Part shown: in pieces, positions 1 through 64,000 of the stretch
Position numbering within the stretch: the first letter of the stretch is position 1
How the letters are laid out: every line of letters starts with the position of its first letter
Assembly: GCA_963727805.1 (NCBI GenBank)
Contig: CAVSHF010000005.1
Span: forward strand, 224,001 to 288,000
DNA: 64,000 bases
Direction of reading: 5' to 3'
Origin: an uncultured Nitrospiraceae bacterium
Lineage (GTDB): Bacteria; Nitrospirota; Thermodesulfovibrionia; Thermodesulfovibrionales; Dissulfurispiraceae
Notes under the pieces: model-generated
Database searches by the model: none
What the model was told of the DNA's origin: nothing
The model's input: the letters and a program-made list of their open reading frames with translations, nothing else
Position numbers and translations under genes: made by a program

Positions 1-2
1 CC

Positions 3-1067
3 GAGTGGCTCACGAAGAAATCATTCCGGATCGGTGAGGACATCGTTCATGAACCGCTCTATACGAACGAGGACGCGAGGGCCGTCATTGGGCTTTTCAA
101 GAAGAAAGGCTACGGCAAGATAGAACAGTTGGGAAAAGGCCTCAGATACCGTTTTGCCGACGCAGGGCACATACTTGGTTCTGGTTCCCTCGAGTTATGG
201 TATCGGGACAGCCCAGCCGAAAAGAAGATTGTCTTTTCAGGCGACATCGGGAAAAAGGATAACCCTATTATCAATAATCCGCAGCGCATCGAGAAGGCTG
301 ATTATGTGGTTATGGAATCGACTTACGGGAATCGTCTGCACAAGGGCATGAAGGAGAGTGTCGCCGAACTGACGGAAGCCATCAAGGTCACCTTCAAGCG
401 CGGCGGAAACGTAATCATCCCATCGTTCGCGGTGGGCCGAACTCAGGACGTCCTCTACATTCTGAACAAGCTTGTCCACCAGAGGCGCCTGCCATCTTTG
501 AGCATCTACGTCGACAGTCCTCTTGCTGAAGAGGCAACAAAAATTTACCTTGCCCACCCGGAAGTTTACGATAGAGAGGCCATCAAGATGTTGGAGGAGC
601 GAAATACCAATGGAATGAAGCTGCATTTCACCGAATCGGTTGCTGACTCCCAGAAAATCAACAGCATAAGATCAGGAGCTATCATCATCGCGGGCAGCGG
701 TATGTGCGAAGGTGGCAGAATACAGCACCATCTAAAACATAACCTCTGGAGGCCCGAATGCAGCATCGTATTTGTCGGCTTCCAGGCTGAAGGGACCCTC
801 GGCAGGGAAATCGTCGACGGCACCAAGACCGTCGCCGTCCTGGGCGAACCGATAGCAGTCCGTGCCAGCATTCACACCATCAACGGTTTCTCGGCCCACG
901 CTGACAAGAAAGAACTTCTGGATTGGCTCGGTGCCTTTACGAACAAGCCGGAAGTCTTCATCGTCCATGGAGAAGAGGACGTCTCGCTCGACTTTTCAGA
1001 AACCGTCCAAAAGGCCTTCGGCGTCACTACCCATGTCCCCCATATGGGCGATGCATTCGAGATTTGA
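3..1067 (+). CDS. MBL-fold metallo-hydrolase, beta-CASP RNA-processing family (5' end outside window)
   Basis: Frame open from the window edge (EWLTKKS...EPLYT); motifs AGHILGS, FSGDIG, ESTYGNR, AVGRTQ, SGMCEGGRI, FSAHAD, VHGE. Confidence 0.92.
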   Translation, partial: EWLTKKSFRIGEDIVHEPLYTNEDARAVIGLFKKKGYGKIEQLGKGLRYRFADAGHILGSGSLELWYRDSPAEKKIVFSGDIGKKDNPIINNPQRIEKADYVVMESTYGNRLHKGMKESVAELTEAIKVTFKRGGNVIIPSFAVGRTQDVLYILNKLVHQRRLPSLSIYVDSPLAEEATKIYLAHPEVYDREAIKMLEERNTNGMKLHFTESVADSQKINSIRSGAIIIAGSGMCEGGRIQHHLKHNLWRPECSIVFVGFQAEGTLGREIVDGTKTVAVLGEPIAVRASIHTINGFSAHADKKELLDWLGAFTNKPEVFIVHGEEDVSLDFSETVQKAFGVTTHVPHMGDAFEI

Positions 1068-1131
1068 CATACTACTTCATTCGATTATATGAAAGCAACG
1101 ATGCAACCCTCAAGTCACTTCTCATCAGAAA

Positions 1132-1614
1132 TCAGAGGATACCCAATATCACGGCTTCCATCCTTTCAAGGTTTACTATTGCCGCAGTAGGCTTTCCATA
1201 GAGCCATCCCGAGACCTCACCAGGGTTTATAATTAGTGTATGTTTGATCCGCCTCATGAGGGGTTCGTGAGTATGTCCGTAAACAATGAGATCGAAATGG
1301 CCGCTGTCGGCGAGTGCTTCGACTACATCAGGCTCATGCATTACGACAATCTTTCGATGATGCAGCTTGAATATGTGGGGCTGCGTAAATATCCTACCCT
1401 GAAACGTATTGCTTAGAAGGACCTTGTCGCCGTCATTGTTGCCGAAGATGCCAGTGAATCCTCCGGTAAAATGTTTCAGCACCCTGTAAGTAAATGGCGA
1501 GGTGTAATCTCCCGCGTGGATAATATGCTCTACTCCCTTTGCCTTAAATAAATCGAGGGCCTTTCCCAGATTATCCAAGTTGTCATGGGTATCCGAAATA
1601 ATGCCTATGATCAT
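1132..1614 (-). CDS. YfcE/MJ0936-family metallophosphoesterase
   Basis: SDTHDN, HAGD, GNND, GHTH and NPG motifs. Confidence 0.92.
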   Translation of the reverse strand: MIIGIISDTHDNLDNLGKALDLFKAKGVEHIIHAGDYTSPFTYRVLKHFTGGFTGIFGNNDGDKVLLSNTFQGRIFTQPHIFKLHHRKIVVMHEPDVVEALADSGHFDLIVYGHTHEPLMRRIKHTLIINPGEVSGWLYGKPTAAIVNLERMEAVILGIL

Positions 1615-1650
1615 GGGAACCCTCCTTGGGAGACGTTCACGAAGTTATTT

Positions 1651-2682
1651 TTATGCCACTAGCTTTCCCAACGGCAAATATGCCTTGGGGTTAAGTTCCA
1701 TGTCCACCTTCTCTCCGGTCATGCAATGATGATGTCCCGCAGCAGCGATCATTGCTGCGTTGTCGGTGCAGAGATGTCTTGATGGCAGAAACAGTTCTAT
1801 CTCCTTTTCGCCGGCTAGCCCCGCCATCCTTGATCGTAATGCGGCGTTTGCAGCAACTCCTCCGGAGATCGTCACCCTCTTGATGCCCGTTTTTACTGTG
1901 GCCCATTCCACCTTTCTCACAAGAACGTCCACTACTGCCGCTTGAAATGATGCAGCTATATCTTTTATGAATTCATCGCTCAAATGTTCTCTGTTCAACG
2001 TTCCCCTATTTGACTCTTGGATCTTATTCCTGACCGAGGTCTTAAGCCCGCTGAAACTAAAATCGAGCGACTCAGGAAGATAGGCCCTCGGGAAATTAAA
2101 GACTTTCCCATTTCCTACAGACGCGAGCTTATCTATTACTGGTCCTCCGGGATAGCCGAGACCCAGAAGCTTTGACACCTTGTCAAAGGCCTCTCCCGCT
2201 GCATCGTCCCTCGTCCTGCCAAGTTCATAGTATCTTCCGAATTCTTCGACAAGGTAGAGGCTCGTATGGCCTCCGGAAACCACTAAGGACAGAAAGGGGA
2301 ATGCAGGGCTTTTGTGTTCAAGAAAAGAAGAGAATATATGGCCTTCAAGGTGATTCACCGCAACAAGCGGTATCCTACGCGCATATGCGACTGCCTTTGC
2401 AAAACCGCATCCAACAAGAAGCGAGCCGATGAGTCCGGGCCCGTGGCAGACTGCTATAGCATCTATTTTATCAAGGAGAACTCCGGCTTGGACTAGCGCC
2501 TCATCGACAACCGGCCAGATCATTTCGATGTGTCTTCTCGATGCGAGTTCGGGTACAATGCCCCCGTATTTCATGTGGATCTCGGTCTGAGAGGATACGA
2601 TGTTCGAAAGTATGTCCCAGCCATCACATACAACAGCTGCTGACGTGTCGTCACAGGAAGTGTCAATACCAAGCAGATTCAT
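1651..2682 (-). CDS. tsaD: tRNA N6-threonylcarbamoyltransferase TsaD
   Basis: GIDTSCDDT, GGIVPELASRRH, NHLEGH, SGGHT, DDAAGEAFDK, CTDNAAMIA. Confidence 0.98.
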   Translation of the reverse strand: MNLLGIDTSCDDTSAAVVCDGWDILSNIVSSQTEIHMKYGGIVPELASRRHIEMIWPVVDEALVQAGVLLDKIDAIAVCHGPGLIGSLLVGCGFAKAVAYARRIPLVAVNHLEGHIFSSFLEHKSPAFPFLSLVVSGGHTSLYLVEEFGRYYELGRTRDDAAGEAFDKVSKLLGLGYPGGPVIDKLASVGNGKVFNFPRAYLPESLDFSFSGLKTSVRNKIQESNRGTLNREHLSDEFIKDIAASFQAAVVDVLVRKVEWATVKTGIKRVTISGGVAANAALRSRMAGLAGEKEIELFLPSRHLCTDNAAMIAAAGHHHCMTGEKVDMELNPKAYLPLGKLVA

Positions 2683-2823
2683 ATCAGCGTAGAAGCTCGA
2701 AAACTAGAAAGCAAGAAAGTTCAGAACCGTGGTGAAGCATCAAAACCAAACTTAATAAATAATTTCTCTGCTTATTTTCTGCACTTATGCCGTTCCTAAC
2801 TCTCGTTCTTCCTATATTCCTCA

Positions 2824-3912
2824 CTATTGCATGCTGCCATACGAATGGAGTCCGCTCAAGAGCAGGTTGACTCCGAGATACGTGAATATAGTGCTGACGA
2901 ACCCTATGACCGCCAGGATCGCTATCTTCTTGCCCCTCCAGCCACGTATATGGCGGGCATGGATATAGAAGGCATAGACGAACCATGTGATAAGCGACCA
3001 GGTCTCCTTCGGGTCCCAGCTCCAGTACTTGCCCCAGGCCTGGTCTGCCCAGATAGCGCCGAAAATAAGGCCTCCCAAGGTGAAGATCGGAAATCCGATC
3101 GCGATAGTCTTGTAAGTAAGATCGTCAAGCACATCGGAGGTTAAAGAGAAGGAAATGATCAGCTTCTTAAGCAGATATCCGTACCTCCATACAAGGAAAA
3201 TAATAATGGCAAGCGCTGCACTGCTGATCGCTACTATCACGCCAGAGCCACTGCGAAAGGTGGCCTTGAAGAGATAATTCTGGATGAAAGCCTCCGGCGA
3301 CTTGGCTGTTATCCTTAACGAGATTACATCTATGCCCATAGCTATCAGGGAAGTCCCAAAGATGGCAAGGGTTACCGTCCAGAAAAAATAGGAGAGGCTC
3401 TTTCGGTCATCAGCAGTCACGGCGAGATACATGATCGCCGTAGCAAAGGATATGGCGAACGCAGCATACGCAATAAAGCTCATCGTCACATGAGCGAGAA
3501 GCCAGTTGCTCTGTAGAGCAGGTACGAGGGGCTGGATCTCCGCCGATATTCCGCCAATGCTTATGAAGGCAAGTGTCATTCCCGCAAGCGGCGTAACAAA
3601 CGCCCCAAAGGAGCGAGTTTTGTATTTCCATTCGATGACAAGGTAGCCCAGTATCAGGCACCAAACAAAGAATACAAGTGATTCATAGAGGTTCGTAAGC
3701 GGGACCGATCTCAGAAAGCCGAGTTGGCCGATGGTAGAGAATTCCTTCCAGCGCATGCCGAACGCTATAGTCTGAGATATAAAGCCAATGACCGTCGCGG
3801 TGGTTGCAATAATTCCTATCGTCGACTTCCTAAACGCAATGTAAACTATGTAGGCGACCATAGCCAGGATATATGCAATTGTGGCAACGCCGAAAAAAAA
3901 GGAACTGTCCAT
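2824..3912 (-). CDS. Cytochrome c biogenesis system II protein CcsA/ResC (CcsB in some naming schemes)
   Basis: WWD domain WADQAWGKYWSWDPKETW, C-terminal GLHSYG, multiple TM helices, follows resB. Confidence 0.95.
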   Translation of the reverse strand: MDSSFFFGVATIAYILAMVAYIVYIAFRKSTIGIIATTATVIGFISQTIAFGMRWKEFSTIGQLGFLRSVPLTNLYESLVFFVWCLILGYLVIEWKYKTRSFGAFVTPLAGMTLAFISIGGISAEIQPLVPALQSNWLLAHVTMSFIAYAAFAISFATAIMYLAVTADDRKSLSYFFWTVTLAIFGTSLIAMGIDVISLRITAKSPEAFIQNYLFKATFRSGSGVIVAISSAALAIIIFLVWRYGYLLKKLIISFSLTSDVLDDLTYKTIAIGFPIFTLGGLIFGAIWADQAWGKYWSWDPKETWSLITWFVYAFYIHARHIRGWRGKKIAILAVIGFVSTIFTYLGVNLLLSGLHSYGSMQ

Positions 3913-3940
3913 AAAAATCCTCCGTTACTCTTTACAGAAT

Positions 3941-5368
3941 CTAAGGCTTCTCTTCCAGATGTTTGACAAGCCTCTCGAGTGTCCGATCAAAGGCAATCCT
4001 GTTTTTATTGATGGATGAGCCGATAGTGAGCCTAGTCGCGCTTTTTTCTTCTGTGAGCCTTATCCATATCCTCGCATGGCTCATAAAAAACGCAGCATAC
4101 AGTCCTAACGCCATGATTATGCAACCCAGGTAAACAATCCAAACCCCAGGGTCCTTTCTGACCTGTAGTCCCGTGTATTGAACTCCCCAGAGGTTTTTGA
4201 GTTCGATAACACCCACTGGGGATTTCCAAGTTTCCGGATATCGTTCCAGTATCCACTGTCTAAATTTAGGCTTTCCGCCTTCCGAAATTTCGACAAAAAC
4301 CGCAGGATTAATCATCGCTTCTGCGAAGGTAAAGAGTTTTCCCGATTCGTCAACAGCCAGTGCGGGACTGAAGTCAACTACCATACCGACAAGGCTGGTG
4401 CCTTCAATGGTGAAAGGCTGGTTAAATTTTGCAGCAACAGCCTGGCCCTTTCCGTTTGTGGGGGTGATGACGAACTTGAAAATAGCATTCTTATTTGGTG
4501 AAAAGCCGTAACTCGATTGATAAAACGTGATGCCCTTATAGGTGAGAGGTGTATTGACTTCGATCTCCTTCTTCAACACCTCATGTCCCTGTTCGAGAAC
4601 GGTGAGCATGCTTTTATACGATTTGGGACTGTTGGAATTCGGATAAAATGCAACCTCAAAATCATCACACCGTATTTCGAAGCCCAGAGGAATCTCCTGC
4701 CCAGCTCCTTTGTAAGCAACGGCGGAAGACGTGCCTTCCAGAAGGTTCAGATTACCGTTGAAGCCCAACTTCATGCCTACGACAGCACCGATCAGGATGA
4801 GGAGTATGCTCAAATGGGTAACATAAACACCAAGCCTACTGTATCGCCCCTTTTCTGCGCAGATCTGTGTCTTTCCCTCTGCTAGCCGAGCAATGCCCCT
4901 GAATCCAATTTTTTTTAGGCCTTCATTCGCTTTCTGCTCCGCTTTATCAATTTGACACTTAATAACAATTTCTCGTTTGGAGGTCATGGAATTTAACCGT
5001 TCCTCGCTCAAGGGCTTGACCGGTTCTTTAACAATCTTCCATATCTTCGGAAGACGGTCAATCGAACAGATGACAAGATTTGCCGCGAAGATGAATAGCA
5101 GGGCCATGAACCACCATGAGCTGAACATGTCGGTAAAGCCCATGGAATCGAGTACCTTGAATACCGAGGGCGCTGTCGCATCGCCGAAGAATTTCGTCAG
5201 CAGCTTTATGTTGCGCTCAGGCTCGGCCTGCTGTTCAATGATCGTGCCGACAATGGAGGTAACTGAAATAATCATGAAAATGACAACAGCTAGGGATACG
5301 GAAGTAAAGAGACGCCACACCCTATCAACAATGCCCTGTTTCCCTTGTTCTTTTCGTTTAGCTTCCAA
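3941..5368 (-). CDS. resB: Cytochrome c biogenesis system II protein ResB/Ccs1
   Basis: SIVGTIIEQ, FSSWWF, HLSILLIL, VNTPLTYKG, TGLQVRKDPG. Confidence 0.95.
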   Translation of the reverse strand: MEAKRKEQGKQGIVDRVWRLFTSVSLAVVIFMIISVTSIVGTIIEQQAEPERNIKLLTKFFGDATAPSVFKVLDSMGFTDMFSSWWFMALLFIFAANLVICSIDRLPKIWKIVKEPVKPLSEERLNSMTSKREIVIKCQIDKAEQKANEGLKKIGFRGIARLAEGKTQICAEKGRYSRLGVYVTHLSILLILIGAVVGMKLGFNGNLNLLEGTSSAVAYKGAGQEIPLGFEIRCDDFEVAFYPNSNSPKSYKSMLTVLEQGHEVLKKEIEVNTPLTYKGITFYQSSYGFSPNKNAIFKFVITPTNGKGQAVAAKFNQPFTIEGTSLVGMVVDFSPALAVDESGKLFTFAEAMINPAVFVEISEGGKPKFRQWILERYPETWKSPVGVIELKNLWGVQYTGLQVRKDPGVWIVYLGCIIMALGLYAAFFMSHARIWIRLTEEKSATRLTIGSSINKNRIAFDRTLERLVKHLEEKP

Positions 5369-5537
5369 TATGCACTCCTTTACATCCGGAGATTATCGTG
5401 ATGATTTTTTATTATAGATGATATTCATCAATTTCTTGTGAATGCCTTCTATAATATTAGACTTTAATGTTAACAAAATCCGTCCTAATGTTCAACACGT
5501 GTAAAATTTATAGCGGGTGCCTTTCCGGCCAACAGAG

Positions 5538-7403
5538 CTACGAAATCTTTTCTGACCGGAGAGTTTCAGCAGCATGACCGTTAACGGGAATGGTAGCTTC
5601 AACAAGAGATCCTTTCTCTGGCTTGCTGTCTATCGAGATCCCGCCTCCCATCAATCGGGCAAAGTCCCTGCCAATGCAAAGGTCGAGGTATTGAGAGGGA
5701 TAGCTCTCGTCTCTCATTATCCCTTGGATAGCCTCTGCATCCATTCCCCTGCCAGTGTCAGAGACAGAAAGTTCCATGTATTCCGTGCCGTCTCTGACGA
5801 CGAAATTCGCTAGAAGAGTTATCGTCCCAAGCTTGGTCAGTCTTAATGCGTTCCGAAGGAGCGCTGAGCCGAGTCTTTTTATTAATCTCCTGTCGGTAAA
5901 AAGCGTCCTTGCCATCGCGCCTTCAGGACATTCCACTATAAGTTCTATTTCTTTTCCGCCAATGAGACTGCAGAGGGCTTCCTCGACTTCCTTCAGAATG
6001 TCGCAGAGAGTGCATTCCTTTTGCGATAGTTTACTTGCCCCGTCCCTCAACTTCATCAGAGCAACGAGGTCATCAAGCGTCATAACGAGTCCCCTTATTT
6101 CAGTCGTAGCATCAGTAACATCTTTTTCAGATCCAGCGATTCCCTTCATAGAACCACTTGGGCCATCAAGACTTTTCGCGATTTCCTCGAGCCGTGCTCT
6201 CACCTCGACAGTGAATATTTCAGTCAGTGATGGCTTTGGCCGGGTCACGTCTGGGGCACTGGTTGAGCCCCCGAGGGGTGACCATTTTTTACTCAAGACG
6301 ACAATCATCTGAGAAAAACTTTCTGCAAGTATCTGCAGTTCTCCGGTATACCCCTTTCTAAGATTGACTGCGCGCAGGTCACCATTGGAAATCGACTGTG
6401 TTGCTTTTACAAGCCTCACCAAGGGCTTTTCGATGAGTCTCGGCGCAATAAACACACTCTGCACCAGTATCGCAACCACAATCAGACATGCGAATGAAAG
6501 ATAAACTGCCAGCAGTGGCTTGAGAGGCTTCGCGGCCTCAGCCGAATCGAGCGTGGCTATCAAACTTAATTGTTCATTTTTCAGCGTTGAGACAGAATAA
6601 TACAGGCCTTCCCGGTAATCAACGCCATCAAGACTAGCTGGCCGGACATTATACCGCACCGTGCCGACATCGGTCATATCCTTTGCCGCCACAACACTGC
6701 CTGATCCGTCTATAATCGATACCTTTCCTGTTTCATAAAAGCCCTTCTCCACCCTTAAACAGGCTGCGAGATCCGCAGGGTTCGGTTGAGCAATAATTCT
6801 TGCCGGTATCTCTCGTTCTCCTTTAATTAGGACGGGTGCTACAAAAAGGAGACCATCGGTGCTTGCTGTCGGACTAACCTTGCCCGCTACGACGTCAGCG
6901 TTCCCGAGGCCCTTGCTGAAGATTTTTTTATTCGGCCATTCCCGGCCAATCAATTCGCCATTAGTGCTCCAGATAACCGTCCCTTCCTCCGATAGAAATG
7001 AAATCACCCTAAACTGGCTGTAATTTTCTAAATATTTGGCAAGCCGCTGTCCAGCCTCTGCGCCGGCATCCGCGACCCTCTTTTCCCCCTTCGCCTTCTC
7101 TGCAATGTCACCGGTCCCTTCCCGTGTCGCCTGACCCTCAATGATCTGCTGCAGGTTAACAGCCACTGTACCGCTTTTGGCGATCTCATCAAGGGCCTTC
7201 TTGCTGACATCCAACCATAATTCGACAGAGTTCTTCTTGTCCGAAAGCATGGTTACCAGTTGCGCAGCATGGAAGTCTTTTAGCACGTGGGTAGCACCGG
7301 AGAAATAAAACCATATGCCGATGCCGAAATAAGCCACTAGTATGAGGAGGACCGGTATGACGAAGAGCCAAGTATTGAGTTTCGTGATAAAATTAAGTTT
7401 CAT
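5538..7403 (-). CDS. Membrane sensor-kinase-like protein (periplasmic domain, HAMP, degenerate HisKA, HATPase-like); probable pseudokinase
   Basis: Two TM helices, HAMP (PLVRLVKATQSISNGDL), N box LLRNAL, G1 box VSDTGRGM; H-box His and G2 box missing; start at ATG 7403 overlaps the upstream gene. Confidence 0.8.
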   Translation of the reverse strand: MKLNFITKLNTWLFVIPVLLILVAYFGIGIWFYFSGATHVLKDFHAAQLVTMLSDKKNSVELWLDVSKKALDEIAKSGTVAVNLQQIIEGQATREGTGDIAEKAKGEKRVADAGAEAGQRLAKYLENYSQFRVISFLSEEGTVIWSTNGELIGREWPNKKIFSKGLGNADVVAGKVSPTASTDGLLFVAPVLIKGEREIPARIIAQPNPADLAACLRVEKGFYETGKVSIIDGSGSVVAAKDMTDVGTVRYNVRPASLDGVDYREGLYYSVSTLKNEQLSLIATLDSAEAAKPLKPLLAVYLSFACLIVVAILVQSVFIAPRLIEKPLVRLVKATQSISNGDLRAVNLRKGYTGELQILAESFSQMIVVLSKKWSPLGGSTSAPDVTRPKPSLTEIFTVEVRARLEEIAKSLDGPSGSMKGIAGSEKDVTDATTEIRGLVMTLDDLVALMKLRDGASKLSQKECTLCDILKEVEEALCSLIGGKEIELIVECPEGAMARTLFTDRRLIKRLGSALLRNALRLTKLGTITLLANFVVRDGTEYMELSVSDTGRGMDAEAIQGIMRDESYPSQYLDLCIGRDFARLMGGGISIDSKPEKGSLVEATIPVNGHAAETLRSEKIS

Positions 7404-8313
7404 GGGTCCTGATTCCATCCGGCATATGGGAGAGCATCACCTTGTTTCTTCCCGTCGCCTTGGCCTCATAGAGTGCATGGTCGGCCCGTATAATAAGGCT
7501 GTCGGGGAGAGGATCAGAATTGCCATCTGTCGATGATACACCGATGCTGATAGTAACAGACAGCTTGGTCCTATCCTCCTCGCAAAAGAAATCGTTTTCC
7601 TGCACAGCGACCCTTAATTTTTCAGCTACCGTTATGGCCTCCTCGGGACCCGTATTGGCAAGCAAAACAACAAACTCCTCGCCTCCATACCGGGCCACAA
7701 CGTCATGAGCCCTCAACGTGATAATAAGTATCTTTGAGAGCTGTCTAAGGACCTCGTCGCCGCAGCTGTGCCCGTAAGTGTCATTGATTTTCTTAAAGTG
7801 ATCGATATCAAGAATAATGAACGACATCGGTTCGCCGTACCGGCCTGCCCATGCCAGTTCTTCACCGAGCCGCTCCATGAAAAATTTACGGTTATAAAGG
7901 CCGGTTAGGTAGTCCCGCACAAGAAGTTTTTCAAATTCCTTCATTTTCTCGCACACATACCCGATGTTCCGAATCCTCGCAATGACCTCTTCTCTAAAAA
8001 AAGGCATTGAAATATAATCATAGGCCCCAAAAGAGTAACACTTTGCCATCTTATGGACCGACTTTCCCGCAGTTATGATAATAACCGGAATGTCCCTTGT
8101 TGAGGGTGCTGACTTGAGCTTTGTAAGGATATCGAGTGAGGATGGTTTTGCAAGACTTATATCGAGCATGACCATCTCGGGTGTTTCGTGATAAATGGCA
8201 TCGATGATCTTACTGCTTTCTTCTATGGTCACGCAATTGTGACCTTCCTCCTGAAGGATACTTCGCAGTTCCATTGCCGCATTTACGGCTTTGGTGGCGA
8301 CCATAATTTTCAT
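7393..8313 (-). CDS. Receiver-GGDEF diguanylate cyclase with atypical receiver
   Basis: DYLTGLYNR, DIDHFKKINDTYGH, I-site RAHD, GGEEF; N-terminal REC fold. Confidence 0.93.
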   Translation of the reverse strand: MKIMVATKAVNAAMELRSILQEEGHNCVTIEESSKIIDAIYHETPEMVMLDISLAKPSSLDILTKLKSAPSTRDIPVIIITAGKSVHKMAKCYSFGAYDYISMPFFREEVIARIRNIGYVCEKMKEFEKLLVRDYLTGLYNRKFFMERLGEELAWAGRYGEPMSFIILDIDHFKKINDTYGHSCGDEVLRQLSKILIITLRAHDVVARYGGEEFVVLLANTGPEEAITVAEKLRVAVQENDFFCEEDRTKLSVTISIGVSSTDGNSDPLPDSLIIRADHALYEAKATGRNKVMLSHMPDGIRTHET

Positions 8314-8345
8314 GTTCCTATAATATACAACAATTCCGCACTATT

Positions 8346-9845
8346 TCATACCCGTTTTTTTGCCAGCTTATTCAATGTGTTCACAAGGGCCTCCGCCTTT
8401 TTTAGGGTCTCATAATACTCCCTTTCAGGGTCAGAGTCGGCTACAATGCCAGCACCTGCCTGTATATAGGCGCGTCCCTGCTTGACAACAAAGGTCCGAA
8501 TGATGATATTTAAGTCCATATTCCCCGAAAAGCCGATGTACCCTAGTGACCCCGTATAGGGTCCTCTTCGGACCGGTTCGAGTTCATCTATGATCTCCAT
8601 GCACCGGACCTTGGGAACACCAGTGATCGTGCCGCCGGGAAATGAAGCTCTTACAACATCGAGGCAGGTCATGCCTTCATTGATAAGACCCCTGACGTTC
8701 GACACGATATGTATGACGTGGGAATAGTCCTCGGTTATCATCAACTCGTCGACGATCACACTACCATATCGCGAGACCCGACCGATATCGTTTCTTTCAA
8801 GGTCGATGAGCATGATATGTTCGGCTCTCTCCTTTTCGTTCAGGAGAAGTTCCGCGCGCATCAAGAAATCTTCATCACAGTCCTTTCCCCTTGGCCGAGT
8901 GCCTGCTATGGGCCTTGTTTCGACGACATGTCCTTTTACCTCAATCAGCCTTTCCGGCGATGAGCTGACGATCTGGTAGTCGCCGAAGTCCGCATAGGCT
9001 GCAAAAGGGGAGGGATTTACCTCGCGGAGAACCTCATAGATCGGCCATGGATCATCGCCCCCAACTTCCGCAGAGATCCTTTGCGAAAGATTCGCCTGAA
9101 AGATATCTCCAGCAGCAATGTATGCCTTAGCCCTACTGACCATATCCATGTACTGATTTTTCGACATTTCATAAGTGACGGGAAGAGCACCATTCATCGA
9201 CTTTTGAACATTACCTACCTTTTGGGGATAGAGGATTCTACCCCTGCTTATTGCCTCCAGAGAATCATCATATGCCTGCGCCCAGTCGATGTTGCTTATT
9301 TCACCATAGCCGAGCCCGGCAAAGCGTGCTCCCGGGGCACAGATGATCCATGCCTTCCTCAAGAGATGATCAAATGCATAGACAGTATCGAAAAAAAGAA
9401 AATGAACATCTGGAATTTGAAGATCATCACGGGCATGAGTCGGGAGTTGCTCGATATATCGCGCAAAGTCGTAGCTCAATAGCCCGACAGCGCCGCCCTG
9501 GAATGGCGGCAGTCCGGGAATCATCTTTTGAGGATAGACTTCAAGGAGTTCATTTAATCGCTCAAAAGGTTTTCTAAAAGAAAGTGTCTTGCGTCCAGTT
9601 GAAGTATCCTCGATCTCCACTTCACTGTCTTTAAGTCTGAAGATGAGATAGGGATTGGCAGCGATAAAAGAATATTGGGCGATCTTCATCGACCCCTTAG
9701 CGCTGTCTAGGAAGATGGTGTTTTTTCGATCATGAATGGAACGGTAAAACAGGATCGGATCCACATAGGGGACCTCCCTGCAAAGAGGCGGTATCCGCCC
9801 ATGCCCGACCTCCTCGAGGAACTCTTGCTTAGCCAGATTAATCAT
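8346..9845 (-). CDS. Chorismate-binding enzyme: aminodeoxychorismate synthase component I (PabB-like) or TrpE family
   Basis: GDIFQANLS, SSSPERL, PIAGTRPRG, EHIMLIDLERNDIG, FPGGTITGVPK; proximity to folP favours pabB. Confidence 0.85.
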   Translation of the reverse strand: MINLAKQEFLEEVGHGRIPPLCREVPYVDPILFYRSIHDRKNTIFLDSAKGSMKIAQYSFIAANPYLIFRLKDSEVEIEDTSTGRKTLSFRKPFERLNELLEVYPQKMIPGLPPFQGGAVGLLSYDFARYIEQLPTHARDDLQIPDVHFLFFDTVYAFDHLLRKAWIICAPGARFAGLGYGEISNIDWAQAYDDSLEAISRGRILYPQKVGNVQKSMNGALPVTYEMSKNQYMDMVSRAKAYIAAGDIFQANLSQRISAEVGGDDPWPIYEVLREVNPSPFAAYADFGDYQIVSSSPERLIEVKGHVVETRPIAGTRPRGKDCDEDFLMRAELLLNEKERAEHIMLIDLERNDIGRVSRYGSVIVDELMITEDYSHVIHIVSNVRGLINEGMTCLDVVRASFPGGTITGVPKVRCMEIIDELEPVRRGPYTGSLGYIGFSGNMDLNIIIRTFVVKQGRAYIQAGAGIVADSDPEREYYETLKKAEALVNTLNKLAKKRV

Positions 9846-9931
9846 CGTATTGATGTGTGGACATAACGCTATACATTTTCAAAGCCGGTACACTACTATA
9901 TTACACTATGACTGTTACGTGGAGGGCAATA

Positions 9932-10918
9932 ATGAGATTTTTCACCTATAGTTTTGTCGCGCTTATGCTCTCTCTCTCTTTGTTTGGTACTATGTTGTCT
10001 GGGTGCGCCGGGCCTGAATATAGAAGCATTCCTACCCTTTCTCACGATGATATAGTTACCTCCGTCGCTTTTTCCCCAGACGGCACAACAGCAATATCAG
10101 GAAGTTGGGACGGGACTATCAAGCTCTGGGCAATAGCCGATGGCAGGATGCTTATGATCTTCAGAGGTCATGCAGACCGTGTTACCTCTGTTGCTTTTTC
10201 CCCCGACGGCAGCTCAGTGCTTTCAGGAAGCTGGGACAAAACTATGATCTTGTGGAATTTGACGACCGGACGGCCATCCATAACCTTCACCGGCCACACA
10301 GCCGCCATTACTGCCGTCACTTTTTCTCCTGACGGTAAAAAAATACTCTCAGGGAGCACGGACAAGTCTGCTAAATTGTGGGACGCTAAGTCAGGCACCG
10401 AAATCAGGTCGTTCGCAGGCCATCTCGATGTTGTCACTTCTGTGGATATCTCTGCCGACGGGAAATTTCTGCTCACCGGCAGTTCCGATACAACCATGAG
10501 ACTCTGGGACGCCGAAACAGGGACTGAATTAAAGATATTCGATGGCCATTTCAGTGTCGTCAGTGCGGTTCTTTTTTCAAGAGACATAAAATGTGCCTTT
10601 TCGGGAAGCTGGGATCATACCATCGGCATTTGGGATCTATCTTCGGGCAGGCTGATAAGAAGATTGATAGGGCATGAATACTGGGTCACCTCTCTTGCGT
10701 TATCACGCGATGGCCGATATCTACTCTCTGGTGGAGGCAAGGACCTGACTATCAGACTTTGGGATATCGCTACAGGCGAGACACTTCAAATGTTCAAGGG
10801 GCACTCGAACTATATCACTTCAGTTGCCTATTCCCCGGATGGTCGCTACGTAATTTCGGGCAGTTGGGACCAATCTGTAAAAGTCTGGGATATCAATAGC
10901 GGAAAAGAAGTATTCTAA
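9932..10918 (+). CDS. WD40-repeat lipoprotein (7 repeats)
   Basis: GGAGGG RBS before ATG 9932, lipobox LSGC, seven (G)H...WD-type repeats. Confidence 0.9.
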   Translation: MRFFTYSFVALMLSLSLFGTMLSGCAGPEYRSIPTLSHDDIVTSVAFSPDGTTAISGSWDGTIKLWAIADGRMLMIFRGHADRVTSVAFSPDGSSVLSGSWDKTMILWNLTTGRPSITFTGHTAAITAVTFSPDGKKILSGSTDKSAKLWDAKSGTEIRSFAGHLDVVTSVDISADGKFLLTGSSDTTMRLWDAETGTELKIFDGHFSVVSAVLFSRDIKCAFSGSWDHTIGIWDLSSGRLIRRLIGHEYWVTSLALSRDGRYLLSGGGKDLTIRLWDIATGETLQMFKGHSNYITSVAYSPDGRYVISGSWDQSVKVWDINSGKEVF

Positions 10919-11196
10919 TAAAATAAGTCACTAGGGAGCAGTCGGATGCCCACTTTAAAAAAATCTTTCCCATAGGACATGCAATACTGGACGGTTCCTA
11001 ACATGGGCGGTACTGCCAGCTCAATAATCGCTCCCTGAATGAACCTGTGCTTGGATATGATGCTTACGCCACCAATGGACAGATCACCAATTAGGCCGAT
11101 ATGACTTTGCCCCCCGGTAGCGAATCTGATCTTCTTGCATATCGGCAAACGCTTGTGCGCTCTTTTTTCATCTATAAGACCGATCTCATTATTCAT
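10915..11196 (-). CDS. Standalone PilZ-domain protein
   Basis: RxxxR (RAHKR) and DxSxxG (DLSIGG) c-di-GMP-binding motifs. Confidence 0.8.
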   Translation of the reverse strand: MNNEIGLIDEKRAHKRLPICKKIRFATGGQSHIGLIGDLSIGGVSIISKHRFIQGAIIELAVPPMLGTVQYCMSYGKDFFKVGIRLLPSDLFY

Positions 11197-11407
11197 AGAG
11201 TTGAGCACTCATTCAATATATACTTCAATAATATCATAATACTGCTTCATGTCAATAATCACAGACCAAAGAGATAGAAATTATCGGGAGAAGTGAAAAG
11301 CTGTTATGACGGTATGCTCATAAATGCTGGACTGCTGGTCACAAACGAAATACCATCAGAATAAGTTGCAGGTTTCATCGCAATGCGCGTATTTCTGATG
11401 AAGATCT

Positions 11408-12259
11408 TCAGGCAAGGCCTATTCTTCCCTCTTTTATCGCACTAGCAACCTTCGCCACTCTTGCGACCTCTTTCACATCATGTACCCTTACAATATTTGC
11501 GCCGTTGAAGATCGCTATTGCTACGGCAGCGGCAGTGCCTTCTAATCGATCTTCGGGGGAGGCACCGTCCAGGATTTTACCAATAAAAGCTTTTCTTGAA
11601 ACTCCCAAGGCAATGGGTTTCTGAAGCAGTGTGAATTCTTCGAGATGCTTAATTATCTGCAGGTTATGATTGAAGGTCTTGCCGAATCCAATCCCCGGAT
11701 CGATTATTATCCTGTGTCCCTCAATCCCCGCATCAGTGGCAATGCCGATACTTACCCTCAAGTAATCCATAATCTCGGGGATGAGGGCTTCATAGTGGGG
11801 ATTGCTCTGCATATCTCTGGGCGTACCTTTTATGTGCATAATAATGACAGGAACGCCATGCGAGGCAACGACTTCTGCCATGCAGTGGTCGAACCTCAGT
11901 CCGCTGATGTCATTAACTATTGACGCGCCGGCGTCGAGTGCCCTTTTGGCAACCTCTGATTTATAGGTATCTATAGAAATCGGTACCCTTATTTTCGACA
12001 CAAGAGCTTCAATGACAGGAATGGTACGCTTCAGTTCCTCATCGAGGGAAACAGCTTTGGACCCCGGCCTCGTTGATTCTCCCCCTATGTCGATGATTCC
12101 AGCCCCGTCTTCGACAAGTCTGAAGGCATGATCGACAGCCCTGCCCGTATCGAAGTGAAGTCCCCCATCGGAGAATGAATCAGGGGTTATGTTGAGCACT
12201 CCCATGATGCACGTCTTTTCTGAAAAATCAATAGTATGGCCGGACCATATAAGCTTCAT
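11408..12259 (-). CDS. folP: Dihydropteroate synthase
   Basis: MGVLNITPDSFSDGG, GGESTRPG, DPGIGFGK, SRKAFIG, VRVHDV. Confidence 0.98.
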   Translation of the reverse strand: MKLIWSGHTIDFSEKTCIMGVLNITPDSFSDGGLHFDTGRAVDHAFRLVEDGAGIIDIGGESTRPGSKAVSLDEELKRTIPVIEALVSKIRVPISIDTYKSEVAKRALDAGASIVNDISGLRFDHCMAEVVASHGVPVIIMHIKGTPRDMQSNPHYEALIPEIMDYLRVSIGIATDAGIEGHRIIIDPGIGFGKTFNHNLQIIKHLEEFTLLQKPIALGVSRKAFIGKILDGASPEDRLEGTAAAVAIAIFNGANIVRVHDVKEVARVAKVASAIKEGRIGLA

Positions 12260-12361
12260 CAAATCACCAGGTAGGCTTTCTTCCCGCAGGTATTATGAAT
12301 GAAATCGTGCTTGCTTTGCGGGGCTTACTTCGGATAAAAAACGGTATGACAACAAGAGCCG

Positions 12362-14176
12362 TTATATCTTAACAGCCCTTACATCTTCGACAATCTTATC
12401 AAGCTCGGAACCATCTATAGTTTCACGTTCAAGGAGTGCATTGGCGACTATCTCAAGCAGATCAACGTTCTTCCGCAGCAGGGTCCGCGCATTGTCATAT
12501 GCTTCAATGACCATCCGCTTGACCTCTTCGTCTATATCTTCTGCAGTCTTTTCGCTGTAATCCTTGTGCCTCGCGATCTCACGGCCCAGGAATATCTGTT
12601 CCTCTTTTTTGCCGAAGGTAAGAGGGCCGAGTTTTTCGCTCATTCCCCACTCAGTCACCATCTTTCGTGCGAGATCAGTCGCCCTTTCGAGATCGTTACC
12701 CGCTCCTGTAGTCATATGGCTGAGAGCAATTTCTTCAGCTGCTCTCCCGCCGAGAAGCACATTAAGTGCCTTCAACAGGTAATCCTTGGAGTAGGTATAA
12801 CGGTCGTCGAGGGGAAGCTGCTGTGTCACCCCGAGCGCTCTTCCCCTTGGAATAATGCTCACTTTGTGGATTGGGTCGGTGCCAGGTGTCAGCTTGGCTA
12901 TCAAAGCATGACCTGCCTCATGATAGGCCGTATTCTTCTTCTCTTCATCGCTCAGCACCATGCTCCTGCGCTCAACTCCCATAAGCACCTTGTCTTTGGC
13001 GAATTCGAAGTCCACCATATCGACTTTATCTTTTGACCTTCTTGCTGCAATAAGTGCGGCCTCGTTAATGAGATTTGCCAGGTCAGCCCCTGAAAATCCA
13101 GGTGTCCCCCGTGCGATCTTTTCGAGTTCCACGTCAACTGCAATAGGAATGTTTTTCGAATGAACTTTGAGTATCTCGATCCGTCCCTTTACGTCAGGTA
13201 CCGGGACAACGATCTGGCGGTCAAACCGTCCCGGTCTAAGAAGCGCAGGGTCAAGGACGTCAGGCCTGTTTGTTGCAGCGATAATTATAATGCCCTCCTT
13301 GCCTTCAAAGCCATCCATTTCGACAAGTAGCTGGTTCAGTGTCTGTTCCCTTTCATCATGCCCTCCTCCGAGGCCCGCTCCCCTGTGCCTTCCAACAGCG
13401 TCGATCTCGTCGATGAAGATAATACAGGGCGCACTTTTCTTTGCCTGTTCAAAAAGGTCTCTCACCCTTGATGCCCCGACGCCCACGAACATCTCGACAA
13501 AATCAGATCCTGATATCGAAAAGAAGGGCACCGCAGCTTCTCCGGCGATCGCTTTTGCTAAGAGAGTTTTACCGGAACCCGGAGAGCCCACGAGGAGGAC
13601 ACCTCTAGGGATCTTTCCTCCTAACCTTGAAAATTTTTGAGGGTCCCTGAGAAACTCAATAATCTCTTGCACTTCGTTCTTCGCTTCCTCAATTCCTGCA
13701 ACGTCCGCGAACGTTACTTTCACGGATTTTTCTGAAACAAGTTTCGCCTTAGCCTTGCCGAAGGACATCGCCTTATTGCCACCCATCTGCATCTGCCGCA
13801 TGAAGAATACCCATATCAGTATTATGAAAATAATGGGCCCCCAAGATAGGAAAAGAGTTATATACCACGGGCTCTGGTCAGGCGGCTTCGCAATAATCCT
13901 GATGTTCTTGTCCTTAAGCTCCTTCACCATGTCTGGATAAAAGGCAGAATATGTTCTAAATTTGGACCCGTCCTTCAAACGGCCCGTGATATTATTTTCT
14001 TTTATAGTGACCTCTTCGACTTCTCCGGTATCAACCTTTTTAATGAAATCAGAGAATATCAATTCCTTGTCGGCCTTCTGCGGTACGTTGAAAAGATTGA
14101 AGAGCAGCAACATCGATATACCGATGAGCAGCCAGATAAGCAGGCTCTTATACATTGAAGCTTTCCCTTGCATCAT
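12362..14176 (-). CDS. ftsH: ATP-dependent zinc metalloprotease FtsH
   Basis: Two TM helices, [29 protein letters not shown]. Confidence 0.99.
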
Positions 14177-14177
14177 T

Positions 14178-14909
14178 TTAATATTCTAACATATTCGAAA
14201 GGAATATCTCAGTCTGAATTTTTATAAGTTCGCCGATACCCTTTTCGGCGAGACTGAGCAGCTCGTCGAGCATCGCCCTTGAAAAAGGGGCCGATTCTGC
14301 GGTCCCCTGAATCTCGACGATCTTGCCGCCTCCCGTCATGACGACATTCATGTCCACGTCGGCAGCGCTGTCCTCAGCGTAGCAAATATCAAGAAGAGGC
14401 TCGCCGTGCACAATGCCCACGCTTACAGCAGCGAGACTATCGGTAAGAGGGTTTTTCGTGATAATACCTCTTTCCATCGCGACGCGGATAGCGTCATTAA
14501 GGGCTATATACGCGCCAGTGATAGACGCCGTTCGGGTGCCCCCGTCGGCCTGAATGACGTCACAATCAAGCCATATAGTGCGTTCACCCAGCAACTCTGG
14601 GTTTATTACCGCCCGTAATGCCCTTCCGATGAGCCTCTTGATCTCCATAGTCCTGCCGCCCGTCTTGCCGATGGTAGACTCGCGAGCAGTGCGCACTCCC
14701 GTGGCGCGAGGGATCATGCCGTATTCAGCAGTTATCCAGCCTTTTTTCTTTTCCCTGAGAAACGGAGGTACCCTTTCCTCAATTGTGGCGGTGCATATGA
14801 CCTTCGTATCGCCCATCTCTATCAGGACTGATCCTTCCGCCGGTTTGATATAATTCCGCTTGATCTTCACCTTGCGCAGCTCATCTTGTTCCCTGCCATC
14901 AGTCCTCAT
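14178..14909 (-). CDS. rph: Ribonuclease PH
   Basis: [36 protein letters not shown]. Confidence 0.98.
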
Positions 14910-14933
14910 TTATCCTCCGATGAAGCAATTATC

Positions 14934-15731
14934 TTACAATTGTATCCTTTTTATTTCCCTAATTCCCTGCCCAAGAAAACGCTCGCCGACAGCGACGAAT
15001 TTTTCGGTCGAATCGGTGACAAAAAATCTGTGTGCTCCTTGAGTTTCTGAGGTGTTGAGAAGGGGGCCTTCACCAAGTACCTCCTTAAGTGCTTTCCCCG
15101 TTTCAACAGCAGAATCGATTATCGAACTACCGTCAAGCACTTCACGGATCACCTTTTTCAGAAGGGGATAGTGCGTGCATCCTAAAACGATAGTGTCGAT
15201 CCCTTTGTCTTTCAGGGAAACGAGATATTTTTCAGCCACCAGCCGAGCGATGTCGCCGTCGGTCCAGCCTTCTTCCACAAGGGGGACAAACAGAGGACAG
15301 GCCAAGCCGAAGAATTCGATAGAGTCATCCAAATCCCTTATGGCCCTGAAATAAGCGCCGCTTTTAATAGTTGCCTCCGTACCGATGACACCAATCCTTT
15401 TGTTTTTCGTTGCCGCCACCGCAGCCTTTGCCCCTGGCTCGATAACGCCGATCACAGGGATTGTGACTCGGTCCCTGATCTCCGGCAGGCTGATGGCCGA
15501 TACTGTATTGCAGGCGACAACCAGGACCTTTATCTGTTTGCTCATGAGAAAGTCGGTACACTCGAAGGAATAGCGAGCGACTGTCTCGGCTGATCTTATG
15601 CCATACGGAACCCTCGCTGTGTCGCCAAGATAGAGGATGTTCTCAAAACGGAGCATCGCGCTCACCTCTTTGAAGACAGTCAGTCCTCCAATACCTGAAT
15701 CAAAAATTCCTATGGGATGGCTGTTTGACAT
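14934..15731 (-). CDS. murI: Glutamate racemase
   Basis: FDSGIGGL, VACNT, LGCTHYP. Confidence 0.98.
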   Translation of the reverse strand: MSNSHPIGIFDSGIGGLTVFKEVSAMLRFENILYLGDTARVPYGIRSAETVARYSFECTDFLMSKQIKVLVVACNTVSAISLPEIRDRVTIPVIGVIEPGAKAAVAATKNKRIGVIGTEATIKSGAYFRAIRDLDDSIEFFGLACPLFVPLVEEGWTDGDIARLVAEKYLVSLKDKGIDTIVLGCTHYPLLKKVIREVLDGSSIIDSAVETGKALKEVLGEGPLLNTSETQGAHRFFVTDSTEKFVAVGERFLGQGIREIKRIQL

Positions 15732-15738
15732 TGCCGAA

Positions 15739-16323
15739 TCAAAACCAGACGGACTCCTTCAAAGGTATCAGCGTCTGCATATGCCCGCCGACACTCTCGA
15801 TCTCCCGTCCTTCCACGAGTAGCTTTATGTCGCTAATCCCCGAGATGTTGGTAACAAGCGTCTGGTAGAGAGATTTAAGGAGATAATATTCAGACCGGGC
15901 GTCGCCCGAAAAGTTCCTCCGAAATTCATCCGAGAGATCGACGTACAGAACCTTGTTACGGTCTTCATAGACCCCGCGCACCACTGTATTTTTCAAGTCG
16001 GATTTGAAGCCCCTGAAATATTCCTGGAGTATCGTTTCGGCCAGTTTCACCGGTAGCGAGCTACCCGTAATCGTCCTGTCCTCTTTTGTTAAACCAGCAT
16101 CTCCGGGATAGAAAAGAGTCACCGGCACCTTTATCTCGGACGATGGAATCATTGCGAAATCCTGCTTGCTTTGGCGCGCAGAATCTTCTATAAGCGGTTT
16201 TTCGTTTGAGAAATAATATCTCGAACTCAGCCATCCCGCAAGCGCGGCCATCAGAAGGACCGCTGCAACGATAGCTATCTTTTTTCTCCCGGACATCTTA
16301 TTGCTCGACTTCGTATCTCTCAT
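15739..16323 (-). CDS. GerMN-domain protein
   Basis: N-terminal TM, LYVDLSDEF, SLYQTL, LLVEG...GGH; usual position between amidase and murI. Confidence 0.85.
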   Translation of the reverse strand: MRDTKSSNKMSGRKKIAIVAAVLLMAALAGWLSSRYYFSNEKPLIEDSARQSKQDFAMIPSSEIKVPVTLFYPGDAGLTKEDRTITGSSLPVKLAETILQEYFRGFKSDLKNTVVRGVYEDRNKVLYVDLSDEFRRNFSGDARSEYYLLKSLYQTLVTNISGISDIKLLVEGREIESVGGHMQTLIPLKESVWF

Positions 16324-16326
16324 GGC

Positions 16327-17490
16327 CTATTCAGGCTTGCTCGCGGTTTTTTTCTCATTCTTATTCTCAGGCCTATTATCGGGCTTAGAGAAAGGCGCAG
16401 GCAGCTTCTCCTCCTTTGTCCCGGCGGCAAGCCCTCTTATAATTGCTGACAAGAGCCGTTCCTTGTTTTTTTTCTCATAGCTGAATTGTTCGGGATTCGG
16501 CAATTCGATAAGAATAGCCGGGGCCTTGCTTCTCATCAAGAGAGCTAGGGGGAGTGTTTCCCTCGCTACGGCTATCGAGAATTCTTTTTCGATGTTTTTG
16601 GCAATTGCGTCGGCAACCCCTCTAGCCATCTCAGTCTTCTTCTGATCGTTGGTCTTTTCTTCCATAGGTCCGGCGCTTCCATCCGCCCTTTCCGGAATGG
16701 GCGGAATCGTGTATATCGTTGGCACTTTGGTCGAAGAAATATGCAAACTGATGAGAATGTCGGGGGGCTTTTTATTGACCAGATTAATCCTTTCGGATAT
16801 AGAAATGACCTGATCGATCTTCCGAGTAAGGATTACCTCCTTGCCGCTTTTTGTGAGTATGCCTGACAATTCTCGCGCAAAGGCTAGAACAAAATCCTTT
16901 TCCACGAAATGGGGAGTCCTAATACCGTAATCGTACCCACCATGACCGGCATCGATCACAAGATATCTAAAAGCTATTTGCTCAACCACAGGCTTAATTA
17001 CCGGAACTGATGAGGCGGTATCCTTTGGCGCTGCGGTAAAATAAGCGTCTATAACGATCCTCGATGGGGCCTGGAGCCTCAACACCTTGATAGTCTCAAC
17101 GCCCGGGACGGTGATGATACATGAGTCACCCTTCACGGCGAGACTAACCGACTTAATGATCTCAATCGGAATGTCACTGATATCCACACCTTTTTCGGTT
17201 TCAAAAGAGAGGACCTGTTTTTCCTTACTAGCCGTCGTAGCCGCCTCCACCGACCGAAAATCGATTTTGACGGTCTTATTTTTTGTAAGTATTACTGACG
17301 CGTTCCTTAGCACGAAGTCATCACTTGTAAAAACGACCCTGATATACTCCGGATACTTAGCGGCACGCACTTTGATAACCAGAGATGTTTTTTCCTGTGC
17401 ATTAGAAACAGGGGTTCCGAGTGATGCCGAAAAACCAAGAACCAAAAAGCATATCAGCAAGATTAATCTTTTACTCATCATCATTTCCAT
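16327..17490 (-). CDS. N-acetylmuramoyl-L-alanine amidase (Amidase_3) with AMIN-like N-terminus
   Basis: PSRIVID, IDAGHGG, EK, ISLH, PAILIE; signal peptide; exact start uncertain (17490-17478). Confidence 0.88.
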   Translation of the reverse strand: MEMMMSKRLILLICFLVLGFSASLGTPVSNAQEKTSLVIKVRAAKYPEYIRVVFTSDDFVLRNASVILTKNKTVKIDFRSVEAATTASKEKQVLSFETEKGVDISDIPIEIIKSVSLAVKGDSCIITVPGVETIKVLRLQAPSRIVIDAYFTAAPKDTASSVPVIKPVVEQIAFRYLVIDAGHGGYDYGIRTPHFVEKDFVLAFARELSGILTKSGKEVILTRKIDQVISISERINLVNKKPPDILISLHISSTKVPTIYTIPPIPERADGSAGPMEEKTNDQKKTEMARGVADAIAKNIEKEFSIAVARETLPLALLMRSKAPAILIELPNPEQFSYEKKNKERLLSAIIRGLAAGTKEEKLPAPFSKPDNRPENKNEKKTASKPE

Positions 17491-17680
17491 TATAGAGCAT
17501 TTGATGTTTAAACTATATATTGAACCACATATATAAGGGCTCAATCAAGGGGGATCGTTCTTCTCCACCGCTGCACTCTCACCACCGAAAAAATAAAGGA
17601 CTTGACCCGTTTCGGCAATTAGGAGAAAATATGATAAGTTATAGCATATTATAAATTCTTTTTTAAAAGAAGGGATCATT

Positions 17681-18079
17681 ATGACATCCAAATATGTTCT
17701 GTTTTCTGTCTCCATTTGCTTTGTGCTTCTGTCGTCATTTGCTGCCGCTTCGAACTGGATACTATTTGCCGCCCAGCAGCGGGATGGTTCAAGTTGGTAT
17801 TACGACAAAGAAACCTTGGATTCTTCCAGCGGACTAAAGATTATCGGGCTGAAAATGCCTGTAATAAAAGGCAATATCCGAGAGATCTGGATCAAGTCTT
17901 CAGGGGACAAAGGGGAAAGGCTCTATCGGGCTGAACTGAATTGCAAGGAAGGTTTGGCACGACTGCGGGACGATAATGGAAAGACCCTCTATAGCGATGT
18001 CTCACTCAATTATCTCTATGACCGTCCGATACCTCCAGATTCTGTTCTGGATATGCTTCGTGAAGTGGTCTGTCATTAA
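17681..18079 (+). CDS. Exported hypothetical protein (surface-adhesin-E-like)
   Basis: RBS AAGGGA, signal peptide, W...WYYDK, ELNC and IPPDS pattern. Confidence 0.65.
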   Translation: MTSKYVLFSVSICFVLLSSFAAASNWILFAAQQRDGSSWYYDKETLDSSSGLKIIGLKMPVIKGNIREIWIKSSGDKGERLYRAELNCKEGLARLRDDNGKTLYSDVSLNYLYDRPIPPDSVLDMLREVVCH

Positions 18080-18265
18080 GGTATTATTTTTCTCGCGACC
18101 ATTATCACATACGCATTATTCGTATGTCATTTCGGCTTATCCTAGATCTTGCCTGCAGCTTGATTCCCGACATGCCAGATTGTAAGGTGTTACTGGCACT
18201 GACTTTGTCATGATAGCTTCTTAGTTTTTTCTCTATGTTCCTTAATTAAGTACTCAGTAGAGAAC

Positions 18266-18295
18266 TTGACAAATAAACGCCGCATTTTCTATCAT
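18266..18295 (+). promoter_or_regulatory. Sigma70-like promoter of feoB-fur
   Basis: TTGACA (18266) - 18 bp - TATCAT (18290). Confidence 0.6.
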
Positions 18296-18310
18296 TGAGA
18301 CAGAGTCTCA
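18296..18310. promoter_or_regulatory. Putative Fur box
   Basis: TGAGAC-AGA-GTCTCA inverted repeat with 7-1-7 geometry directly after the -10 element of a feoB-fur operon. Confidence 0.6.
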
Positions 18311-18349
18311 TTTTCAGTTGTAATATTTAATATATTAGCGGAGGATATC

Positions 18350-20332
18350 CTGAAAACCGTCAAACAAAGACGCGGCACAAAACAACAGAAAGTTGCCCTG
18401 GACAAGATCACCCTTGTCGGGAATCCAAATGTTGGCAAAAGCGTTATATTCGGCCTTCTCACGGGCAAATACGTAACAGTCTCCAACTATCCCGGCACGA
18501 CGGTTGAGATAACAAGCGGCAACATTGCGCTGGATGGCAAACGTGTGCTGCTCATAGACACGCCGGGTGTAAATAGCTTAATCCCCATGAGCGAGGATGA
18601 AAAAGTTACACGCGATATTCTTCTGTCGGAATGCCCTTCAGCGGTAGTCCAAGTCGGCGACGCCAAGAACCTGAAAAGGACATTACTCATTACGCTTCAA
18701 ATTGCGGAGATGGGACTGCCGATGACCCTCGATCTGAATATGATAGATGAAGCAATGGACAAGGGCATCACCATCGACGTCGACGCGCTTAAGAGTCTTC
18801 TCGGAGTTGATATCGTCTCCACTATCGCCCCCCAGAAAAAAGGAATTAAAGACCTCAGGGAAGCAATGCTCTCGCCACGACAAGCGCTGATCAGTCTTAA
18901 TTACGGTCCCCTTATTGAAGAATATATCGGCAAAGTAGCAAGACTTCTACCGCAGACATGTCTGTCAAAGCGCTCTATCGCGGTCATGGTCCTGTCGGAA
19001 GATGACAGCCTGAGAGACTGGCTCCATGCAAATGTGCGTGACAAAGACCTTGCGGAGATAGAGCGCCTCAGGGATGAATGCTTAGTCAAAGCCGTGGAAC
19101 CACCGGCTTATCTTATCAACAAAAAACGCATCGAGACCTCCGAAGACATTTCTCAGAAAGTAATAAAAAAATCAGCGTCGTCAGGCGGCGCACTTCTTAA
19201 TTTTATAGGCAAGATGAGCATGCATCCGGCTTACGGCATTCCAGTGTTACTCCTCGTGCTTTACGGGCTTTATGAATTTGTTGGTGTTCTGGGAGCGGGG
19301 ACTCTCGTCGATTTCGTCCAGAACACCATCTTCGGACAATATATCAATCCTATGGCTACAAAAGTAGTCCAGACTCTGATACCCGTACCACTCATACAGG
19401 AGTTGCTTGTCGGTGAGTACGGTCTTATCACGGTCGCGCTTACATATGCGATCGCCATCATTCTACCCATAACCGTTACCTTCTTTATCGCCTTCGCCAT
19501 CCTTGAGGACAGCGGCTATCTGCCGCGGCTCGCAATCATGAGCAACCGGGTCTTCAATTTAATAGGGCTGAACGGCAAGGCCGTGCTTCCCATGGTGCTC
19601 GGCCTGGGGTGCGGCACGATGGCGGTTATGACATCAAGGATACTCGAAACTAAGCGGGACCGGATTATCACGACCTTTCTGCTTGCCCTTGCAATCCCCT
19701 GCTCTGCACAGCTAGGGGTCATCCTCGGCATCCTTGGTTCGCTATCGTTCATGGCGACTATCGTCTGGACATCAAGCATCCTTATTGTCCTGTTTACTTC
19801 GGGGTTCCTGGCATCGAAACTCGTGTCGGGCGAGAGGACCGAATTCTTTCTCGAAATACCACCGATCCGCACACCCAATATTATGAACATCATCGTGAAA
19901 ACCGTCGGACGAGTCGAGTGGTATCTGAAAGAAGCAGTACCGCTGTTCATCCTCGGGACTCTAATTCTCTTTGTCCTGCACAAGCTCAATCTAATTGTTT
20001 TGCTAGAAAAAGCTGCGGCACCCGTGGTTGTGAATCTGCTCGACTTGCCGCCCAAGACGACGGCTTCGTTTATCCTCGGTTTTCTTAGACGAGATTACGG
20101 TGCGGCAGGTCTGTTCGACATGGCACAGCACGGAGAACTGACCCCGGTCCAGTCGGTGGTGAGTCTCGTGACGATCACCCTCTTCCTTCCATGCTTGGCA
20201 AGCTTTTTCATGATCGTCAAGGAGCGCGGCATCAAAACAACGCTCTGGATCGTCGGGATCGTCTTTCCGGCTGCCTTTCTCTTCGGGGGATTGCTGAACT
20301 GGCTGTTGAGATTCTTCAAGGTGAGCCTATGA
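18350..20332 (+). CDS. feoB: Ferrous iron transporter FeoB (probable CTG start)
   Basis: Frame extends upstream of the track ORF to include G1 GNPNVGKS and G2 NYPGTT; DTPG, NMID, LEDSGYLPR, IPCSAQ; GGAGGA before CTG 18350. Confidence 0.93.
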   Translation: MKTVKQRRGTKQQKVALDKITLVGNPNVGKSVIFGLLTGKYVTVSNYPGTTVEITSGNIALDGKRVLLIDTPGVNSLIPMSEDEKVTRDILLSECPSAVVQVGDAKNLKRTLLITLQIAEMGLPMTLDLNMIDEAMDKGITIDVDALKSLLGVDIVSTIAPQKKGIKDLREAMLSPRQALISLNYGPLIEEYIGKVARLLPQTCLSKRSIAVMVLSEDDSLRDWLHANVRDKDLAEIERLRDECLVKAVEPPAYLINKKRIETSEDISQKVIKKSASSGGALLNFIGKMSMHPAYGIPVLLLVLYGLYEFVGVLGAGTLVDFVQNTIFGQYINPMATKVVQTLIPVPLIQELLVGEYGLITVALTYAIAIILPITVTFFIAFAILEDSGYLPRLAIMSNRVFNLIGLNGKAVLPMVLGLGCGTMAVMTSRILETKRDRIITTFLLALAIPCSAQLGVILGILGSLSFMATIVWTSSILIVLFTSGFLASKLVSGERTEFFLEIPPIRTPNIMNIIVKTVGRVEWYLKEAVPLFILGTLILFVLHKLNLIVLLEKAAAPVVVNLLDLPPKTTASFILGFLRRDYGAAGLFDMAQHGELTPVQSVVSLVTITLFLPCLASFFMIVKERGIKTTLWIVGIVFPAAFLFGGLLNWLLRFFKVSL

Positions 20333-20757
20333 TCGAAAAACAGAAATTCCTTGAATTTATCTCAAATAAGGGTCTTAAACTTACCAGGGAGCGAGACGAG
20401 ATCGCGCGAGAGATACTCCTTACCAGCGGCCATTTTGCGCCCGATGAACTCTTCATACGACTAAAGGCCAAAGGCTCAAAGGTTTCTCGGGCTTCTATCT
20501 ACCGTACCATTCCTCTCCTTGTCGAGAGCGGGATGATTGAAGAGGTCGAAAGAGTCGACAAACACGCCCATTACGAGAGAGTCTCGACGAACTCACACCA
20601 TGACCACATGATCTGCATCAGGTGCGGTCGTGTCATCGAGTTCTACTCGAAGGGCCTTGAAATGATACAGGAACGCATCTGCCGTCAGGAGAACTTCAAG
20701 GACGTACGCCACTCTCTCGAAATTCTGGGCATCTGCAAGAATTGCGATGGTCAATAA
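20329..20757 (+). CDS. fur: Fur-family transcriptional regulator
   Basis: ATGA overlap with feoB stop; SRASIYRT, HHDHMICIRCG, C-terminal CKNC. Confidence 0.9.
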   Translation: MIEKQKFLEFISNKGLKLTRERDEIAREILLTSGHFAPDELFIRLKAKGSKVSRASIYRTIPLLVESGMIEEVERVDKHAHYERVSTNSHHDHMICIRCGRVIEFYSKGLEMIQERICRQENFKDVRHSLEILGICKNCDGQ

Positions 20758-21273
20758 TCCCACGCTTTCTTTAAGAATCGGTAATGACCTGCATTGAACC
20801 GATAACTTTATACCCGACCGCGTTCTTTTTGTAGCAATGCTGATGGTACTCCTCTGCTTTATAAAAAACATCGAACGGACGAATTTCGGCGACAATCGGT
20901 TGCTTGAACCTACCTAATTTAGCGATGCTCTCCGTCGATTTCTCCGCAAACCGTTTCTGTTCTTCGGAACGATATAGAATATTGAATGATACTGCGTACC
21001 CCTGTCAACGAGCTGGCCGTTGCGCTCGGCGGGATCAATCTGCCGCCAGAGACATCGAGGATATTATTCATAGCTCACTTTCGACGGATCAAAAGTCACT
21101 AAATAAACCAGCATGGCCTGTAGGACTCAATGCAACCCGCTTGTATGTCAGATTCTGTTTATTTCCGTACGCATATCCGACAATCACGTCGATGGGACCA
21201 TCAAGTTTTTCAAAGGGTGGTTCCCTGCACCCTAAGGACCCGCTAGCAATAGTGACACTCCCACGCGGCAAGC

Positions 21274-22954
21274 AGGCTGTCCGACAATTATCGAAATTAG
21301 AGACAAATGACGGATGCCTCGCCATCCTGAAAACATAACGGGGCTATCTGCTTTATACATAGTATCTCCAGCAAAAGCTTCCTTGGCGTATGGCAGTAGT
21401 TGCCCTCTTTCGGAGGCTTTCCTCTTCCCTTCAGGCATTCCCATATCTTTTTCAGATTTACTGCCGTACAGGCAAGGTTAAATTCCGACCTTACCGAATT
21501 AATTCCTCTCGTCAGAAATGTTCGCAATCCTTTGTTCTCCTTGATATCGCCGATCACAGGTTCAACAATCTGTTGTCTAAGCTTATATATATATCTTGCT
21601 GCAGGCGTTTTCATTTTTTCAGTCATCGCATTGCAGTGAACTTCGTGAGGGAACACCTTCAGAGAGCGTATGCCGTCCTTCTGTTTGGTACACAGTCGCT
21701 GATGCTCACATCCCAAGCATCTCTGACCACGATAGACTCTCACCATCTTGTCCCTCTGTCTGTCAAAATGTTCGCCCAAGAATGTTAGCGGGTGATCAGC
21801 AGGACAAATATACTCATCCCTTTGTTTATTGTATGTAAAGTTCTTCTTGTCGTATGGGTTGTTTGCCCGCGTCCCACTATTGTCAGGCATGTATGCATCT
21901 ATCTTCCTGTCCGATAGAAATGCAATGTTCTCACCGCTAAAATATCCAGAATCAAAACTCCAAATAATACTATCAGCAATTCCGCCAAGATTCTCTGTGG
22001 TTTGTATAACCTGAGGTTGCAACTGGCTGACATCTGCAGCATTCTGCCCCACGTCACTAGCCAAAATGAACCCACCCTTATCCACTGTCACCTGAGGATT
22101 ATAAGAAAGCTCTATCCTGCCTTTCTTATTTTTCATAAAACGACTATCAGGATCTGTCGTGCTTACCTGCTTTAGCCCTTCCTCATTAACTTTGTCTTGA
22201 GCTCCTTGAAGACCTTCTCTGAGTCGACCTATAAAAACATGTCCTTCTTCTTTAGCCCTCTTAACATAGTACTGTGCAGCTTTCTGAACAAGTTTTTTGC
22301 CCTGCCGGGACAGTTGGTCGCTACCCCGTAGTTCACCGAACTGCCGATCCTCACTCTCATCAATCTCTGCCCACTCCTGAAGCTCACCATCGACAAAGCT
22401 TCTCAGAACCGCCAACTCCTCTTTTGTTAATACTCGCCTGTTTGATGCATTTGCCTTCACTTTGGTTCCATCTGTCGACAGATGCGACAAATCCAACAAT
22501 CCTTCCTCTTTGGCAAAACTAACTGTGTGCTTGAAGACTTCCTTTAGTAGATCAGGGTTGTTCTTTCTGAAATCGCTGATAGTCCTGAAGTCAGGAGTCA
22601 GCTTCTCCGCCAAATATATATACACCACGTTCTCTCTGGCATTGCGTGCCAGTCGACGAGATGAGCGCACCCTGTCCAGAACTCCCATGATCAGCAACTT
22701 CACCAGCATTTTTGGATGATATGCCGGATGTCCGGCACCTGAATAGCGGATATCGAAGCAACCATAATCCAGGGAGTCAACCAATCCTTCAATGAGAAAA
22801 CAAATATGATCTTCGGGTATCATATCTTCTAAACTCGGCGGCAGTAGCCAGGATTGCCCTCCATACGACTCAATGTATGCCATCGGGTGTACTCCTTGAT
22901 ATCGTTCTTAAATATATTCTACCACCGGATAACTTGATAATTGTCGGACAGCCT
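21274..22954 (-). mobile_element. IS1182-family insertion sequence, apparently complete
   Basis: Perfect 19-bp terminal IRs AGGCTGTCCGACAATTATC; 6-bp direct repeat GCAAGC at 21268-21273 and 22955-22960; single transposase. Confidence 0.93.
21297..22883 (-). CDS. IS1182-family DDE transposase
   Basis: LLPPSLEDMIPEDH, PAYHP, PDFRTISDFRK, DGTKVKANAS, TDPDSRFMK, DSGYFS, VEPVIGDIK. Confidence 0.95.
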   Translation of the reverse strand: MAYIESYGGQSWLLPPSLEDMIPEDHICFLIEGLVDSLDYGCFDIRYSGAGHPAYHPKMLVKLLIMGVLDRVRSSRRLARNARENVVYIYLAEKLTPDFRTISDFRKNNPDLLKEVFKHTVSFAKEEGLLDLSHLSTDGTKVKANASNRRVLTKEELAVLRSFVDGELQEWAEIDESEDRQFGELRGSDQLSRQGKKLVQKAAQYYVKRAKEEGHVFIGRLREGLQGAQDKVNEEGLKQVSTTDPDSRFMKNKKGRIELSYNPQVTVDKGGFILASDVGQNAADVSQLQPQVIQTTENLGGIADSIIWSFDSGYFSGENIAFLSDRKIDAYMPDNSGTRANNPYDKKNFTYNKQRDEYICPADHPLTFLGEHFDRQRDKMVRVYRGQRCLGCEHQRLCTKQKDGIRSLKVFPHEVHCNAMTEKMKTPAARYIYKLRQQIVEPVIGDIKENKGLRTFLTRGINSVRSEFNLACTAVNLKKIWECLKGRGKPPKEGNYCHTPRKLLLEILCIKQIAPLCFQDGEASVICL

Positions 22955-23248
22955 GCAAGCCACGGGGCACTCTGCAAAGGCTTTCGGTAGCTTTTTCGTA
23001 TTTCGTTTCGGCAGCCGCTTTTGCGGTCATGAACATGAGAATCATCCCGATGAATACTGGATGTATTCTTTCCTTGATAACACCTGTCGCCCTTCCCTCG
23101 GTCCCTCCTCTGCCACCTGCCAGAGAGGATGCTGCTATTAAGAGCAGCCGAGTAACTCTTCCCTGAGCATTGCTAAGAAGAACCCTAGTTTCAAAGAAGC
23201 CTATAGGCGTCAGTGCTTAATTGCGCTGATTCCATCCGTTCCTTTATA

Positions 23249-23494
23249 ATGAAACCCATGGTCGCCGTGATACTAATAATGCTTCTTGCTTTTGCGATGA
23301 ATATTCCCCTCGGCTCTCTGAGAACCCGGACCCGAAAATTTTCAACACGGTGGTTCCTCTATGTGCATATGTCGATACCTGTCATCATAGTTGCCCGCGT
23401 CCTCTCACATACCGACTTTCGCTTTATTCCCCTTTTTATTCTTGCTGCAGTAGCAGGGCAACTTCTAGGCGGTCGAATGGCATTGCATCTATGA
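23249..23494 (+). CDS. Small membrane hypothetical protein
   Basis: NIPLG...KFS..WFLYVH.SIP pattern, hydrophobic; ATGA overlap with next gene. Confidence 0.75.
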   Translation: MKPMVAVILIMLLAFAMNIPLGSLRTRTRKFSTRWFLYVHMSIPVIIVARVLSHTDFRFIPLFILAAVAGQLLGGRMALHL

Positions 23495-24507
23495 AGGCTG
23501 TTTACCTGATGCAGCCGGGTACCGTCGAAGTGAAGGACATTCCGACACCCAACCCCGCGTTCGGTGAGGTCCTCGTCAGGGTCCGAGCAGCCCTTACCTG
23601 CGGCACTGACCTGAAGGCTTTCGTGAGAGGACATCCGATGATCCCGATGCCAGGCGTGTTCGGTCATGAATTCTCCGGGGTTGTAGAAGAAGCCGGGACA
23701 GGGGTACGTGGCTTCAAGCCTGGGGATGAAGTGATGTCCGTACATACAGCCCCTTGCCATAAGTGCCCCTATTGCGCAATAAAACTATACAATCTTTGCG
23801 AGAATATCATGCACACAAAGATACTCGGCGCATTTGCCGAGCATATCATCATCCCGCAGAACATCTTAAAGCAGAACGTATTCCATAAGCCACCGCACCT
23901 TTCCTTTGAAGAAGCGGCCTTCCTCGAGCCCCTTGCCTGCGTCGTTCACGGCATGAGAGGGCTCAGCATAAAAAAAGAAGACTCAGTACTGATCATTGGC
24001 ACCGGGCCGATCGGACTTCTGCACCTGCTTTTAGCCAAGGTGAAAGGCGCCAGAGTGACGATAAGCGGCCTCGAATCTGACAGGCTTGAAACAGCGAGAC
24101 AATTAGGTGCGGACAACATTAGCCTGCCTTCCTTGCTCGTTAAAAACATTGAGACGGCAACCGCGGGTATCGGGTTCGACTATGTGTTTGAATGCACAGG
24201 CCAGATTGAAGTGTGGGAAAACGCGGTAAACTATGTGCGGCGGGGCGGGACGGTCATTCTTTTCGGCGGGTGCAAACCAGGCTCGGTAGTCACATATGAC
24301 ACTTACCATATCCATTACGACGAGATCACCCTCAAGGGCATATTCCATTTCACGCCCGCAGATGTAAAGGAGGCATATAAACTGCTCAGCAGCGGCGTGA
24401 TCAACGTCAAGACTCTAATTAGCGGGAACTATCCTCTTGAAAAAATTCACGAACCATTCGACAAGCTTTCGCGCGGCGAAGGCATCAAATACGCAATTAC
24501 TCCATAA
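23491..24507 (+). CDS. Zinc-dependent medium-chain dehydrogenase (sorbitol/threonine dehydrogenase-like)
   Basis: CGTD, GHEFSG, CxxCxxC...C structural Zn site, EPLAC, GTGPIG. Confidence 0.93.
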   Translation: MKAVYLMQPGTVEVKDIPTPNPAFGEVLVRVRAALTCGTDLKAFVRGHPMIPMPGVFGHEFSGVVEEAGTGVRGFKPGDEVMSVHTAPCHKCPYCAIKLYNLCENIMHTKILGAFAEHIIIPQNILKQNVFHKPPHLSFEEAAFLEPLACVVHGMRGLSIKKEDSVLIIGTGPIGLLHLLLAKVKGARVTISGLESDRLETARQLGADNISLPSLLVKNIETATAGIGFDYVFECTGQIEVWENAVNYVRRGGTVILFGGCKPGSVVTYDTYHIHYDEITLKGIFHFTPADVKEAYKLLSSGVINVKTLISGNYPLEKIHEPFDKLSRGEGIKYAITP

Positions 24508-24527
24508 AGGCTTATCCGCCGAGAAAC

Positions 24528-25310
24528 TTAAGCAATGGGGAGCTCGCCTTCGGTTAAAATGGGATTATCCTCAGCCGACTCACCCTGCCTCATTATCCAG
24601 ATGGTGCTGAACTGACTGTCCTGATAGACTCGTACGAGGCCAAGGCGGAGTATTTCGAGCAGGGCAAGGAATGTGACGATGATCTGTACACGCCTCCTAT
24701 CTTCTTCAAAGAGCAGTTCGAACCGTATTGCATCCTCCTGCTCCAATTTATTGAGGATCGTTGCAATACGGTCTTTTACCGTGAGCGTTTCCTTGGTGAT
24801 CCTTACCTCTTCGGGCGGCGCCTTGCTCAGGATTTTGTTCAGCGCGCCGACAAGATCGAATAGATTGACCTCAAACAGGGCAAGCTCTGGCTCGATAGCA
24901 GACTTTTCGATTTCGAGGGGCTGTCTTGCGAAGACGTTCATCCAGACTTCCTCTCTCTTCCTAAGTTCGCCGGAGGCTTCCTTGAATGCCTGGTATTCAA
25001 GAAGTCTCTGAACCAGTCCCGCCCTGGGGTCTTCCTGCTCACCGCTGTCTACAATCTCATCCTGAGGCAGCAGCATGCGGGACTTGATAAAAATGAGGGT
25101 TGCTGCGATCACCAGAAATTCAGAAGCTATCTCGAGATTGAGTTCCGTCATGATCTCGAGGTATGCGAGATACTGCTTCGTAATCACGGATATGGGGATA
25201 TCGTAAATATCAAGCTTATTTTCTTTGATCAGATGCAGAAGAAGATCGAGGGGTCCTTCGAAAACTGGCACCTTCACGCTATATGCACTGCTTGAGTCAG
25301 AAATATCCAT
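24528..25310 (-). CDS. scpA: Segregation and condensation protein A
   Basis: FEGPLDLLLHLI, FLVIAATL.IKSRMLLP, TFLALLE; start 25310 or 25334. Confidence 0.95.
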   Translation of the reverse strand: MDISDSSSAYSVKVPVFEGPLDLLLHLIKENKLDIYDIPISVITKQYLAYLEIMTELNLEIASEFLVIAATLIFIKSRMLLPQDEIVDSGEQEDPRAGLVQRLLEYQAFKEASGELRKREEVWMNVFARQPLEIEKSAIEPELALFEVNLFDLVGALNKILSKAPPEEVRITKETLTVKDRIATILNKLEQEDAIRFELLFEEDRRRVQIIVTFLALLEILRLGLVRVYQDSQFSTIWIMRQGESAEDNPILTEGELPIA

Positions 25311-25457
25311 GGTCAGTAAGTGTAACGCAGCCATCCGTAAAACTTCAAACCAGGACGGGCCATTGACAACCAGGATTCGTCGACCAAAAAGAACACCATC
25401 TGCCGTGTGCCGCCCGGGGCATTTGATTGATCACGCTCGCCGGGTGTCAGATTAGCT

Positions 25458-26201
25458 CTAGACTGCAGTCATGTCAGAAGGAGAAGAATAATTCTCCTGC
25501 TTTGAAAAGGCCAGGATAGCAAGGAAAATCAGGTTGACGATCGGCACAAGCATGAGGAGACCGAGCCATTTATTTTTTCCAACATTCTCAGTTATGCAAA
25601 TCCATAGATAGATAATGGCAGCCAGATTAAGCAACCCGAAGATAATTCCCACGACAGAAATCAGAGACAATGCACTTAAGGCAGCAATAATTGCAAGCCA
25701 CCACCACTCCCGGCCTGCCGCAGCAACAAAAGTCCACAGATTGACAAGAGGAATCCATGCCATCCAGGGATGAGGGATTGCCGTCTTTTTCGCAATGAGA
25801 TAAAGACAGAGAGAAACATAAATATATCCAGCGAGAACAATAAGTAGCATAAAACCCGAAATCATGGCAAGAATCTTACTTGGGACAAAAGGTATTCCCT
25901 CGCCTTGAAGGGACATAGGCAATTTTTTGCGAATATCTTCGGGCAGTAAAAATATCTTGCCGGCGTCACGTTGCTGATCGGTTTGTTGAACTTCCGAGTT
26001 AGAGGTAGCAGATTGATTAGCCTGGGTCTGATTTGCTGCATTACCTGCTTCAGGTGCCTTTTTCTTTGCAGCCTTGGGTGGGGGATAATCGGTTACCCAC
26101 GTATGGCCTTTTTCATCGACCCATTTATGGAGCGCAGCAGAGGATGAAGAAACATAAAAACAAAACAGAAAGACAATTAGCCACGATACTATCTGTTTCA
26201 T
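25458..26201 (-). CDS. DUF4124-domain membrane protein with DUF5684-like C-terminus
   Basis: Signal peptide, HKWVDEKG..VTDYPP, WMAWIPLVN followed by TM helices; GGAGG RBS. Confidence 0.75.
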   Translation of the reverse strand: MKQIVSWLIVFLFCFYVSSSSAALHKWVDEKGHTWVTDYPPPKAAKKKAPEAGNAANQTQANQSATSNSEVQQTDQQRDAGKIFLLPEDIRKKLPMSLQGEGIPFVPSKILAMISGFMLLIVLAGYIYVSLCLYLIAKKTAIPHPWMAWIPLVNLWTFVAAAGREWWWLAIIAALSALSLISVVGIIFGLLNLAAIIYLWICITENVGKNKWLGLLMLVPIVNLIFLAILAFSKQENYSSPSDMTAV

Positions 26202-26419
26202 TTGTCCTCCCTCTCGGGCTTTTTTACATCTTATCATAAAATTCTTGCTTGTTGATATATTATCCTCCTACAATCTCCCTGATTGTAGGACAATTACTTA
26301 CATCTTAATCATCTGTACTCTTATGGATGAAATATCCCCACTCATGGTAAATTATAAGCTATGATTCAATGGCTGTCATATCATTTGAATCTAGAAACCA
26401 TCCGAAAAGGAGCAAATTC

Positions 26420-27121
26420 ATGAAAGTATTTATCATTGCAGCCTTAACCCTTGCCCTTTGCGCGGGGCAGACCGTTGCGGCAGAGAAAAAGGAAATGAGT
26501 GAGAAGGAAAAACTTAGTTACAGCCTTGGGTACACTCAAGGGTCTAGTATGGACGGTTTTTTCAAAGCCCAATCTATCGATGTTGATAAAAATATTCTTA
26601 TCAAAGCTATTAAAGATGGCCTTAGTGGTGCAAAGCCATCGCTGACTGACGAGGAAATGCGAGCGACTATGGCCGCATTCCAGAAAAACATTATGGCAAA
26701 AAGAGCGGAGGCTATGAAGGAAAGCGCTGAAAAAAGCAAAAAGGCAGCAGAGGTCTACCTTGAAGCAAACAAGAAGAAGGAGGGGGTCGTAACGCTTCCT
26801 AGCGGCCTGCAGTACAAGGTGCTGACACAGGGCACGGGGAATACCCCCAAGGCGACTGATAAGGTTAAGGTCAACTATAAGGGCACCCTGATTGATGGGA
26901 CTGAATTCGACAGCTCGTACAAGCGGGGAGAACCCTCAGTGTTCCAGATAGATAAAGTCATCGCCGGATGGACCGAGGCTCTTCAACTAATGAAAGAAGG
27001 CTCTAAGTGGGAGATATACATACCAGCCAATCTCGCTTATGGGGAGCGCGGGGGTAGCCCCTTGATAGGGCCGAACTCGACTCTCATCTTTGAGATTGAA
27101 CTTATTTCAATAGAGAAATAA
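26420..27121 (+). CDS. FKBP-type peptidyl-prolyl isomerase (FkpA/Mip-like)
   Basis: Signal peptide, KLSYSLG, TLPSGLQYKVL, FDSSYKRG, GWTEALQLM, LAYG. Confidence 0.96.
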   Translation: MKVFIIAALTLALCAGQTVAAEKKEMSEKEKLSYSLGYTQGSSMDGFFKAQSIDVDKNILIKAIKDGLSGAKPSLTDEEMRATMAAFQKNIMAKRAEAMKESAEKSKKAAEVYLEANKKKEGVVTLPSGLQYKVLTQGTGNTPKATDKVKVNYKGTLIDGTEFDSSYKRGEPSVFQIDKVIAGWTEALQLMKEGSKWEIYIPANLAYGERGGSPLIGPNSTLIFEIELISIEK

Positions 27122-27158
27122 AGAAAAGGCGCCGGTGACATGCCGGCGCCTTTTTCTT
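27121..27158. terminator. Intrinsic, probably bidirectional terminator
   Basis: AAAAGGCGCCGG-tgacatg-CCGGCGCCTTTTT. Confidence 0.85.
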
Positions 27159-27298
27159 ACCCTCCGCAGTTTGTTTCGAAGTCTTTGCTGTAACCTCCAC
27201 CACCTGCTTTTGTAATCCGTCAGAAATTCGAAGCTTTCCTGATTTGTTGGCTTCAACTTATGCTCGATGTCGCCGATAATTAAAGAAAGGAGCCAGAA

Positions 27299-27484
27299 AT
27301 GAAACCGCGTAAAGTGATGAGAGAAAACCACGATGCTGTCATCTGTGCAAAGATGATCGAGTTACTTCACACTCAGGGGATAGAATCGGCCGAGGTCTGG
27401 CTCAGAGAGATCAGGAAGAATGATTTCTATGACCAGATTGAGCAAGAATACTTGAGCTCCAAAAAGATCATCTATATTAGTTAA
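27299..27484 (+). CDS. Small hypothetical protein
   Basis: Strong RBS AAAGGAG before ATG; 61 codons; no motif recognised. Confidence 0.5.
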   Translation: MKPRKVMRENHDAVICAKMIELLHTQGIESAEVWLREIRKNDFYDQIEQEYLSSKKIIYIS

Positions 27485-27712
27485 TTTCGCTTGAAGCTTC
27501 CCCATCCGGCAGCCAATCTCGCAACGCCTCTCTTGTCCTTATCGTTCTCCTACCTCAAGCCAGCCGCTGATCACGTATGTGCATCTGTGCGCTGGCTGCC
27601 GGAGAGTCCAAGTGAAGAACTCTTTGCACATTTGATTTCATTTCTCTGAGAGGATACAATTTGATAGTATATGTTGACAATACATGTTACTCTGGCAGGA
27701 GGAGACTTGACT

Positions 27713-28147
27713 GTGAAAAAGAAATCGACATTGTTGATCGCACTTTTCTTTATATTATTTGCTGCATTTCCCGCACAGGCTGCCGACAAAATTCCTGAAG
27801 AACTGGTAAGAGAGGCAAAAGCGGCCATCAAGGAGCTGTCTGTCGATGAAGTCAAAAAAATAGTCGATGATAAAAGGGAGACCGTTGTGCTGCTCGATGT
27901 CAGGGACAGCAATGAATTGGAACAAGGGATTATTCCTGGCGCAATAAACATTTCACGCGGTCAGTTGGAATTCAAAGTACGAATGATACTCCCGGACAGG
28001 AATGCCAAGATAATTGTCTATTGCGGACTGGATCTGAGAGGGCCTCTCGCAACGAAAACATTGAATGATCTTGGATACAAGAATGCGGTCAACATGTCAG
28101 GCGGTCTCAAGGCATGGAGAGAAGCCGGGTATCCTTTGGTCAAATAA
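27713..28147 (+). CDS. Exported single-domain rhodanese (sulfurtransferase)
   Basis: AGGAGG RBS, GTG start, signal peptide ending AQA, LLDVR, IPGA, active loop CGLDLR, GGLKAW. Confidence 0.9.
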   Translation: MKKKSTLLIALFFILFAAFPAQAADKIPEELVREAKAAIKELSVDEVKKIVDDKRETVVLLDVRDSNELEQGIIPGAINISRGQLEFKVRMILPDRNAKIIVYCGLDLRGPLATKTLNDLGYKNAVNMSGGLKAWREAGYPLVK

Positions 28148-28259
28148 TACGTTAACAGATTCTTTCCATATCGATTATATAAAGAATTGCCCAAGCGTTT
28201 ATTTATATTGACTATAGTACACTAATAAAAATATCTGTAGTTTGAAGGGGAGGATACTG

Positions 28260-28697
28260 ATGAAGTTGCCTGAATACATTACTGTTGATGAAGTGAAAAG
28301 GGTCTGCAAAGAGCTGAAGCTCAGGGACTGGACAGCGTTGAAAGAGACCTCGGTCCCCATGACAGAAGCAAAGATTATTTTACCGCTTGTCAACACCGAC
28401 AGCATGGACATCGATATCGAAGAATTTCGCAAAGGTCTTGAAGTGGAACTCGAACACGGCTTTGCCTTTACAAACTTCAATGTCACCAATAACCATCCTG
28501 TGCTCACTGCGAAGATTGTGATGGCCCACTTTATGGAGACCGCTGATTATTATAGGCTTCTCGATGTAGCGGAACTAGAGGGCGACCTTCTCAAGGCCCT
28601 AGTCGCGGGCAATATCGAAAAAGCGCGTTCGAAATATAAGAAACTGGCTGATGCAAGGTCAACCCTCGGCAAGGTAGAATCCAGTCGGCTTTCATAG
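28260..28697 (+). CDS. DUF5661-like protein
   Basis: FRKGLEVELEHG, NVTNNHP, KIVMAHF.E..DYY..L; GGAGG RBS. Confidence 0.75.
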   Translation: MKLPEYITVDEVKRVCKELKLRDWTALKETSVPMTEAKIILPLVNTDSMDIDIEEFRKGLEVELEHGFAFTNFNVTNNHPVLTAKIVMAHFMETADYYRLLDVAELEGDLLKALVAGNIEKARSKYKKLADARSTLGKVESSRLS

Positions 28698-28864
28698 ATT
28701 TTTTGGCCACAGGTGCTGCGGTACAACACCTGTGGCCTCAGCGCTAGTATCATATTATTATTGGGTATGCAGTTGACCATCTTGTGACATGCTATCTTAC
28801 TCATTGGAAATCGCGCAAAAGATTACTAAAATGATAGGAGAAACAAATTAGACAGGAGGGTCTC

Positions 28865-29641
28865 ATGAGATATTTTATTGCGTTTATTATGGTCATTGTC
28901 TGGTGCACCGGATTGCAGGCCGAGGTCCTTACCAAGACAGTGCAATACCGGGACGGCAACACAGTCCTTGAGGGCTTTCTTGCCTATGACAACAGCACTC
29001 AGGGGAAAAGGCCGGGCGTTCTCGTCGTCCATGAATGGTGGGGATTGAATACCTTTACGATGAAACGCGCCGAAGAGATAGCCCGCCTGGGCTACGTCGC
29101 ATTTGCAGTTGATATGTACGGTGCAGGGGTAGCAACGAACGATCCACAGGTGGCCACCAAACTTTCGGGGACTTACCGGAATGACCGCAAACTGATGCGT
29201 GAACGCGCGATGGCGGGGCTCCAGGTGCTAATAAACAATCCGCTCGTTGAATCCGAGAAGATCGCAGCAATCGGATATTGTTTCGGCGGGACAACGGTCC
29301 TTGAACTCGCACGTGGTCACGCTCCCGTTGTCGGTGTTGTGAGCTTTCACGGAGGTCTTGACACGCCTGCACCCGCAGACACAAAAGATGTGAAGGCCAA
29401 AGTCCTCGTCCAACATGGTGCAGATGACCCATTTGTCTCAAAGGAGCAGATAAATACCTTTATGGACGAGATGCGGAAATCGAGCGCCGACTGGCAGATG
29501 ATATTCTACGGAGGAGCTGTCCACAGCTTTACGAATCCCGAAGCCGACAAATTCGCCATAAAGGGAATTGCATACAATGAAAAAGCCGACAAGCGGTCAT
29601 GGAGTGCTATGCGCCAGTTCCTGAATGAACTGCTCAAGTAA
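28865..29641 (+). CDS. Exported dienelactone hydrolase family protein
   Basis: HEWWGLN, GYCFGG, HGADDP, AVHSFT; signal peptide. Confidence 0.93.
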   Translation: MRYFIAFIMVIVWCTGLQAEVLTKTVQYRDGNTVLEGFLAYDNSTQGKRPGVLVVHEWWGLNTFTMKRAEEIARLGYVAFAVDMYGAGVATNDPQVATKLSGTYRNDRKLMRERAMAGLQVLINNPLVESEKIAAIGYCFGGTTVLELARGHAPVVGVVSFHGGLDTPAPADTKDVKAKVLVQHGADDPFVSKEQINTFMDEMRKSSADWQMIFYGGAVHSFTNPEADKFAIKGIAYNEKADKRSWSAMRQFLNELLK

Positions 29642-29909
29642 CATTCTTTAAAACCAGTTTGATAATTGTCAAGATAACAAGTCTTCAAATGAAGGGCTTG
29701 TTTCTCGAAGCATTTCCGTAGATGTTGCTAAAAGCGGCTCACTTAGTTCAGGAGTTAGTGGACATCCTCCACAACATAAACATCAGGGGGGGGACCCCGC
29801 GAAGCCACGAGTTTTTCTCGCCCAAGCAAAAGGGTCATCCCTGGATGCTGAGCCCAAACCGGATCGAGAAATACTAATTGGGTATTTTTCAGGTCGAAGG
29901 GTTGCCGAG

Positions 29910-30491
29910 TCAATGTTTGCGGGGTAGGCACGGAATCAGGCGTGGGACTCTTTTCATGTAATCCCGATAAGGCTTGCCAAAACGCAGTGCAAGCTCCTTT
30001 TCTTCAAGGGGAATGACAATCATGTTAACAACGATGAAGTCGGCGAAGGTCAGAATTCCGACAGCTGTCACGCCTGTAAAGAGAAACATGCCGACTAACA
30101 TCATAGTGTGTGCAAGATAGGTGGGGTGCCGCACAACTGCGAAGGGGCCTTTGTCGATGAGTCTGGATTCCTTTGGGTTAACTATCTCTGGTATGCCGAC
30201 GAGACTGCGAGGAGATAGGAGCACCCCCGTCCACATGTGAAGTAGAGAGCCGCCCAAAAGGAGAATCAGGCCTAAACTGGAAAGTAAAATGGGAAATTCG
30301 ATTATGTTGAAGACAAAGAGATCGCGGTTCAAGAAAATAAAATATGCGATTGGGATCCAGAAGATCGCAGCAAATATATAGGTCAATCTGCCGAATCGCC
30401 GGAGGACCCCGGTTCCCAAGTGGACAGGAATCCAGAAAAGAGGGATCACCGGCCACAACATCAGTGTACCTAAGGCTAGGAATATCTTCAT
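29910..30491 (-). CDS. Isoprenylcysteine carboxylmethyltransferase/PEMT-family membrane protein
   Basis: GPFAVVRHPTY, EEKEL..RFG..Y..YM.RVPR. Confidence 0.88.
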   Translation of the reverse strand: MKIFLALGTLMLWPVIPLFWIPVHLGTGVLRRFGRLTYIFAAIFWIPIAYFIFLNRDLFVFNIIEFPILLSSLGLILLLGGSLLHMWTGVLLSPRSLVGIPEIVNPKESRLIDKGPFAVVRHPTYLAHTMMLVGMFLFTGVTAVGILTFADFIVVNMIVIPLEEKELALRFGKPYRDYMKRVPRLIPCLPRKH

Positions 30492-30760
30492 AGAGATAAA
30501 TATATCGGTTGACGAAGAATATTGCAAAAGGGAGAGTGTGTACTTTACCGCTGATATGAGGTGCAAAGGGTTCTCGGAAGTGTTATCCTCTTAAAGTCAC
30601 CTTTATGCAGTCCATTTTTTACATTATTTTAATCGTATCGGGGGCAAGACACTCATTACTCTCGTAAACACCCAGGTCTATGATTAGAGTGATTCGTTAT
30701 GAATCAATAAATATACCCAAGCAGTGCTAATGAATACTTTCCCTGCGATGTGGACCCTCT

Positions 30761-31147
30761 CTACTTAACATCCGGAAAATCAAATATCGTGCCGTCTTGA
30801 ATATCGTCCTTGCGTATTTTAATCTTGAGTTCCCAGTGACCAGTCATTGTAAGAGGTATGACAGCTCGGTACACGCCTTTCCCCTGTTCAATCACTGCTG
30901 GTGGCCATATTGTACCGTGTCCGTGTTCAGGCATCCACGGTATGATCTCAATCTGCGCATTTTCGACACCACTCCCTTTGTCATCTGTTAAGTACATATC
31001 GACTGCGTTTCTTCCATACTTGAGAAGTCTCTCCTTAGAGCTGAGTTTGATATGAAACAATCCTTTATCGGTAGTTCTTGTTGCATTACTGCTGCATCCT
31101 GAGAAAAAAACGAAGCATGCCATAGTTAATAAAACCAAGGTTTTCAT
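30761..31147 (-). CDS. YtkA/FixH-family lipoprotein
   Basis: AGGAG RBS, lipobox FSGC, WMPEHGHG, GVY, MTGHWEL. Confidence 0.85.
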   Translation of the reverse strand: MKTLVLLTMACFVFFSGCSSNATRTTDKGLFHIKLSSKERLLKYGRNAVDMYLTDDKGSGVENAQIEIIPWMPEHGHGTIWPPAVIEQGKGVYRAVIPLTMTGHWELKIKIRKDDIQDGTIFDFPDVK

Positions 31148-31289
31148 AATGCTCTCCTGTTAAGAATGACGGTCCAATATCGCTACTTTGATCAATCATG
31201 TTAAAGAGGCTCTTACTCTTCGTTTCCAGATAATATGCATAATATACCATTTCATCCTCTATGGTGATAAATGCGTTGCACAGTCTGCA

Positions 31290-31560
31290 ATCACTGGTGC
31301 TGCGAATATGCTGATCACGGCCAAGCCTTTTCCATATACTTCTCATAGAAGGTATGTAGCAAGAGCATCTCTGTGATGCACCCAGGATATCAACGTGCAG
31401 AGAAGTTGTCTAACACAACCTTGTCCCGGGAATCCGAAAAACGGTGCAGTAATCCGCAAAAAAATCAGCCAACTCAAATCCCGGATGCCTTTCGATTCTC
31501 TGTGCTTTTAGACCATAAAACGGCACAGCTGGCTGAATGACCGTTATAAAGATAATTATA
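31290..31560 (-). pseudogene. Decayed TlpA/ResA-family thiol-disulfide oxidoreductase
   Basis: Minus strand PGFELAD / SDSRDKVVLDNFSAR*YPGCITEM...FYEKYME / GLAVISI matches TlpA KVVLLNFWATWCPPC..EM..LYEKYKDKGL, with a stop and frameshifts; ends approximate. Confidence 0.7.
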
Positions 31561-31672
31561 GTCCCACATGCCAGTGATTCTCTTTCACACAAACACATTA
31601 TTTGACATCTTCACATATTGTCCAATGCCTCCCTGATCTTCTCCCAATTCTATTAAGATTGGCAAGAGGGTC

Positions 31673-31701
31673 TTGACACTTGCAATTTAGAATATTATAC
31701 T
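31673..31701 (+). promoter_or_regulatory. Sigma70-like promoter of the Rrf2 gene
   Basis: TTGACA - 17 bp - TATACT. Confidence 0.75.
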
Positions 31702-31732
31702 ATTCTTAACATATCTGTTTAATAGGATTTGC

Positions 31733-32215
31733 ATGAAAATCTCAAGAAGAACACGATACGGTTTCAGACTGATGGTCGAACTGGCTATTAATTTCGACAA
31801 AGGACCCCTTTCACTTAGAGAGATTGCAAGAAAACAAGGTATCTCCGAGAAATATCTCGAGCAGATTATCATTCAACTCAAAACGATGGGGCCTGTTACA
31901 GCTGTGCGCGGGCCAAAAGGTGGGTACATGCTTTCCCTGCCACCCTCACAGATAACTCTCAGATCGCTCTTCGATATTCTTGAAGGCTCCGATGGAATCG
32001 TAGAATGTGTGCAGGATCCTTCGTTGTGTAAACGAGTCGGCAGCTGCATCAGCCGTGAATTATGGGTAACATTAGAGAAGAGTATTCGCGAAACGCTCAA
32101 CTCCACAACTTTGGAGGATTTGATAACAGGCAGGCTGGAACATCTGAATACTTCCAGATCCGGAATTACTAGGTCTGCCAAGTCCATTAACAGTCGTCGC
32201 AAGCCGACAACATGA
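31733..32215 (+). CDS. Rrf2-family regulator with three IscR-like Cys residues
   Basis: RYGFRLM, ISEKYLEQI, RGPKGGY, C..C..C in ECVQDPSLCKRVGSC. Confidence 0.93.
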   Translation: MKISRRTRYGFRLMVELAINFDKGPLSLREIARKQGISEKYLEQIIIQLKTMGPVTAVRGPKGGYMLSLPPSQITLRSLFDILEGSDGIVECVQDPSLCKRVGSCISRELWVTLEKSIRETLNSTTLEDLITGRLEHLNTSRSGITRSAKSINSRRKPTT

Positions 32216-32341
32216 CGGGAGGTGAATTATTGAAATAACACCCAGGGAAGCTTAGACTATCAAGTAAGTGCATTTGGACATTATGTGCCAAAACACTCTG
32301 AGATAGTGTGGAGTATCAATTAACAAATTACGGAGGTCAAA

Positions 32342-33469
32342 ATGAGGAGATTAATAATTACCCTTTCGTTCCTAAGTGTGGCAGCCATCGTTGGTTTTGT
32401 CTGTTTCTATGGCATTGTTGATAACAGCATAGCGGCAAATATGTCTGCGGATGATTGTTACACAATACCGGGTGAGGCTCTTGATGTAAAGGTGATTGAT
32501 CCGCCCCAAAACATAACCTTTAACGGCATATCCTATATTGCCGGTCATGGTGGACATATTGCTGTCATTGATATGCGGACCATGAAGTCACCGACGGATC
32601 TCGAAAAAGGCAGGATTGTACTTACGGAGGCAGGATCCGAGATGGAAGGAAAGATAGCCGGCATGAGTTTTGAGCAAGTCAAGAAGTCAGGGGGAACCCA
32701 CGGTCAGGCTCTGGTTACTGAAAAGGGGCAAAAGGTTCTCGTTGCTGGCACGCTGAGTGGAAACGTCTATAAAATAGATCTCGCAACGGGGAAGAAACAA
32801 GGTCCTTTCAAAGTCGGCGAAAAGTTCTGCGGTGCTATCGTAGGACCGGACGGGAAAATATACCTGGAGGATATGGCCGATGGTAATGTTTACATCTGGG
32901 ACTCCGGCACACTGAAAACGGTTGACAAGATGCCGGTGGGCAAGGCCGTCTGTGGCATCCAATGGACGAAGAATGCCAAAAAAGCATACATAACTGACAT
33001 GCCTACGGGTACAGTGTATGTATACGACTGGACAACGAAGAAGAAGATCAAAGAGATAACGAGTCCAGAAATGACATTTATACACCAGGCGAGGATGACT
33101 CCTGACGGGAAGTATCTCTGGGTAAGTGCTCCCAATGAATTTGATCCCGGCCTGAAACCCGGTACGCATAAGAGCCAGATTATCATTATCGACACGGCTA
33201 AGGACGAGATCATCAAGCGGTTTGTTCTGCCTGACGCACTTAGACCTCACGATTTTGCGTTCACAAGCGACGGCAAATATGCTTTAATTTCGTCCAGGAC
33301 ATACGGTGATGACAGCGTAATGGCTGTCATGGATCTTAAGAATGCACATATTGTCAGAGAAGTTTCAGCTTGCGCAAGCTGCCACAAACAATACGGTGTG
33401 GAGGTCAAAATTGATCAGGGATCTCCGCTTGTTTGCGGTATTGAAGTGGATTGGCTGGCAAAAAAATAG
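32342..33469 (+). CDS. Exported YVTN/YncE-like beta-propeller with C-terminal CxxCH
   Basis: GGAGG RBS, N-terminal hydrophobic segment, repeats ending PDGK/SDGK, CASCH at 33371-33385. Confidence 0.85.
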   Translation: MRRLIITLSFLSVAAIVGFVCFYGIVDNSIAANMSADDCYTIPGEALDVKVIDPPQNITFNGISYIAGHGGHIAVIDMRTMKSPTDLEKGRIVLTEAGSEMEGKIAGMSFEQVKKSGGTHGQALVTEKGQKVLVAGTLSGNVYKIDLATGKKQGPFKVGEKFCGAIVGPDGKIYLEDMADGNVYIWDSGTLKTVDKMPVGKAVCGIQWTKNAKKAYITDMPTGTVYVYDWTTKKKIKEITSPEMTFIHQARMTPDGKYLWVSAPNEFDPGLKPGTHKSQIIIIDTAKDEIIKRFVLPDALRPHDFAFTSDGKYALISSRTYGDDSVMAVMDLKNAHIVREVSACASCHKQYGVEVKIDQGSPLVCGIEVDWLAKK

Positions 33470-33499
33470 GATGTAGATAGCGGGACGTAACTGGGCAGT

Positions 33500-33536
33500 A
33501 TGGAAAGGTGGGCATACTCTTAGCCCACCTTTCCAT
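33500..33536. terminator. 14-bp stem hairpin after the propeller gene (terminator or mRNA stabiliser)
   Basis: ATGGAAAGGTGGGC-loop-GCCCACCTTTCCAT. Confidence 0.7.
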
Positions 33537-33695
33537 GTCTATTTCTCTAGCTGATCATGCCATAAGTATGAGTCGTTAATGGAGAAAAAGCGCTGAATTA
33601 CTGGGTTAAGTGATTTATCGCGCTGGCGCAAGAGCGACACAAACTATATAATAGTAAAATAGCAATTGGATCTCTGAGGTCTTAAAATAAAGATC

Positions 33696-34904
33696 ATGAT
33701 GTCACGACTGAACATAACATCGTTTGCGATTAAAAACCTGAGAAGGAAAGTAATACGCTCCCTCTTGCTCTTCATGTCCGTAGCTGTTGTAACCGGCACT
33801 CTTTTTTCGGCGACCGTCTTCATCTCGAGCATGAAAAACGCTTTAAATATAGGGACCTACAGACTGGGTGCAGATGTTCTTGTCGTCCCCGAAAAGTACG
33901 CTGCGGATGCCCGATCGGCTTTACTTGCAGGAGAGCCCACAAGTTTCTATATGAATAGAGATGTTCTTAATAAAGTAAGAAAGGTTGATGGGGTGCGAAA
34001 AGCTTCCCCGCAACTTTTCATAAAACCGACCTCCTTCACTTGTTGTTATAGCGTGAATGCCTTTCTTGTGGCTTTTGATCCTGAGACAGACTTTACGATT
34101 ACTCCATGGCTTGCTAAAAATCTAAAAAAGCCTCTCGTCGGAAACGAAGTCATCACGGGAAGGAGCATGCCCCTCATAGCGGGAGATTCTATTAGTTTTT
34201 TCGGCACGTTATTTAAGGTCGCGGGGACAATGGAGTTGACGGGTATAAAATTTTTCGATCAGTCCATCTTCATGACCATGGATGCCGCTTACAAAATGGT
34301 CGAAGATTCTAAAACTAAGTCGATGCAACCACTTAGCTTAGATAGAGATAGTATTTCTACTGTGCTCGTCCAAATAGAAGATGGAATGACCCCCGACAGG
34401 GTCGCCATCCGCATAGAGCATGATGTCGATGGCGTTCGAGCCATTGCATCGGATGAGGTCATTAGCACAGTAAGAAAACAGTTGATGGGTCTTCTTAAGG
34501 GTATATTTGCGATTAGCGCTCTGCTTTGGATTCTTTCTCTCGTTATGATGGGGTTTGTCTTTTATATGATCGTTAATGAGCGTCAGAGGGAGTTGGGCCT
34601 GTTGCGGTCAATGGGAGCGAAAAAAAGACATGTGTTCAGACTCATCATAACTGAGGCCGTTATAATTTCAACACTCGGTGGTATCGCTGGCTTGATAGGC
34701 GGCTCGGTGCTTCTTCTAGCGTTCAAGGATATTATACTTCACTACCTCAAATTGCCGTACTTGTTGCCTCCCGTGACGTTTCTGATCGAATTAATCTTTG
34801 GAGCCGTGCTGTTTTCCTTAATAACAGGGCTTCTTTCTTCTCTTTTCCCCGCCATTTTTGCAAGCAACATGGAGCCATATGAAGCAATCAGAAAAGGAGA
34901 ATAG
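33696..34904 (+). CDS. FtsX/MacB-family ABC permease with periplasmic Cys-Cys motif
   Basis: KNLRRK..RS, RLGADVLVVP, TCC, VNERQRELGLLRSMGA, four TM helices. Confidence 0.92.
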   Translation: MMSRLNITSFAIKNLRRKVIRSLLLFMSVAVVTGTLFSATVFISSMKNALNIGTYRLGADVLVVPEKYAADARSALLAGEPTSFYMNRDVLNKVRKVDGVRKASPQLFIKPTSFTCCYSVNAFLVAFDPETDFTITPWLAKNLKKPLVGNEVITGRSMPLIAGDSISFFGTLFKVAGTMELTGIKFFDQSIFMTMDAAYKMVEDSKTKSMQPLSLDRDSISTVLVQIEDGMTPDRVAIRIEHDVDGVRAIASDEVISTVRKQLMGLLKGIFAISALLWILSLVMMGFVFYMIVNERQRELGLLRSMGAKKRHVFRLIITEAVIISTLGGIAGLIGGSVLLLAFKDIILHYLKLPYLLPPVTFLIELIFGAVLFSLITGLLSSLFPAIFASNMEPYEAIRKGE

Positions 34905-34919
34905 GATGGAGGTTCACCT

Positions 34920-35558
34920 ATGAGAAAAATCCTTCAGCATATAATGCAAGGGGAAGTGCCGCTGGTGTTGATCATTATTCTTTTACTAGTTGTCTCATGC
35001 AAGAAAGAGGAACCGCAAACTAATCCGCCATCTACTCAGGTATTAAACTCGTCTTCAAGCGAGTCCGTATTTGTCGAGGTAAATAAAAAGCTCAAAGAAA
35101 AGCCTGACGATGCAGAGGCGCTATATCACCTCGCAGACATCTACGACCGTAATGAACAGTACGTGGAAGCTATTGACACATATAAGAAAGTTGTAGCAAT
35201 AAAGCCGACAATGGGGTATGCATACCTTAAAATGGGTACGGCTTATGATCGCATTAACCAGCCTGACGAGGCCGTAAAAGCCTTCAAGAAAGCCATAGAA
35301 TTGATGCCAGAAAATCCAGTCGCGTACAACAATCTCGGCGTTGCTTATGGAAAACTCCGCATGCTCGACAATGAAATAGCAGCCTTAAAAAAAGCTATTA
35401 AAATCAGATCCAACTACTCATCGGCCAGATATAATTTAGGCATGACCTATATTAAAACAGGGAATAAAAAGGCTGCATTAAAGGAATATGAATCTCTGAA
35501 GAAGCTAGATGAGGGGGCTGCAGAGTCTTTGCTGCAGGAGATTAATCGCACCTCATAG
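34920..35558 (+). CDS. TPR-repeat lipoprotein
   Basis: Lipobox VVSC, about four TPR units (AYNNLG, ARYNLG). Confidence 0.88.
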   Translation: MRKILQHIMQGEVPLVLIIILLLVVSCKKEEPQTNPPSTQVLNSSSSESVFVEVNKKLKEKPDDAEALYHLADIYDRNEQYVEAIDTYKKVVAIKPTMGYAYLKMGTAYDRINQPDEAVKAFKKAIELMPENPVAYNNLGVAYGKLRMLDNEIAALKKAIKIRSNYSSARYNLGMTYIKTGNKKAALKEYESLKKLDEGAAESLLQEINRTS

Positions 35559-35575
35559 CAACATGGAGCAGACCG

Positions 35576-36253
35576 ATGATAGAAGTTAAAGAGCTTATAA
35601 AGAGCTACTCGATTGACGGACAGATTTTTAAGGCCGTAGACGGTGTATCTTTTACAGTCAGCAGAGGAGATATGGTTTCGATAGTCGGTCATTCGGGCAG
35701 CGGTAAGACTACCCTGCTCAGTTTGCTAGGTGGCCTGACAAAGCCTGATTCCGGAAGCATTGTTATCGGCAGCGAAAACATCTTGTCCATGACCGATAAT
35801 ATCCTTTCAGAGTTCAGGAATAGAAAGATCAGCTTTATCTACCAATTTTCCAGTCTCATTCCTACACTTACTGTCTTGGAAAATGTTATTTTGCCGACCG
35901 TTTTCAGATCGCAGCGGCAAAACGTCGCCAGTCATGCTCTTGAACTCCTGAGCATTGTCGGCTTGCAGAATAAAATAAATGCTTACCCATCGCAGCTGTC
36001 TGGCGGGCAACAGCGACGCGTCGCAATTGCACGCGCTTTCGTGAATGATCCGGAACTAATCCTCGCCGACGAACCAACTGGAGACCTCGATGAAGAAACT
36101 GAGGCTGAGATGATGCAATTTTTCTCCTCAATGAACCGCGACAATGGGTTGACGTTTCTAGTAGTTACTCATAATACAGAACTCGCCAAGAAGATCGGCA
36201 GGCAACTGCGGATGCAAAATGGAGTTCTTCAGGAGGTAATTGGCAATAGCTGA
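35576..36253 (+). CDS. LolD/MacB-like ABC ATPase
   Basis: GHSGSGKT, LSGGQQRRVAIARA, ADEPTGDLD, VVTH. Confidence 0.95.
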   Translation: MIEVKELIKSYSIDGQIFKAVDGVSFTVSRGDMVSIVGHSGSGKTTLLSLLGGLTKPDSGSIVIGSENILSMTDNILSEFRNRKISFIYQFSSLIPTLTVLENVILPTVFRSQRQNVASHALELLSIVGLQNKINAYPSQLSGGQQRRVAIARAFVNDPELILADEPTGDLDEETEAEMMQFFSSMNRDNGLTFLVVTHNTELAKKIGRQLRMQNGVLQEVIGNS

Positions 36254-36496
36254 CCGTATATCCATGAGACCCCACTGTTCTACAATAAATTTTTAAGCGA
36301 AGTCAAATATACTGAGCATGATCGCCTGTTATGCATTGTCTGTGAACAAGCACGCACAATGTCTGCACTGAGGTTTTATCCTGTAGAGCTAAAATCTCAT
36401 TATTACTCTTTCTACAGTCCCCGCAATACTTTGATTTGCGTGTATGTAACAGGCTGGGTGCAGGGATAAATCTCGTAGCAACCGGTGATCTATTAG

Positions 36497-36528
36497 AAAA
36501 AGCCCGGGCGGCCTGATAGCTGCCCGGG
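36497..36528 (-). terminator. Intrinsic terminator of the tpx-sod-dsrC-like unit
   Basis: Minus strand CCCGGGCAGC-tatca-GGCCGCCCGGG followed by a U tract. Confidence 0.7.
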
Positions 36529-36547
36529 ATGAGAGGAAAGGAAGAGA

Positions 36548-36910
36548 TTAATCGCCCGCGAGTATGCGGTAAATCTTTCCGGCTTCATCGGTACTGATAG
36601 AGGATATTACTTCGAGATTAGGAAGCCCCGCTATTTTCCATGCCTTCATGGGGTCGATGAATTCCTCGCTAATACATTCCCGGGGTTTGTGGACATTCCT
36701 GCACACCGCGCGAAGTATTGGAAAAGAATTATACTGCCGGTAGTACTCCCTCATGAACCTGATGATGTCGATCCGCTCTCTAGTGAGTTCTCCAACCCCG
36801 AGGTGATCGGCGATGGCGCTGGCAACCTTTTCGTTCCAAGTATCCTCGTTTACAAGAAATCCGTCGTCATCAAGTTCGACCTTTACCGATCCGTATTCGA
36901 GTATGGGCAT
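36548..36910 (-). CDS. TusE/DsrC/DsvC-family protein lacking the C-terminal cysteines
   Basis: LDDDGFL, WNEKVA, IIRFMREYY, AWKIAGLP; no terminal Cys arm. Confidence 0.85.
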   Translation of the reverse strand: MPILEYGSVKVELDDDGFLVNEDTWNEKVASAIADHLGVGELTRERIDIIRFMREYYRQYNSFPILRAVCRNVHKPRECISEEFIDPMKAWKIAGLPNLEVISSISTDEAGKIYRILAGD

Positions 36911-36930
36911 CGCTCCCTCCCGCGAGGCGG

Positions 36931-37509
36931 CTATTTCAGCCGTGCTTCTGAAGCCGCCCAGTTAATATTCTTAAAAAATGCCTCGATATAGTCGGCCCTC
37001 TTGAGACCATAGTCGAGCATGTAGGCATGTTCGAAGACATCCATGATCAGGAGAGGGACGCAGCCAGCCGGATGTGCCACATCGTGCTCATTGATCCAGA
37101 AATTAATAAGCAAGCCGCTTGCGACGTCCTGATAGAGAACTGCCCATCCGATACCACGCATCGCACCAACAGCTTTGAAATCCTTTTCCCATAATTCGTA
37201 ACTGCCAAATTGTTCGGCGAGCTTCTTTGCGAGCTTGCCATTCTTGTCGATGCCGGCTTTGCCTCCGAGGTTCTCAAAATAGAATTCATGCAGCCGCATG
37301 CCGTTGAATTCCCATCCAAGCCTTCGCTTGAGCTCGGCAAATTCAGGAAGTGCAGTCTTGCCATCTTTGAGCATCGAGCTGAGAGTATCAAGGACCTTGT
37401 TGGTGTTAGTGACGTAACCTTGGTAAAGCGTGAAATGATTCTTGAGAAGGGTTTCGCTGAACCCTGCCATTCCAATAAGACCCGCAAAATCTTTAGCCGT
37501 ATAAGCCAT
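36931..37509 (-). CDS. Fe/Mn superoxide dismutase family protein
   Basis: NHFTLYQGY, LHEFYF, GIGW, DVFEHAY. Confidence 0.92.
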   Translation of the reverse strand: MAYTAKDFAGLIGMAGFSETLLKNHFTLYQGYVTNTNKVLDTLSSMLKDGKTALPEFAELKRRLGWEFNGMRLHEFYFENLGGKAGIDKNGKLAKKLAEQFGSYELWEKDFKAVGAMRGIGWAVLYQDVASGLLINFWINEHDVAHPAGCVPLLIMDVFEHAYMLDYGLKRADYIEAFFKNINWAASEARLK

Positions 37510-37641
37510 TTTGTGACCTCCCTTAAAGTTGAGTATATGACAGACAGGATACCCTGTCGACGGAACGGTAACTGCCGGTCTCGTCTTTATGAAATCAACC
37601 TGATGAACACGCCCATTTTTTAGGTGAGGTCATGCTCTATG

Positions 37642-38157
37642 TCAGGATGTCATCTTCTTTATCAGATTGACGACGCCTTCATAATCGGGATGGTTCGTCA
37701 CCTCGGGCACGATCTCTTTGAGCCTGATGATATTATCCTTGTCAATAATAAAGATAGAACGGGCAAGGAGACGCAATTCTTTAATCAGAACACCATACGC
37801 AGACCCAAAGGAAGCATCACGATGGTCAGAGAGTGTCTTGACCCTGTCGATACCTGCCGCGCTACAAAACCGCGCTATCGCGAACGGAAGGTCCATACTA
37901 ATGTTGATGACCACCACATTGTCTGAAAAGTTAGCAGCCTCTTGGTTAAACCTCCGCGCCTGTATGTCGCAGACCGGAGTGTCAAGCGATGGGGTTACGC
38001 TGATCACCTTGATGTTACCTTCGAAATCTTTTAGCCTTACCTCTTTGAGATCGCTGTTGAGTGCCGTAAAGTCGGGGGCCTTATCCCCTACCCTCAAGTC
38101 TGGCCCGACCAACGTAAGGGGGTTTCCGTGAATGGTTACAACGCCTATTCTTTCCAT
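37642..38157 (-). CDS. tpx: Thiol peroxidase
   Basis: PSLDTPVC, ISMDLPFAIARFC, LARSIF, HPDY. Confidence 0.96.
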   Translation of the reverse strand: MERIGVVTIHGNPLTLVGPDLRVGDKAPDFTALNSDLKEVRLKDFEGNIKVISVTPSLDTPVCDIQARRFNQEAANFSDNVVVINISMDLPFAIARFCSAAGIDRVKTLSDHRDASFGSAYGVLIKELRLLARSIFIIDKDNIIRLKEIVPEVTNHPDYEGVVNLIKKMTS

Positions 38158-38463
38158 GCATCCTCCATGCTCTTATATAAATTTATATATACACTTTTCT
38201 GGATTCACGCGCAACCCTTTACCATTGCAATCCAGCCACCGGACCCCCTCAGCAGGCGCTCCTGCTTCTATTGACTATGGCGAGCTTTGCGATCTGATCC
38301 TATTAGGCTCATATTAACGAAAACTATCGAACAAGGATGCGTCCCAGAGTTCAGAAAAGGGCAGCCCCGCGTTCGCGTTCCCGGGCGCGTTAACAGCCTG
38401 CGACAGTTTTTCCTTCTTGGAGGCCTCTCTTGCAGGTGTTGCAGTTAGGGCTTTATCAGATAC

Positions 38464-38790
38464 TTACTTGAAAGACCTAATATAGGCGACTATATCGGCC
38501 ATGTCGGCCGATTTCGGGTCAATGGCCTTTCCATTGATTGCCCCGACAATACACGCATTAACCTGTTTTGCCAGACCGCCCTCTGTCTTGAATTCCGTCT
38601 TGTCAGCAACCTTTTCTAAGCCTTTACCGTTTAGATGACATTCGCTGCATGCCTTGTTACCACCAGCAAAGGTCGCGTCGCTAAAGAGCGCCTTGCCCTT
38701 GTCCGCATTCCCCTTCTCTGCAGCAACGCCGATGGAACATACTATCCCCAAGACAACAAGTGTCATCAGAACTACCCGTAATAATTTCAT
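38464..38790 (-). CDS. Small exported monoheme c-type cytochrome
   Basis: GAGGTG RBS before ATG 38790, signal peptide, CSECH, distal VNAC. Confidence 0.88.
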   Translation of the reverse strand: MKLLRVVLMTLVVLGIVCSIGVAAEKGNADKGKALFSDATFAGGNKACSECHLNGKGLEKVADKTEFKTEGGLAKQVNACIVGAINGKAIDPKSADMADIVAYIRSFK

Positions 38791-39005
38791 TCTCTTCACC
38801 TCGTCACGTGATATAGGAGCACCGGTGAAACGACGCGCTCATGGTCTAAAGTTTACCAATAAAAAGGGTCCTTCACAATGTCTTTAGCTGCAGCCAAGCA
38901 TAAGATGCGTTCCGAACCGTCAGAACACCCCGTCTGGATTTGTTTGTCTTCTGGCTTTTTTACCTTTGGAGGTACTATGTACATCGATTGCAGGGGATGA
39001 TCATT

Positions 39006-40169
39006 TCAACCGGCGCGGAGTGCTTCTACGATATTCATGCGGGCGGCGCGTATGGCGGGGAGGAGGCCTCCTGCAAAACCCATTATCAGGGCGAACCCCA
39101 TTGCCTGAGCGGTGATCGGGATACTCAGGGTAAAAGAGAACGCAAGTTCCGAGAAGGTCTGGAAGTTCATCGTCGATATAGTGAAAAGCTGGAGAAATGA
39201 TGAAAAAAAGAGACCGAAGGCCCCTCCGAAAAAACCGAGCAAGAGCGATTCGAGCAGAAAGGCCGCCAAGATGCTCTTTCTCCGAAACCCTAGTGCCCTC
39301 AAAGTCCCTATCTCACTAACGCGGCTCGCAACCGCTGCATACATGGTAATCATCGCCCCGATAATCGCGCCAAGAGAGAATATAATCGTCAGCGATATGC
39401 CGAGAATTCTTAGAAACTTCGCCATCATTTCGGACTGTTTTTCATAATACCGCGTCTCCTTCATTGCATCGATAGTAAAACGGGGATCACTCTCGATGCG
39501 TTGTTTGAGAGCCGCGAACTCCGACGGATCCCGGAGCTTAAAGATGACCGAGGAATAGGACTGCCTGCGGAAAGCCGGCATAAGCTGATCGACATCTCCC
39601 CATATCTCGGAACTAAAACCGGTATTCCCCGCATCGAAAATGCCGACGACGGTCCAGTCCCTCATGCCGAATCTCAAGGTCTCCCCTATTCCTCCGCCTT
39701 TGAACCGCTTCGCGATGCTTAGTCCCGCCATGATCTCTGAAGACCCCGGCTTCGGCAAACGTCCCAGAACCATCCTCAGCTGCGGCCTCAGGAGGAGGGA
39801 ACTTTCCGAAGTCCCCCGTATAATTACATTTGATCCCTTGTCAGTCCCGCGTTTCGGAAGGACAATGACGACAACAACCTCCTTAGCAACCAGCGGCCGG
39901 CCATTCTCGTCTATTGCAACTTCAGGCTGTGTTTCGATGATGGATGCCTGCAGCCGGTCGACGCCGCTCTGTATCTCTGAGTCAGATCCCTTGCGGATGA
40001 CCACAACATTGTCGGGCGAACCGGTTGCTACAAGCGTCTTTTTGAGTCCCTCGGCCAGCATCAGGACGGCGGAAAAGACAAAGACAACGAGGGCCATGCC
40101 GCTGATAGTGAGGGCTGTCGTAAGACGGCGCGTCCAGAGGTTTTTCAGGTTGTAGGAAAAGGGGATCAC
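39006..40169 (-). CDS. FtsX/MacB-family ABC permease
   Basis: GTG start overlapping the upstream TAG; EIGTLRALGF. Confidence 0.92.
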   Translation of the reverse strand: MIPFSYNLKNLWTRRLTTALTISGMALVVFVFSAVLMLAEGLKKTLVATGSPDNVVVIRKGSDSEIQSGVDRLQASIIETQPEVAIDENGRPLVAKEVVVVIVLPKRGTDKGSNVIIRGTSESSLLLRPQLRMVLGRLPKPGSSEIMAGLSIAKRFKGGGIGETLRFGMRDWTVVGIFDAGNTGFSSEIWGDVDQLMPAFRRQSYSSVIFKLRDPSEFAALKQRIESDPRFTIDAMKETRYYEKQSEMMAKFLRILGISLTIIFSLGAIIGAMITMYAAVASRVSEIGTLRALGFRRKSILAAFLLESLLLGFFGGAFGLFFSSFLQLFTISTMNFQTFSELAFSFTLSIPITAQAMGFALIMGFAGGLLPAIRAARMNIVEALRAG

Positions 40170-41326
40170 TACCCGATCCTCCTCAGGCCATCGGCTATTC
40201 TGATCCTGATGGAACGCCAAGTCGGAAAGAAGCCCGCCACCGTGCCAACGACCAGGGCAGCGGCGATGTCCATATAGATGGTCTCAGGAGCGACATTAAA
40301 GATCGGGAAAAAGGTGCTCAGCTCTTCACCAAAGGCCTTTGCAGCGGGGAAAGTGAGGGCGATACCAAAGGCGCAGCCGATCATACTGATGATAAGCGAT
40401 TCTCCGAAGATAAGGACGGCAATATAACTGCCGCCAAACCCGAGGGTTTTGAATATCGCATATTCGCCGATCCGTTCGCGTGCCGTCATCGCCATAGTAT
40501 TTGCCATTACCGCCATTATGATGATGATCACCACAAAAGATACGAGTTGTATCGCGGTGACTATCGCCTGGCTCATCGCGATCCAGCCCATCTGGAATGC
40601 CTTTTCGGTCTCTGTCAGGGTTTCAGCGATCGAGTTTCTGAACGTTTTGTCGATGTTGAGTACCACTTCGGCTGCAATATCAGGTTTTGTCACCCCGATC
40701 ATGTAAAAGCCTATCTGGTCAGCCCGCATCGGCGAAGTCTTTTTCATCTTTTCGTTCAGGTAATCCCAGTGGAAGAAGAATGTCGTCTCGTCGACCGTCT
40801 TGTCCCGTCCCTTATAGACACCCCTCATTACGAAATCCCACTGTCCCGGGAATATTGTGCCCCTCAAAGTTACCGTATCCCCTAATTTCCAGCCGAATCT
40901 TTCGGCCAGCTTCCGGCCTGCCACGAATCCCTTTCGGTCCCTGAAAAAGGAGGCTTTTTGATCAGGGGGAAGAATGAGTTCCGGGTATAGTTCGAGGTAA
41001 CTTGTCGGATCGACCGCGAAATTCGCGAAGAAATTCTTCTCATCAATATAGATGCCGCCGAACCAGTTTCCCCACGAGACAATTTTTACCCCTTCTATCT
41101 GGCGTATCCTGTCCTTGTAAGAAAGGGGGAGGGTGAAAATAATCGAGATGGCATTTCTCGTGACGAGGCGGCTCGATGAGGATGCCTCGACACCGGCGTA
41201 CCACGCGCTGATGACGGTCCTCAGCAATCCGAACGCGAGTATGGCGATGGTGATGCCAAGAATGGTAAGCCAGGTCCGCAGCTTATGGCGGAAGGCGTTT
41301 TTGAAGATGAGCTTAAGAATGTACAT
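40169..41326 (-). CDS. FtsX/MacB-family ABC permease
   Basis: KNAFRHKLRT, ARERIGEYAIFKTLGF. Confidence 0.92.
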   Translation of the reverse strand: MYILKLIFKNAFRHKLRTWLTILGITIAILAFGLLRTVISAWYAGVEASSSSRLVTRNAISIIFTLPLSYKDRIRQIEGVKIVSWGNWFGGIYIDEKNFFANFAVDPTSYLELYPELILPPDQKASFFRDRKGFVAGRKLAERFGWKLGDTVTLRGTIFPGQWDFVMRGVYKGRDKTVDETTFFFHWDYLNEKMKKTSPMRADQIGFYMIGVTKPDIAAEVVLNIDKTFRNSIAETLTETEKAFQMGWIAMSQAIVTAIQLVSFVVIIIIMAVMANTMAMTARERIGEYAIFKTLGFGGSYIAVLIFGESLIISMIGCAFGIALTFPAAKAFGEELSTFFPIFNVAPETIYMDIAAALVVGTVAGFFPTWRSIRIRIADGLRRIG

Positions 41327-42026
41327 CGATGAAGACACCTTTATCGAGTTGCTTGATGATACGTGCCTTTTCAGCAGCCCTGGCGTCATGCGTTACCATG
41401 ATGATGGTCTTGCCGATCTCCCTGTTCAGCCGCCCCATCAGGTCGAGTATCTCGGCAGCCGAAGCGCGGTCAAGATCACCTGTGGGCTCATCTGCAACGA
41501 GGATTGTGGGGTCAGTGATAACCGCGCGGGCGATCGCAACGCGTTGCTGCTGCCCTCCGGATAGCTGTCCCGGGTAATGGTCCATGCGGTCCGAGAGGTT
41601 GACTATACTGAGAGCCATTTCGACGTGATCCCGTCGCTCCTTCCTCGAAAGCTTCGTCAGGAGCAGTGGCAGTTCGACATTGCCAAATGCGGTGAGCACG
41701 GGAATAAGGTTGTAGAACTGGAATATGAATCCGACATTGACGGCCCGCCAACGGGCCAGGTCCGTCTCTGAAAGGACAGTGATATCGACGCCGCCAATGG
41801 TAATAGACCCGCTGTCGACACTGTCGATTCCGGCAAGGAGGTTAAGCAGCGTGCTCTTGCCCGACCCTGAGGGCCCCATGAGGGCGAGGAACTCCCCTTC
41901 TGCAATGTCGAAGGAGATATTCTCCAGAACCGGGACAATCTGGCTGCCACGGCGGTAGGACTTGCTCACGTTCTTTATCTCGACGATGGCACGCCGTGCT
42001 TTCTCCGGCATGACTGTGTCCCTCAT
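41313..42026 (-). CDS. ABC ATPase (MacB/LolD-like)
   Basis: GPSGSGKS, LSGGQQQRVAIARA, DEPTGDLD; exact start uncertain. Confidence 0.95.
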   Translation of the reverse strand: MRDTVMPEKARRAIVEIKNVSKSYRRGSQIVPVLENISFDIAEGEFLALMGPSGSGKSTLLNLLAGIDSVDSGSITIGGVDITVLSETDLARWRAVNVGFIFQFYNLIPVLTAFGNVELPLLLTKLSRKERRDHVEMALSIVNLSDRMDHYPGQLSGGQQQRVAIARAVITDPTILVADEPTGDLDRASAAEILDLMGRLNREIGKTIIMVTHDARAAEKARIIKQLDKGVFIDVHS

Positions 42027-43246
42027 CACTTCTCTTCGGTTTGAATCTTCGACCCGTTATGGAGTTTAGCGGAGGGACTCAGGACAATCTTGTCCCCCGC
42101 TTTCGCGCCTTGCAAGATCTCAACCATATCCCCCATCTGTTTCCCTGTTGTGACGTTGACTTCTTTCACCCTGCCACCCTCAACTAAAAAAATCCTCTTC
42201 ACTCCGTCCTTCGTAATCAGTGCTGTCTGATTGATTGCGGTAAATGATTTCATTTCTTCAGTTGCGACCTCCCGCGAGAGAAAAGCGACTTTTGCGCTCA
42301 TCTCGGGAAGGATACGACTATCTCTATCGACAAAGCGTACCTTTACCATGACTGTCGCTTTTGACCGGTCCGCTGTCGGTACGATCATATGTACCTGCCC
42401 GCGAAAACGCGCATCGGGGAGTGCGTCAAGCTGGATTTCGCAGGGCTGTCCTGGCGTTACGTTCCTTATGTTCGATTCCGAAACGTCAACCTCTACGATA
42501 AGCGAATCCATGTCTGCCACCGTTACAACTGCAGACTGGACATTAGCGGTTGCGCCAATCGGCGTAACAATATCGCCGATGTCGGCGTTTTTGGTGAGCA
42601 CGACGGCATCAAACGGGGAGCGAAGAATAGTGTAATCTATCGATACCTCTGCGCCCTTAAGAGCAGAGGCGCTCGCTTTCACTGAGGATTCCGCAGCCGC
42701 GACGGCGGCCTTTGCGTTTTTATAGCGCGCATCAGAAGTATCGAAGTCGGCTTGTGCAATATAGCCCTTTTTTACCAACTGCTGATTTCTGTCGAACGCA
42801 AGCGTTGCATCCTGAAGGTTTGCTCTGGCGCTCTCGAGATTTGAGCGGGCCATACTCAGATTGGCTGTGGCCTGGTCCCTGAGAGACTTTACATCATCAC
42901 TTTCAAGGCGGGCAATAATATCATCCTTCTTTACCCGGCTTCCCTCCTCGACATTCAATTCGATGATGCGACCTGTGATCTTCGACGCAAGGGCTGCCTT
43001 TCGCTCGGCGACCACATAGCCGCTTGCGTTAAGAAGCGTAAAGGTCTGTGAAGGATAGGTTTGAGAGACAGAGGCGATCTGCACCTTGATTGCCGGGCTC
43101 AGGGCCCCGGTAAAAAAGAGAACCCCAATAAATACCACAATAGCAGTGGCGGCAACACCATAGATAATTTTTTTCCTGTTCTTCGCAGGCCCTTGAATAA
43201 CGGCTGATTTATCAATCTTTAATTTCGACAGATCTTCATTACTCAT
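42026..43246 (-). CDS. Efflux periplasmic adaptor (MFP/HlyD family)
   Basis: TM anchor, LNASGYV, VEEGSRV, alpha-hairpin, RSPFDAVV, PEMSAKV. Confidence 0.93.
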   Translation of the reverse strand: MSNEDLSKLKIDKSAVIQGPAKNRKKIIYGVAATAIVVFIGVLFFTGALSPAIKVQIASVSQTYPSQTFTLLNASGYVVAERKAALASKITGRIIELNVEEGSRVKKDDIIARLESDDVKSLRDQATANLSMARSNLESARANLQDATLAFDRNQQLVKKGYIAQADFDTSDARYKNAKAAVAAAESSVKASASALKGAEVSIDYTILRSPFDAVVLTKNADIGDIVTPIGATANVQSAVVTVADMDSLIVEVDVSESNIRNVTPGQPCEIQLDALPDARFRGQVHMIVPTADRSKATVMVKVRFVDRDSRILPEMSAKVAFLSREVATEEMKSFTAINQTALITKDGVKRIFLVEGGRVKEVNVTTGKQMGDMVEILQGAKAGDKIVLSPSAKLHNGSKIQTEEK

Positions 43247-43331
43247 TAAATACCTCATAAGGAATACCGGTGGTTGCAATATCGATAATTATAGCAGATT
43301 AGTGATTCAGCATTAAATAATAAGGTACTAT

Positions 43332-44012
43332 ATGATCGTGGATATTGTCAGATTTGCATTGATCCGGCCGGAATTAAGAGGATTATGGGATGGTCCTGCG
43401 TGGATGCATGCCGATATGCTGGAGCTTGCCCATTTCAGGCCGGAAGGCAGCAGGCATCGTCCAAAGACTTCCGTCAAACTTCTCTATACTGCTGAAGGTA
43501 TCTTCGGAATATTTCGTGTCGAGGACCGTTATGTACGATGCATGCACACGCGATATGGCGATCCTGTTTATAAGGACAGCTGTGTCGAATTCTTCGTCAG
43601 ACCAAAAGCGAACAAAGGATATTTCAACTTCGAATTCAACTGCGGTGGGGCATTCTTATGCGATTATATTACAAACCCTGAGAGGACCCCGGATGGTTTC
43701 AGGGAATTCGTCCCGATTCTGGAAGAGGAGGGAAGACACATCATCTTACACCATTCATTGCCCAGAGTTGTTGATCCTGAAATCAGAGACGCCATCACGT
43801 GGACACTGGAATTTTTTATCCCCATTGTTCTGCTCGAGAAATATGTCGGCGACATCGGCAATGTTGGTGGCAGCGAGTGGAAGGTGAACTTCTATAAATG
43901 TGGTGATGAAACTTCCCATCCGCACTGGGCCTCCTGGCAGCCTGTCCCAAGGCTCAACTTCCATATGCCGGAGTGCTTTGGGATAATCAGATTCGCACAG
44001 CGTGAGATTTAA
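43332..44012 (+). CDS. Carbohydrate-binding family 9-like (DOMON-like) protein
   Basis: VYKDSCVEFF, YFNFEFN, WTLEFFIP, NFYKCGD...PHW, NFHMPECFG. Confidence 0.85.
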   Translation: MIVDIVRFALIRPELRGLWDGPAWMHADMLELAHFRPEGSRHRPKTSVKLLYTAEGIFGIFRVEDRYVRCMHTRYGDPVYKDSCVEFFVRPKANKGYFNFEFNCGGAFLCDYITNPERTPDGFREFVPILEEEGRHIILHHSLPRVVDPEIRDAITWTLEFFIPIVLLEKYVGDIGNVGGSEWKVNFYKCGDETSHPHWASWQPVPRLNFHMPECFGIIRFAQREI

Positions 44013-44355
44013 TCGGACTGACTGAAACACGTTAACAGGATCATTCGGGGCCACCAAACCACACAGTTGCCAACTGGATCAAATTGTTCTTGATCAGCTA
44101 GATGTATGTTATGCCAGCCTACCTGCCCATATCTTGTCGCTTTATGAAGCCATCCTCCCAAAAGGAGTTAAGGACTTTTCCCGGCATACACACGGTTAAG
44201 AGCCGGTTGCGTTACTTTTGCGAACCACCCATCCGAAGCCGACTACTCCGAGAAATCTTTCTCTCCGGAATGAGAAAATTCAATTCTTTTTTGGATGCCC
44301 GATCAGTCGAGTAATGACCGTTTATACACCTCTTTTCTGCAATATCACGTTGGAG

Positions 44356-45477
44356 TCACTCAAAGATTGCATAGCGCTTTATTTTTTCGAGCCTCTTCCC
44401 TTTTACTCCCACGTCTTCAAGCCGGTTGATTGTGCTCTCTCTTCGCATCCTGATTATCCTTTTTACAGTGTCGGGACCTAGACCAGGGACTCTCAGCAGG
44501 GTCTCCTTCTCAGCCTTGTTAATCCGGACGGGGAAAAACTCGGGATGGAACTCGGCCCACAGTTCTTTGGGGTCCTTATCAAGGCTGAGATTACCGGTCT
44601 TATCGAGTAGGATATCTTCGGTATTGAACCCGTAGCGACGCATCAGGAAATCCACCTGGTACAGGCGGTGTTCACGCATAAATCGTTCCCCGGGGCTTGT
44701 GAGAAACTGTTTTTCGCCGTGTATGTCGGGATTCCCGAGACCTTTCTGATAAGCGGAGAAATAGATCCTCTTGAAATTGAGACTATTGTAAAGTGACGAC
44801 ATCGATTGCACGATCTCGCTATCGGTTTCATCAGATGCGCCGACAATGAATTGTGTGGTGCATTTCACCCGTGAAAACTTCATACCCCTGCCGGATAGCC
44901 TGCCCATCAGCTTGATCGGTCTGATGATATCTTTATCGTAGTCCTTTTTCTCAGAGAGCGCAGTGCAGTGTTTCTTGCCCGGCGTCTCGATATTTAGAGA
45001 GACAGCACTTGCGAGTGAAAGGGTCTCCTCGATTGCCGCATCGGATGCACCGGGAATGATCTTCAGGTGAATGTAGCCTCTGAACTGGTGCTTATTTCTC
45101 AGAATGCGGGCTACGGTATTTATTCTTTCCATGGTGTAATCAGGGGTCCCGATCACCCCGGAACTCAGGAAGAGACCGAAAACCCTTTCCCCTTTCAGAT
45201 ACTCCATGAATATGCGGGCGACTTCTTCAGGTTGGAGCGTGCAGCGCCGCAAGTCAGTATCGGAGCGTAAAGGGCAGTATAAACAATCGTTGGCACATGC
45301 ATTTGAAAGCAGTGTCTTAAGGAGGACGGAATGGCCTCCTTGCGGAAGGCTGACAGGATACAGCCACTTGTCATCCGCACCTCTTTTTCTTCGGTCATCA
45401 TTGCCGGTGCCACAGGCGCAGGCCAGATCATACTGGGAAGCCTGGGACAAAACTTTGAGTTTTTCGATGATATCCAT
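44356..45477 (-). CDS. Putative DNA modification/repair radical SAM protein with HhH domain
   Basis: CANDCLYC, GLFLSSG, GYIHLKIIPGA, REHRLYQVDFL, LLRVPGLGP. Confidence 0.9.
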   Translation of the reverse strand: MDIIEKLKVLSQASQYDLACACGTGNDDRRKRGADDKWLYPVSLPQGGHSVLLKTLLSNACANDCLYCPLRSDTDLRRCTLQPEEVARIFMEYLKGERVFGLFLSSGVIGTPDYTMERINTVARILRNKHQFRGYIHLKIIPGASDAAIEETLSLASAVSLNIETPGKKHCTALSEKKDYDKDIIRPIKLMGRLSGRGMKFSRVKCTTQFIVGASDETDSEIVQSMSSLYNSLNFKRIYFSAYQKGLGNPDIHGEKQFLTSPGERFMREHRLYQVDFLMRRYGFNTEDILLDKTGNLSLDKDPKELWAEFHPEFFPVRINKAEKETLLRVPGLGPDTVKRIIRMRRESTINRLEDVGVKGKRLEKIKRYAIFE

Positions 45478-45668
45478 GAGTGATCTCTTTCAGCATTATA
45501 TCACAGAATTGAGCTTGCAAAAATGATCCACATTGTTTTGAGTTTTGCCTGTTCATTGTTATATTTGACTTAAGAAACGAATTTATCACTGATCGGTTTG
45601 GCCGATTGTTGGTGAATGTGGTAGCGCAGCCTGAGAAATGAAAAATCCCTATCATGCGGAGGAATGTT

Positions 45669-45848
45669 ATGAAGATCGAGCTTGACGGCACATTATTGAC
45701 AATGACCCCTGAGAATGACCGAGAGAAGAAAGAACTCAATCAATTATGGACCATTATCATCGGATGCATTAACGAGGGGAAGAAACTGGTACCTGTCGGC
45801 CAGTATTTGCCGGGCGTCAAGGAAGTTGCAACGTTCAATATAGAGTAA
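45669..45848 (+). CDS. Small hypothetical protein
   Basis: GGAGG RBS, 59 codons, KKLVPVGQYLP; followed by a strong hairpin. Confidence 0.7.
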   Translation: MKIELDGTLLTMTPENDREKKELNQLWTIIIGCINEGKKLVPVGQYLPGVKEVATFNIE

Positions 45849-45860
45849 TATTTGTCACGA

Positions 45861-45899
45861 TTCCAACATAAGCGGGCTGAATGCCCGCTTATGTTGGAA
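45861..45899. terminator. Perfect 17-bp inverted repeat between convergent genes
   Basis: TTCCAACATAAGCGGGC-tgaat-GCCCGCTTATGTTGGAA. Confidence 0.65.
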
Positions 45900-46028
45900 A
45901 GGCTTCGGAGCGCAACGGATATACTCATTCTTCTGATGTACTGGTCAACAAGATTGAACAACTAGGCTTGTGGTCATTTCCCACAGTAATATTCAATATA
46001 CCACCCTGTGGATTATTTGCGGAGCTAT

Positions 46029-46298
46029 TTATTGTTTCGCGATATCGGCTACTTCGTGGGCTGATTGGGAACACTGCTTCAGAAGGATATCTGTTACAGT
46101 CTTAAATTCGAACACACTTTTGCCCCTAAGGGCGTTGGCCACAACCCCAAGCTTAGCAAAAGGTTTGGCATAGGGGGTATCTGAAAAATCTTCGCACATT
46201 CTGACGATGGTATCGCAAATCATGGCAACATCTGTGTAAGGTGGATTGTGCAGAATTCCGGCGATGTCACGAATCGTCTTAAGCGGTGGTTTTTTCAT
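46029..46298 (-). CDS. Hypothetical protein
   Basis: AGAGGG RBS, 89 codons, no recognised motif. Confidence 0.55.
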   Translation of the reverse strand: MKKPPLKTIRDIAGILHNPPYTDVAMICDTIVRMCEDFSDTPYAKPFAKLGVVANALRGKSVFEFKTVTDILLKQCSQSAHEVADIAKQ

Positions 46299-46380
46299 GA
46301 GCCGGTTCCCTCTTTAAGCCTTGATTTCTCTTCTAGAATAGCAGGTACAACAGAGATTTTAAAAGGACATTCGTGCGCAG

Positions 46381-47238
46381 TTAATAAAAATCTTTAAAGA
46401 CAGCTTCCATCTTCGACATATCGACAGACTGTTTCTGTTTGACTAGAGGCAGCTCTTTAATCAGGGGGACCCTCTCATCGAAGGTCAGGCGAGAATTCCT
46501 ATAAATAATGCCAAGAGGTATGCGGTCTCCCCATTCCAGTGCCTTTTGGAACGCGCCGATCCTGTGCTCAGGATTGTAATCGGCTCCAACATGATATACC
46601 CGCTGTTTATACCATTCATATGTATTCACTTTATTAAAGCTTACACAGGGCTGGAATATATCGACTAACGAAAAGCCTTTATGAAGTATCGCCGCCTTGA
46701 TCATTGCTTTCAGATGCACCATGTCCCCTGAGAATGTACGCGCCACGAAGCTGCAATCCATTGCAACGGCAAGAGCCATGGGATTGAGGCTTTCGGAGAG
46801 AACGCCATATGGGAGGTTTTTGGGAGAAGTACCCTCGAGACTCGTGGGCGATGCCTGTCCCTTCGTAAGGCCGTAGATCTGGTTATCGTGGACGAAGAGT
46901 TTTACGTTGATGTTTCTTCTCATGGCGTGAAGCAGATGGTTGCCTCCTTCGCCGTAACAGTCCCCGTCGCCAGCAACAGCAATGACGATCTGTCCGCTGT
47001 TGACAAGTTTCAACGCCGTTGCGACAGGGAGCGTTCTGCCGTGAAGGCCGTTAAAAGTATTGCACTTCAGGTAGTGAGGAAACTTTCCTGCCTGGCCAAT
47101 TCCCGAGACAATCGTAAACTGGTGAGGTTCAAGCCCAAGTTCCACGACCGCCTCCTTGAAAGTCTTCAGAATGCTGAAGTTACCGCATCCCGGGCACCAT
47201 GCTGGCGTCCGACCTTTATAGTCTTCCAAAGAAGCCAT
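46381..47238 (-). CDS. 2-oxoacid:ferredoxin oxidoreductase beta subunit
   Basis: WCPGCG, LHGR, GDGD, DNQIYGLTKGQASPT, QPC. Confidence 0.96.
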   Translation of the reverse strand: MASLEDYKGRTPAWCPGCGNFSILKTFKEAVVELGLEPHQFTIVSGIGQAGKFPHYLKCNTFNGLHGRTLPVATALKLVNSGQIVIAVAGDGDCYGEGGNHLLHAMRRNINVKLFVHDNQIYGLTKGQASPTSLEGTSPKNLPYGVLSESLNPMALAVAMDCSFVARTFSGDMVHLKAMIKAAILHKGFSLVDIFQPCVSFNKVNTYEWYKQRVYHVGADYNPEHRIGAFQKALEWGDRIPLGIIYRNSRLTFDERVPLIKELPLVKQKQSVDMSKMEAVFKDFY

Positions 47239-48940
47239 TGATCTCTCCTATAAGTTCTTCGAGAATGAAGGGCCTGCCATCGAAGCGGTTCAGCAGCCTG
47301 TTGAAGGCATACCCTGTTTCGGACTTCATCAGTCGGGCAAACTGGCCCGTGGCATTGTTTTCGAAGCATATGGTGAGTGACGCGTTGTTGAGGATCTCCA
47401 GATAGTTCAATTTTGCCGTGGATGGCAAGGGATAGATCTCGCTGAAATGGAGCATTGCAATGTTGTGGTCTCGGGCGAGCGAATCCACCACCTCTTTCAT
47501 CAGCCCATATGACGAACCCCATCCTGCGAGGACGATTTCCGGTCTTTCGCTTCCGTAAAGCAGGGGGGGCGCAATCTCCTTTCTGATCAGCGGCATCTTC
47601 CTGAACAATCTTTTGTCAACCATATTATTGCGTGTTTCAACGTCGTCTACGATATGCCCTTCCTCATCATGTTCGTCGCTGTCAGCGACGACGACATGCC
47701 GTGAATCGCCTGGCACACCTAAAGGAGAGACCCCAGTGTCCGTAAAGGCATAGCGCCGGTATTCCGGAAGACTCGAAAACGCCTGCCCTCGCAGCCTGTA
47801 GTCGTGATAGACGGTCTTCCGAAGATCGAAGCCATCGAAAGTCCACTGAGAATCACTCAGATATTGGTCGAAAAGTATAATAACTGGCACCTGGTATTTC
47901 TCGGCGAGATCGAATGCCTTGTTGGTTAAGTAAAAGGCCTGTTCAGGGGTGCCGGGGGCGAGGATCACCCGCGGGAATTCTCCATGGGCGGTATAGAGAG
48001 CGAACTGAAGATCTCCCTGGTCTGTCCGCGTAGGTAAGCCTGTTGCCGGAGCGGGCCTCTGTCCCAAAGCGATTACAATGGGGGTTTCAGTCATTGCTGC
48101 AAGTGAGAGCCCTTCAACCATCAGTGCAAACCCTCCGCCGGCTGTTCCGGTCATGGCCCTGACGCCGCCGAACGAGGCGCCGAGTGCCATATTGATTGCT
48201 GCTATCTCGTCTTCGGCCTGCTCTACAATAATACCGAATTCCTCGGCCCGGGAGGAAATATAGTTCATGATCCCAGTGGAAGGAGTCATAGGATAGGCGG
48301 CATAGAATTTCACTCCTGAGGCAATCGCTCCCAAGGCTATCGCCTCGGTACCACCGATAAGCATCTTCGGTCGCGATAACGGAGAGGCGGTCAATGAGTA
48401 GCTCGCGCAATTCTTGGTCGCATAAGCGTGACCAGCTGCTGCTGCATCTATATTCGATTTAATTATGCCCTCGCCCTTCTTTTTAAATGCCTCCCTTATG
48501 ACCGTGAAAAGATTTTCAATATCCATCCCGATGATACCGATGGCGGCACCAGTGGCGACAGTATTTTCTACAAGCACACTGCCGGTGTGTTCAAGAGCGA
48601 GGTGTGCAAAAGGAATATCCAGGAATTGGGGACCATCATGTTTTTCCTTCAATGTCTCCGAATCATAAACGATTCGTCCCCCTTCGGCAACTTCTGTCGC
48701 ATGGCGGCTGATCGTTTCTTTATCGAGGGCTATGACGATGTCCATTCTCTCCCTTGACGACATGACCGGTCGATCTGAAAATCGAAGTTGATAAAAGTTG
48801 TGGCCACCCCGAATACGGGATTCATAATCCTGATGGGAAAAGACATAGTAGCCAGATCTGGCCAATACCCTTGTCAGAGCATCGCCGATAGTTTGCATAC
48901 CCTGGCCTGCAGCCCCGCCGATTTTTATTGAATAATCCAG
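47216..48940 (-). CDS. 2-oxoacid:ferredoxin oxidoreductase alpha subunit (probable CTG start)
   Basis: Frame extends to (L)DYSIKIGGAAGQG; SRIRGGHN, YPMTPST, QAEDEIAA, GLPTRT. Confidence 0.95.
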   Translation of the reverse strand: MDYSIKIGGAAGQGMQTIGDALTRVLARSGYYVFSHQDYESRIRGGHNFYQLRFSDRPVMSSRERMDIVIALDKETISRHATEVAEGGRIVYDSETLKEKHDGPQFLDIPFAHLALEHTGSVLVENTVATGAAIGIIGMDIENLFTVIREAFKKKGEGIIKSNIDAAAAGHAYATKNCASYSLTASPLSRPKMLIGGTEAIALGAIASGVKFYAAYPMTPSTGIMNYISSRAEEFGIIVEQAEDEIAAINMALGASFGGVRAMTGTAGGGFALMVEGLSLAAMTETPIVIALGQRPAPATGLPTRTDQGDLQFALYTAHGEFPRVILAPGTPEQAFYLTNKAFDLAEKYQVPVIILFDQYLSDSQWTFDGFDLRKTVYHDYRLRGQAFSSLPEYRRYAFTDTGVSPLGVPGDSRHVVVADSDEHDEEGHIVDDVETRNNMVDKRLFRKMPLIRKEIAPPLLYGSERPEIVLAGWGSSYGLMKEVVDSLARDHNIAMLHFSEIYPLPSTAKLNYLEILNNASLTICFENNATGQFARLMKSETGYAFNRLLNRFDGRPFILEELIGEINGFFGRL

Positions 48941-49092
48941 GAGATTGTCATCCCTTTCGTTAGTGCCATGAGAGTCTCAAGATAAATATAGTCATAAAAA
49001 AATGTCAACGCAAGAGCAGAATTTAGCTTATGTGAAAGGAGATTTGAGGGCGCCTGTCTGAGCCTTTACTTTCGCGGAAAAAGTGTGAACTA

Positions 49093-49872
49093 TTATGCGT
49101 GGCTCATCGCGGGATAGAGACTCGGGGTTGGCCTGTCGTATACAACCTTGTTGCGTCCCGATCTTTTGGCAGAAAAGAGGGCGTTATCGGCGCGGAGAAC
49201 CATATCCATCGAGTCCGCATCCATGGGCGTAATAGTGGCAATTCCTATGCTAATGGACATCTTAATTTTAGACGTTTTATGCAAAAAAATGCTCTCGGCA
49301 AGCTTCTGGCGCAGCCGGTTAAGGGGTAGAGAGGCCTGGCTTCCTGCCGTATCGGGAAGCAGGATCAGAAATTCCTCACCACCATACCTTACGACGACAT
49401 CGCATTCTCTCAGTCCCGACTTAAGCGTTGTTGCAATATGAGTCAATACTTTGTCACCAATGATATGACCATAAGTATCGTTAATATTCTTGAAATGGTC
49501 GGCGTCAACCATTGCAACCGAAAACGTGGAGCCATTTCTCTTCGCCCTGGAGAACTCCTCGTTCAGTCGGATCAAGCCCGCACGACGGTTATAAACCTTA
49601 GTAAGTTCATCATAGAGATAGTCATTCTGTAACGAAGCATATGATAAAGAAAGTGTCGATTCGGTTTTGCGTACAAAATAGCCGTTGATGAAGAAAAAGT
49701 TGGCTGCACAAAGAAGAAATCCACCAAGTGCCGTGATTATAGCAATCTTTGACGTGTCCACGCCGAGACCGAGAAGGATAAAGGGGATGATCAGAGTCAA
49801 CACAAGCATGTTAACTAAGATCATGCGTTTTAAGTATTTAGCAAGGTCATTTATTACTGTTGTAAACCCCAT
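49093..49872 (-). CDS. Membrane-anchored diguanylate cyclase
   Basis: Two TM helices, DELTKVYNR, DADHFKNINDTYGH, I-site RECD, GGEEF. Confidence 0.93.
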   Translation of the reverse strand: MGFTTVINDLAKYLKRMILVNMLVLTLIIPFILLGLGVDTSKIAIITALGGFLLCAANFFFINGYFVRKTESTLSLSYASLQNDYLYDELTKVYNRRAGLIRLNEEFSRAKRNGSTFSVAMVDADHFKNINDTYGHIIGDKVLTHIATTLKSGLRECDVVVRYGGEEFLILLPDTAGSQASLPLNRLRQKLAESIFLHKTSKIKMSISIGIATITPMDADSMDMVLRADNALFSAKRSGRNKVVYDRPTPSLYPAMSHA

Positions 49873-50120
49873 ATGCCCTCCATGTTTCTTGTTCGAGGGT
49901 TAAAGAAGCAAAAAATGTACCAAAATAAAATGAGTTTGAAATATAACGATTAATTAACTATGAAGGAAGAAAGAGGGTTAGGAAGTGTCATTTTATTGGC
50001 ATTATTTTCCGCGTGCAGGCAAAAATTTCCGGCAGCACCGAATGCTGGGGAGGCGGCTGCTCGGGTGCGCTCTCTGTTCCAGTATTGTACAGGCTGCTAC
50101 TGAGAACCGCCTCCCACGTA

Positions 50121-50807
50121 TCAAATCACAAATTTTCCGCCCATAGCCAAGTCTTCGAGGACGTTTCTGTCGAGGAGTTTTAGCTTTCTCCCCTGTACGG
50201 AGATTATTCCCTGGCTGCTCATTTTCCCCAGGATGCGAGAGAGCGTCTCGGGTATCGTGCCTAAAAGACTAGCGAGCTGCCCCTTGGTAATGTCGAGTTC
50301 GACCTCAGCTGCGCTGTCATTTTCCTCGCTAAGGTAAAGGACATATGCCGCCAGCCTGCCGGGCACCTCTTTCAATGAAAGCTCTTCCACAAGGCGGGTG
50401 AGTTGCCTGAGGCGGTGTGAAAGTTCGGCGAGCATATTCATGGCTAGTGAGGGATCTTTTCGAATAAGGTCAAGAAAGGCAGCCCTCGGGAAGAAGAATA
50501 TCCGACTTTTCTCGATGGTTTCAGCGTTGGCCGGAAAGTGGCCGCCGGCGAACATCGGGACCTCTCCAAAGGACTCTCCAGCACCGACAATGTGCAGTAT
50601 CTGTTCCTTTCCATCCGGAGAAAGCTTGAATATCTTGACCTTGCCCTGAACAAGGACAAAGAAGCCTTCGGCAGTTTCACTTTCAGACAGCACCGTCTGA
50701 CCACGATCGAAGGTTTGGTCCGCCATGGTGGTGACAATCTCCTCAAGCTGCTCCCTTGGGAGGCCGTGGAAGAGAGGAATTTTGTTGACCATCTGCAGAA
50801 GTTCCAT
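50121..50807 (-). CDS. Crp/Fnr-family regulator (HcpR-like)
   Basis: GKEQILH, FGEVPMF, RLAAY, LGTIPETLSR HTH. Confidence 0.92.
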   Translation of the reverse strand: MELLQMVNKIPLFHGLPREQLEEIVTTMADQTFDRGQTVLSESETAEGFFVLVQGKVKIFKLSPDGKEQILHIVGAGESFGEVPMFAGGHFPANAETIEKSRIFFFPRAAFLDLIRKDPSLAMNMLAELSHRLRQLTRLVEELSLKEVPGRLAAYVLYLSEENDSAAEVELDITKGQLASLLGTIPETLSRILGKMSSQGIISVQGRKLKLLDRNVLEDLAMGGKFVI

Positions 50808-50828
50808 TTGTCTTTAATACCAGTTTTT

Positions 50829-50842
50829 TTGATTTAAGTCAA
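50829..50842. promoter_or_regulatory. FNR-type operator
   Basis: TTGAT-TTAA-GTCAA, about 30 bp upstream of a TAAACT -10-like element. Confidence 0.7.
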
Positions 50843-50911
50843 AGGATATTTTCAGACAAGCGAGATAAACTAAAAATATAAAATAGTATTTTTTAGTGAG
50901 GGAGGTCTTTT

Positions 50912-51721
50912 ATGAAATGGACAGGCGCGGCAGAGGACGCGGTATCCCGTGTTCCTTTTTTTGTTCGCAACAAGGTTAAGAGGCGAGTAGAAGAGGAGGC
51001 CGGGCGGCTGGGAAGCAGCGCAGTAACCATTGAGCACGTGCAGACCTGTCAGACAAGATATTTGAACACCATGCATGAGGAAGTCAAGGGGTTCCAGGTA
51101 GAAGCCTGCTTTGGCCCCTCAGGTTGCCCTAACAGGGCCGGCATGGAGAATGGGTTGGCCGAGCAAATCGAGAAAGTGCTTGCAGGAAAGGACCTGAAGT
51201 CATCTCTTAAGGAAAAGGTTAAAGGCCCGCTCAAGCTTCATCATGAATTCCGGGTCTCCATTTCTGAATGTCCTAATGCATGTTCGCGACCCCAAATTGC
51301 CGACGTCGGTCTAATCGGGGCGCGTCTGCCTGCTGTCTCGGATAGCCCCTGCAACAGATGCGGTGCCTGCGTAAAGTCCTGCCGCGAAAATGCAATAATA
51401 ATTGAGGACACGGCAGCAGAACCACTTATCGATTATATGAAATGCCTCTCATGCGGCAAGTGCATTTTCGCATGCCCATCGGGGACGCTCATGGAGACCC
51501 AGACAGGGTGGCGTATACTTATCGGCGGCAAACTTGGCAGGCATCCGCAACTCGCAAGAGAACTTACCGGTATTATCCCCAGTGACCAAGCGTTGCTTGT
51601 CATTGAGAGATGCATCGATTTCTATATGGCGCGCAATCTTGAAGGAGAGAGGTTAGGCGAAGTGATTAATCGCACGGGGGTCGAAGCGATCAAAGATTTT
51701 CTGGAAAACGGGCGTTTTTGA
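50912..51721 (+). CDS. Nitrite/sulfite-reductase-like Fe-S protein with N-terminal PCP_red-like domain and 2x[4Fe-4S] ferredoxin insert
   Basis: W..AE..V.RVPFFVR.KV, Cx5C (CFGPSGC), Cx3C (CPNAC), two CxxCxxCxxxC motifs, IGGKLGRHP. Confidence 0.85.
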   Translation: MKWTGAAEDAVSRVPFFVRNKVKRRVEEEAGRLGSSAVTIEHVQTCQTRYLNTMHEEVKGFQVEACFGPSGCPNRAGMENGLAEQIEKVLAGKDLKSSLKEKVKGPLKLHHEFRVSISECPNACSRPQIADVGLIGARLPAVSDSPCNRCGACVKSCRENAIIIEDTAAEPLIDYMKCLSCGKCIFACPSGTLMETQTGWRILIGGKLGRHPQLARELTGIIPSDQALLVIERCIDFYMARNLEGERLGEVINRTGVEAIKDFLENGRF

Positions 51722-51731
51722 TCTAAGTCAA
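51718..51731. promoter_or_regulatory. Second FNR-type operator
   Basis: TTGAT-CTAA-GTCAA overlapping the stop codon; TAAAAT at 51754. Confidence 0.7.
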
Positions 51732-51794
51732 GGCACAGAGGTGATCGCTGTTTTAAAATAATAAGTAAGAAAAGATTAAATCCTGGAGGACAAA

Positions 51795-52544
51795 ATGAAA
51801 ACACTGAGAAAGATAATTGAGATCGATGACAATCTGTGTAACGGATGCGGAGAGTGTATCCCTAACTGCGCCGAAGGGGCGCTTCAGATAGTGGACGGGA
51901 AGGTCCGGATGATATCTGAAATATATTGCGATGGGTTGGGGGCCTGTCTTGGCCACTGTCCTCAGGGCGCATTAAAAATTACCGAGAGGGAAGCCGAGGA
52001 ATTTAACGAAGATGCGGTTGAGCACTTACTCAAACAGCAGGAGCAAAAGAATAAAGCACCTCAGGCTCCATTACATGCCGGATGCCCCGGGAGCAGGCTT
52101 CATACATTTAAGTCACCGTGTCAGGAGGCCAACAGCCCTGTGAGTCATGCAAGGGGGGGTTCGGCACTTACCCACTGGCCTGTCCAAGTCAGGTTGGTGC
52201 CGCCGACGGCGCCGTTTCTTAAGGGTGCTCATCTGCTTGTGGCGGCCGATTGCACAGCTTATTCTTATCCGGATTTCCATGGTGACCTGCTCGAAGGTAA
52301 GGCGCTCATGATAGGGTGTCCAAAATTTGATGATGCACAAGAATACGTTAACAAATTCGTAGAGATATTCAAAATCGCCGGGATTAAAAAAGTAACGGTT
52401 GTCGACATGGAAGTCCCCTGCTGTTCGAAATTGCCACTGCTCGTCAAGAAGGCGATGGAGATTTCGGGCAAAGATGTCCCTATGGAAGAGGTTATCATCG
52501 GCATCCGGGGAGATGTGCTTAAACGCATCCAGCATGCCGCGTAA
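51795..52544 (+). CDS. 4Fe-4S ferredoxin-domain protein of the type found in hcp regulons
   Basis: CNGCGECIPNCAEGA, CDGLGACLGHCP, HWPVQ, AADC, GCPKFD, MEVPCC. Confidence 0.88.
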   Translation: MKTLRKIIEIDDNLCNGCGECIPNCAEGALQIVDGKVRMISEIYCDGLGACLGHCPQGALKITEREAEEFNEDAVEHLLKQQEQKNKAPQAPLHAGCPGSRLHTFKSPCQEANSPVSHARGGSALTHWPVQVRLVPPTAPFLKGAHLLVAADCTAYSYPDFHGDLLEGKALMIGCPKFDDAQEYVNKFVEIFKIAGIKKVTVVDMEVPCCSKLPLLVKKAMEISGKDVPMEEVIIGIRGDVLKRIQHAA

Positions 52545-52599
52545 TGGCAATGAATGATCGGCTAGCTTCCTTATATTGTCACTTTGCAGCTATTGATGT

Positions 52600-52636
52600 A
52601 GTAAGGGGGGTATGGCACTTGCCGTAGCCCCTTACT
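52600..52636. repeat. REP-like palindrome or terminator
   Basis: AGTAAGGGG.GTATGGCA-ct-TGCCGTAGCCCCTTACT imperfect hairpin. Confidence 0.5.
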
Positions 52637-52896
52637 GAATAAATAGATATGAGCGCAACCAGAGTTAACCAGAACACCGATGGTTATTGTGCTTGGTGGC
52701 TCTTGGCTGAGTGGAGCAAATCCACTGTCCGCACATATTCTTGGCCGGGCCGGATTTGTGATATGACGTATGTTGACGTGGCGGGTAAACGACGATAATT
52801 TTAGCCATACATTTCAGTTTGTCAACTTGGGGATTAAAGTCCACACAGAGGGATGATTCTGGTTCTAAAACTTCTTTCAAATCTTTAAAATACTAG

Positions 52897-52984
52897 TGGT
52901 GCAGGTACCGAGAGTCGAACTCGGACAGGGGGTTAACCTACCAGATCCTAAGTCTGGCGCGTCTGCCAATTCCGCCATACCTGC
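52897..52984 (-). tRNA. tRNA-Leu (anticodon TAG)
   Basis: GCAGGTA acceptor stem, GGAATTGGCAGAC D arm, CCAGA-CTTAGGA-TCTGG anticodon arm, long variable arm, GTTCGAC T loop, encoded CCA. Confidence 0.97.
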
Positions 52985-53342
52985 ATCCATAATGTTAACA
53001 CATTTTATTCAGGGGGTGCCCGCAGTGGGATCGTCACACCTTGTGCTGATGAAGGCAGCGGGGAAAGACTTGCATGCTTTGTATAACGCGACAATATCAG
53101 TCCCGTGCGTACTGGCATAGGACATCACTTTCTAAAATCAAATAATAGTTGAGTGATTAGGCTAGTTTCAGGATATTGATGAAAATATTATTGTTCCTGA
53201 CAATAACCTTGTAATGGCTTCTCTGCTCAAACGATTACGATTACTCACAGACCCTGGGTTATTAAAAGGTAGAAGGCAAGTCCCCTAATCGGGTATGTTG
53301 TATCTGGACAGAAGCAATATACCGACAGAAGGAGGATTTGCC

Positions 53343-53511
53343 ACGAATAAGGTTAGCAAACTTGATTTTGAGAGTCAACAGATTTATGTCGGGATGGATG
53401 TTCACGAGAAGAGCTGGAGCGTTAGTATCTTTACGGATACGTTTGAACATAAGACCTTTACGCAGCCTCCTGAGGTGGGCACGCTGGTGAATTATCTCAA
53501 ACGCAATTTCC
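53343..53511 (+). pseudogene. Truncated IS110-family recombinase N-terminus
   Basis: AGGAGG RBS followed by ACG (mutated ATG); KLDFESQQIYVGMDVHEKSWSVSI...KTFTQPP..LVNYLKRNF, then similarity ends. Confidence 0.8.
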
Positions 53512-53528
53512 GTGGTTTATACGGCCTT

Positions 53529-54509
53529 CTAGGGCCTTATTTCAACAATCGTACCATTTGGCGCTAACTTGTCAATCTCCTCTATTTCTTCGTCTGTAAC
53601 GGCGATACACCCTTTCGTCCAGTCAATCTCTGTGTGAAAATCACCGACCCACGAGAAACCATTCTTAATGCCGTGAATCATGATGTCTCCGCCCGGAGAA
53701 ACACCAAGTTCTTTTGCTCGCTTTTTGTCTTTCTCGTTTGGATAGGAAAGGTGAAGAGATAGGTGATAACGGCTGTCCTTGTTTCTTGAATCGATAACGT
53801 AGGTTCCCTCCGGGGTTTTGTTATCGCCTTGCCTTTCCTTTGGACCATCCGGGTTCCCCCCCAAGGCTATTTTGTAAGTCTTGAGCCCCTTGCCTTTTGA
53901 GATCACTGTCAATCGTCGTTCTTTTTTTTCTATCAGAATCTTATCTGCCGTTCCCTTCTGTATTGCAAAAACCTCTTTTTGCAGTGTACTAATCTCATTC
54001 TCTTTGCTCTTCACCTCTTGTTCAAGTGCTTCAATCTTTTTTTGCAGTGTACTAATCTCATTCCCTTTGCTTTTAACCTCATGTTGGAGAGTTTCAATCT
54101 GTGTTTGCTGCGTAGCAATCGTCTTATCCTTGATAAGGACATTATTGATCTGAAATATCATCATCTCACTGTCCTTCCTGTACCCACTCTCCGGGTAATC
54201 CTTTATGAGTTTCTGGAAACATTCCAGAGATCTTTGATAATCTCTTTGCTCATTTCTAGGATACGCATAAATAATACCCATCTCGAAAAGAACCCTGTCT
54301 CCCGCCGTGGGATATTTTTCACTAATCTGCTCATATTTGCTCAGAGAGGCCTTGTAGCTTCCCTGGCTGAAAAGATCATTCGCTTCTTTGAAGGTTGCCT
54401 GAAATCCCTCATTAAAGTGACTGCATCCGCATATGAGAAGCGGTGTTATAATGATGCAGACAAAGAAAAAGTAAAAATGCTCACCTATCCTACTTTGCTT
54501 TTTACCCAT
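53529..54509 (-). CDS. YkuD-domain lipoprotein of YafK/DpaA-like type with TPR-like and coiled-coil regions
   Basis: Lipobox ICGC, PKERQGDNKTPEG, SYPN, IMIHG...WTKGCIAV. Confidence 0.88.
   Translation of the reverse strand: MGKKQSRIGEHFYFFFVCIIITPLLICGCSHFNEGFQATFKEANDLFSQGSYKASLSKYEQISEKYPTAGDRVLFEMGIIYAYPRNEQRDYQRSLECFQKLIKDYPESGYRKDSEMMIFQINNVLIKDKTIATQQTQIETLQHEVKSKGNEISTLQKKIEALEQEVKSKENEISTLQKEVFAIQKGTADKILIEKKERRLTVISKGKGLKTYKIALGGNPDGPKERQGDNKTPEGTYVIDSRNKDSRYHLSLHLSYPNEKDKKRAKELGVSPGGDIMIHGIKNGFSWVGDFHTEIDWTKGCIAVTDEEIEEIDKLAPNGTIVEIRP
53976..54101. repeat. Imperfect 63-bp tandem duplication (21 aa, three heptads) inside the YkuD gene
   Basis: GCAGTGTACTAATCTCATTC at 53981 and 54044; protein EVKSK(G/E)NEISTLQK twice. 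Confidence 0.9.
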
Positions 54510-54730
54510 ATACGCCTTCGTGTTTGTGAATAATATGTTTGATGATCACAGAACTATTCCTCTTTCTGATATATCCAAAACATGTACCACATTATAAGTT
54601 AAATTCTGCAATGTTTTCATTATTACCGTTTGAAATGTAATATGGATCGGTATCGTGCTGAGAGCCTGATGCCCTGGTTTGAAAGATTAACTGCTTGAAT
54701 AGTCCAGACAACCTTGAACGGTGAAAGCAT

Positions 54731-54768
54731 AAGGAAGTGGCAGGGTCTCAAAACCCTGCCACTTCCTT
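54731..54768. terminator. 16-bp stem hairpin downstream of the lipoprotein gene
   Basis: AAGGAAGTGGCAGGGT-ctcaaa-ACCCTGCCACTTCCTT. Confidence 0.8.
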
Positions 54769-54814
54769 TCCGGAGCAGTAAAAGCTAAAGTTAACAGCTC
54801 CCCATAAAATTGAC

Positions 54815-55159
54815 TTACTTCTTCATTGATTTCTGGAACATGGCGTCAGTCTTCTTCGCCTTTTCATCTGCGATCTGCGCCTTTTCATCGGCGATCTGCG
54901 CCTTTTCATCTGCGATCTTCTCCCTTTCCTCTGCCATCTTTAGAGCATTTTCGGCGCGGGTTGCTGCAGCCTCTGCCTTTAACGTGGCCGCATCAGCTGC
55001 CGCCTTGGCAGCCTGCGCATCCTGCGCGGCCTGATCAGCTTTCGCACCAGTCATCATTTGCTGCGACTGAACTTTTTCGAGATCACCTTTTGTTGCACAA
55101 CCTACCACAGTAACAGCAAGAACAAGCATCATTAAGATCACCAAAAGACTCTTCTTCAT
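54815..55159 (-). CDS. Lpp/OprI-like alanine-zipper lipoprotein ending in Lys
   Basis: AGGAGGTG RBS, lipobox VVGC, Ala-rich heptads, C-terminus DAMFQKSMKK. Confidence 0.9.
   Translation of the reverse strand: MKKSLLVILMMLVLAVTVVGCATKGDLEKVQSQQMMTGAKADQAAQDAQAAKAAADAATLKAEAAATRAENALKMAEEREKIADEKAQIADEKAQIADEKAKKTDAMFQKSMKK
54857..54918. repeat. 21-bp tandem repeat x3 (one heptad per unit)
   Basis: CGCCTTTTCATC(T/G)GCGATCT(G) three times, encoding IADEKA(Q). Confidence 0.95.
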
Positions 55160-55254
55160 CGTCTAATCACCTCCTTTCTGTTCAGGTTATTTCATTATTA
55201 CGCGGTGCTTCAACAAGCTATGTGGCATGAACGTGTAAGGAAAGACTGGAACGA

Positions 55255-56547
55255 CTATCTCTTCTTGACAGGTTCAATCAACATACCATCTATTTCCAAG
55301 TCAATTTTCAAGCGTTTGATCGCATCTTTGGCCTCTCTGACATCATTGAAAGGACCAGCGACAACACGGTAGCTCCCGTTCTTTGATAACACCCTTGCCG
55401 GGATTTGTGGACCCTGATGGTTGATAATGGCGGCAAGCCTCAAGGCATCAATCTCGTCAGGCAAGTCAGAAGCCAAAACAGACCACGCATCTGATTTCAG
55501 TTCCGGTATTTCTGGTCTGCCATATAATTCCCCCGGGTGCTTGACTTCTATGGCTTCTCCAACCCCTTTTCCACTTCCTTGCCTGATCTCGAATATAGGG
55601 ACAGGAATCCCCCGGGCCTCAGCCAATACTTGCTTAACTTTGCTCCAGTCAAGCGTGCGCCCCGATTCTTTTTCAATATTTCTCAATTTTGTATATATCT
55701 TATCAAACCCATCAGAGGCCAAGTCTTCCGCGGGCGCATGAACTTCCATGTAAAGTACTCCATTAGATTGACCAAGGAGATATGGCTGGTTAACGATGCT
55801 TACAGGTGTTTTCACCGGAGTGTTCTCATAAAGTTTCTTCACGTCTTCTGGATAGAGTCTTATGCAGCCATTGGTTGCCCTAAGACCAATGCTGGCCGGT
55901 TTATTAGTGCCATGCATCAAATAACTCGACTTACTTAAATATAGTGCGTATTCTCCCAAGGGATTTAGAGGTCCCGGCAGAACTGCGGCAGGCAGAGGAT
56001 CTCCTTTTTTCAGATGATCCTTAGCAATTGAGGCAGGCACATGCCAGGTTGGCCGGGGTACCTTGTGCTCCACATACATTTGACCTGTGGGCGACGGTCG
56101 CTCTTCGGTACCGACACCGACCGGATAGGTCAACACCACCAGTGACTCACTATCTCCTTTAAATTGAAAAAGCCTCATTGCGGCTAAGTTGATCACGATG
56201 CCTTTTCTAGGAGCGTCCGGCAGGATAAAACTCAAAGGCAACAGGATACGTTGTCCGGCCTCGGGCACCCATATGTCTACTCCTGGATTAGCTGCACTGA
56301 CCGCATTGATTCCCAGGCTGAAGTGCCTTGCAATATCCGGCAGCGTATCCCCCTTTTCAAGACTGATGAACGCTAACCGACCGATGACACCATCCCCTTT
56401 TGCAACTGAAAACTGATTGGGCTGCTGGTATTCCTCATGAACGATTTTCGTTGTAGTAGCACATCCAAGGAGAGATAAGATGACGATAAAAAGAGCTATA
56501 AGCCGAAGCCTAGTGGATAAGAGTGACAGGTCAATGATTCGGCACAT
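55255..56547 (-). CDS. L,D-transpeptidase lipoprotein (ErfK/YbiS/YcfS-like) with LysM-like and SPOR domains
   Basis: Lipobox LLGC, TLPDIARHF...ANPGVD, NPLG, MHGTN...TNGCIRL, YRVVAGPF. Confidence 0.93.
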   Translation of the reverse strand: MCRIIDLSLLSTRLRLIALFIVILSLLGCATTTKIVHEEYQQPNQFSVAKGDGVIGRLAFISLEKGDTLPDIARHFSLGINAVSAANPGVDIWVPEAGQRILLPLSFILPDAPRKGIVINLAAMRLFQFKGDSESLVVLTYPVGVGTEERPSPTGQMYVEHKVPRPTWHVPASIAKDHLKKGDPLPAAVLPGPLNPLGEYALYLSKSSYLMHGTNKPASIGLRATNGCIRLYPEDVKKLYENTPVKTPVSIVNQPYLLGQSNGVLYMEVHAPAEDLASDGFDKIYTKLRNIEKESGRTLDWSKVKQVLAEARGIPVPIFEIRQGSGKGVGEAIEVKHPGELYGRPEIPELKSDAWSVLASDLPDEIDALRLAAIINHQGPQIPARVLSKNGSYRVVAGPFNDVREAKDAIKRLKIDLEIDGMLIEPVKKR

Positions 56548-56693
56548 GGGTCAAATAAAGGTCCTTTCTTTAATGAAGAAAATTTTATAAATCATTTTTC
56601 AGTACAGCACTGGATCGTATTGATGCGCAAAGGCGCCATCCCATCGCAAGAGCATGAGGGGAACCGACCTGCTCAGGATGGACTCGCAAAGAT

Positions 56694-56951
56694 TTATTTC
56701 AGTTGTAGTGCTCCCGCTGCACCCTTAATGTCGTCGTCTGTAAGTGACTTGTGCATGCCATTCTTAGGCCCCTCTTTCAGCGCCTTCATTAGATCTGCAG
56801 CCGTACCGATCTTTGCCTTTGCAATCATCTTGTCCGGTGCTTTATCACCCTTGTGGCACTTCTCACACTTATCAAGACCTGCGGCGAACCCGAAAGAGGC
56901 AATACTTAGACTGACAATAACTGTTACAACGAATGCGAGACAATTCTTCAT
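56694..56951 (-). CDS. Small exported monoheme c-type cytochrome
   Basis: AGGAGG RBS, signal peptide, CEKCH, distal MH. Confidence 0.85.
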   Translation of the reverse strand: MKNCLAFVVTVIVSLSIASFGFAAGLDKCEKCHKGDKAPDKMIAKAKIGTAADLMKALKEGPKNGMHKSLTDDDIKGAAGALQLK

Positions 56952-57352
56952 TCTGTTGCCTCCTATCAGAAATATTTAAATGTTTAAAGAGCAAACTCGG
57001 TCACTCTTTATGCTATTTAAGCATAAGGTCGGTTTATTAAAATTAAATGAAATATTTATGAAGATATCTTCATTTGAAACTCAATGCACAGCATATAGAA
57101 GAACATATCAAAGATGTATAGAGATTGATATCCACAACACGTCAAATCGAAGATAGCAGTTTCTTTTGGAAAATAACGTCTAGGCTGAGATGCCAAGGGT
57201 GCTGAGGTGCAGTCAATATGTGTCCCGCGAACAGCGTTAATCTAGACGACGTGGAAATATTACATGATGTCACTGTTCACAATACATCTGTCTTATAAAG
57301 TTTGCCTTAGCAAAAAATCTGCACCATCCGGAGGGGATGTACCTTCTTAGGC

Positions 57353-58522
57353 TTAATTCTGAGCAATTCCGTTAGAATCCAACCGCATAAGCAGAAACCC
57401 GCAGACAAGTACAAATGCGCTCAATACAAAAGGCAAAAAAGTCTTAAACGGGAAAAGAAGCCCAGCAAGTAGGGGCCCGCAAATAGTCGCCACCGACAGC
57501 ACGGAAGACATAACACCCAGAACTTCTCCTCTTCTACGGTTGCCAGCCGATCCGGCTGTCCGGCTCGTCAGGACGACGCGCAAAAGCGACTGACTGAATA
57601 CGTTCAGCAAAATTCCCGCTATAAAAAAGTAGATGGATGGGATTACAAGTAAAGAGAATCCGATTGCATTGCAAAGGAATGTCCAGACTTCCAAAGTCGA
57701 CTCTTTAAAACGTCGGAGCCAGAATCCGCGTAACAAAAAAGTCTGGTTAAGAAATATGGCTATCCCCATGCCGGTATAAATTGTTCCAACCATAACGGAG
57801 TTAAACCCATAAACCTTACTCATGTAAAGTGCAAATATCGATTGCATGCCCGAAAAAGCCGTCCCAAAACAGAACCAGGCTACATATCTGCTTCTAAGTG
57901 ACCTGTCGTAAGCCGCACTCAACAAGGGACGCACCGGATTAAATATTATTTTTCTCCCTCTATCCATGTGCTTATGGGATTCCGGTAGGAAGAAAAGCGC
58001 CCCGATTACATTAACCGTAGCCATAGCACCCACAAAATAAAATGGGAGTGCATGGGAAATAGAACTGAGCGCAGCTCCGACTGCAGGCCCTGCGATAAAA
58101 GCGATGCCAAAAACCGATCCGATGATCCCCAGGTTGGTTGTGCGCTCTTTTTCATCTCCTGCAATGTCCACCAGATAACTCTGGGCTATCGGCAGGTTCC
58201 CTGCCGCCATGCCATCGATTACGCGCCCCAGGAATAATACCCAGACAGTGTGCGCGGAAGCAAAAACAAACCAACCAATGGCTGTGCTGATTATGCTTGT
58301 GATTAAAATCGGACGCCTCCCCACTTTGTCAGACAGAGTCCCCAAAAAAGGTGCGCTCACAAAAGAGAAAAAAGAGAAGACGGAAAAAAGCATTGTCAGC
58401 GTGAGGGCCGATGCGCCAAAGCTTTCCACATAAAAAGGAAGCACCGGGATTATAATTGCCAACCCAAGGACGTCTATGAACACTGTCATGACAATAATGA
58501 TTTTTTCTTTTGGTATTTTCAT
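57353..58522 (-). CDS. MFS transporter, TetA/DHA1-like
   Basis: GTLSDKVGRRP motif A, GRVIDG, GPAVG, about 12 TM helices. Confidence 0.93.
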   Translation of the reverse strand: MKIPKEKIIIVMTVFIDVLGLAIIIPVLPFYVESFGASALTLTMLFSVFSFFSFVSAPFLGTLSDKVGRRPILITSIISTAIGWFVFASAHTVWVLFLGRVIDGMAAGNLPIAQSYLVDIAGDEKERTTNLGIIGSVFGIAFIAGPAVGAALSSISHALPFYFVGAMATVNVIGALFFLPESHKHMDRGRKIIFNPVRPLLSAAYDRSLRSRYVAWFCFGTAFSGMQSIFALYMSKVYGFNSVMVGTIYTGMGIAIFLNQTFLLRGFWLRRFKESTLEVWTFLCNAIGFSLLVIPSIYFFIAGILLNVFSQSLLRVVLTSRTAGSAGNRRRGEVLGVMSSVLSVATICGPLLAGLLFPFKTFLPFVLSAFVLVCGFLLMRLDSNGIAQN

Positions 58523-58805
58523 GATGCTATTAATAATAGAGGAAATTCACAGCTTGCCGTCAACACAATCTGACCAGTTTCTAGAGGCATTATGTTCAGA
58601 AAGTACATCTTGCTTAACACGTCTGCTCGAAAATAACAGTTTCTTTTGAACTCAACATTATTAGCGCGATTTCTGGAGTATTTGGTATCAGAGACTATGA
58701 TAGATGGTTAAGTTTTTGTGATATAGCTCTTCCCGCGCTCTATTCTAAGAACTTAGCCTCTTGCCTGTCCGACAGTTGACTCACTCTATGCCGTGGCGGT
58801 AAACT

Positions 58806-59426
58806 ATGCCAATGGAAAAAAAGATACTCAAAGCCTTTGCTGATAGCGCATTAGTGAAGGATAAATTCGTCAAATCCCATCTCTCTATAATCGCCGATGT
58901 TTCGAGTATGATCGCCGAGGCCTTCAGCGAGGGGAATAAATTGTACCTGTTCGGAAACGGAGGCAGCGCTTGCGACGCCTCGCATATCACGGCTGAATTC
59001 GTCAATCGGTTTAAAAAGGACAGGCCTGGGCTACCCGCAATAGCGTTAAATACCGATATGGCGGTCTTGACATCAATTGCCAATGACTATGACTACTCGG
59101 ATATCTTCGCGCGGCAGCTCAAAACGTTCGCAGAGCCCGGTGATATCGCCATCGCCATCAGCACAAGCGGAGGCTCGAAAAATATCATTAAGGCAGTGGA
59201 AGTAGGGAAAAAGAAGGGACTAAAGACAATAGCGTTTACCGGGTTGAAGGGGACTAAGTTCGCCTCAAAGTGCGATTATGCCTTCGTGGTCCCCTCGGAA
59301 GATACGCCGAGAATACAGGAAGTCCATATAACCCTCGGCCACGTCATATGCCAGATCGTCGAGGAGATACTCTTTGAGGCCCCGAGGCAGGCGAGTTCGT
59401 CCAAGGGTGCGGCCGGAAGCCAGTAA
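58806..59426 (+). CDS. gmhA: D-sedoheptulose-7-phosphate isomerase
   Basis: GNGGSACDASH, IANDY, ISTSG, RIQEVH. Confidence 0.96.
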   Translation: MPMEKKILKAFADSALVKDKFVKSHLSIIADVSSMIAEAFSEGNKLYLFGNGGSACDASHITAEFVNRFKKDRPGLPAIALNTDMAVLTSIANDYDYSDIFARQLKTFAEPGDIAIAISTSGGSKNIIKAVEVGKKKGLKTIAFTGLKGTKFASKCDYAFVVPSEDTPRIQEVHITLGHVICQIVEEILFEAPRQASSSKGAAGSQ

Positions 59427-59995
59427 TGAAGATTCTCGGCATCGACCCGGGAAGTATCAATTGCGGGTACGGCCTCATCGGAGCTGAAGAATCAAGATCC
59501 CCGGGGAGTGCTGGCGGCCAGTCTGCGGGAAGCCGCTGCTTGAAAAGATTGGTCTATATCTCCTCGGGTCGTCTGACTATGGCAGCAACAAAACCTCTTC
59601 ACGAAAGGCTCAGAGAACTTTTCAGGTCACTCACCGATATAATCTCGGAATCATGTCCTGATGAAATCGTCATCGAAAGGATGTTTTTTGCCAAAGGGAT
59701 AAAAGCGGCCCTGAGTCTAGGGCATACTCGCGGAGTTGTCCTTCTTGCTGCCTCGCTCACCGGCACCCCAATTTTTGAATACACTCCACTCGAAGTCAAG
59801 CAAGCGGTGGTCGGCTATGGTAGGGCCGAAAAAAGCCAGGTGCAGAGCATGGTAAGTGAGATACTGAGCATCCATCATCACCTCTCTCCGGATGGTGCGG
59901 ATGCTCTTGCGATTGCTCTCTGTCACGCGAACACACAGGGAACGCTTATAGGACTGGGACGAGACAAACGACAGCTTGGGATTGTAAAGAGATGA
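59426..59995 (+). CDS. ruvC: Holliday junction resolvase
   Basis: ILGIDPG, IE, GHTRG, GYGRAEKSQV, DALAIALCH. Confidence 0.96.
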   Translation: MKILGIDPGSINCGYGLIGAEESRSPGSAGGQSAGSRCLKRLVYISSGRLTMAATKPLHERLRELFRSLTDIISESCPDEIVIERMFFAKGIKAALSLGHTRGVVLLAASLTGTPIFEYTPLEVKQAVVGYGRAEKSQVQSMVSEILSIHHHLSPDGADALAIALCHANTQGTLIGLGRDKRQLGIVKR

Positions 59996-60561
59996 TAGCA
60001 TCTCTGAGAGGACGGCTACTTTCAAAGAGGCCCGATGGCGTGATTGTCGATGTCGGCGGTGTTGGTTATAGCGTCAGTGTTCCGCTCTCGACCCTCGCAT
60101 CGTTGCCCGATGAGGCTTCCGAGGTCTTCCTTTATACACATACCCATGTACGCGAGGACATCCTTCAGCTCTTCGGCTTCCGTAGCGAAGAGGAAAAGAG
60201 AACCTTCACAACCCTGATAGGCGTCTCCGGCATCGGTCCGAAGATCGCCTTGAGTATCCTATCGACAATCCCAGCAGACACCTTTTACGGACTCGTCCAT
60301 TCTGAAGATGTTGAGGCGCTCTGTCGTGTACCGGGACTCGGCAAGAAAACTGCCCAGAGGATCATCCTCGAATTAAGAGAGAAGCTCCCCACAATGAAGG
60401 AAAAGAAGGACGCACTTTATGACGATACGCTCTCTGCCCTTGTGAATCTTGGCTATAAGAAGAACATCGCTCAGGACGCGCTGGACAAAGCATACAACAG
60501 TGGGGCCAGGGATATTGAGAGTTTACTCAAAGAGACATTAAAATATCTTACGAAGGAATGA
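59992..60561 (+). CDS. ruvA: Holliday junction DNA-binding protein
   Basis: DVGGVGY, HVRED, VSGIGPK, VPGLGKKTA, ALVNLGY. Confidence 0.97.
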   Translation: MIASLRGRLLSKRPDGVIVDVGGVGYSVSVPLSTLASLPDEASEVFLYTHTHVREDILQLFGFRSEEEKRTFTTLIGVSGIGPKIALSILSTIPADTFYGLVHSEDVEALCRVPGLGKKTAQRIILELREKLPTMKEKKDALYDDTLSALVNLGYKKNIAQDALDKAYNSGARDIESLLKETLKYLTKE

Positions 60562-60618
60562 ATTGCAAGGGCAATCACCGTGGTTGCCCCTCCTTGAAAT
60601 TTGAAACAGGTAAAATAA

Positions 60619-61641
60619 ATGAGAGTAGAAGACAGCGGATCGATACCCCTTTCTCCCGAGGTTATCCAAGAAGAGGTCAATTACGAGATCAACTTGCGAC
60701 CGAGGAGCCTTGATGATTTTGTCGGCCAGGCGAAGATCAAAGAAAACCTGAAGGTTTTCATCGACGCGGCACTTATGAGAAAGGAGCCGCTCGATCATGT
60801 CCTCTTTTTTGGCCCTCCTGGACTCGGAAAGACAACCCTTGCCACGATTATCGCCAATGAACTCGGGGTGAATATCAAGACTACTTCCGGCCCCGTTCTC
60901 GAAAGACCGGGAGATCTCGCTGCCATACTCACTAATCTTGCGGACCGCGACATCCTTTTTGTCGATGAGATACACCGGATGTCGAGGGTCGTCGAAGAGG
61001 TCCTTTATCCGGCAATGGAAGATTACAGCCTCGATATCATCATCGGCCAGGGGCCGAATGCCAGGACATTGAAGCTCAATCTGCCCCGGTTCACCCTTGT
61101 TGGCGCAACGACACGCACAGGACTGCTCACCTCTCCGCTCAGGGACCGGTTTGGGGTGATCTGCAGGCTCGAATTCTATGATGGGGGAGACCTGAAAAAG
61201 ATCGCCCATCGTTCCGCCCGTCTACTAGCCATCGAACTTCACGATGACGCAGCCGACGAGATCGCCCGTAGGTCGCGCGGCACACCGAGGATCGCCAACA
61301 GGATACTCAAAAGGATCAGGGATTTCGCTCAGGTGAAGGGTGATGGAATCATCGATATGAAGATAACACGGGAGGCGCTTGATGCGCTCGACGTGGATAC
61401 TATGGGTCTTGATGAAATAGACAGGAAGCTGCTGCTCACAATTATCGAGAAGTTCAACGGAGGCCCCGCCGGCATCGAGGCGATTGCGGCGACTCTCAGG
61501 GAAGACAGGGATACTATCGAGGATGTCTACGAACCTTACCTCCTTCAGGAGGGACTTATCGAGAGGACAGCAAGGGGCAGACTCGCTACACGGCTTGCCT
61601 ATGAGCACCTTGGGAAGAAGATACCTCAAGGGCTCTTCTAA
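60619..61641 (+). CDS. ruvB: Holliday junction branch-migration helicase
   Basis: [27 protein letters not shown]. Confidence 0.99.
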
Positions 61642-61652
61642 GGATACTATTA

Positions 61653-62207
61653 GTGAAGATCGTAATGCATATGTGCTGTGCCAGTTGCGCCATCTATCCT
61701 GTCCAGACACTTCAGTTGCGAGGTTTCGACATAAAGGGCTTATGGTTCAACCCCAACATTCATCCCTATCTTGAATACAAAAACAGGCTCACTGCACTCA
61801 GGAAACTCCAGAGTCTGTGGGACCTCGATATCGACTATGATGACAATTATGGACTAAAAGAGTTTCTGAGAAGCGTCGTCAATAATGAAGATGCCCGGTG
61901 TGATTATTGCTACACGGTAAGGCTGGATCGGACTGCGGCCAAGGCAAAGGCATTAAAGGCCGATGCCTTCACAACCTCTTTGCTGGTAAGCCCCTACCAG
62001 AATCTTGATATGATAAGAGCGAGAGGGATCGATCTTCAAAACAAATATTCAGTCGAATTTTATTTTGAGGATTTCCGGGCAGGTTTCAAAGAAGGGCGTA
62101 GAATCGCCGGGGACCTTGACATCTACCGACAGAAATATTGCGGCTGTATCTATTCGGAAATGGAGAGGTTCAAAAAAGAGACATCAGGAGCCAGAAGAGA
62201 AAGGTAA
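61653..62207 (+). CDS. queH: Epoxyqueuosine reductase QueH
   Basis: HMCCASC, NPNIHP, CDYCY, SPYQ, YRQKYCGC; upstream of queA. Confidence 0.92.
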   Translation: MKIVMHMCCASCAIYPVQTLQLRGFDIKGLWFNPNIHPYLEYKNRLTALRKLQSLWDLDIDYDDNYGLKEFLRSVVNNEDARCDYCYTVRLDRTAAKAKALKADAFTTSLLVSPYQNLDMIRARGIDLQNKYSVEFYFEDFRAGFKEGRRIAGDLDIYRQKYCGCIYSEMERFKKETSGARRER

Positions 62208-62208
62208 T

Positions 62209-62424
62209 ATGGAACAATTCGGAAAAATATTAATAAGCATGGGTGCTATAACTATAGTTCTCGGAACGTTTTTATATGTATCCGGCAAAATCCCCTGGAT
62301 AGGTCGTTTGCCCGGAGATATCATTGTTCACAAAAAGAATTTCACTTTCTATTTCCCGATCGCCACGAGCATTCTACTGAGTCTTCTGATTACCCTTATT
62401 TTATGGTTTATTGGGAGGAAGTGA
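62209..62424 (+). CDS. DUF2905-family small membrane protein
   Basis: IGRLPGDI...FYFPIATSILLS. Confidence 0.9.
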   Translation: MEQFGKILISMGAITIVLGTFLYVSGKIPWIGRLPGDIIVHKKNFTFYFPIATSILLSLLITLILWFIGRK

Positions 62425-63453
62425 ATGGCAATAACACAGAAGTCGGAAGTCAGCACTAAGTTAATTGTCTCTGCTCTCTGTTCTCTGCTCTCTGTTCTTT
62501 GTTTATTCCCAACCTGTTGCTTGGCTGAGCCAAGTATAAGGGTTTTGCTCATGGACGATAAAGAGTTCAATGTGCCCACCAGAGATGAGCGTTTAACTCG
62601 GGTTGGCAATACCGCAGGCGACGTCCTTCTTAGCGGGATAAAATATTCCGGAGAAATCGAGGTTTGGAAGGGCGAGAAGGGTCTTTATGTTATCAACGAT
62701 ATCCCGCTCGAAGAGTATGTCAGGGGAGTTGTGGCGGCCGAAGTTGGGAAAAACTGGGACATCGAAGCCTTGAAGGCCCAAGCCGTAGTGGCTAGGACCT
62801 ACGCCGTTTATCAAAGGCTTAACTCGCCCAGTGGTATGCCTTATCACCTTACCTCTACGGTCCTCGACCAAGTCTATAAGGGATCGAACATATTGCCCAA
62901 TATCGTGATGGCAGTTGAGGGAACGAAGGGGGAAATATTGACGTATGGAGGAAAGCCGATCATCGCTTTTTATCATTCAACAAGCGGCGGTATGACCGAG
63001 GATGCCGCGGAGGTCTTTGGTAAAGACCTCCCCTATCTGAAGCCGGTCAAGACGAACTGCGAACTATCCCCCTATTACATGTGGGAAAAGATCATTCCCG
63101 TCGCAGAGATCGAAAAAGCCCTTGAGGTGCAGGGGATAAAGCAGATAAGTATTAGTTCTTACACGTCTTCTGGACGCGCAAAGGAAATAAAGATTACCCT
63201 GGAAACCGGATCCTCCGCCATGCCGGCGACTGAGCTGAGGAAAAAACTCGGGTGGGAGCGGCTCCCGAGCACATTGATTACCGGGATTTCGAGAAATAAC
63301 AGCTTGGCGGTCTTTGAAGGCCGAGGATACGGGCACGGTGTCGGTATGTGCCAGTGGAGCGCTCTGCAGATGGCGAAGGAAGGGAAAACCTATCGGCAGA
63401 TACTCTCATATTTCTACCCAGGCACCATTATCCAAATTTATGAAGACCGCTGA
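62425..63453 (+). CDS. SpoIID/LytB-domain protein
   Basis: LEEYVRGVV..E, EALKAQAVVARTY, QVY, GYGHGVGMCQW. Confidence 0.95.
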   Translation: MAITQKSEVSTKLIVSALCSLLSVLCLFPTCCLAEPSIRVLLMDDKEFNVPTRDERLTRVGNTAGDVLLSGIKYSGEIEVWKGEKGLYVINDIPLEEYVRGVVAAEVGKNWDIEALKAQAVVARTYAVYQRLNSPSGMPYHLTSTVLDQVYKGSNILPNIVMAVEGTKGEILTYGGKPIIAFYHSTSGGMTEDAAEVFGKDLPYLKPVKTNCELSPYYMWEKIIPVAEIEKALEVQGIKQISISSYTSSGRAKEIKITLETGSSAMPATELRKKLGWERLPSTLITGISRNNSLAVFEGRGYGHGVGMCQWSALQMAKEGKTYRQILSYFYPGTIIQIYEDR

Positions 63454-64000
63454 CTTCGAGTTTAGTCTGCCCTGTGAACTCATCGCATTGCGACCCGCAC
63501 CACGAAGGGACCTTTCTCGACTCCTGATTCTTCGGAGGGATGGGAGAACTGAACACAGGACGTTTACCGATATCGGGGACTATCTGACATACGGGGATCT
63601 TCTCATTCTCAATAACACGAAAGTCATACCGGTTAGGCTTATCGGATCAAAACCCTCGGGAAGCAAAATCGATATCATTCTTGTCAACGAATTTAAAGAC
63701 GGGTTCTGGGAAGTCCTCTGCAGGGGCCACTACGCAGGTCCGGTATATCTCCGAGACGGTATAGAAGCTGAACTATTATTCGAAGACTCTCGGCCTACCG
63801 GCGGCGAAAAGAAAAAATGCCTAAGGTTCCTTAATGCGGGAGCAAAGCACATCGACGAACTGCTGGAGCGTTGTGGTTCGATGCCCCTGCCCCCCTATAT
63901 TAAGCGACTGCCTGATGATGAAGACAGGGAGAGATACCAGACGGTCTATGCAGAAAAGACCGGTTCAATTGCCGCCCCGACAGCGGGTCTTCACTTCACC
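63440..64000 (+). CDS. queA: SAM:tRNA ribosyltransferase-isomerase (3' end outside window)
   Basis: Not in the ORF track; MKTADFEFSLP.ELIA, NNTKVIP, MPLPPYIKR, YQTVYA, AAPTAGLHFT. Confidence 0.96.
   Translation, partial: MKTADFEFSLPCELIALRPAPRRDLSRLLILRRDGRTEHRTFTDIGDYLTYGDLLILNNTKVIPVRLIGSKPSGSKIDIILVNEFKDGFWEVLCRGHYAGPVYLRDGIEAELLFEDSRPTGGEKKKCLRFLNAGAKHIDELLERCGSMPLPPYIKRLPDDEDRERYQTVYAEKTGSIAAPTAGLHFT

Follow-up and report, generated by a model that had tools for sequence, protein, structure and literature searches.

A predicted exported six-bladed propeller family with a conserved His/Cys ring and a heme c motif: a candidate heme-copper protein of sulfur-cycling bacteria

Propeller gene, operon and predicted fold

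The window, a stretch of 64,000 nucleotides from an uncultured Nitrospiraceae bacterium, carries a gene for a predicted exported β-propeller protein, followed by genes for an ABC permease, a TPR protein and an ABC ATPase (Table 1). The operon in the window consists of these four genes only; the NosL, YeeE and FtrD-like genes of genome G000 are located elsewhere, outside this operon. A sequence-only reading of the window had described six blade-start motifs carrying His or Cys at the same position, and all six were found in the ORF: GTHGQAL (H120), KFCGAIV (C163), AVCGIQW (C204), FIHQARM (H248), RPHDFAF (H303) and LVCGIEV (C365). The GHGGH segment (H69/H72) and the one CASCH (C344, C347, H348) named in the same reading are also there, and both system II maturation genes, CcsA and ResB, were located in the window. 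The N-terminus reads as hydrophobic, and a Tat-like motif occurred in 0/120 homologues.

Table 1. Features of the window (positions in nucleotides; residue numbers refer to the propeller protein unless a permease is named)
Feature	Position	Strand	Conservation or basis
System II cytochrome c maturation genes: CcsA (2824-3912), ResB (3941-5368)	2824..5368	-	host machinery, unlinked
Rrf2-family regulator, three Cys	31733..32215	+	adjoins propeller gene in one other mapped locus; not a conserved part
Propeller gene, six blades, 375 aa (P0001)	32342..33469	+	ORF and AlphaFold2 model
Predicted Sec-type signal peptide, about residues 1-32	32342..32437	+	read from sequence
H69-G-G-H72; H72 likely second heme ligand	32546..32557	+	H72 invariant; tracks CxxCH
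H120, blade 1 ring position	32699..32701	+	56/79 members; 20 of the remaining 23 have H162
C163, blade 2 ring position	32828..32830	+	invariant, 96/96
M178, blade 2 loop between strands B and C	32873..32875	+	invariant, 96/96; sister family 43/43
C204, blade 3 ring position	32951..32953	+	invariant, 96/96
D219-M220, blade 3 loop between strands B and C	32996..33001	+	invariant, 96/96; N-M in sister family
H248, blade 4 ring position	33083..33085	+	invariant; aligns with L-NosZ blade-start His
H303-D304 ... R319, blade 5	33248..33298	+	invariant; spacing equals TcDH His528-Asp529-Arg544 (PMC6504805)
CASCH heme c attachment motif (C344, C347, H348), short helix, blade 5-6 loop	33371..33385	+	invariant; model; loop missing from sister family
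C365, blade 6 ring position	33434..33436	+	invariant, 96/96
MacB/FtsX-type ABC permease; periplasmic Cys-Cys (permease C116-C117) at 34041-34046	33696..34904	+	Cys-Cys 60/60; follows propeller gene in 63/71 loci
TPR protein, lipobox-like LVVSC	34920..35558	+	near propeller gene in 37/82 loci
LolD/MacB-type ABC ATPase	35576..36253	+	cluster near propeller gene in 55/82 loci

Residues 33-375 were modelled with AlphaFold2 using the 96-sequence alignment described below. The model (pLDDT 90.8, pTM 0.90) consists of six four-stranded blades; in the sixth, strand 364-371 is joined by three strands from the N-terminus. As the sequence-only reading had anticipated, all six ring residues are located at the first strand of their own blade or immediately before it. 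M178, M220 and H72 are in loops that connect the second strand of a blade to the third, and R319 is at the end of a second strand. In propeller topology all these places are on the same face as the ring positions. From the model we infer that the six ring side chains would converge.

Six-bladed folds ranked first in VIA-align and no match stood out. The best was nidogen (Z 25.3, rmsd 2.7, 253 aligned residues), and the score to NosZ (2IWF) was lower (Z 19.6, rmsd 3.8). TcDH and AztD were absent among the 50 VIA-align matches listed, which excludes neither. PAL (3FW0), a Zn/Ca lyase, and other six-bladed NHL/YWTD proteins share the blade number (PAL: Z 22.0, rmsd 2.9 Å, 246 residues), but PAL is only 13% identical and lacks a heme. 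With Foldseek the TM values to seven-bladed folds were about 0.5. Pfam gave generic propeller matches for P0001, and the ESM Atlas returned two clusters of the family's own, with automatic names, followed by generic YncE clusters. Longer fused forms were not found at E 1e-40 among 7999 candidates, which is weak evidence.

A second Shine-Dalgarno-like element, GGAGGTG, lies at 32218-32224. It was found 35-170 nt upstream of the start in 53/78 family genes vs 7/675 other genes of the same loci, the control genes not being restricted to operon-first genes, and it may stabilise an abundant mRNA. The gap between the propeller and permease genes contains, at 33500-33536, a perfect 14-bp inverted repeat with a 9-nt loop, unflagged by the terminator scan, which could give more enzyme than helper transcript. 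The promoter and terminator scan was at chance level, and no upstream operator was shared (a sigma-54 site occurred in 1/78 family genes). Just downstream of the operon, on the opposite strand (36548-38799), are genes for a DsrC-like protein, an Fe/Mn SOD, a thiol peroxidase and a small SoxA/TsdA-like cytochrome c, none of them conserved neighbours. A transposase-like ORF is located at 21297-22883, and a copy of it at L167:1846-3432 shares the first 60 residues.

Conservation of the ring and of the heme motif

The first similarity search gave 573 matches. The 120 listed are 71-97% identical to the query, and those that carry names come from Nitrospirota and are annotated as YncE or as hypothetical proteins; the 120 are too similar to serve as a test of conservation. 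An unfiltered HMMER search showed a small, discrete family, and conservation was read from an alignment of 96 sequences whose members are 31-87% identical to the query. The invariant polar columns were H72, K161, C163, M178, K192, C204, D219, M220, H248, H303, D304, R319, D324, C344, C347, H348 and C365. When the comparison was limited to full-length members taken from loci, leaving out nine duplicate loci, fragments and rows below 300 bits, all 16 core residues, including the two Met, were present in 77 of 79. The same 16 residues were still invariant among 10 representatives with a minimum pairwise identity of 27%. In ordinary YVTN repeats, His or Cys occupied the equivalent position in 25/538 cases (4.6%; 123 non-family proteins), and 14 unrelated propellers (from L141-L157) were without the His/Cys set. 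Judged by these sequence comparisons, the ring exceeds what chance would give.

The ring position of blade 1 is not universally H120. H120 was present in 56 of the 79 members and H162 in 20; neither was found in 3 and both in none. This swap looks like compensation, and it rests on about two clades. The strict count of three His and three Cys proposed earlier is uncertain, since H120 can be exchanged for H162 and C163 and C204 could form a disulfide. Outside the ring, H69 is variable (H, E or R), and H72 is constant.

Several degenerate paralogues keep H72 and CxxCH and have lost part of the ring (L031:6264-7223, L131:13178-14146, L112:28-867, P0168 and P0143); the first two adjoin a second, longer MacB permease. 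They are possible electron-transfer or pseudo-enzyme subunits. Two degenerate paralogues retained C163 and C204 and lost C365, H303 and both Met, a third is without both C163 and C204, and P0143 lacks C163 only. A C163-C204 disulfide fits the joint survival of the two Cys in two of these proteins. The two residues are also on adjacent blades, and the top structural matches are non-redox six-bladed propellers, which would suit a scaffold or adaptor protein whose Cys form structural disulfides and whose ring binds Zn, Ca, Fe or nothing. We regard such a role as very improbable: three ring Cys cannot all pair with one another, His and Met are conserved as strongly as Cys, and three different copper-protein folds have been recruited beside the gene (see below).

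Extra Cys residues occur in the flexible N- or C-terminal tail in several lineages (P0124, P0125, P0133, P0144, L032, L066, L107, L129-L132, L134, L137, and in the window C39 at 32456-32458), and are not universal. A function as swinging arm was considered and set aside because of this sporadic occurrence.

Conservation of CxxCH was complete (96/96), and together with the hydrophobic N-terminus and the CcsA and ResB genes it gives the sequence features expected of an exported c-type cytochrome. One relative, P0129, has a second CxxCH within a cytochrome c550-like insert. A sister family was collected with P0264 as query (44 relatives at E 1e-66 or better, of which 43 were aligned); its members, where named, belong to the Thermoleophilia or Actinomycetota. 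The profiles of the two families matched with probability 100 (E 8e-46), and the gap in this match coincided exactly with the CxxCH loop. In the 43 sister sequences the ring is H97 (42), C159 (42), C203 (42), H260 (40), H303 (41) and C352 (41), accompanied by M174 (43), M219 (42) and R319 (42), whereas CxxCH was found in 0/43. The sister-family model (pLDDT 90.1) is six-bladed, with the same residues at the strand starts. Taking into account that the ring is intact in proteins without CxxCH, we infer that ring and heme are separable modules. H72 was present in 11/11 CxxCH-type rows, including paralogues that had lost much of the ring, and in 0/2 heme-less rows. Because what the sister family lacks is exactly the CxxCH loop and H72, these alignments make H72 the likely second heme ligand.

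Comparison with known propeller enzymes

The sequence-only reading recognised no characterised family, and neither did the searches: no NCBIfam equivalog cut-off was reached and no curated family fits. In the literature searched, mostly of non-subscription journals, no description was found of the propeller family or of the candidate selenocysteine-containing permease mentioned below. There are partial likenesses to several enzymes.

According to PMC9456337, TcDH is a periplasmic propeller with three Cu in a central tunnel that passes electrons to cytochrome c, and the active-site residues listed in PMC6504805 are His, Lys and Asp, without Cys or Met. The profile of blades 4-5 matched TcDH (PDB 5F75) residues 455-518 with E 2.4e-7; the likeness to TcDH was confined to one blade-sized match (E 1.7e-4 in another search) and was not full-length. 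The spacing H-D-(15)-R of H303, D304 and R319 is that given for TcDH in PMC6504805 (Table 1), which may be a general blade feature; by counting within the E 2.4e-7 match, H303 would fall near TcDH His482. TcDH differs in having seven blades instead of six and in that its heme is on a separate protein. Membership was rejected on the basis of the six blades, the lack of full-length similarity, and the three invariant ring Cys and two Met.

The ring is conserved, as had been proposed by analogy with nitrous oxide reductase, at positions where NosZ and L-NosZ have His in profile alignments: H248 and H303 align with L-NosZ blade-start His, and H303 with one NosZ His (partial alignment). A further likeness to NosZ is the combination of NosL with an ABC maturation machine (NosDFY-NosL). 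NosD was absent from the neighbours scanned, which were part of all neighbours, and NosL was found in a minority of loci. NosZ has seven blades, seven His binding CuZ and a C-terminal CuA domain, whereas the propeller family has six blades and three ring Cys; the CuA motif Cx3Cx3Hx2M occurred in 0/121 propeller sequences. Membership in NosZ clade I/II was rejected because of the six blades, Cys at 3/6 ring positions and a protein that ends at blade 6. L-NosZ (NF052460) was the best NCBIfam match, with a best E of 4.5e-17 among the 96 members, but membership in clade III was rejected as well, the score being 52.5 bits vs a cut-off of 700 and about 750 for true L-NosZ genes. A transporter of the MacB type is also encoded in the nosZ clusters of clade III (PMC13685413).

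The AztD profile (NF038015) matched 9/96 members (best E 7.4e-5), the query being absent among the listed matches. Cytochrome cd1 proteins (NirS, NirN, NirF) also combine a propeller with heme c, and the NirN match had E 1.9e-9. The propeller of cytochrome cd1 has eight blades and its cytochrome c part forms a domain of its own, whereas our protein carries its CxxCH on a loop of 20 residues, and heme d1 genes do not recur nearby. Membership in the cytochrome cd1/NirN group was rejected, since the model has six blades and no cytochrome c domain. The sulfite reductase MccA/SirA combines a heme c beside Cys-bound Cu(I) with a NosL-type chaperone and a sulfur substrate, but it is an octaheme protein, not a propeller, and none of the sequence or structure searches matched it to our protein.

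MccA, with its heme-copper site, and the cd1 nitrite reductase are parallels for an arrangement in which the heme itself is the catalytic centre over the propeller axis, the ring being its distal pocket with one soft metal beside it. The strand topology of the model puts the CxxCH loop on the face that carries the ring, and the cd1-type profile PF02239 scored 32.9 bits vs a cut-off of 25.5 (residues 170-341, covering positions 193-354 of 368). The intact ring of 43 heme-less relatives argues against this arrangement, as does the tracking of CxxCH by H72, which suggests a closed bis-His heme; we regard a catalytic heme as quite unlikely. By these comparisons the propeller would work like TcDH or NosZ and is a member of neither, nor of L-NosZ.

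Neighbouring genes, hosts and proposed function

Neighbouring genes were counted in 82 loci, obtained from 91 by dropping nine duplicates (L047 and L067 were also lost to the ORF filter). The link with the downstream ABC genes, implicit in the sequence-only reading, proved general: in loci with at least 1.8 kb of downstream sequence a MacB-type permease followed within 3 kb in 63 of 71. Genes within 8 kb of the propeller gene included the ATPase (55 of 82 loci), the TPR protein (37), the NosL cluster (18), DUF4418 (16), YeeE (15), FtrD-like (10), TlpA-like (5) and PCuAC (3); NosL or PCuAC was present in 21. All 15 YeeE genes were immediately upstream of the propeller gene and shared its strand, and they occur on more than one tree branch. 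One lineage (8 loci) has a selenium-type YedE (TIGR04112, above the cut-off) and a cysteine desulfurase, divergently oriented.

The gene order in the sister family is propeller, cupredoxin-fold lipoprotein, permease, ATPase, and its permease is about 41-44% identical to that of the propeller family. The cupredoxin gene adjoined the sister gene in 7/7 loci scanned; 6/7 of the encoded cupredoxins are without the type 1 copper Cys and are Met-rich. At locus L177 the gene upstream is a canonical plastocyanin-like one, and the permease is missing.

Cys, His and Met are the usual ligand set of Cu(I), in both families no other neighbour is as constant as the ABC pair, and the sister protein, without heme, is encoded beside a Met-rich, Cys-less cupredoxin. 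All this would also suit a non-catalytic periplasmic copper(I) store or chaperone, a client or partner of the MacB ABC complex, in which the heme sets the redox state of the metal. AztD, a zinc chaperone propeller, is a precedent for such a protein, and the FtrD-like (10/82) and TlpA-like (5/82) neighbours would agree with it in that they resemble, in our view, P19/Fet metal-uptake operons. In contrast, the Lys, Asp and Arg residues surrounding the site are invariant and sequences of different genera are 70-85% identical, which suits a catalyst, P0129 has a second heme domain, no FTR1 permease or copper ATPase was found among the neighbours scanned, and AztD matches remain at 9/96 members and E 7e-5 at best. 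A mere store or chaperone is in our opinion rather improbable.

In the phylum 67 of 301 sampled genomes had a match, and as that of G258 was a generic propeller without the residues, 66 were counted as carriers. Named carriers include Thermodesulfovibrionales, magnetotactic Nitrospirota, Deltaproteobacteria, Anaeromyxobacter, Methylomirabilales and a Euryarchaeota archaeon. The dsrA gene was present in 64/66 carriers, the two misses being genomes of 74% and 65% completeness. It was also found in 157/301 genomes overall, and in family f5 dsrA was present in 11/11 genomes and the propeller gene in 0/11; the link between the two genes is confounded by kinship. NosZ was found in 15/301 genomes, six of which are carriers, and L-NosZ in 7/301, none of them carriers, so that 60/66 carriers had no match to either. 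Terminal enzymes were compared in 80 of the 157 dsrA-positive genomes (35 carriers, 45 non-carriers): a heme-copper oxidase or NO reductase subunit was present in 34/35 carriers vs 32/45 non-carriers and NapA in 3/35 vs 9/45. Neither co-occurrence identified a substrate in these 80 genomes, and as kin are not independent, the counts are hints only.

These numbers bear on the alternative that heme and copper are as proposed here and that the protein acts on a nitrogen oxide or on oxygen, as an alternative reductase of N2O, NO or nitrite or as an enzyme that handles O2. The high frequency of oxidase or NO reductase subunits in carriers, the rarity of NosZ and L-NosZ in them, the L-NosZ match (52.5 bits), the NosL neighbours and the MacB-type transporter of clade III nosZ clusters (PMC13685413) would all agree with such a substrate. 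On the other hand, six carriers also have NosZ (6/15 NosZ-positive genomes), NapA is rarer in carriers, the CuA motif is absent (0/121), no denitrification gene recurred among the neighbours scanned, and YeeE suggests sulfur. We consider a nitrogen oxide or oxygen as substrate unlikely.

Contigs of relatives in metatranscriptome data covered the propeller gene in 4/4 runs; these contigs are mostly less than 90% alike, the runs have small shares, and transcription cannot be read from them.

The propeller family is real, strongly conserved and uncharacterised, and there are good grounds to propose that it has a new site of heme c and copper, with a maturation machine of its own. That the cofactors are heme and copper is, in our estimate, probable. 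Copper is preferred because Cys, His and Met form its usual Cu(I) ligand set and because three copper-protein folds occur beside the gene, and the YeeE neighbours, the hosts and the likeness to TcDH speak for a sulfur substrate. The reading we favour, although we give it slightly less than an even chance, is a periplasmic heme c and multi-copper oxidoreductase acting most likely on small sulfur species. The protein would be exported by Sec and receive its heme at C344/C347 from CcsAB, with H348 and H72 ligating the iron of a one-electron relay. Two to four Cu would be held by C163, C204, C365, H248, H303, H120 (or H162), M178 and M220, with K161, D219, D304, R319 and D324 as second shell. As NosDFY-NosL matures NosZ, the MacB ABC complex would load the site via its Cys-Cys, copper being supplied by NosL, PCuAC or the cupredoxin. 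The site would then oxidise or reduce a sulfur anion of the thiosulfate, polysulfide or sulfide class in the fashion of TcDH, and YeeE would move substrate, product or cluster sulfur. Against this reading stands the fact that copper helpers are missing from 61/82 loci and YeeE from 67/82, and that no electron carrier is evident in the sister family, since 6/7 of its cupredoxins are without the type 1 Cys.

The fully specified version is more speculative, and we put it forward as doubtful: a six-bladed propeller with a Cys3 His3 Met2 copper-thiolate cluster, possibly including inorganic sulfur, wired to a bis-His heme c on a grafted 20-residue loop and assembled through a MacB-type Cys-Cys/Sec-Cys gate, would carry out an unrecognised periplasmic sulfur-cycling step in Thermodesulfovibrionia, including magnetotactic lineages. 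According to a 2026 review, the tetranuclear copper-sulfur cluster has been seen only in N2O reductase, and sulfur delivery is unclear (PMC13685413). If a related scaffold held a Cys/His/Met site, this would be a new copper centre. In the compact operon of propeller, MacB permease and ATPase, cofactor loading by a MacB-type ABC complex is directly testable, which also bears on the maturation of clade III NosZ. With the gene in 66/301 sampled genomes of the phylum, the propeller may point to a periplasmic reaction that is missing from the picture of common sulfur cyclers of sediment, peat and aquifers.

The sister-family permease genes have an in-frame TGA at the first Cys codon of the Cys-Cys pair in 8/8 loci showing the site, with a hairpin downstream (L171:9907, L172:7403, L173:2194, L174:3642, L175:9935, L178:1914, L180:2014, L181:1490), which makes this Thermoleophilia-like MacB permease a candidate Sec-Cys selenoprotein. 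A cassette without a family name, encoding NosL, a small protein, a permease, an ATPase and a Cys-rich membrane protein, is present in two copies in G000 (L166:5899-9530, L167:6030-9621) and follows the propeller operon in four loci. In one lineage an octaheme cytochrome without an NCBIfam match is encoded near the operon (L053:14810-16711), and two homologues of it are present in G000. In P0128 a propeller domain (residues 1490-1822), its last ring Cys replaced by Gly, is part of a 2470-aa protein resembling an archaeal surface protein.
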